A stretch of DNA of 64,000 bases from Eledone cirrhosa (Eukaryota). The notes beneath the pieces are model-generated. The model made no database searches. It saw only the letters and a program-made list of their open reading frames with translations, and had not been told where the DNA came from. The stretch covers positions 34,596,001 to 34,660,000 of the forward strand of contig OZ024743.1 in NCBI GenBank assembly GCA_964016885.1, in the 5' to 3' direction. This document shows, in pieces, positions 1 through 64,000 of the stretch. A program made the position numbers and the translations under genes. How positions within the stretch are numbered: position 1 is the stretch's first letter; every line of letters begins with the position of its first letter.

Positions 1-42
1 TCGACTTTCCCCTCTCCCCAAATTGCTGGCCTTGTGCCTGGG

Positions 43-215
43 GGATTGGCAGTATCGGTAGAAAGTCGGACGCCATGCTTTGCAGCATAGAGTTACGCGC
101 CTTTATAGTCGAGGTTCACTTTGCCTTTCATCCTCACGGGGTCGATAAAATAAAGTACCAGTAATGTACTGGGATAATTGCTGGCCTTGTGCCAAAAGTA
201 GAAACAATTATTATT
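43..215 (+). mobile_element. tRNA-derived SINE (dominant family of this window), internally deleted copy
   Basis: A-box-like TGGCAGTATCGG, body CTTTGCCTTTCATCCTCACGGGGTCGATAAAATAAAGTACCAG, tail GCTGGCCTTGTGCCAAAAGTAGAAAC-(ATT)n; recurs about 20 times in the window. Confidence 0.85.
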
Positions 216-529
216 AAAGGCTAACTTTGCCTTTCATCGACAAATAAAGCCCCAGTAATGCAGTTGTTCTCTCTTTGATGACTACAGCAAAAGGGAACAT
301 ACGGTGGACAAGGTTGTAAGGACTGGAAACTGACACTTTCTTCTTCGATGAAGCTTTCGTCAACCTTTTCAATTCAACTAGAAAAGGAATGTCAGGGTGA
401 GTTTATGGGGTACCTCGATCGACCCTAATTTGTGGTCCTCTTGTATCAGGAGAACTATTTATCATCAGCATATATAATATATATACCTCTGTATTTTCTT
501 ATTCTATTTTTATGTAAACTCCTCAAACT

Positions 530-1330
530 TTACGTAACCTGTCCTTATCAGTCGCTACCCTTGTAGCAAAAAAATCGTTATTATTTTTATTATTATTCAT
601 ATTCATTTGCACAGTGATTATCTTAACACTGGTTCATTTAATTGACTTCCTTATCAAATTACGTAACCTCAGACAGATAATACTTTACACAGGATATTTG
701 CTGTTCCCCAAAGTATTGTTTTCTGTAATGCCGTAATACTGGGGCTGATTCCAATTCTATCAAGGTTTTTCTGGGAGGTTTCTGTCACCAATCCAAGTGC
801 TCTAATTATAATTCGTACTACTCTTGCTTTCATATTACACATCATATTCTCTCGACATTTATTCTCATGTCTGCATACTTTACGATTTTCTGGTTTTCTT
901 TAGAAATGGTCTCTTGAGTAAGCTACATCGATCAACAAACACCTCCTTTCAGTACATTTCCTCAACAAAGTTATGTCTGACCTAGTATTTTCAAGAGCTC
1001 TCTGTCTGGATTGTAAAGTCCCACAAGAGTTTCACAGTCTGGTTTTTTTAGGACCTTCTCCGGTGTGTGCTGATACCATTTCTCAGTGGTTGTAAATCCA
1101 TATTTCTTGCATAAAGACTAATGGAGGCGTAAACACACGTTATCATCACGCCTTTTATATTCCCTCTGTGCAAGTATGCTACAGTCCCTCACGATATGTA
1201 TCACACTTTCCACCTTCTTCCCATATAACCTACACTTATTTGTTTCATCTAGGTTATACATATTCCTTATTGCGTTTGGTTTTTGTGCTTGATCTTGAGC
1301 TGCTATTAACAAACTTTGTTTCTCTTTTAA
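530..1330 (-). mobile_element. 3' fragment of RLE-type non-LTR retrotransposon (Dong/R4-like), decayed
   Basis: Minus-strand peptide CRLYGKKVESVIHIVRDCSILAQREYKRRDDNV (degenerate CCHC knuckle) followed by KWYQHTPEKV and ...LLIDVA RLE-like residues; stops and frameshifts. Confidence 0.8.
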
Positions 1331-1349
1331 TATATAAATATATATATAT

Positions 1350-1799
1350 ACAAGAAAGTAGTACAGCATAATCGAATCTCTGGTTGCAGGCAAGCAAACG
1401 AATGCAGTCGGAAAGTGCAGCTAAAGCACTCAATAAGGAATTTTACCTTAGAGTTATAACATTACGTTTAGACAGTTATACAAATTGAAGACAGCGACCG
1501 ATAAGCGAGTCGCTAGGACCAGAACAACGAAAAAAACCGACACAGGAAAATGTTGACAATATCTGGACCATCGTGGAGATATATAATATCTCCGCTAGGT
1601 TTCTGTAAATCCGAAATCAACAAAATCCATTTGCAGAGGCCTGCAAGTTAATTGGCTTTGGAAGATAGAACAGTGGAATTTACTTCGTCAACAAGTTTTC
1701 GTTCTGCCGCCACCGGTTGTAAGAACTAGCAGTAAACACCACCAGTAGTCACGTGGTTTATCCGGAGTGAGGTAACCCCGGTTTTGGCGGTCAAATTCG

Positions 1800-1800
<1 letters not shown>
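1350..1800 (-). repeat. Unclassified ~450-500 bp interspersed repeat, (TA)n-flanked, copy 1
   Basis: Reverse complement aligns by eye to 5675-6140 and 61720-61870 (CCGCCAAAACCGG, CACGTGAC, AGAACGAAAAC, CCAGAGATTCGAT). Confidence 0.7.
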
Positions 1801-1848
<48 letters not shown>

Positions 1849-1934
1849 ATAAGTAATGTACTGGGTAATTGCTGGCCTTGTGCCGAAAGTAGAAACAATT
1901 ATAATATTATGAGTTGGTAGATATAGTTATACTT

Positions 1935-2225
1935 TCTCCAGCCCTAACCTGGTGCAGTCTGCGACTAACCCAGGTTCTGCTGCACGTCGGGCTGAGGAGG
2001 CCAAACTCTTCAAATACCGGTTGCTCTCCGTCAGGTTTGCCGTTGTACCCTTGGCAGTGGAGACTTCTGGTGTCCTCGGTCCAAGGGCTACGTCCCTACT
2101 CACTACCATAGACGCTGAGCTGGCCAGCCGCAGGTGTGAGCCCCGCGAGTTGGAATGGCTTTTCCAGCGCGTCTCCCTTGCCGTCCTCCGGGGAAACGCC
2201 TTCTCTATTCTGTCCGCCGGGGGTG
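1935..2225 (+). mobile_element. 3' fragment of CRE-like RLE retrotransposon
   Basis: Peptide PGSAARRAEEAKLFKY...VPLAVETSGVLG...LFQRVSLAVLRGNA resembles the C-terminal RLE end of CRE-type elements. Confidence 0.75.
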
Positions 2226-2342
2226 TGGGGAGGCCACCAATATGGTTGACTGACTTGTCATTTTATCAGTCAGATGTTTTTAGACTCGTTGTATGAAGAC
2301 TAACCCTCTGTTGAAACTATTCTCTGTTTCTCAGACAAAGAG

Positions 2343-2381
<39 letters not shown>

Positions 2382-2619
2382 GAGAGAGAGAGAGGGAGAG
2401 AGGGGGGGAGACAGAGAGAGAGACAGAGAGAGAGAATGTGCGTGGTGTTCATACGAAGAAAAAAGAACATAACATTCAATAAAGCACTCAATACCAGGTA
2501 ATAATGTAATAAAATATGTATTTATTTAAGCTGTGATTGTTGCCCGGATGTACTGGTTTCTTCTTGCTAGTTATATAAAATGATCAACCTATATATGTGT
2601 GTGCATGTGTGGGTGTAGA

Positions 2620-3320
2620 TACATACATACATACATACATGCATGCATACATACATACATGCATGCATACATACATACATACATATATACATACATACAT
2701 ATTATATAGACATACAAACATACATACATACATACATACATGCATACATACATACATGTGTACATACATACATACATGCGTACATACATACATACATACA
2801 TGCATGCATACATACATACATGCGTACATACATACATACATTCAAACATACATACATACATACATACATACATACATTCAAACATACATACATACATGCA
2901 TACATATATACATGCAAACATGCATGGATACATGCATACATACATACATATATGCATACATACATACATACATACATTAAAACATACATTCATATATACA
3001 TACATACATGCATTCAAACATACATACATACATACATATATACATACATATATACATACATATATACATACAAACATGCATGGATACATGCATACATACA
3101 TACATATATGCATACAAACATACATACATACATACATACATACATACATACATACATACATACATGCATACAAACATACATACATACATGCATACATACA
3201 TGCATACATATATACATACATACACACATGCATACATACATACATACATGCAACATACATACATGCATACATATATACATACATACGTACATACATACAT
3301 ACACACAATCATACACACAC

Positions 3321-3380
<60 letters not shown>

Positions 3381-3385
3381 ACATA
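2620..3385. repeat. (CATA)n compound microsatellite followed by (CA)n
   Basis: Directly visible. Confidence 0.98.
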
Positions 3386-3982
3386 CAGATGTTTACATGT
3401 CCACTTCATTATTACAGACAAGCACCGAAAGACCGAAATACCCAAACAATGGCGCATAGAAAAAAATGATTGGGTGAACCGCCATGTTTGACTGTTTAAT
3501 GAAATGCTAACTGAATTATGTTTTATGAAACGAACAGGATGAAAGGAAGCAAATATATAAATTGATTGAAGGAGCCACTGTAATAGAGTTAATAAACAAA
3601 ACAACAGTAGCAAGATAAAATATAAAACAATTATGAGTTTTAATTACAGTAACGTAGTTCTCAGACAAGAAATTAATTTCTATGTGAGAGCATGTTTTGT
3701 TTTTTTTTGGTCATGTTATTGCAGTTGTTTTTCGGTTTTCGTTTTTTGTATTTTTGTTTTGTTAGTTTTTTTGTTTTGTATTTTTGTGGGGTTTTGGGGT
3801 TTTTTTTTGTTTTTCTTTCACTATTCACCAATGTTCATGTTGGGTATTAATTCACTACGGATACGTGTTTCGGCCCAGTACTGTTCCGCCTGGCCTCTTC
3901 TCTCATCCTTTACTGTTTATTTTTTCCCATCTTTTATTCTACTCGCTCCTCTCCCTCTTTTCTTTCTCTCTCTCCCGTTCTT

Positions 3983-4057
<75 letters not shown>

Positions 4058-4578
4058 CACTCCCTTTCTCTCTCACTATCTCTATATATCTCTCACTCTC
4101 TTTCTATCTCTCTCTATCTCACTCTCTTTCTCTATCTTTATCTATCTCACTCTATCTCTCCCTTTCTCTCTCACTCTCTTTCTCTATCTCACTCTATCTC
4201 TTTTTCTCACCCCCCTACCCCACTCTCTCTCTCTCTCTTTCACTCTCTAACTGTTACTCACTATTCCTAATCTAATTATTCGGTGCCACAAGAAAGCATC
4301 CCTCTCTGATGAACGACATCTGTCCGAAACGATATATATATTCATCTTTGCCACCACAAATCTATATATTCCATTTTTTAACAGTTTTGTGACTGGTTTC
4401 CCATTCAAATCCAGAAAGTCTTCACAAAAGTTGATGACATTTTAAAAGAACTTCGAATGTACTGTTGTAGGTATATTCTGTAGCATTTAATTTAAACTAT
4501 GAGTTTGCGAACAATAAGGGACGGGAGATAAACACAGACATAAATTTAAACACAAACACATACACATAGAAACATTTG

Positions 4579-4655
4579 ACTACTGACGAACGATTCCAAC
4601 CGTGAATAACCCCACTGAAAAGTTTCGTGAAATAGTCTTTTTAAGATTATATAGT
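4579..4655 (+). ncRNA. Type I hammerhead ribozyme, copy 1
   Basis: Stem I ACTA/TAGT; core CTGACGA 4583-4589; stem II ACGA...TCGT; GAA; stem III ATAGTCTT/AAGATTAT; predicted AUA cleavage after 4651. Confidence 0.8.
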
Positions 4656-5205
4656 GCATTTGTAGATTTTTCCGAATTGACGGAGAAGTATTTACTCTTA
4701 ATTTTATTTTGAGTTAAGATTCTATTGGTTTTTTTCCCCGGGTTACACAAAATCTGTGGATAAAATTTCTGGTCTTGATTTGTTTTGAATTAGGATTAAA
4801 TTATTTTCCCATATCTTACGTTAAAGGTTTTCATCTTGACGTAATAGTCACATATATGTCTGAATTACTGTTGGCTTCTTGCTTACATTAATTTATCTAT
4901 TTTCATTTATATATTTATACTCGGAATTTATCCTTGAGTGCTTAAAATTAGTTGTGACTAACCCCTGTTTTTTAAAAAAACCGCGATAATATTGCTTTAT
5001 GCTGAACTCCATATCTTTTGTCGAGTTTTTTTTTTTCGGAATGTTCTGACTGCTGTTTCTTGTAAACAGACATTCGTCTCATTCTGACGTCACTAGCCCT
5101 GTCTCCATGTGTGTTTATTAATTCAATTCCACACGAGGTTTGACTAGCCTACTTTTAAATTCCCCTCTTGCATATTTTAGCTGTGACTCTTAGTTAACGT
5201 ATGGA

Positions 5206-5286
5206 GCACTACTGACGAACGACTCCAACCGTGAATAACCCCACTGAAAAGTTTCATGAAATAGTCTTTTTAAGACTATATAGTGC
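5206..5286 (+). ncRNA. Type I hammerhead ribozyme, copy 2
   Basis: Stem I GCACTA/TAGTGC; core CTGACGA 5212-5218; stem II ACGA...TCAT (one mismatch); GAA; stem III ATAGTCTT/AAGACTAT; predicted AUA cleavage after 5280. Confidence 0.8.
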
Positions 5287-5548
5287 ATTTGTAGATTTTT
5301 CCAAATTGACGGAGAAGTATTTACTCTTAATTTTATTTTGAGTTAAGATTCTATTGGTTTTTTCCCCGGATTACACAAAATCTGTGGATAAAATTTCTGG
5401 TCTTGATTTGTTTTGAATTGGGATTAAATTATTTTCCCATATCTTACGTTAAATATTTTTCATCTTGACGCAATAGTCACTTATATGTCTGAATTACGGT
5501 TGGCTTTTTGCTTACGTCTATTTTCATTTATATAATTTCTCTATTTTC

Positions 5549-5620
<72 letters not shown>

Positions 5621-5623
<3 letters not shown>

Positions 5624-6137
5624 GAGCTTATCATGATGATTAGCGGAAATTAAAATATTTCCTTTGTCTAACATTTTGAATGACCCGCCAAAAACCGGAG
5701 GTTATTTCCGTTGCTGGAATTAACACGTGACAGCTATAGATACGATACGCTGCATCTAGCAGCAACATTTAGCCTATCACCCCGTCCTGGGTAGAACGAA
5801 AACCTGTTGAAGAACTGAATCCTCTGTTCGATCATGAATACCACGAGCTTACCAGTCACGTAAGTCTGATATTTGATTTCGGATTCAAAGAAACACTTTA
5901 AACGTATAATCGTTTGATTTGTCCAGGTGTATTTTTCTCAACCTGTTAGTTCTATCGTTACTTTGGTATATTATTGTGTGTTAGATTTTGCCTACCACAA
6001 TGTTCGATTTGTCAAGCTATTTAAACGTGTTATTACTCTAAGGACTACCTTATCAAGTGCTTTGCTAACTTGTCATTTCATATAAGTAGGCCGAATTTGC
6101 TTGCAAACCGCCAGAGATTCGATTTTACTAAATTTCC

Positions 6138-6140
<3 letters not shown>
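5621..6140 (+). repeat. Unclassified (TA)n-flanked interspersed repeat, copy 2
   Basis: Homologous to 1350-1800(-) and 61690-61875(+); (TA)n on both sides. Confidence 0.7.
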
Positions 6141-6185
<45 letters not shown>

Positions 6186-6260
6186 AGATTCAGGACCCCG
6201 ACGGCAGAGCTCCGGCCGTTTCGACAGCTAGATCCCAATATATATATATATATACAGTAT

Positions 6261-6445
6261 ATAATTGTTTCTACTTTTGGCACAAGGCCAGCAATTTTCC
6301 CAGTGTATTACTGGTAATTTATTTTATCGACCCCGTAGGAATGAAAGGCAAAGTTAACCTCAGTAGGATTTGGTCTCAGAATGCAAAGGGCCATAATACC
6401 TATGCTGCAAAGCTTTGACGCTCTACCGATACTGCCAAACCACCG
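6261..6445 (-). mobile_element. tRNA-derived SINE
   Basis: Reverse complement of the dominant SINE consensus. Confidence 0.85.
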
Positions 6446-6499
6446 ATATACAGTATATAATATGTATAGTATGTATATTGTATATGTATATATAATGTA

Positions 6500-6639
<140 letters not shown>

Positions 6640-6682
6640 ATATATATATATATATTGTATGTATTGTATATTGAATAATATA

Positions 6683-6877
6683 CAGGATGTTTATGAAAAA
6701 TATTTTGAAGGCCTTTCGCTATGAATTTTTTAAGGTTGCGATCTTTATAACAGCTAATAAACTAGAAACGCGTCGATTAATTCCCCCTGTTTTTGCTGAG
6801 GCTGGATGTGTGACGATGATCACAACCTTAAAAGTTCATAGCGAAATGCCTTCAAAACGTTTTTCATAAACCTACCG
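6683..6877. mobile_element. Tc1/mariner-type MITE
   Basis: Imperfect ~60 bp terminal inverted repeats (CAGGATGTTTATGAAAAA...AAGGTTGCGATC / GATCACAACCTT...TTTTTCATAAACCTACCG) flanked by TA on both sides. Confidence 0.7.
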
Positions 6878-6883
6878 TATATT

Positions 6884-7051
6884 GAGGGTCGACGCCATAC
6901 TTTGCAGCAAAGAGTTACAGCCCTTTATGTTCTGAGTTCAAATCCCGCCGAGGTTAACTTTTCCTTTCATCCTTACGGGGTCGATAAAATAAAGTACCAG
7001 TAGTACACATAGATAATTGCTGGCATTGTGCCAAAAGTAGAAACAATTATT
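6884..7051 (+). mobile_element. tRNA-derived SINE (5' truncated)
   Basis: B-box GAGTTCAAATCCC plus conserved body and tail. Confidence 0.85.
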
Positions 7052-7081
7052 CAATATGCAATACGTAATTTTATATATATA

Positions 7082-7252
7082 TTAGCAGAATGGCCCGGCG
7101 TTGCTCGGGATTTGCTCTAGGGTTCTTATATATTTCATATATATTTATCCTTATTGAGCCTCCTGAAATAAATACGTTTGTTTATATTTTGCTATTGTGT
7201 ATGCAAAAATCAATCTATGAACGCAGAAGTAAATATTTCGAAAAGCTTTACA

Positions 7253-7289
<37 letters not shown>

Positions 7290-7598
7290 ATATATATATA
7301 CATATATACACACACACAGCGTCATAATATCGTAATGCAGACAGTCAGACATAAAGACAGATATTATAAGGGCGCAACGTTATATCTATGTATCTATCTA
7401 AAAAGAAAGACTAACAATTATAAAGAGAGATCACTAAATCGCCTAATGCGGTCCCTAGGGCATTGAAATATTTTTTGCGCAAAACACTCACAGGACCATA
7501 AATATTACATGTGTAAAGTTTGAAAACAATCTGTTGGGTGGTTCTCAAGATTTAGGGAGTGACAGACAGATAGACATTCTCTGTTTTAGATATATAGA
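7082..7598 (-). mobile_element. Non-autonomous Helitron
   Basis: Minus strand begins A|TCTATATATCTAAAA..., ends with hairpin CCCGAGCAACGCCGGG then CTAA|T (CTRR end, A/T target, no TSD). Confidence 0.75.
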
Positions 7599-7984
7599 TA
7601 TATCGCTATGTCGGAGCACCAATACAAACACATACATACAATCATACTTACTTATACACACTTGCACGCGCACATACGGACTCACTAAGAATCGTCTGCG
7701 CTGCGTTGTGAAAAAGAAGAGGGAAATCTTTCACAGTATCGGTTTATTCTTAGAAAACCACTTTCACTTCATCCCAACAGAAGAGTGTGGCCACCTAGGT
7801 TCTGATAATATATAACATATAAAGAAGATGATGTAGGCATGTATGTATGTAGGTATGTATGTGTGTACGTATGTAGGCATGCATGTATATGCATGTAGGT
7901 ATGTATGTATACATGCATGTATGTATGTAGGTATGTATGTATACATACATGTATATATGTATCTATGTATGTATGTCTACCTAT

Positions 7985-8589
7985 GTCACCAGTTGGTGGT
8001 GCTACTGGTAACATGTATCCCAGTACAACCTGTCTCATGGTCGGATCGTTGGCGACTAAACTGGCAACCTCACCAAGGTTTCTTGGTGAGGAGGGTGACT
8101 TTAGACATCCTGCAGAACTAAAAACAAAACCTGTCGAGGGGCAAAGGAGCTCTTAAGAGTCAATGGCCATCCAAAATCACCGGGAGAGATGACCCCTTAG
8201 CCTTTGTCAAGGCAGAATTCTAGGAGAAGGAAAACTCTGATATAACACCTGCAACCCTGATGGTATCCAATGATGTTGACTTGTTCTTCTTTTTGGTAAA
8301 TATCATCTTGGTTAAGAGAGTGGGACTGGCTTTGTGCAGTGCCTTTGCTCACTATAAAAGCTTAACGGCACCGGCATTGCTTTATATCTGGAGATCTCTC
8401 TGCACTTGTCATCACATGGTACCATGGGCCCAACACTATGTGTCAATAATTGTCACAAGTGTAGTGTTTGTACCAGAGTTTTCAAGTCGCTGGCTGGACT
8501 AAAAAGTCACACTTGTTCACCTCATGTTAGGGGTTCTCCTACATGGATATAAAGTAGTGGCCGTACTTGAAAACGAGTTGGCAGCCACC
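7985..8589 (+). mobile_element. Non-autonomous RTE-derived element (5' UTR-like part fused to RTE 3' end), longest copy
   Basis: TCTAGGAGAAGGAAAACTCTGA RTE-5'UTR-like motif; CSVCTRVFKSLAGLKSH C2H2-like terminal peptide; (ATGT)n tail; four near-identical copies. Confidence 0.7.
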
Positions 8590-10310
8590 ATGTATGTATG
8601 TATATAGGTATCTATGTATGTATTTATGTATGTATACATGCATGTATGTATGTATGTATAAATGTATGTATGTATACATGTATGTATGTATACATGTATG
8701 TATGTATGTATGTATGTATGTATGTATGTATGTATAAATGTATGTATGTATACATGTATGTATGTATGTATACATGTATGTATGTATGTATGTATAAATG
8801 TATGTATGTATACATGTATGTAAGTATGTATACATGTATGTATGTATGTATACATGTATGTATGTATGTATACATGTATGTATGTATGTATGTATGTATA
8901 AATGTATGTATGTATACATGTATGTATGTATGTATACATGTATGTATGTATGTATGTATAAATGTATGTATGTATACATGTATGTATGTATGTATACATG
9001 TATGTATGTATGTATGTATGTATAAATGTATGTATGTATACATGTATATATGTATGTATACATGTATGTATGTATGTATACATGTATGTATGTATGTATG
9101 TATGTATGTATGTATGTATGTATGTATAAATGTATGTATGTATACATGTATATATGTATGTATACATGTATGTATGTATGTATACATGTATGTATGTATG
9201 TATGTATGTATACATGTATGTATGTATACATGTATGTATGTATACATGTATGTATGTATACATGTATGTATGTATGTATGTATACATGTAAGTATATATG
9301 TATTATGTACATATATCTGTGGTATGCTGGCAACCCGATAAACGTCCGTAGAACGTTCATAAATCATAGTATGTGTGTAAGTGTGTAAGTGTGTATGTGT
9401 GTATCCATGTGTGTATGTATGTATGTAAGTGTGAATGTGTGTATGTGTGTATTCATGTGTGTAAGTGTGTAAGTGTGAATGTGTGTATGTGTGTATCCAT
9501 GTGTGTATGTGTGTATGTGTGTATGTGTGTATGTGAGCGTGTTTATGTATGGGTGTTTGTGAGTGTGTTTATGTATGCGTGTATGTGAATGTGTCTATGT
9601 CTGTGTGTATGTGAGCGTCAATATGTATGTGTGTATGTGAGTGTGTTTATGTATGTGTGTATGTGAGTGTGTTTATGTATGTGTGTATGTGTGTATGTGA
9701 ATGTGTTTATGTATGTGTGTCTATGTCTGTGTGTATGTAAGCGTCAATATGTATGTGTGTATGTGTGTGTGTTTATGTATGTGTGTATATATGATCGTGT
9801 TTATGTGTGTGTGTATGTGAGCATGTTTATGTATGTGTGTATGTGAGTGTCTTTATGTATGTGTGTATGTGAGTGTCTTTATGTATGTGTGTATGTGAGT
9901 GTCTTTATGTATATGTGTATGTGAACATGTTTATGTATGTGTGTATGTGAGCGTGTTTATGTATATGTGTATGTGAGCATGTTTATGTATGTGTGTATGT
10001 GAGCGTGTTTATGTATATGTGTATGTGAGCGTGTTTATGTATATGTGTATGTGAGCGTGTTTATGTATGTGTGTATGTGAGCGTGTTTATGTATATGTGT
10101 ATGTGAGCATGTTTATGTATGTGTGTATGTGAGTGTGCAAGCGTATTTATGTATGTGTGTGTGTGAGCGTATTTATGTGTGTGTATGTGTGTGTGAGCGT
10201 GTTTAAGTATCTGTTTATGTGAGTCTGTTTATGTATGTGTGTATGTGAGCGTCAATATGTATGTGTAAATATGTGTATGTGAGCGTGTGTATGTAGGTGT
10301 GTATGTGTAT
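8590..10310. repeat. (ATGT)n microsatellite and degenerate GT-rich minisatellite
   Basis: Directly visible. Confidence 0.95.
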
Positions 10311-10575
10311 GAGAAAACGTGTTATTGAAGAATTCTTCATAAGATATCACTAATTAAATAACTACACAACAGATTGATGTATTGGTTGCTTAAAATCTGT
10401 CTTAATTAATTTACTAATTCCGTAAGTAACGTATGCCAAAGAATTCGGATTATTTATCGCAACTGCGCCGTTGGCGTTCTCTTCACACATATACATACAT
10501 ACATACATACATACATACATACATACATACATACATACATACATACATACATACATACATACATACATACATACA

Positions 10576-10968
10576 TTGTTGTTTGGGACCACACATTGAA
10601 AACGTGTTCTGTTGTGGAGATCAGCTGCCCACTTGATGTAAACGTTGTCAGAAAAATACAGGAGAAAGAGGACATCTACGGACCATTGATGAGGAGTTTA
10701 CAAATCCAGTATCCAAGATACACCTTTAGCTTCATACCCATCATTATTGGAGCTACGGGTTATATACCAACCCGTTTGGACCAAAGTATGACTGAACTTG
10801 GATTTGCGGACAAAAAGCGCAGCTCCCTAATTCATAGCTGGCACCTTCAAAATTTGCAAAACATTCTTGCGATTCAAGGGATGACAATTTCTTTTCTTTT
10901 ACAACCTTGCCACCAGGAAGGTGGCCGGTCAAAAAAAATATATACTCGAAATTAAGAGAAAGAGATAA
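10576..10968 (+). mobile_element. 3' fragment of Dong/R4-like RLE LINE inside (CATA)n
   Basis: VVWD...KTCSVVEISCP...KEDIYGPLMRSLQ...PIIIGATG parallels 15730-15900; (CATA)n-type repeat on both sides. Confidence 0.8.
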
Positions 10969-11071
10969 CGTACGTACGTACATACATACATACATACATA
11001 CATACATACATACATACATACATACATACATACATACGTACGTACGTACGTACGTATATACATACATACAT

Positions 11072-11560
11072 GGTGGCTGCCAACTCGTTTTCGAGTACGG
11101 CCACTACTTTATATCCATGTAGGAGAACCCCTACCAATGCGCTAAACGAGTGTGACTTTTTAGTCTAGCCAGCGACTTGAAAACTCTGGTACAAACACTA
11201 CACTTGTGACAATTATTGACACATAGTGCTGGGCCCATGGTACCATGTGACGACAAGTGCAGAGAGATCTCCCGATATAAAGCAATGCCTGTGCCGTGAA
11301 GCTTTTATAGTGAGCAAAGGCACTGCACAAAGCCAGTCCCACTCTCTTAACCAAGATGATATTTACCAAAAAGAAGAACAATTCAACATCATTGGATACC
11401 ATCGGGGTTGCAGGTGTTATATCAGAGTTTTCCTTCTCCTAGAATTCTGCCTTGACAAAGGCTAAGGGGTCATCTCTCCCGGTGATTTTGGATGGCTATT
11501 GACTCTTAAGAGCCCCTTTGCCTTTTGACAGGTTTTGTTTTTAGTCCTGCAGGATGTCCA
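11072..11560 (-). mobile_element. Non-autonomous RTE-derived element, copy 2 (5' truncated)
   Basis: Near-identical reverse complement of 8100-8589. Confidence 0.8.
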
Positions 11561-11686
11561 ATACAGGACATACATACATAAATACATACATACGTACATA
11601 CATATATACATACACACATTCGTGCATTCATAAAAGTATCCCACTATTATACATACATACATACATACATACATACATACATACAT

Positions 11687-12098
11687 GGTGGCTGCCAACT
11701 CGTTTTCGAGTAGGGCCACTACTTTATATCCATGTAGGAGAACCCCTACCGATGCGCTGAACGAGTGTGACTTTTTAGTCCAGCCTGCGACATGAAAACT
11801 CTGGTACAAACACTACACTTGTGACAATTATCGACACATAGTGCTGGGCCCATGGTACCATGTGACGACAAGTGCAGAGAGATCTCCAGATATAAAGCAA
11901 TGCCTGTGCCGTGAAGCTTTTATAGTGAGCAAAGGCACTGCACAAAGCCAGTCCCACTCTCTTAACCAAGATGATATTTACCAAAAAGAAGAACAAGTCA
12001 ACATCATTGGATACCATCAGGGTTGCAGGTGTTATATCAGAGTTTTCCTTCTCCTAGAATTCTGCCTTGACAAAGGCTAAGGGGTCATCTCTCCCGGT
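11687..12098 (-). mobile_element. Non-autonomous RTE-derived element, copy 3 (5' truncated)
   Basis: Near-identical reverse complement of 8178-8589. Confidence 0.8.
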
Positions 12099-12155
12099 AT
12101 ACATACATACATACATACATACATACATACATACATACATACATACATACATACA

Positions 12156-12185
<30 letters not shown>

Positions 12186-12186
<1 letters not shown>

Positions 12187-15100
12187 CAGTCAACGCGATC
12201 AGTCGCATATTTTTGGCGTGGGAGACTATTTATTAAATTTAAGATGAATACTATCTCCGACAGTAATGCCACAACTACAGCCAGGTTGAATAACTGGTTA
12301 TTCTTCTAACTATCCCTTCTGAAGACACATTTTATTCGAATTCGTAGAGTTATCCGACTAAATACATAATTCATTTTACAAGGATTTGCTACAAACAGCA
12401 TGGCTGAACACAACATCAACAACAAAATTAAGGAAGTATCGAAGACAAATAACAAGGAAGGTAATCAAACTTTATTCAGTTGTAGCTACAGAAGAAACCG
12501 AAATTATAAATCGCATTTCTCTTGGAGTTGCGAACTTAATAATGATTTATTTAATTGTTATAAAATGGCAAAAAACAATCCCTCCATTGGCTATATGAAT
12601 AGAATGAAGCTACACTTGGACGAAATGCACCCAGAGCTAAATTATTTCACAGCGAAACAATTACGCCAACAAGCGACGTTTGTTGAACGTAAAAATAAAA
12701 TAAATATTATTAATTGTAAGTCCCACAGCAAACATGGAATCAACAACACGTTCTACAGATCGCCATGCTACTAGACTTCCTAGCAGCCAGGTCGAACAGC
12801 GTCTTGAAACAACTATGCCTGTAAGAAACTTGACACCACCTGTACCATCTAAGTCTACCTCGAATGCTGGGGAAAACACTATCGATAATAATAATAATCG
12901 AAGAAATAATAATAATAATCGAATAAATGTGATACCACGTATACCATCCGAGTCTACCTCGACTGTTGTGGAAAATACTATCGATAATGATAATCAAAAG
13001 TATAAACAATTGAAAATTTCCCTCAATGAAATCTTCCAGAGAGAAATTAACTCATGTATAAATATCTCTCTTGCTGAACGTGTTAAAATGACAATGGTGA
13101 ATAAAAAACCAAATAATGAAATACTACGTGTTATTGACGAAATAGGGGATGAATATTTACGACGGATAAAAACCCCAACATTTTGGCAAATCAACGCCTG
13201 TTTATATGCCTTAGCAATGACAGTGAAGCATTATCTTAGTGATAGCAGAGATATTAACAAGAACGAAAACACCACCAAAAATACCATCATATATAACTAA
13301 AATAGAATAAAAGAGTGCTGACCTACGAAAAAACATAGGACATGTGACAATGCTCCTTACATGCAAACAAACACAAAAAAACCTCACTCTTCACCAACAA
13401 AGAGTGAAATATAAAATAGAGACGATGTTTGGTAACAGTAGAACCAGAACTCTCCAATATAAGCTGATCACCCTCAAACAAGAATTGAGAGCTGTTAGCG
13501 AAAAACGCCGATACCTAAAGAAGGTAGACGAGAGAAAAATGCTTAATAAAAGATTCAGACGAAACCAAACATCAGTCTATAGAGATATGAAGGGCAAAAT
13601 AATAAGTGTCACTGAGGCCCCATCCCAGAAAAACATAGATTCCTTTTGGAGAAAAATATGGGGTGAAAAGAAGAATTTCAACCAAGATGCAGTGTGGCTA
13701 AGAGAAATCCGAAAGAACTATTGCTCCTACACTACAACAAAAACATACGAAATAAGTGAGGGTACCCTTGAGACTGTGATAGGAAAACTCCAGGAAGAGA
13801 CATGATTGTCTGCTACTGGTACAAAAAACTAATATTCTATCGGAGGTATCTTACTGATAGAAGTTCTTAAGGCACTTATACAAGAATGGTTGACATTAGC
13901 ACAAACGTTACTGGTCCCCAAGAACAAAGACACCCACTTGGGCAAAAAACTACCGTCCCATTGCATGCCAGAACCTGATGTATAAGATATATACGGCCTG
14001 CCTGAACCTATTCCTCCAAGATCACTATGAAAATAATAACATCATCACAGATGAACAAGTAGCTGGAAAGAAAAGGGTTTGGGGATGTGCTGAACAACTC
14101 CTAATCAACAAAACTGCGATGTCGGAGGTGCGACAACTTAGGAGGAATATGACTACAGTCTGGCTGGACTACAGGAAAGCTTTCGATTCTGTTCCCCACT
14201 CTTGGATGATAGAGGCCCTCCAACTTGCTAAAGTCCCAGACATTATTGTCAGAGCCGTAGAGAGACTGTCTTCTTCTTGGGCTACTACCCTAAGGTTAAA
14301 GACAGAGAGGGACTGACTCTATTTTCACTGATAAAATAAAATATTGCAGGGGTATATTTCAGGGGGACAGTCTCTCTGTGATATTATTCATCTTGTCATT
14401 AAACCCCTTGTCCTTTCTGCTCAAGAAATGGGAGGGATACATCATTGGCTCACAGGAGGACAGAAATACGAACCTAACCCATAACTTCTTTGTGGACGAT
14501 CTGAAACTCTATGCCAAGAACATGGATGGGATGAAGAAAAATGTTGACCTGGTTACAACGTTCTCAAAGGATATAGGAATGGAGTTTGGCCAAGATAAAT
14601 GCTCATACATGACTGTAAAGCGGGGAAAAACAACAGCCCAATCTAGCAACATTGTCATCAATGGTCTAACTATTTCACCTATATCTGATGAGGACTGCTA
14701 CATATACCTTGGGATAGATGAGAACATATCCTATAATGGTATCTGTAATAAAGAACGCGTAACCAGTGAATACTACACCCGATTAAGAAAGATCTGGTCA
14801 TCGGAACTTTCTGCGCAAAACAAAACAGTGGCTCACAATGTGTTTGCTGTGCCTGTCCTAACACCAACGTTTGGAATACTCAATTGGACGATAGGCGAAA
14901 TCCAAGCAGTTGATGTTGGAACTCGAAAAATACTGAACAACACCGGAAACTTCCACATCAACAGTGACATAGACCGCCTTTACTTGAAACGTAAGCAGGG
15001 AGGCAGAGGCCTAACATCAGTCCAGACAACATTTGATTGTCGCATTATATCTCTCCTACAACATCTACGAACCTCGAAGCGTAGGAGCCCGCTTCTCGAG

Positions 15101-16152
15101 AAAGTCTATCTGCATGAAACAGATAAGATCATGAGAGTTGGGAAGGAACTCCTTGAGAGATATTCCCTGTGTGATAATCAAAAACTCACACCCAGGGATG
15201 TCGCTCAGCAGTATCGCAGTGAATCCATGGATGAAAAACTGCATGCCTATCAGCAAAAAATCATGCATGGATATGTTGCCAGGAAGCTCCAGAGTGAGAG
15301 TAATATAGATAAGGAAAGTAGTCTATCTTGGACCAACAACCGCTATATTGCTCCCACTTTGAAGGATACGCTTTTGCAATCCAAGAACAGGAGATTAGCA
15401 CGAAATACCTGATTCACAAAAGAGATAGGGATGCAGGCAAAACACCTAGATGTGATAACAAGTGCAGACTCTGCAGAACAAACATCGAGGATATCACCCA
15501 TGTCATCAGCAGCTGTCCAAAGATGTCATCGCGGTACTATCTGCCTATGAGGCATGATATAGTGGCCAAAACACTGTACAATGCAGTTCGTAAAAAAGAT
15601 AGATAATAAACACATTAAAAGCTACAACAATGTGGAAGACATCCATGTACATAATATGAAAGAGTACTGGTGGAATGTTCCAGTAAAAACCCCAATAAAA
15701 TGCAGGCATAACAGACCAGATATTATGATATGGGACAGGGAGAAGAAAACATGCACAGTAGTGGAAATTAGCTGCCCAGCAGATGCCAATATAATATCAA
15801 AGATTAGTGAAAAGGAGAATATTTATGCAGAACTGATGAGAAATCTGCAGATACTCCACCCTGATTAGACCTTCAGATTTATGCCTGTGCTTATTGGGGC
15901 ACTAAGATATGTTAGTAACTGAGCTTCACAGGAACAGAAAGAACACAACTAGTTAGGAAATTACAAGTACAATCCATTAATGGAACAGTAAAAATATGTA
16001 AAACATTCCAAAAATGTTGCATTTAATAACTGCATATACACATGTACAGATACAAAGCTTATACACATGCACACATACAACTCAAAACATCCACATCCAC
16101 ACGTACAATAACATCCATATCTAACTTTGTGAAATTATAAAACCAGAAGAAC
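12186..16152 (+). mobile_element. Near full-length RLE non-LTR retrotransposon (Dong/R4-like), frameshifted
   Basis: RT motifs WLDYRKAFDSVPH, GIFQGDSL, FFVDDLKLY; CCHC CRLC...HVISSC; RLE RPDI...VEISCP; embedded in (CATA)n on both sides. Confidence 0.9.
13978..15868 (+). pseudogene. Reverse transcriptase + CCHC + restriction-like endonuclease (fragmented ORF)
   Basis: ORF pieces 13978-14316, 14378-15412, 15328-15606 and 15581-15868 form one domain order. Confidence 0.9.
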
Positions 16153-16160
16153 ATACATGC

Positions 16161-16191
<31 letters not shown>

Positions 16192-16265
16192 CATACATAC
16201 ATACATACATACATACATACTTACATACATACATACATACTTACATACATACAGTACATACATAC

Positions 16266-16296
<31 letters not shown>

Positions 16297-16301
16297 CATA
16301 C

Positions 16302-16332
<31 letters not shown>

Positions 16333-16410
16333 CATACATACATACATACATACATACATACATACATACATACATGCATACATACATACATACATACATA
16401 CATACATACA

Positions 16411-16444
<34 letters not shown>

Positions 16445-16545
16445 CACACGCATAGTCGTGCATTCATAAAAGTACCTTACACATACATATATACATAACA
16501 TATACTATTATTTATACGCACATACATACATGCATACATACGTAT

Positions 16546-16624
<79 letters not shown>

Positions 16625-16625
<1 letters not shown>

Positions 16626-17262
16626 TTGAAGCCAACTTATGTCCGAGTACGGCCACTCAAAAAATAAAAAAAATGTTAATCAGATATTGACAAAAATGTA
16701 TTATTGGTGTTGCTGTCGTTGGTGTCGCTTTATATTGCTCATGAAACCAAGAAGTGATTTACATATTATACAACACAGTGTGCAGGTAAATTTCCCTCCT
16801 GTTGCAGTCTGCTTTGCGTCGCATGCTTTGTCGTGCCGTGTTAGCCCACCTGTAGAAAAATACACTTTGGTACAGATGCCACATGCAATATCAAGGTGTA
16901 TAGGGCACTCAAAGATGTTATTTCCATGAATATGACGTCTGCTATGGTTTAGTAGCCCAGCCTTTGAAATACATTACACGTCCGCATCCCTCAGACGTAA
17001 GGTTCTCTTTCGAACCTCGTTCTGAGAACGGACTAACGCCCCCACCCACCCCCATGTTTTTAGCTCCTCGCTTCAGCTCAGCAGAGGCCCTCCTCTTCTT
17101 TTCAAATTCCTTAACACTGGTAACAATCAGATTTCGCCACTGGACTCTGTCTGTCGACAGATCTTCTCATGTTTCGGTGTTGATGTTGACCGTCTTAGGA
17201 CAACTTTCAGATAATCTTTAAAGTGCATGTGTGGCTTGCACTGCGGGCTTTTCCCTTACAAC
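16625..17262 (-). mobile_element. RTE LINE 3' fragment
   Basis: Minus-strand FKDYLK...INTET-EDLSTDRVQWRNLI...KEFE; terminus GTGGCCGTACTCGGACATAAGTTGGC similar to the 3' end of the non-autonomous RTE family. Confidence 0.7.
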
Positions 17263-17594
17263 AGTCCTTATAATACTTTTTTTTTTCTTTTAAATAAATA
17301 ACAACTAACCAGATTATTTCAATATACAAAAATCACACAGTGTCATGAAAGGCCATTATCAAAAAAAAAAAAAAAGAAACACTGATAAAGGGAACAGAAA
17401 ATGAAGAAGAATAAAGAAAGTGAAAAGGAGAAAAAGAAAGAAGGATCAAGCGGTGAAAGAAAGGGACAAATCGGCAAAAGCGTTACCAAGAAGAATGACT
17501 TGAGACACCCGCTACAACAGCCACCCCACCTCAAGGTACTCCTTCCTGAAGGGGGCCGCTGTCTTTACAGAAGAAATCAGCAGTACGGAGACCA

Positions 17595-19020
17595 TGTAAA
17601 TGTTTATTGTGATGTTGATGTTGAAGTTGATGTAAATGTTTATTGTGATGGTGATGTTGATGTTGATGTTGATGTAAATGTTTATTGTGATGGTAATGTT
17701 GATGTAGATGTTTATTGTGATGGTAATGTTGATGTTTATGGTGGTGGTAATGTTGATGTTGATGTTTATTGTGATGATCATGTTGATGTTGATGTTTATT
17801 GTGATGGTAATGTTGATGTTTATTGTGATGGTAATGTTGATGTTGATGTTTATTGTGATAGTAATGTTGATGTTGATGTTTATTGTGATGGTAATGTTGA
17901 TGTTGATGTTTATTGTGATGGTAATGTTGATGTTGATGGGGGTGGTAATGTTGATGTTTATTGGGATGGCAATGTTGATGTTTATTGGGATGGCAATGTT
18001 GATGTGTATTGTGATGGTAATGTTGATGTTGATGTTTATTGTGATGGTAATGTTGATGTTGATGTTTATTGTGATGGTAATGTTGATGTTGATGTTTATT
18101 GTGATGGTAATGTTGATGTTGATGTTTATTGTGATGGTGATGTTGATGTTGATGTTGATGTTGATGTTTATTGTGGTGGTAATGTTGATGTTGATGTTTA
18201 TTGTGATGGTAATGTTGATGTTGATGTTTATTGTGATGGTAATGTTGATGTTGATGTTTATTGTGATGGTAATGTTGATGTTGATGTTTATTGTGATGGT
18301 AATGTTGATGTTTATTGGGATGGCAATGTTGATGTTGATGTGTATTGTGATGGTAATGTTGATGTTGATGTTTATTGTGATGGTAATGTTGATGTTGATG
18401 TTTATTGTGGTGGTGATGTTGATGTTGATGTTTATTGTGATGGTGATGGTGATGTTGATGTTGATGTTTATTGTGATGGTGATGTTGATGTTGATGTTGA
18501 TGTTGATGTTTATTGTGGTGGTAATGTTGATGTTGATGTTTATTGTGATGGTAATGTTGATGTTGATGTTTATTGTGATGGTAATGTTGATGTTGATGTG
18601 TATTGTGGTGGTAATGTTGATGTTGATGTTTATTGTGGTGGTAATGTTGATGTTGATGTTTATTGTGATGGTGATGGTGATGTTGATGTTGATGTTTATT
18701 GTGATGGTGATGTTGATGTTGATGTTGATGTTGATGTTTATTGTGGTGGTAATGTTGATGTTGATGTTTATTGTGATGGTAATGTTGATGTTGATGTTTA
18801 TTGTGATGGTAATGTTGATGTTGATGTTTATTGTGATGGTAATGTTGATGTTGATGTTTATTGTGATGGTAATGTTGATGTTGATGTTAATGTTGATGTT
18901 TATTGTGGTGGTAATGTTGATGTTGATCTTTATTGTGATGGTAATGTTGATGTTGATCTTTATTGTGATGGTAATGTTGATGTTGATATTAATGTAAATG
19001 TGTATTGTGATGATGATGTT
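17595..19020. repeat. Minisatellite, ~24-36 bp units TATTGTGATGGTAATGTT(GATGTT)n
   Basis: Directly visible; related array at 38345-39205. Confidence 0.95.
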
Positions 19021-19310
19021 GGACGACGGTGACTGGTGCAAAGAGGAAGAGGTCGATCAGGCGCCGGTATTTGACTGTCTTCCTCTCCTCTGCATTGCGG
19101 GCAGCGGAACTCGGCTTTGTGGTTGACCCGACAAGGTTGGGGCGGAGACGGGTCACTGTATGTCGCGTCCCAAATTAGGGATGTGCCGCCATCGAAAGAG
19201 AAGAGGGTTAATCCGTCGAGGCGCTCTCCATCACCGCGGTTGAGGTCAGCCGGCTTCAATTGTGAAGGGAAACCGTTTGTGTCGAGACTCCTTCTGATGA
19301 CGTCAATCTT
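19020..19310 (-). mobile_element. CRE-like RLE retrotransposon fragment
   Basis: [32 protein letters not shown] resembles the RPDG...WD nuclease motif. Confidence 0.7.
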
Positions 19311-19329
19311 GTTCAGGGATTCTGCTATC

Positions 19330-19492
19330 CTCTAGGTGTACCATGTGACCTCACCACCAGAGACGCTGTTTCATGATCATGGTCTCAATGTTTGGCAGAC
19401 AGGCCCGCATATCAGTGTCTGGAGTATAAGACCTCCATGAGATCTTGAGGGCAAGCATTGTTGCTGGAAACGTTCGAGGTGTTAGATATGTC
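19330..19492 (-). mobile_element. RTE LINE internal fragment
   Basis: LKISW...PDT...LPNIETMIMKQRLWW, typical of the post-RT region of RTE ORFs. Confidence 0.65.
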
Positions 19493-19649
19493 CACATACA
19501 TACATACATACATACATACATACATACATACATACATACATACATACATACATACATACATACATACATACGACCAAACTGAAACTTGGAAGTCACTGCA
19601 TTTTTTTACTTAAAAAATAAAATCTCTCTCTATCTATCTATCTCCCCCC

Positions 19650-19707
<58 letters not shown>

Positions 19708-20154
19708 GGTCTATTTACAGAGAGAAATAGAGAAAGATTAAACCACCAATCCTCCCTTGATCCAGGGAATCATCCAGAATGTGGCTGCCAGAAGGTGCGA
19801 CGACTGGATTGAGACTTTTTTATGGACTCTGAAACGTTGAAAGGCAAACTGGATGGGGGGGGGGGGATAGGTAGAAAGGGTAAGGAAGAAAGGCAGACAT
19901 ACAGATAGGCAGGCAGAGAGACAGACAGACTGACTTGGACAGACAGACAGGCAGATATATAGACAGACGACCAGAGAGGTAGATATGCAGGCAGAAAGAC
20001 AAACAAAAAAGCAGACGACAAGGCAGACAGACAGATACATAGACAGAAAATGAGTCAGACAGACAGGCAAACTGAGAGACAGACTGACAGATCGATAGAT
20101 ATCTAAATCGATAAATAGATAGATAGATAGATAGATAGAAGATAGATAGATATA

Positions 20155-20605
20155 TTTCTTTATTTGCCACAAGGGCCCACAAGAAAAGGGGACAATACAA
20201 AGACATGGCGGGGATTTCACATCGAGTCGTGTAAAAAAAGTTTTAACATGAAAATATAACAATCGAAATCCCCAATAGTGGGGAGGCGTTACAATTGGGT
20301 TGTTTTATACCCCGTAGATGGAACAACCCTCAACTCCAGGAGCATGTTGGGCAAGTGCTCCTTTCTTCCTTTCGCTCTCTTCTTCAACCTACAGGTTTAT
20401 ATACAAAGGGTCATTCTCGCCACATTCACCCACCTTTCAGTAAATTTACTGGGTTGCAAAACCTCTCTCTCCGCTCTGATTCTCCTTCTAAAGTGGTGCC
20501 TAAAGAACTTGTCCACCATATAACCTTTTTCACCATAGCCACTATACAGAAGAAAACCGCTTCTCTTTCGTTTTTAAATGAAGGTGGCAGTTTGATCCTT
20601 ACTAT
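20155..20605 (-). mobile_element. Tx1-like LINE 3' fragment (copy A)
   Basis: Homologous to 20652-21170 and 26515-27010; 3' end AATAAAGAAAT next to (CTAT)n. Confidence 0.8.
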
Positions 20606-20791
20606 GGATAGATATATATATTTTTTTTTTTTTTTTTTTTTTTTTTATTATATTTCTTTATTAGCCACAGGGGCACAAAAGAAGGGGACAAATACAAAGG
20701 GGGAAGTTTACATACAATAAAAAACGTGTAAAATGTTATCACACATGCAATTTAAAAAGTTAGTCGAATTTCCCCCAATAGGGAAGACAGT

Positions 20792-23700
20792 TTATATGGG
20801 TAACACATACCCCCGAAAAAATGTGCAATCCTCATCTCCAGGAGTACGAAGAGTTTGTACTCCTTTCCTCTCCTCCTCCTTTTCCTCAACATACAGGCTG
20901 ATATAGAGAGAAGGCCCATTCACTCGGGCCATTCTCGCCACTTTCACCCACCTTTCATAAAACTTGCTGGGGTGCAACACCTCTCTCTCCATCCTGATTC
21001 TTCTTCCAAAGTGGTATTTGAAAAAAAGAATCACTTGTTGGCCGGAGAGAAAGGTGTCTGACCTCAGCCCTTTCAACCTTGTCCACGATACAACCTCTTT
21101 CGCCATAGCTATCACACAAAGGAAAACCGCCTCTCCTTCGTTTTTGAAGGAGGGTGGCGGTTTGATCATGACAATGGACTCGGTGGTCAACCGGATTGGT
21201 CCCACCCGCGACAATAGTCGTTCTACATAGCCCCACAGGTCAGTGACGCCCGGGCACTGTATGAATGCGTGCGCGACGGTTTCTTCGTCTCGCACGCACC
21301 TCGGACAGATCTTTTTTGCAGGGTCCCTGCCCGGGCGCCCATGTCTGTACAGCTTGTCTCGAACTGGTAGAGCTCCTCGGTAGCACTGCCAGGCCAGGGA
21401 CTTTTGGAAGTTGTCCATCGGTCCCGGGCGGAAGGTCCTACCGAACAGACTGGCCAGTTCATCTTCCTCTACGCCTAAAGTTTCACCGAGCGCGTCGTCG
21501 CACTTGCTGCGGATCAACCCTCTATAGAATGACGAAGTGGAGTCTCCACTGATCGCCGGGTCCGCCTGCCAGATGGCTGTGAGCGCCTGAGCACATTCCA
21601 TGTGCCAGTCGGCCATTTTCCTCGGTCTTTGCTTGACCCAGGACTGCAGCTCGGTCAGCGAGACGAGTCGTGGGAAGGCTCGCCTCACGAACGGAGCCCA
21701 CACCGGTTGTCCAGTGAGGAATACGTAGAGATGCCGCAGCCTGAGCGCGTGTTTGCGCATCATCAACCACGGCATCCCCAGTCCTCCGTTAGAAGGGTGT
21801 TGGCAGCAGATGGATCTTCTCACCAAAGGAGCCCGCCTCTTCCAAAGGAATCGGAAGAGCGTGTGCTCCATTTTGGCGAGCGTTTCGGCTGGACAAGGCA
21901 CGACGGTCAAGCGGTAGTAGATGGCGGACGCTATAAAAGTGTTCGCCACCTCCGCTCGACCTTTCAAGAATAGTTTGCACTCGGCCCACTTCTGGGTGAG
22001 TGCAAACACCTTGGCTGTCACTTCGTTCCAGTTCTTCTCCATCTGGAGGTCCGGACCAAACCAGACCCCGAGCAGATTTACCGGTCCTTCCGTCCAGCGT
22101 TCGACGACGCCATCGGAAGGCATCGGTTTGCCTCTCCACGATCCGAGTTGCAAACCGATGGACTTGTCCCGGTTTAGCTTCGCTCCTGTGAAACTTTCGT
22201 ATTCCTTCAGTAAGGTGCCGACTTCCTCGATTTGCGAGGCGCTCGACACCATTACTGTCACGTCGTCGGCGTAGGCCGACGTCGCTTTCCGGAGTCCCGG
22301 TTCCAGAGGGATGCTCTGCAATAGCTCCAGCTTCCGCAGTAGTGGCTCGAGAGTCAGTACGTACAGAAGGGAGGAGAGAGGGCATCCCTGTCGAATGGAT
22401 CGCGTAATATGGAACGGCTCCGAGAGGTAGCCGTTCACCTTGACCCTTGAGCAGATGTTGCTGTTGTGCATTGCAACAATCCAGCCTCTGAACACGGGTC
22501 CAAAGCCTGCCGCCTCGAGCACCGCATCCAGGTAACGATGGTCAACCCTATCGAAAGCCTTAGACTGATCCAAGTTGATCAGGGCCCCACCGAAGCCGGG
22601 TTTACACCCTACCCTCTCTATGATGTATCGCATGAGGTGGAGGTTGTCGTGTATGGACCTGGTCGGGATTGCGCATGTCTGCGCTTCTCCCACCAGGTTC
22701 TCAACGACAAGCGCCAGCCTCTTTGCCAACACGTTGGCCAAACTCTGTGTTTAGCAGAGTTATGGGCCGGAAGTTGCCTATGTCATCCCCCTTATTCTCG
22801 TCCTTCCTGATTAGTGTGACCACGCCCCCGGTTACAGAACTGGGAATTCTCCCGTTCTGTTGCCAGTTGCAGTAGACCGCTTCCAGGAGACCGGATAATA
22901 AGTCCGGCATTGCTACGTAAAATTCGTAGGGTAGACCGTCGAGACCTGGAGATTTGCGTTTGCCGCATTGGCTCAGCGCGTCCCCTATCACAGCGGCTGA
23001 AATCGGCTTTTTGCAGAACTTTGCCTCGCTGTCCGAGAGTCGCGGTAGGCCGTCGAGGTATGGACCGAAATGCATAGCCTCTCCCGGCGCGTCGCCCCTC
23101 CCGAACAGTTGAGCAAAGTGCCGCTGAAAAGCCGCACACATCTGCTTCGTATCGTTTTGGTCCTTCAAAGACAGAATCGTGGACTTGTTGCCATTTTTGC
23201 CTCCGTCACTCGGGCCCAGCTAACAGCTTTGGCTCCCTCGTTTCCCAGAGCACGTATTTTGCTTCTGACAACGCAGCCCTCGTGCTTTGCGTCGAAGAAC
23301 TGGTCCAAGGCCGTTCTCGTTGCTAGCACGCTGGCTACGTTTCCACTTCAAATTGCCTCTTCTACTTTATCTACCAGTTCCTTCTCGGTTCTATTTCTAT
23401 CTAACGCTAATTCTTTACTAAAAACTATCGTGTCTAATCTAACTGCCCTCTTGAGAGAGTACCACCATCTGTTGTTGACAATGGCCCCTGTCAAGTGCTG
23501 TTTAACTAAAGTGCTAATCCGTCTACTGTAGGCTTTGCTTGTCGGTAACGACAAGTTCAGCTTCGAGTAGCCGGGTCCTTGTCTATGGGTTCTATCAAGG
23601 TTGGCCATGCAGGTCACTAGTTTGTGATCTGAATAGGCAACCATGAACATTTGTGGACAGCTTAATATGTCCCTATTCTTATTTCTAACTAGAACCCTAT

Positions 23701-24304
23701 CTAGGTATGATTTAGATGTTCCGCTACGATTACTCCACGTCCACAGTGGCGCAGTCGGAAAATCTAGTCGATATCTATCGGCCAGGTCAAATCGGTCGAT
23801 TAACTGTTTGAGGCTGTTACACCCCCCTTTATCGGGACATGCTCCCACATAGTCCCAACGTGCATCTAGGATTCCATTCCAGTCCCCCACTAAAAGCAAG
23901 GAGCGGGACGTTCCCAGAAAAGTCTCTAGACGTTTGAAGAAGTCTGGCCGCGGTGTCCCGGATGGGGCATATGCGGCCACCAGCCTGAAGGCTCCACCTT
24001 CACTACCATCAACGTCTAGGACCACCAGCCGACCCTCCGGGTCCAGATGTACCGTCTGTGTTACGAGGCCCAGGTATTTCCGCAGCAAAACGGCAACTCC
24101 GCCCCCACCTCCCGGTTGACAGAAAGATGCGTAGATCTCAAAGTCATCGAAGATGGGGGCCAGCTGTCGCTCGCTGTGGATCCTGGACTCGCAAATGGCT
24201 ACCACATCCATACTGTGCGACCTGAGGTCGTTTAAGAGTTTGCCCTGTTTCCAGGGCATCCCCAGGCCACGTACGTTCACACATCCAACTCTTATATTGG
24301 TCAT
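20792..24304 (-). pseudogene. Tx1-like ORF2: apurinic endonuclease + reverse transcriptase (three frames)
   Basis: NVRGL, GDWN, YSDHKLV (APE); KSPGLDG, FRPITLLN, DQSKAFDRVDH, QGCPLS, YADD (RT); CPRC...HAFIQC. Confidence 0.92.
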
Positions 24305-24337
24305 GTTGGTGCTGAAAAGTTAAAAGAGGAAAAGAGA

Positions 24338-26268
24338 TCACTCACCCTTCGTCTCCTGGGGACCAGGCCGCACGATTTCCATGGGGGTGTTGGAGGGGTT
24401 GTCTGGATGGGTGGTGGTTTCCGGCGGGGTGAGGACGGAGTTTTTTGGTGGAGTAGGGTCTGGTGGGATGGGGGTGTCTGGGGTGGGAAGACATTTAAGA
24501 AGGACGCGGTTGAGTGGTTTCACGCAGGAATTCCCCACATCCTTCTCAAATGTTTCTTTTAGGGACCTATAAGTTTGTATAGGGACCCTAATCAGTTTTA
24601 GGTTCATTTTTTTGCTATTTTTAATAGAGTGGGCGAAAGTTTTCCCTTCGGTTTTCACCGAAGGGTCGTTCGTGATGGTCTCCATTAGTGTTTTGTTTTC
24701 AGTGTTTATGTAAGTGTAAGTGTAATTTTCTTGTGTTGTGTTTGTTTTTGTCTGTAGTTCTTGTGTGTGCTTTCGTTTTGTTGTAGGTATTTTGTTTTCA
24801 GGAGGTGGGGATTTTGTTTGTGATGTTTTTGTTGTTTGTGTTGGTGGTTGTATGTTTGTGGTAGTGTTTGCTGGTTTTTTGCTTTTGTGATGTCTTTTCT
24901 TTCTTTTTGAGCGATGAGGTTCTCCCTCGTCTTCACTGGGTGATGGCGAGATAGCCTCATCTGTTGTATCGTATGTGTGATTGGGGAGGGGTATGTCTTG
25001 GGGAGCTGTTGTGTCTGTATGTAATTTTGCAGTCGTTTTAGGTGGAGTGGGGTTGGGTGGGACTGTGTTTGTTGTGGTTATTTTTGTGTGTTGGTGTTGT
25101 TGTTGTTGTGGTGGTGTTGGTGGTTGTGTTGTTTTGATGGGTGTCGGCAGAAGAGCCTTTTTTATATTCATTAATTTAGGACAGGAAGCCTTCAGGTGAC
25201 CCCTGCTAAAGCAATGGTAACATGAAGGCCGCCTACCCTCAACCGAAAAGTTTATGTAGGTGAGTCCGTCCAGGAGTACACGTTGTGGGATCATAGCTAT
25301 TCGCTCTGGGCTCATTTGCACCAGAACTTCAATGCTAGTCCCATTGAATACATCTCTGGGGGACTTTCCTACTGACAGTATTCTGTCTTCATCAAAATTG
25401 ATGAAGCCGCACAGTATCCACCATATGTTCACCTTTGGTGTGACACTCGTGATTTTGATCTTTTGTGTCCTTTTTCCCATGTATGTAGGGAAAAAGGTGT
25501 ACAGGTTGGATACAATTGGCGACACAGAGTAATTTTGGGCCGTCAATTGATCCTTCATGAGTACCGAAATACTCCCAAAAAGTTTGCTTCTTTGAATGAA
25601 TGCAATATCATTCATTGAAGTTTTGAAAACCAGTTCAATTTCTTTCTGTGACAATTGGACTGGTTTTCGGGTAGAATTGGAAACTGTCCTAAAAACTATC
25701 GTTTTGAGAGCAGTTTCCTTGCGAATTTCTACCGGAGAATTGATGCTGAAAGCACCATTTTTTTCGAAAGTGACATATCTCCTAGCGTCCTTTAAAAGTT
25801 GTTCAGCATTTGTTATGTCGAGATATATCACTTCCTCCTTTTTTTGAACTGTCTGTGCAAAGGAGATTTTGGTTTCTTTGTGGAATTATCCGTGTTGGTG
25901 GTGTTGTCATTATTGTTGTTATTGTTGTTGTTATTCTTGTTGTCACCGATGTTGATATTATTCGTATTTTCCTTGGTGTTGTTGTTGTCTTTGATGCTGG
26001 TGTTATTGGTGTTGTCTTTATTTTTTTCTTTGTTGTTGTTATCATTGTTGTTTTTATCATCATTATTGGTGTTGCTGTTATTTTTGTTGTCATTGAACTG
26101 TTTGGTGTCATTTGTGCTGTTTGGATATGAATTTGTTTTTGCATTTTCATTTCGTCTTTCCATCTCTATAGTGTCTATTGAGAAGGAAGGGAAAGAAGAC
26201 GATGTTGACTGCGAGCTTTGTAGTCTTACCGCCTCTCCACCACCATTATCGTTGGACGCAGCGTTCAT
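24338..26268 (-). CDS. Tx1-like ORF1 (gag-like nucleic-acid-binding protein), one frameshift near 25830
   Basis: 497-aa ORF with CYHCFSRGHLKASC knuckle plus an abutting upstream 146-aa N-rich ORF broken near an A-run. Confidence 0.8.
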
Positions 26269-26514
26269 AACGTAATCAAACTTTTACAATATTTTTTTCA
26301 AAGATTCGATGGAGAAAAAATTTTCAAACGGATATTTCGCCCCTACAGGGGCGAAATTGACCCACCACCTGAAGGTCCAGACGGGGGGGGGGGGGTCAAG
26401 TTACACAATAATATAAAATTTAACTGAAAACTCACGTTTTTTTCTTACATAAATTAACGGAAACTTCTCCGCGGAGTTACACACGTCTGATAGAGGGAGA
26501 GATAGATAGATAGA

Positions 26515-29500
26515 TTTCTTTATTTACCATAAAGGCATAAAAAGAATGGACAAATACAAAAGGGGGAGTTTACATATAATCGAGTAAAAAGGGTGTAACA
26601 TGAAAATAATCGAAAATAACCTCAAAAGGGAGGGGGCGTGATGGGGGTTGCACACACCCCCGAAAAAGTGTGCAATCCTTTGCCCGGGGAGCACATGGAG
26701 AAGGTTCTCCCCTCTCCTTTACTTCTTTACCTGCAGGATGGTATACAGAGAAGGCCCATTTACACGAGCCATTCTCGCCACTATCACCCACCTTTCATAA
26801 AACTGCCTGTGGCCAAGCACCTCTCTCTCCATTCTTATCTTTCTTCCGAAGTGATATCGGAAGAAGTAGACCAGACTATGGCCAGAGAGGAAGTTGCCTG
26901 ACCTCAGACCTTTCAATCGTGTCCACCAAACAACCTCTTTCAACATGGCTATTACGCACAGAAAAACCGCCTTTGCTTCCTTTGTGAAGAGGGGAGGCGG
27001 TTTGATTGTCATCACGGACTCGGCGGTCAATTTAATCGGCGCCACCCGCGACAGCAGTCGTTCGGCGTAGCCCCACAGATCAGCCACGCCCGGACATTGC
27101 ACCAATGCGTGCGCAACGGTTTCTTCGTGACGCACGCATCTAGGGCAAATCTTTTTTGAGGGATCCCTGCCCGGGCGCCCGTGTCTGTAGAGCCTCTCTC
27201 GAACGGGTAGAGCCCCCCGGTAGCACTGTCAGGCCAGTGACTTCTGGAAGTTGTCCATTGGTCCTGGGCCGAAAGTCCTACCGAACAGGCTGGCCAGTTC
27301 GTCTTCTTCCATGTCCAGCGACTCTCCAAGGGTGTCATCGCCCCTGCTAGCCACCAGCCCTCTATAGAATGATGAGGTGGATTCTCCACCGATGGCCTGG
27401 CCCGCTTGCCAGAGAGCCCTGAGCGCCTGAGCACACTCAGTGTGCCAGTCTCCCAGTTTTCCGGATCTTTGCTTGACCCAGGACTGTAGCTCGGTGAGCG
27501 AGACGAGTCTCGGAAAGGCTCGTTTCACGAACGGAGCCCACACCGGTTGACCAGTGAGGAATACCTGTAGGTGCCGTAGCCTTAATGCGTGCCTACGCAT
27601 CATCAACCACGGCATCCCCAGCCCTCCTTTCGAAGGTTGTTGGCAGCAGATGGATCTTCTCACCATAGGAGGGCGCTTCTTCCAAAGAAATTGGAAGAGC
27701 ATGCGTTCCATGGTGGTGAGTGTTTCCTTAGGGCAAGGCACGACAGTCAGGCGGTAGTAAGTGACGGACGCTATGTAAATGTTCGCCACCTCCGCCCGGC
27801 CTTTTAGGGACAGCTTACACTTGGCCCATTTCTGGGTTAGTGCAAACACCTTGTTCGTAACCCCGTTCCAGTTCTTTTCCACCTGGAGGTCCGGTCTAAA
27901 CCAGACCCCAAGCAACTTTACCGGGCCCTCCGTCCAGTGTCCGACGACACCGTCAGGAGGCATCGGTCTGCCTCTCCACGTTCCGAGTTGCAGCCCGATG
28001 GATTTTTCCCGGTTCAGTTTCGCTCCTGACAACCTTTCGTACTCCTCCAGTAAGGTACCGATCGCCTCGATCTCCGAGTCGGTCGTTACCATTACTGTTA
28101 CGTCATCGGCGTAGGCCGACACCGCTTTGCTCAATCCTGGTTCCAGGGGGATACCCTGCAACAACTCCAACTTCCTCAGTAAAGGCTCGAGAGTCAATAC
28201 GTACAGAAGGGAGGAGAGAGGGCACCCCTGTCGAATGGATCGTGTGATTTCAAACGGCTTCGAAAGGTAGCCGTTCACCTTGATCCTAAAACAGATGTGG
28301 TTGCTATGTAAGGCAGTTATCCAACCTCTGAAAACAGGACCGAACCCAGCCGCCGCTAGCACCGCATCCAGGTAACCATGGTCGACCCTATCGAAGGCCT
28401 TAGACTGATCCAAGTTGATCAGGGCCCCACCGAAGCCGGGTTTGTTGCCAACCCTCTCTATGATGTATCGCATGAGGTGGAGGTTATCGTGAATGGACCT
28501 GGATGGGATAGCACATGTCTGCGCATCTCCCACCAGGCCACCCACGACAAGCGCCAACCTCTTTGCTAACACCTTGGCCAAAATCTTTAACTCTGTGTTT
28601 AGCAGGGTTATGGGCCGAAAATTATTTATACTATCCCCCTTGTTCTCGTCCTTCCTCACCAGCGTGACTACGCCCTTGGCTACAGAACAAGGAATTCTCC
28701 CGTTCTGCTGCCAATTGCAGTAGACCGCTTCGAGGAGTTCGGAGAAGAAGACCGGCATTGCTAAATAAAGTTCGTAAGGTATACCATCGAGACCTGGAGA
28801 TTTGCGTCTGCTGCATTGGCTCAGCGCATCTCCGATCTCATCAGCCGAGATTGGTCCCTCGCAGGACTCTGCCTCTTCGCTCGAGAGACGCGGCAGGCCG
28901 TCGAGGTATGGACCGAAATCCACGCCCCCGCCCGGACCCTCGCCTCCCCCGAACAATCGGGCAAAGTGCCTTTGAAAGGCCTCGCACATCTGCTTAGGCT
29001 CCCGGATCGCCCGTCCATCTTCGTCTTGCAACGACCGGATGGTGGATCGATTTCCACTCTTAGCTTCTGTCAGGCGGGCCCAGCCAACGGCTTTGGCCCC
29101 CTCATTACCTAGAGCACGTATTTTACTTCGAATGACGCAGCCTTCGTGCTTTGCATCGAAAAACTGGTTCAAGGCCGTCCTCGATGCCAGCACTCTGGCC
29201 ACATCTTCGCTCTTGATTGCCTCTTCTAATTTACCTGTTAATTCTTTCTCGTTTCTATTCCTATCGGCAGCTAACATCTTGCTATAACTTATTGATTCTG
29301 TTCTAATCTCTCTTTTGAGAGATGCCCACCATCGGTTGTTGACGATTGCACCCGTCAACCTCTCCTTAACTAATCTGCTAATCCGGTTTCTGTAAGTCTC
29401 TTTTGCCGGTAAAGACAAATTAAGTTTCCAGTAACCGGGACCCTGTTTATGTGTTTTCTCGAGATTGACTACGCAGGTCACTAATTTGTGGTCCGTGTAG

Positions 29501-29993
29501 CCAACCGTGCGCATTTCTGGACAGCTTAATATGTCCCTATCCTTACTTCTAACTAAGAATCTATCTAAGTACGATCTAGATTGACCACTGTGGTTTCTCC
29601 AAGTCCAGGTAGGCACAGTTGGAAAATCTAGTCGATATCTATCGACCAAGTTAAAACGGTCGAGTAACCCCTTAAGGCTGTTACACCCCCCTCTATTAGG
29701 ACATGCTCCTGCATAGTCCCAACGTGCATCTAGGATGTCATTCCAATCCCCCGCTAGAAGCAGGGAACGCGACGTTCCCAGAAAAGTCTCCAAACGCTGG
29801 AAGAAGTCGGGCCGTTCAGCTCCGAAAGGGGAGTAGACGGCGATCAGTCTCAAGGCCGCACTTTCACTACTGCCAACGTCTAGCACCAACAAACGACCCT
29901 CCGGGTCCGAGTGCACAACCTGTACGGCAAGACCCAGGTGTTTTTGCAGCAGTACGACAACCCCACCCCCACCTCCAGGTTGACAGAGAGATG
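26515..29993 (-). mobile_element. Tx1-like LINE, 5' truncated (copy C), with 895-aa APE-RT ORF 27229-29916
   Basis: Same motifs as copy B; flanked by (GATA)n at both ends. Confidence 0.92.
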
Positions 29994-30019
29994 CGATAGA
30001 TAGATAGATAGATAGATAT

Positions 30020-30076
<57 letters not shown>

Positions 30077-30420
30077 GTTATGTAACCAAAACGCTGAAGT
30101 CGGAAACCTTCTCACATATCCCCAATATTTTTCTTTGCATCATTCACTTGCATCTTTGCTTGCAACTGCGTGAGTGTAGTTAACCCATTGGTAGTTAACT
30201 CCCTTAATATCTGCTCTTCTGCATAGCTCCTCAAAAGCCACACATCAATGTCTTTCTTTTCTATTCTCTGCCATCACTTTCTCATACACTTACATCCTCT
30301 CTCCACCTTTAAAACTATTCCCTTCCTTCAGCCATTTCATTACTTTACGACTCCACGAAAATACATTTGTCCTAAATTTTCAACTTTTAACTCAGACGAC
30401 CAAACTTATCATGTACCCGG

Positions 30421-30532
<112 letters not shown>

Positions 30533-31354
30533 GTGTGTGTGTATGTATATAGATATATAGATATAGAGAGAGAGAGAGGGAGATACATACATATATATGT
30601 GTGTGTGTGTCTATATATACGTATGTATGTGTGTATGTGTGTATGTGTGTATGTGTGTATGTATGCAGCTTGTATTTAAATAAATAGTGTAGAAAATGAG
30701 AAAGAGAAGAAAACAAGAAAACCTTTAGTAAAATATAACTTGAATGATTATACAAGTGCATCAAAATACGTTGATGCGGGTGATAGTTGAACTATAACAA
30801 TGAAACACTTAGGGGTAGGGAATGTGGGTGTGTGAACAAGATGGAAGCAACGTATCTGATGATATTACATATTACCACGTCAGAACTGGCGCTGGGGTAT
30901 TTAGGATCCTAGGCTAGCTAACTGAACATTGTGCGCCCCATTCTCCCAAATATAATTTCCACTAAGCTGGCGAATCTAGATTTTGCCACTTTTTGCTCTA
31001 ACCGCACTGAGAAAATTCCTAAGCTTATATTTCCTCCTAAACAGTCCACACTCAACCATGCCAATTCATGTGACTCTTCATAACTCTATACGACGTCCCC
31101 CACCGCTTTGGATATTTTCCCATGGGAAAATTTATTAGTGAAGCAATAATATCCAATTGGTCCAGCTGAATCTCCAAGTGAGATCAACCAAGGTCATGGA
31201 AGTTATTCAACTAACTTTCACATGGTCTACATCTGTCTCCTGCCAGTTGTCTTTGTCTTTAACATCTGTCCAGCGATTCTTTCCTTAGACATTCTAACTA
31301 CGTGTGATCTCTCAATTCGAGAACTAGCCGCGCTATTCTCTATCATGTAACATT

Positions 31355-31523
31355 TGGCAGTATCGGTAGAGGGTCGGACGCCATGCTTTGCAGCAAAGTG
31401 TTACGGCCCTTTATGGTCTGAGTTCAAATCCCGCCGAGGTTAACTTTGCCTTTCATCCTTACAGGGTCGATAAAATAAAGTACCAGTAATTGCTGGCCTT
31501 GTGCCAAAAGTAGAAACAATTAT
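31355..31523 (+). mobile_element. tRNA-derived SINE
   Basis: A box, B box, conserved body and tail. Confidence 0.88.
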
Positions 31524-31751
31524 GTGATACAGTAATATGTAATACCATGTTTGGGTTTGCATCTATCTCTTTCATACATACCCATGTTCCACCATCTTTG
31601 TTTCATTTAACTATGCCATATATGACGTCTGTGGACGCAGCATGGCCAAACGGTTACGAAGTTCGCTTCACAATCATTAGGCCCTGGGTTCGATCCAACT
31701 ATGGTATTTAACGCACCAGTCATTTACAAGAAGAAGAAGAAAATGAATATA

Positions 31752-31799
<48 letters not shown>

Positions 31800-31887
31800 A
31801 AGAGTGAAAAATAACATGGTCGGCTGTACAAAGGAGTTTTATTTACAGTATTAACAATTGTTTCATTGATCAGGTGAGTCTAAAGGC

Positions 31888-31989
31888 CGTTAATCATTAG
31901 AAATTGCGTCATTCGACCTTAAATACAGTGTGTACCTGCCAATACACACTGTATTTAAGGTCATGTGACGCAATTTCTAGTGATTAACG
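31888..31989. repeat. Inverted repeat, ~47 bp arms, 8 nt loop
   Basis: CGTTAATCATTAGAAATTGCGTCA...CAGTGTGTA / TACACACTG...TGACGCAATTTCTAGTGATTAACG. Confidence 0.9.
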
Positions 31990-32096
31990 TTTCCTCGTGC
32001 TGTGTTGTGGGCTCATCCGGGATCCTGGATAGCAGGGTGACGAGATGTTTCTTGAAAACATCCACGTCTACACCATGCAGATATATATACATACAT

Positions 32097-32315
<219 letters not shown>

Positions 32316-32333
32316 CATGTACATATATATAGA

Positions 32334-32394
<61 letters not shown>

Positions 32395-32413
32395 ATGTAT
32401 ATATATATATATA

Positions 32414-32501
<88 letters not shown>

Positions 32502-32509
32502 CATGTACT

Positions 32510-32600
<91 letters not shown>

Positions 32601-32604
<4 letters not shown>

Positions 32605-32789
32605 GGAGCTTCTACAGGACTAGTACTGTTTCATTTAGATGAAATCTTCAGGAAGCACCTGAAGATTTCATCTGAATGAAACAGTACTAGTCCTGTAGAA
32701 GCTCCTTCTATAAAATAAAACAATTTTACTCTGCCATGTATTGAGTACCTTACTTACTGTGGTTATCTCCGACTCAACCCGGGACCTAC

Positions 32790-32790
<1 letters not shown>
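32601..32790. mobile_element. Fold-back HHR mini-element (52 bp arms, 32601-32709) plus tail into (TA)n
   Basis: Arms with one mismatch and a 5 nt spacer; right arm and tail nearly identical to 60235-60369. Confidence 0.85.
32608..32656 (-). ncRNA. Type I hammerhead ribozyme
   Basis: Minus strand GCTTC CTGAAGA tttcatctaaat GAA ACAG tactagtc CTGT A^GAAGC. Confidence 0.75.
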
Positions 32791-32855
<65 letters not shown>

Positions 32856-33107
32856 TTCGTTATATATCAATCTGTAAGCCAAACACAGACACGGAATTTT
32901 TTCTTCATGCTTTCTAATTTCATGTTCATAAAGAATACTATCAACAGGGTCATACGTTTTACACTGGAATATATCCTTTCTAGAACTATTAATTGCACGA
33001 AAATAAACACCTTAAGTTCATATAAATTATATAAAAGTTATCTTAATCCTTGAAAATATATCTTGATATTCAGAGTACTAAACTGTAGTCGTTCATATGT
33101 ATATATA

Positions 33108-33189
<82 letters not shown>

Positions 33190-33259
33190 ATACATACAGA
33201 CATGCATGCATGCGTACATAGATACGAACGTACATGCATACATGCATACATACATACAT

Positions 33260-33580
33260 GGTGGCTGCCAACTCGTTTTCGAGTACGACCACTACTTTAT
33301 ATCCATGTAGGAGAACCCCTACCGATGCGCTGAACAAGTGTGACTTTTTAGTCCAGCCAGCGACTTGAAAACTCTGGTACAAACACTACACTTGTGACAA
33401 TTATTGACACATAGTGCTGGGCCCATGCTACCATGTGATGACAAGTGCAGAGAGATCTCCAGATATAAAGCAATGCCTGTGCCGTGAAGCTTTTATAGTG
33501 AGCAAAAGCACTGCACAAAGCCAGTCCCACTCTCTTAACCAAGATGATATTTACCAAAAAGAAGAACAAGTCAACATCAT
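33260..33580 (-). mobile_element. Non-autonomous RTE-derived element, copy 4 (5' truncated)
   Basis: Near-identical to copies 1-3; (CATA)n-type repeat on both sides. Confidence 0.8.
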
Positions 33581-34210
33581 ACATACATGCATACATACAT
33601 ACACACATACATGTAATCAAGTTTATTTGGCTGTTGCTCAGTAAGTTACATAAAATCTGATCTCTAGCCAATATTACTCCAAAGAATATGTTCTTCGTAT
33701 TAATTATTGCAACAGGAGCGCTGTCTTAGTGCTGTTGCCTATTAACTATAACCTGCCAAGTTCTCTCTATATGCAAATGACCATTTCCAGTCACTAATAG
33801 CTATATGCAAACAGCGACACCAGAAACTATCCTCATGCAAAATTCTATATAGAATCTAGTCTATTTCAATGCCAGTACGGGTTGAGAGTGTGTCACTGAT
33901 AGACATTCTCAGCCGTACAGGCAACTCTGTATTATATTCACAAGTACCAGTAATGCACTGGGAAAATTGCTGGCCTTGTGCCAAAAATAGAAACAATTAT
34001 ATTCACAGAAGAAAATAGAGAAAAATACAATTTTTCCCTACGAAAAATGTTTTTTCTTTATTTTTCATTTTAGCGAGCTTAACCATAAGTTTATTGTATA
34101 TAAACATATAGTATGTTCGTATATACCTCTAATTTGCTTAAACGCAGCCTTATATATTATATATACGTGTGTATATATATATATATGTATATACATATGT
34201 ATATATATAT

Positions 34211-34644
34211 AAGGATTGGTGTTCTGAAATAGCGATGTATGCATGAACGTATGCGTAGTATACTTGGCAACTCACCGTATGTTTAATTAAAAACATTTAG
34301 AAGACCATACGCTATCAGTTTTAAAGTAGTGACTATATCACTTACTTCTTTTCGGTGAAAGAAGGGAGAGAAGCTGACAGTCTGTTTCACGTTGGTTGGC
34401 GTTCAGCAGAGCCACACACTCCCCTGCTTCCGCCGAAAATTATAGAAGCTGGATTCTTATAGAATTCCAGTAATAATCAGGTGTTGATTATACAGAGCGA
34501 TTGCCGGAATTCGATAAGAATTCAGCTTCTACGCCAGCCAGCGTGAAACAGACTGTCAGCTTTTCCCCCTTCTTTCGCCGAAAAAAAGTAAGTGACATAG
34601 TCACTTCTTTAAAACTGATAAATGTTTTTAATTAAACATACGGT
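34211..34644. mobile_element. Fold-back HHR mini-element, diverged relative of 36172-36862
   Basis: Inverted arms 34274-34644; minus-strand HHR 34372-34413 GGCT CTGCTGA ACG..CGT GAA AC agact GT C^AGCT (A6C core). Confidence 0.75.
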
Positions 34645-34665
34645 ATATTTTAATTAAACATACAT

Positions 34666-34710
<45 letters not shown>

Positions 34711-34714
34711 GTGT

Positions 34715-34832
<118 letters not shown>

Positions 34833-35076
34833 CCTCCCGCCTTACATTCGATTCTATTACACAAATTCTAAAAATTATATTAATTTTCTAAAGATTTGTT
34901 GAGTTGTGAGGTCTGAGGTATTGCGAGGAATTATTGGAAATATCAGTATTTCGAAACATCTCCATCGACCATGACGTAACCAATAATGAAACACGTGTTA
35001 AAATGTATAATTAATAAGTTTTTCTAATCACACCTTGTCTGTTTTTCCTAACGTATTAACTTATATATATATATAT

Positions 35077-35170
<94 letters not shown>

Positions 35171-35252
35171 TGTGGTGCTGAGACCGCTTGGCACCGCAGT
35201 CTGGATTATACAAATCTCCCTCTCTCTCTGTATATAAAATTATATATATATA

Positions 35253-36070
35253 TATTCATTAGTTAAGCAGGACAAGACCACAAATTTCACAAAGAAGACA
35301 TTATTAAAAGATTGTCAACATACTTTTAGTTTGATGTAAGGAATGTAGAGAATAATAATAATAATATTAATAATAATAAGGTACAATTAGAGCAGCTCAT
35401 CGGAACTTCAAAAGGAATATAAATTAAAAGAAGGAAACAATGTTACATGAATGTAATGATCCATATATTGGTATTTCACTATGGTATCCTGGGTATATCT
35501 AATGTCTTCCATAGTGGAGCAGTATTTTCTGTCGAGGCTGCATTGTGTGAGATCTGCCTATGGGTAACCATAGTGAAATACCAATATATGGAACATTACA
35601 TTCATGTAACATTCTTTCCTTATTTTAATTTATATTCCTTTTGAAGTTCCGATGAGCTGCTCTAATTGTACCTAAGTTAATTATTTCCAACTGAACCAGA
35701 TCAATAATGATCTATAATCATTTGATCCAGAAACATTATATGGAGTAGCGAAACAATTGTAAACGGACATTATTAATATTATTATTATTATTATTATTAT
35801 TCTCTACATTCCTTACATCAAACTAAAACTATGTTGAAAATCTTTTAATAATGTCTTCCTTGTGAAATTTGTGGTCTTGTTTTGCTTAATTAATGAATAT
35901 TTCCAGCTCTGCGCACATAACCACTGCATGAACCCAGCCACCTAGCTGCCTTCCATTACATATTGCACATTGAGCACATACCTTTACGCTTTGGCTTCTA
36001 ACTAATTCACCAATCTCTCTTCTCTCCTATCCTATCTCCACCTCTCGCTTTAAGATTGGTTACTCTTGAA

Positions 36071-36073
<3 letters not shown>
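35253..36073. mobile_element. Inverted pair of PLE pLTRs without coding sequence, same family as 43140-43734
   Basis: 35253-35484 is the reverse complement of 35569-35899 with a deletion; right arm nearly identical to 43235-43734. Confidence 0.85.
35646..35764 (+). ncRNA. Type I hammerhead with ~80-nt loop II insertion and U4C core
   Basis: GTT CCGATGA GCTGCTC [80 nt] GAGTAGC GAA AC aatt GT A^AAC. Confidence 0.6.
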
Positions 36074-36125
<52 letters not shown>

Positions 36126-36128
36126 TAT

Positions 36129-36173
<45 letters not shown>

Positions 36174-36330
36174 AATTGGAGCTCTGAAATAGCAATATAT
36201 ATATGGATGTATATATAATGTATTTTGCAATACACTTTATGCTTAATTAAAAGCATTTTGAAGACCGTAAGCTATTGTTTTAAAGTAGTGACAAATTCAC
36301 TCACTTTGATCTCAGCAAACAGGGGAGATA

Positions 36331-36374
36331 AGCCGACATGACATGTTTCGCTTTGGTTGAAGCTTATCAAGGCC
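36331..36374 (-). ncRNA. Type I hammerhead, U3-A8 core variant (mirror copy)
   Basis: Exact reverse complement of 36683-36726. Confidence 0.75.
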
Positions 36375-36682
36375 AACTACCCCACCTGTCTACTGAGATC
36401 AATGATGTTATATTCTTATAGAAATCTAGTAAATAATCAGGAGCTGATTATGCAGAGCGGTTGTTGGTCAGGCAGAAATTAAAAATTAGAATTGGAGCTC
36501 TGAAATAGCAATATATATATGGATATATATATCATGTATAATATATTGCTATTTCAGAGCTCCAATTCTAATTTTTAATTTCTGCCTGACCAACAACCGC
36601 TCTGCATAATCAGCTCCTGATTATTTACTAGATTTCTATAAGAATATAACATCATTGATCTCAGTAGACAGGTGGGGTAGTT

Positions 36683-36726
36683 GGCCTTGATAAGCTTCAA
36701 CCAAAGCGAAACATGTCATGTCGGCT
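36683..36726 (+). ncRNA. Type I hammerhead, U3-A8 core variant
   Basis: GGCC TTGATAA GCTT caacca AAGC GAA ACAT gtc ATGT C^GGCT; predicted GUC cleavage after 36722. Confidence 0.75.
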
Positions 36727-36850
36727 TATCTCCCCTGTTTGCTGAGATCAAAGTGAGTGAATTTGTCACTACTTTAAAACAATAGCTTACGGTCTTCAAA
36801 ATGCTTTTAATTAAGCATAAAGTGTATTGCAAAATACATTATATATACAT

Positions 36851-36894
<44 letters not shown>

Positions 36895-37274
36895 TAACAG
36901 GTTATCCAGTTTATTTCAAGTTAAAATGAACTGTTTTTAATGAAGAACACTATTGGATTTCTCTTGAAAAGCTGGCTTCCGTGTAAAAAATTAATCCTTT
37001 TTCCAAAACGTATATTGAAATTAGTAGAATGTGGAGTGATGGGATGTAAATACCGAATAGAAATAGAATAATTATTATAAGGTGTAAGATCCGGCGAGCC
37101 TGGAAGCAACTCACACATCCAAATATTGTAACTGACGACAAGAAATACTGTCAAACATAGTATGCCGTTTCCCAAAAGACATGTTACAAAAGGATACTAG
37201 AAAAAGGTATTATACTTTAGAGAATACTATATATTTACAAGAGTTCTAGTGTGTAGCAGAAAAGGAGAGATACA

Positions 37275-37317
37275 CAATCTTGACAAGGGTCAATAACCCT
37301 GAAACAATTGTCGAATG
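37275..37317 (+). ncRNA. Hammerhead-like motif, U3-A8 core, slightly degenerate
   Basis: CAATC TTGACAA GGGT caata ACCC t GAA AC aatt GT C^GAATG. Confidence 0.5.
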
Positions 37318-37431
37318 TTTAACTCTGCTACCGCTAGAACAAAACGATTACTATAGTCGTCTAAAGCACATTGAGTTATGAGGCTGTTTGTTAGAAATAC
37401 TAGAATCAGTGAAAGAAATTACATTAATAAT

Positions 37432-38071
37432 TGTGGTTGATTGGCAGTGTCGGTAGAATGTCAGACACCACGCTTTGTAGCATAGAGTTATGTCCCTTTA
37501 TTTTCTGAGTTCAAATCCTGTCGAGGTTAGCTTTGCCTTTCTGCCTTATGAGGTCGATAAAATAAAGCAACAGTAATGCACTGCGGTCTATTTAATTGAC
37601 TTTCCTCTCCCCTTCTAATTACTGGCCTTGTGCCTAAAATAGAATCATTGGTGGATTGGCAGTATCGGTAGAGGGTCGGACGGCATGCTTTGCAGCACAG
37701 TTACGTCCCTTTACGGACTGAGTTCAAATCCCGCCAAGGTTAACTTTGCCTTTCATCCTTACGGGGTCGATAAAATAAAGTACCAGTAATACACTGATTC
37801 ATTGCTGGCCTTGTGCCAAAAGTAGAAACAATTATTATTATTATTATAAGAGGAATAATGGCGGTGGATTGGCAGAATCGGTAGAGCGTCGGACATCAAG
37901 CTTTGTGACATAGAGTTACGTCCCTTTACGATCTATGCTCAAGTTCCACCGAGGTTAGCTTTGCTTTTCACTCTTACAGGGTCGATAAAATAAAGCACCA
38001 GTAATGCACTGGGGTCGATTTAATCGACTTTCCCCACTCCCAAATTGCTGGCCTTGTGCCTTTAGTAGAAA
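37432..38071 (+). mobile_element. Three head-to-tail tRNA-derived SINEs
   Basis: Copies at ~37432-37647, 37649-37836, 37860-38071. Confidence 0.88.
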
Positions 38072-38287
38072 TGTTTACATTAAATGGTATTTGTGGATAT
38101 GTTGATGGTATGAATGATAGTTGTAGTATTGATGGTATTGATATTGGTGGAAGGTTAGCAAGATGTGGTTGGTACTGGTGCTAGTTATAAGATGTTCCTA
38201 TCGTGGTAGAGAAGTGTATGGAAGGTTCATTTGTGGTAGTGTTGGTATTAAGTATGGTGGTATTAAAATATTTATTTGATGATAGTC

Positions 38288-38331
<44 letters not shown>

Positions 38332-38344
38332 CTACTACAGTAAC

Positions 38345-39205
38345 AGTAATGTTTATGTAAATGTTTATTGTGGTGGTGATGTTGATGTTAATGTTTATTG
38401 TGGTGCTGATGTTGATGTTAATGTTTATTGTGGTGGTGGTGGTGATGTTGATGTTGATGTTTATTGTGGTGGTGATGTTGATGTTGATGTTAATGTTTAT
38501 TGTGGTGGTAATGTTGATGTTAATGTTTATTGTGGTGGTGATGTTGATGTTGATGTTTATTGTGGTGGTAATGGGGATGTTGATGTTCATGTTTATTGTG
38601 GTGGTAATGTTGATGTTGATGATAATGTTTATTGTGGTGGTAATGTTGATGTTGATGTTGATGTTTATTGTGGTGGTAAAGGGGTTGTTGATGTTGATGT
38701 TTATTGTGGTGGTGATGTTGATGTTGATGTTTATTGTGGTGGTGATGTTGATGTTGATGTTAATGTTTATTGTGGTGGTAATGTTGATGTTAATGTTTAT
38801 TGTGGTGGTGATGTTGATGTTAATGTTTATTGTGGTGGTGATGTTGATGTTAATGTTTATTGTGGTGGTGATGTTGATGTTGATGTTGATGTTTATTGTG
38901 GTGGTAATGTTGATGTTGATGTTTATTGTGGTGCTGATGTTGATGTTAATGTTTATTGTGGTGGTGATGTTGATGTTGATGTTGATGTTTATTGTGGTGG
39001 TAATGTTGATGTTAATATTTATTGTGGTGGTGATGTTGATGTTGATGTTGATGTTTATTTTGGTGGTAATGTTGATGTTGATGTTGATGTTTATTGTGGT
39101 GGTAATGTTGATGTTAATGTTTATTGCGGTGGTGATGTTGGTGTTGATGTTTATTATGATGATAATGTTGGTGTTGATGTTAATGTTTATTGTGATGGTG
39201 ATGGC
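38345..39205. repeat. Minisatellite TATTGTGGTGGT(A/G)ATGTT(GATGTT)n
   Basis: Same family as 17595-19020. Confidence 0.95.
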
Positions 39206-39354
39206 GGCCCTGACTGATGTTATCAGTTGGCATTGGTCTTGTTTATAGTGATGCTGGCTGTTGGTGGTAGTTGGTGGTGGTGGTGTTGTGTTGGTTGGTG
39301 TTGATGCTAGAATTTTAAGTTTTTTCATTTTTAGTAGAGACGTTGGCGTGGTGA

Positions 39355-64000: not shown

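Follow-up and report, generated by a model that had tools for sequence, protein, structure and literature searches.

A dispersed non-coding 629-nt repeat with type I hammerhead motifs in Eledone cirrhosa, a likely non-LTR retrozyme with a predicted priming site

Anatomy of the locus

The window analysed here, that is, the whole stretch of 64,000 nucleotides, contains a locus that consists of 1.5 units of a 629-nt repeat. Two direct repeats of about 341 nt, at 4579-4919 and at 5208 to about 5556, align in register at an offset of 629 nt. Throughout this paper, positions within the unit are denoted by q, where q1 corresponds to position 4579 of the window. The features of the locus are as follows.

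4579..4919, plus strand: 5' repeat (q1-341), 5'-truncated at stem I
4579..4655, plus strand: type I hammerhead motif 1, predicted cut after 4651; stem I 4579-4582/4652-4655 (4 bp only), core 4583-4589, stem II 4590-4593/4625-4628, GAAA 4629-4632, stem III 4632-4639/4643-4650
4652..5280, plus strand: predicted monomer between the cut sites, 629 nt, non-coding and hairpin-rich (from ORFs and fold)
4905..4923, plus strand: internal TA patch with ACTCG after it; marks where in the unit copies of the family end, and is the predicted start of reverse transcription
4920..5207, plus strand: internal segment (q342-629), single-copy at this locus
5206..5286, plus strand: type I hammerhead motif 2, predicted cut after 5280; stem I 5206-5211/5281-5286 (6 bp), core 5212-5218, stem II with a C5220-A5256 mismatch, stem III 5261-5268/5272-5279 (8 bp)
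5208..5556, plus strand: 3' repeat, whose end is the fixed 3' end of the family; terminal motif duplicated at 5517-5531
5551..5621, no strand assigned: (TA)n tract at the element's 3' end, the likely target site

The cut sites were called with a type I hammerhead descriptor. Alignment and descriptor agree with an earlier, sequence-only reading of this DNA, which had proposed two repeats of about 340 bp, each with a hammerhead, cuts after 4651 and 5280, and a monomer of 629 nt. Both repeats contain the core CTGACGA, GAAA and an AUA triplet, together with an 8-bp stem III and a stem II of 4 bp whose loop has 31 nt. As a control, the descriptor was applied to both strands of 100 dinucleotide shuffles of the window; these gave two matches in all, and none with a stem III of at least 7 bp. 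Rfam reported no hammerhead at the gathering threshold or at E≤5, only AT-repeat noise, probably because loop II is so long.

The monomer had also been described as free of open reading frames, and it is: read as a circle, its longest ATG-initiated frame has 16 aa on the plus strand and 39 aa on the minus strand, and its longest stop-free stretches span 57 and 61 codons, respectively. The unit has a GC content of 0.33, and the monomer folds at -141 kcal/mol (z -6.6), better than 20 of 20 shuffles.

The further claim that the two hammerheads would excise this monomer holds only in part. The motifs and the cut sites are predicted as described, but both ribozymes of this locus are damaged, and excision by this copy is doubtful. 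In the first copy, stem I has just 4 bp, stem III includes a G-U pair, and the minimum-free-energy (MFE) fold is not a hammerhead (z -0.51). In the second, stem II contains the C-A mismatch, and the MFE fold retains stems I and III (z -2.89). The element at this locus is probably old, with weak activity at best.

Contigs of runs X1-X3 (one sample of unrecorded kind, possibly the assembly's own) cover 4300-4631/4636 with no differences. The 5' flank at 4268-4578 was rejected as a part of the family on account of its single full match in the genome. A lone hammerhead-like core (CTGATGA...GAAAC) that has no partner for stem I lies inside this 311-nt flank at 4296-4345, 270 nt before the element. 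The copy of the terminal motif at 5517-5531 is an extra one, present in the second repeat only; the 3'-terminal motif is likewise shortly reiterated at L030, L082 and L101, as would be expected if synthesis had started repeatedly at the same template site.

A dispersed family with a fixed 3' end

A search of the animal's own genome (3.0 Gb in 1796 contigs) returned 3592 candidates, the best 40 of which were scored. A 30-mer near the 3' end has 607 exact matches in the genome, and its reversed control has none. The first 100 of these 607 places make up our sample A: four of them lie inside another locus and six were left out, which leaves 90 loci, 88 of them distinct. The family comprises at least several hundred genomic copies of a non-coding 629-base mobile repeat. 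Its units are joined head to tail, and arrays reach 3.2 units or more, two loci (L014 and L008) having 3.2; most copies are dispersed and hold fewer than 1.6 units.

The two ends of these copies behave differently. The 3' end is fixed: 86 of the 88 copies in sample A stop at q310-345, the remaining two running further, and this end is the TA patch that lies about 260 nt downstream of the predicted cut. The 5' end, by contrast, may lie anywhere from 54 to more than 1000 nt upstream. Genomic copies are thus not random circular permutations of one unit, since only one of their ends varies. We find (TA)4 at the 3' end in 78/88 copies and no more than 20 nt from the 5' end in 63/88, compared with 738 of 8554 flanking 20-nt windows (8.6%). 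Every sampled copy that passes the ribozyme continues upstream into the same internal segment (q342-629) of the unit.

At the present locus the first repeat does begin at stem I, as had been noticed, but this start is a 5' truncation point and not a rule of the family: 435 exact matches read through position 4579. Fold-back junctions at the stem I start, where a short inverted copy of the element's own core is attached, occur in three exact matches and in L197 and L238. They look as if a cDNA end had folded back, and the window's own 5' junction would fit the same pattern with one transition. Many 5' ends at first seemed to cluster at stem I, but this was partly an artefact of the query start, since several of the copies extend upstream when they are compared with a second natural unit (L134, L187, L249-L254). 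Just before the core, (TA)3 is found at eight distinct places, namely at five first-turn 5' ends, at one second-turn 5' end, at one internal site and in one member of another family; a control site 30 nt further in gives three places.

The ribozyme is conserved in the family. Among 153 internal ribozyme copies, 114 have an intact core, and 55 combine it with all 18 pairs. At q1-q77, in stem I, the pair is T-A in 126/149 copies and A-T in 18/149, a compensatory change that is probably a single event. The other common variants of the motif fall at N7, or in loop II, or they preserve pairing (A-U to G-U). Such variation suggests that the fold was under selection in the source elements.

Candidate partner and template

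Penelope-like elements (PLEs) are the candidate partner of the family. The genome contains 10,597 GIY-YIG candidates, of which the best 150 were scored and 30 of these examined. Two of the three long PLE ORFs that we scanned contain both a reverse transcriptase (RT) and a GIY-YIG domain, the third an RT only, and a CX4CxxC linker is present in 5/5 PLE family proteins. At L225, a 938-aa ORF encodes a full-length protein of the RT/GIY-YIG kind. Our label ‘Neptune-type’ rests on this linker motif, which PMC8557442 assigns, in the portion cited here, to Neptune and Nematis and ties to microsatellite targeting. The three PLE families compared at this point end in a pyrimidine tract, a TA patch and ACTCG within a few bases, as does the unit at 4905-4923; the chance of sharing this junction motif is about 0.0005 per site. 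The unit has a single ACTCG pentamer. The ACTCG junction motif is absent from a second family of non-coding hammerhead repeats, at L226. Beyond the motif, the unit resembles the nearest PLE 3' UTR no more than shuffles do in the five of eight comparisons that were listed, and no parent PLE with wider homology to the unit was found among the 30 loci examined from the 150 scored.

The second family just mentioned lies at L226:5700-6700 (plus strand), downstream of a PLE; it is a tandem with a 459-nt period in which each unit bears one type I hammerhead, and (TA)n stands at either end. Three PLE families (L155-L174, L225-L233) have degenerate hammerhead cores, TTGATAA or TTGAAAA instead of CTGANGA, 150-270 nt before their 3' ends.

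Two kinds of template come into consideration for the copying of the family, a circular RNA and an uncut linear RNA. When left and right repeats are compared at 71 loci, 1026 of 1094 subfamily diagnostic cells agree, where 632 would be expected, and the repeats diverge by 5.2% within loci versus 9.4% between loci. Therefore, both repeats at a locus derive from a single sequence variant, although the nearest match is the right repeat of the same locus in just 20/71 cases. An apparently directional difference between left and right repeats at q280-282 proved to be an artefact of gap placement. Of the 78 sample-A copies whose terminal repeat contains the probe, 43 extend as far as the cut site; all but one of these (42/43) pass through it. 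Thus, the usual template is probably not a cut linear RNA.

For the second turn we drew sample B, the copies that cross the TA patch a second time. It began with 90 matches, of which 88 records were examined; after the removal of 3 duplicates, 11 copies with broken 3' ends and the irregular copies, 69 were left. Survival from q230 to q1 is 37/60 in the first turn and 4/34 in the second (p 3e-6), a drop of about fivefold; the second-turn count leaves out six irregular copies, and with the two long ones included (L192, L210) it would be at most 6/36. Truncation also climbs late in the first turn (11/26 at q449-372), so that the second-turn drop could also stem from a simple limit on length or from a small number of long linear masters. 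Stops in the ribozyme zone stand at 9/13 in the second turn versus 6/43 in the first, and outside the ribozyme second-turn truncation is higher as well (12/34 versus 9/60, and 9/22 versus 8/51; p 0.04 and 0.03). The long sources that internal priming on linear RNA would call for are rare: none of 78 copies reaches at least 1258 nt, and 2/69 reach at least 1006 nt.

A circle would explain repeat concordance, read-through of the cut site and the second-turn drop in one step, as could a few long uncut masters. We count in favour of the circular template that the ribozyme is retained, that long sources are rare and that there is no stop at the cut site, and we consider the circular route the probable one. 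The sequence-only reading had already proposed reverse transcription of a circular RNA; this is still the best reading, a proposal rather than a demonstration, and an uncut tandem transcript also fits. Divergent-primer RT-PCR alone would not be diagnostic of a circle, because the 5280/4652 junction is already present in tandem DNA.

On balance, we favour the view that the locus is a non-LTR retrozyme that was copied from a self-cleaved, circularised RNA by a Neptune-type PLE. A tandem copy would be transcribed, its two hammerheads would excise the monomer, and a host ligase would close the monomer into a circle. A PLE protein would nick (TA)n, and reverse transcription would begin at the internal TA patch about 260 nt downstream of the cut. 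The reverse transcriptase would then cross the sealed junction and halt at a variable point, oftener after one full turn. Copies of about 1.55 units or more, which hold two ribozymes, could seed the next round. In a more specific form, which we put forward tentatively, the genomic copies record rolling-circle TPRT of the ribozyme-made circle: the Neptune PLE might recognise the TA-patch-ACTCG that is shared with its own pLTR, prime at nicked (TA)n, and be lost more often in the second turn, where it would have to displace its own cDNA.

The main rival keeps the family and the PLE partner, but takes as template an uncut linear transcript of a few multi-unit masters, or a linear RNA with template jumps; the ribozyme would be unneeded, and no circle would form. 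We regard this as rather doubtful. Multi-unit arrays exist, as it demands, but long sources are rare, and internal priming would cost one unit per round, so that the family must regain length somehow. Concordant repeats and read-through of the cut site are equally its predictions. The extra second-turn stops in the ribozyme zone could mark the 5' end of such a template, but second-turn truncation is higher away from the ribozyme too. Uncut RNA was the main substrate of an Anolis PLE in vitro, where hammerhead mutants had no effect on insertion, according to the part of PMC11167929 cited here; in the present family, however, the ribozyme stayed intact through subfamily changes, the compensatory pair included.

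It is very improbable that we are dealing with a 5'-truncated autonomous PLE, in which the tandem would be only the pLTR of a coding element. The anatomy does match the partial tandems of PLEs in the cited portion of PMC8557442, and GIY-YIG candidates are numerous in this genome, but the arrangement that the sequence-only reading had singled out as speaking against a retrozyme, an internal segment preceded by a PLE ORF, was not found: PLE protein matches occur in 8/178 locus records, and none of them runs into the element. Upstream of the ribozyme, moreover, every long copy goes on into the same unit. Therefore, the family is not a truncated coding PLE, an alternative that is largely refuted for the sampled copies. 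Least probable of all is that the repeats are a satellite or arose by local tandem duplication, the hammerhead-like motif being decayed or due to chance. The lack of an Rfam match and the MFE fold of the first copy would suit this reading, but the hundreds of dispersed copies that share a fixed 3' end, the shuffle control, and the conserved core and stems speak against it.

Known elements and other repeats in the window

Non-LTR retrozymes were defined in PMC7229834, the cited part of which describes circRNAs in coral, mussel and axolotl and ligation by RtcB, proposes PLEs as the mobiliser, and leaves open whether priming is by a DNA target or by a small RNA. A preprint (bioRxiv 10.64898/2026.07.22.740005) gives, in the portion used here, a range of 51-972 nt for the length of the unit, makes the case for an origin from PLEs on the grounds of co-occurrence and pLTR trees, and reports cleavage in just 1/9 Xenopus dimers. 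For PLEs themselves, the corresponding parts of PMC11167929 and PMC4209133 state, respectively, that the RT initiates internally and requires sequence 3' of the start, and that circular templates have been proposed for PLE tandems.

Membership of the family in the non-LTR retrozymes is very likely. As in the animal retrozymes described in these portions, its non-coding units stand head to tail with one type I hammerhead each, GC is low (33%), PLEs are present in the genome, LTR features are absent, and the 629-nt unit lies inside the 51-972 nt range of the preprint. It differs in having a longer unit than the invertebrate retrozymes of PMC7229834 (170-400 nt), a 31-nt loop II and an 8-bp stem III, and in occurring mostly as dispersed copies of fewer than 1.6 units instead of long arrays. 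The cited portions of PMC7229834 and the preprint contain no description of a fixed 3' end or of (TA)n targeting.

With Neptune and Nematis PLEs and their pLTRs, as described in the cited parts of PMC8557442, PMC4209133 and PMC11167929, the family shares partial tandems, 5' truncation, a fixed internal 3' start, microsatellite targets, occasional 5' inversions, a hammerhead 150-270 nt before the 3' end, and the junction motif. In contrast to those elements, it has no ORF, a canonical core (three of the local PLE families have degenerate ones) and a long stem III; it shows no clear class of 30-40 nt tails and no overall homology to the PLE UTRs compared. The criterion for an autonomous PLE is an ORF with RT and GIY-YIG, and there is none in the unit and none adjoining it in 178 records. 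Of the features of a non-autonomous PLE derivative, a fixed 3' end, 5' truncation, a partial tandem and a PLE-type target are present; as to homology with the pLTR of an autonomous family, the short junction motif is all that is shared among the 30 loci examined. Non-autonomous Chlamys PLEs such as MRC1 (PMC8557442, in the part cited) are likewise non-coding, pLTR-forming and inserted head to tail, with 3' ends like those of autonomous families; unlike the present family they are algal, and Naiad and Chlamys reportedly lack canonical hammerheads. Plant LTR retrozymes, as summarised in the preprint, also have two direct repeats of about 340 nt with hammerheads and release a non-coding RNA of about 600 nt. 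They are, however, defined by type III ribozymes, true LTRs with fixed ends, PBS/PPT and 4-bp target duplications, whereas here the topology is type I and the 5' end is variable.

Among the papers listed in a survey of the literature on hammerheads in octopus, on cephalopod non-LTR retrozymes and on microsatellite insertion of metazoan retrozymes, none describes this family, which may already be catalogued in Repbase or Dfam. The retrozyme class is already known; what is new is that a priming site and a partner are predicted. In the literature cited, the priming of retrozyme circles and the enzyme responsible for their movement are still matters of proposal. If the rolling-circle reading is true, it names the priming site and the partner of an animal retrozyme, which the cited portions of PMC7229834 and the preprint leave open. 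The family offers a mapped candidate start site, a target, a candidate partner clade and a length signature, and so makes retrozyme mobilisation testable.

Several other repeats lie in the window. Two copies of another type I hammerhead family are found at 32600-32780 and 60225-60360 (cores at 32659 and 60236), and similar motifs occur in L230 and L233; the copy at 32.6 kb has an inverted duplicate whose turning point is the 5' strand of stem I, which resembles the fold-back junctions described above. None of the RT-encoding ORFs in the window belongs to a PLE. A decayed RT-bearing LINE at 13000-16100 and 10590-10950, with a cysteine motif after the RT and adjoining (TACA)n, is presumably an R4/Dong-type element. 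Two APE-RT LINEs with zf-RVT domains, one of them with a 960-aa open frame, occupy 20792-25885 and 26719-30111 (minus strand). Between (TACA)n tracts, at 11070-11570 and 11686-12100, there are two tandem copies, 615 nt apart, of a dispersed repeat of about 500 nt that is also present in L226 and L231 and in which our scan detected no hammerhead core. Finally, a near-perfect, MITE-like inverted repeat lies at 60402-60863, with arms at 60484-60619 and 60647-60782 that are 100% identical, plus 87-nt arms at 98%.
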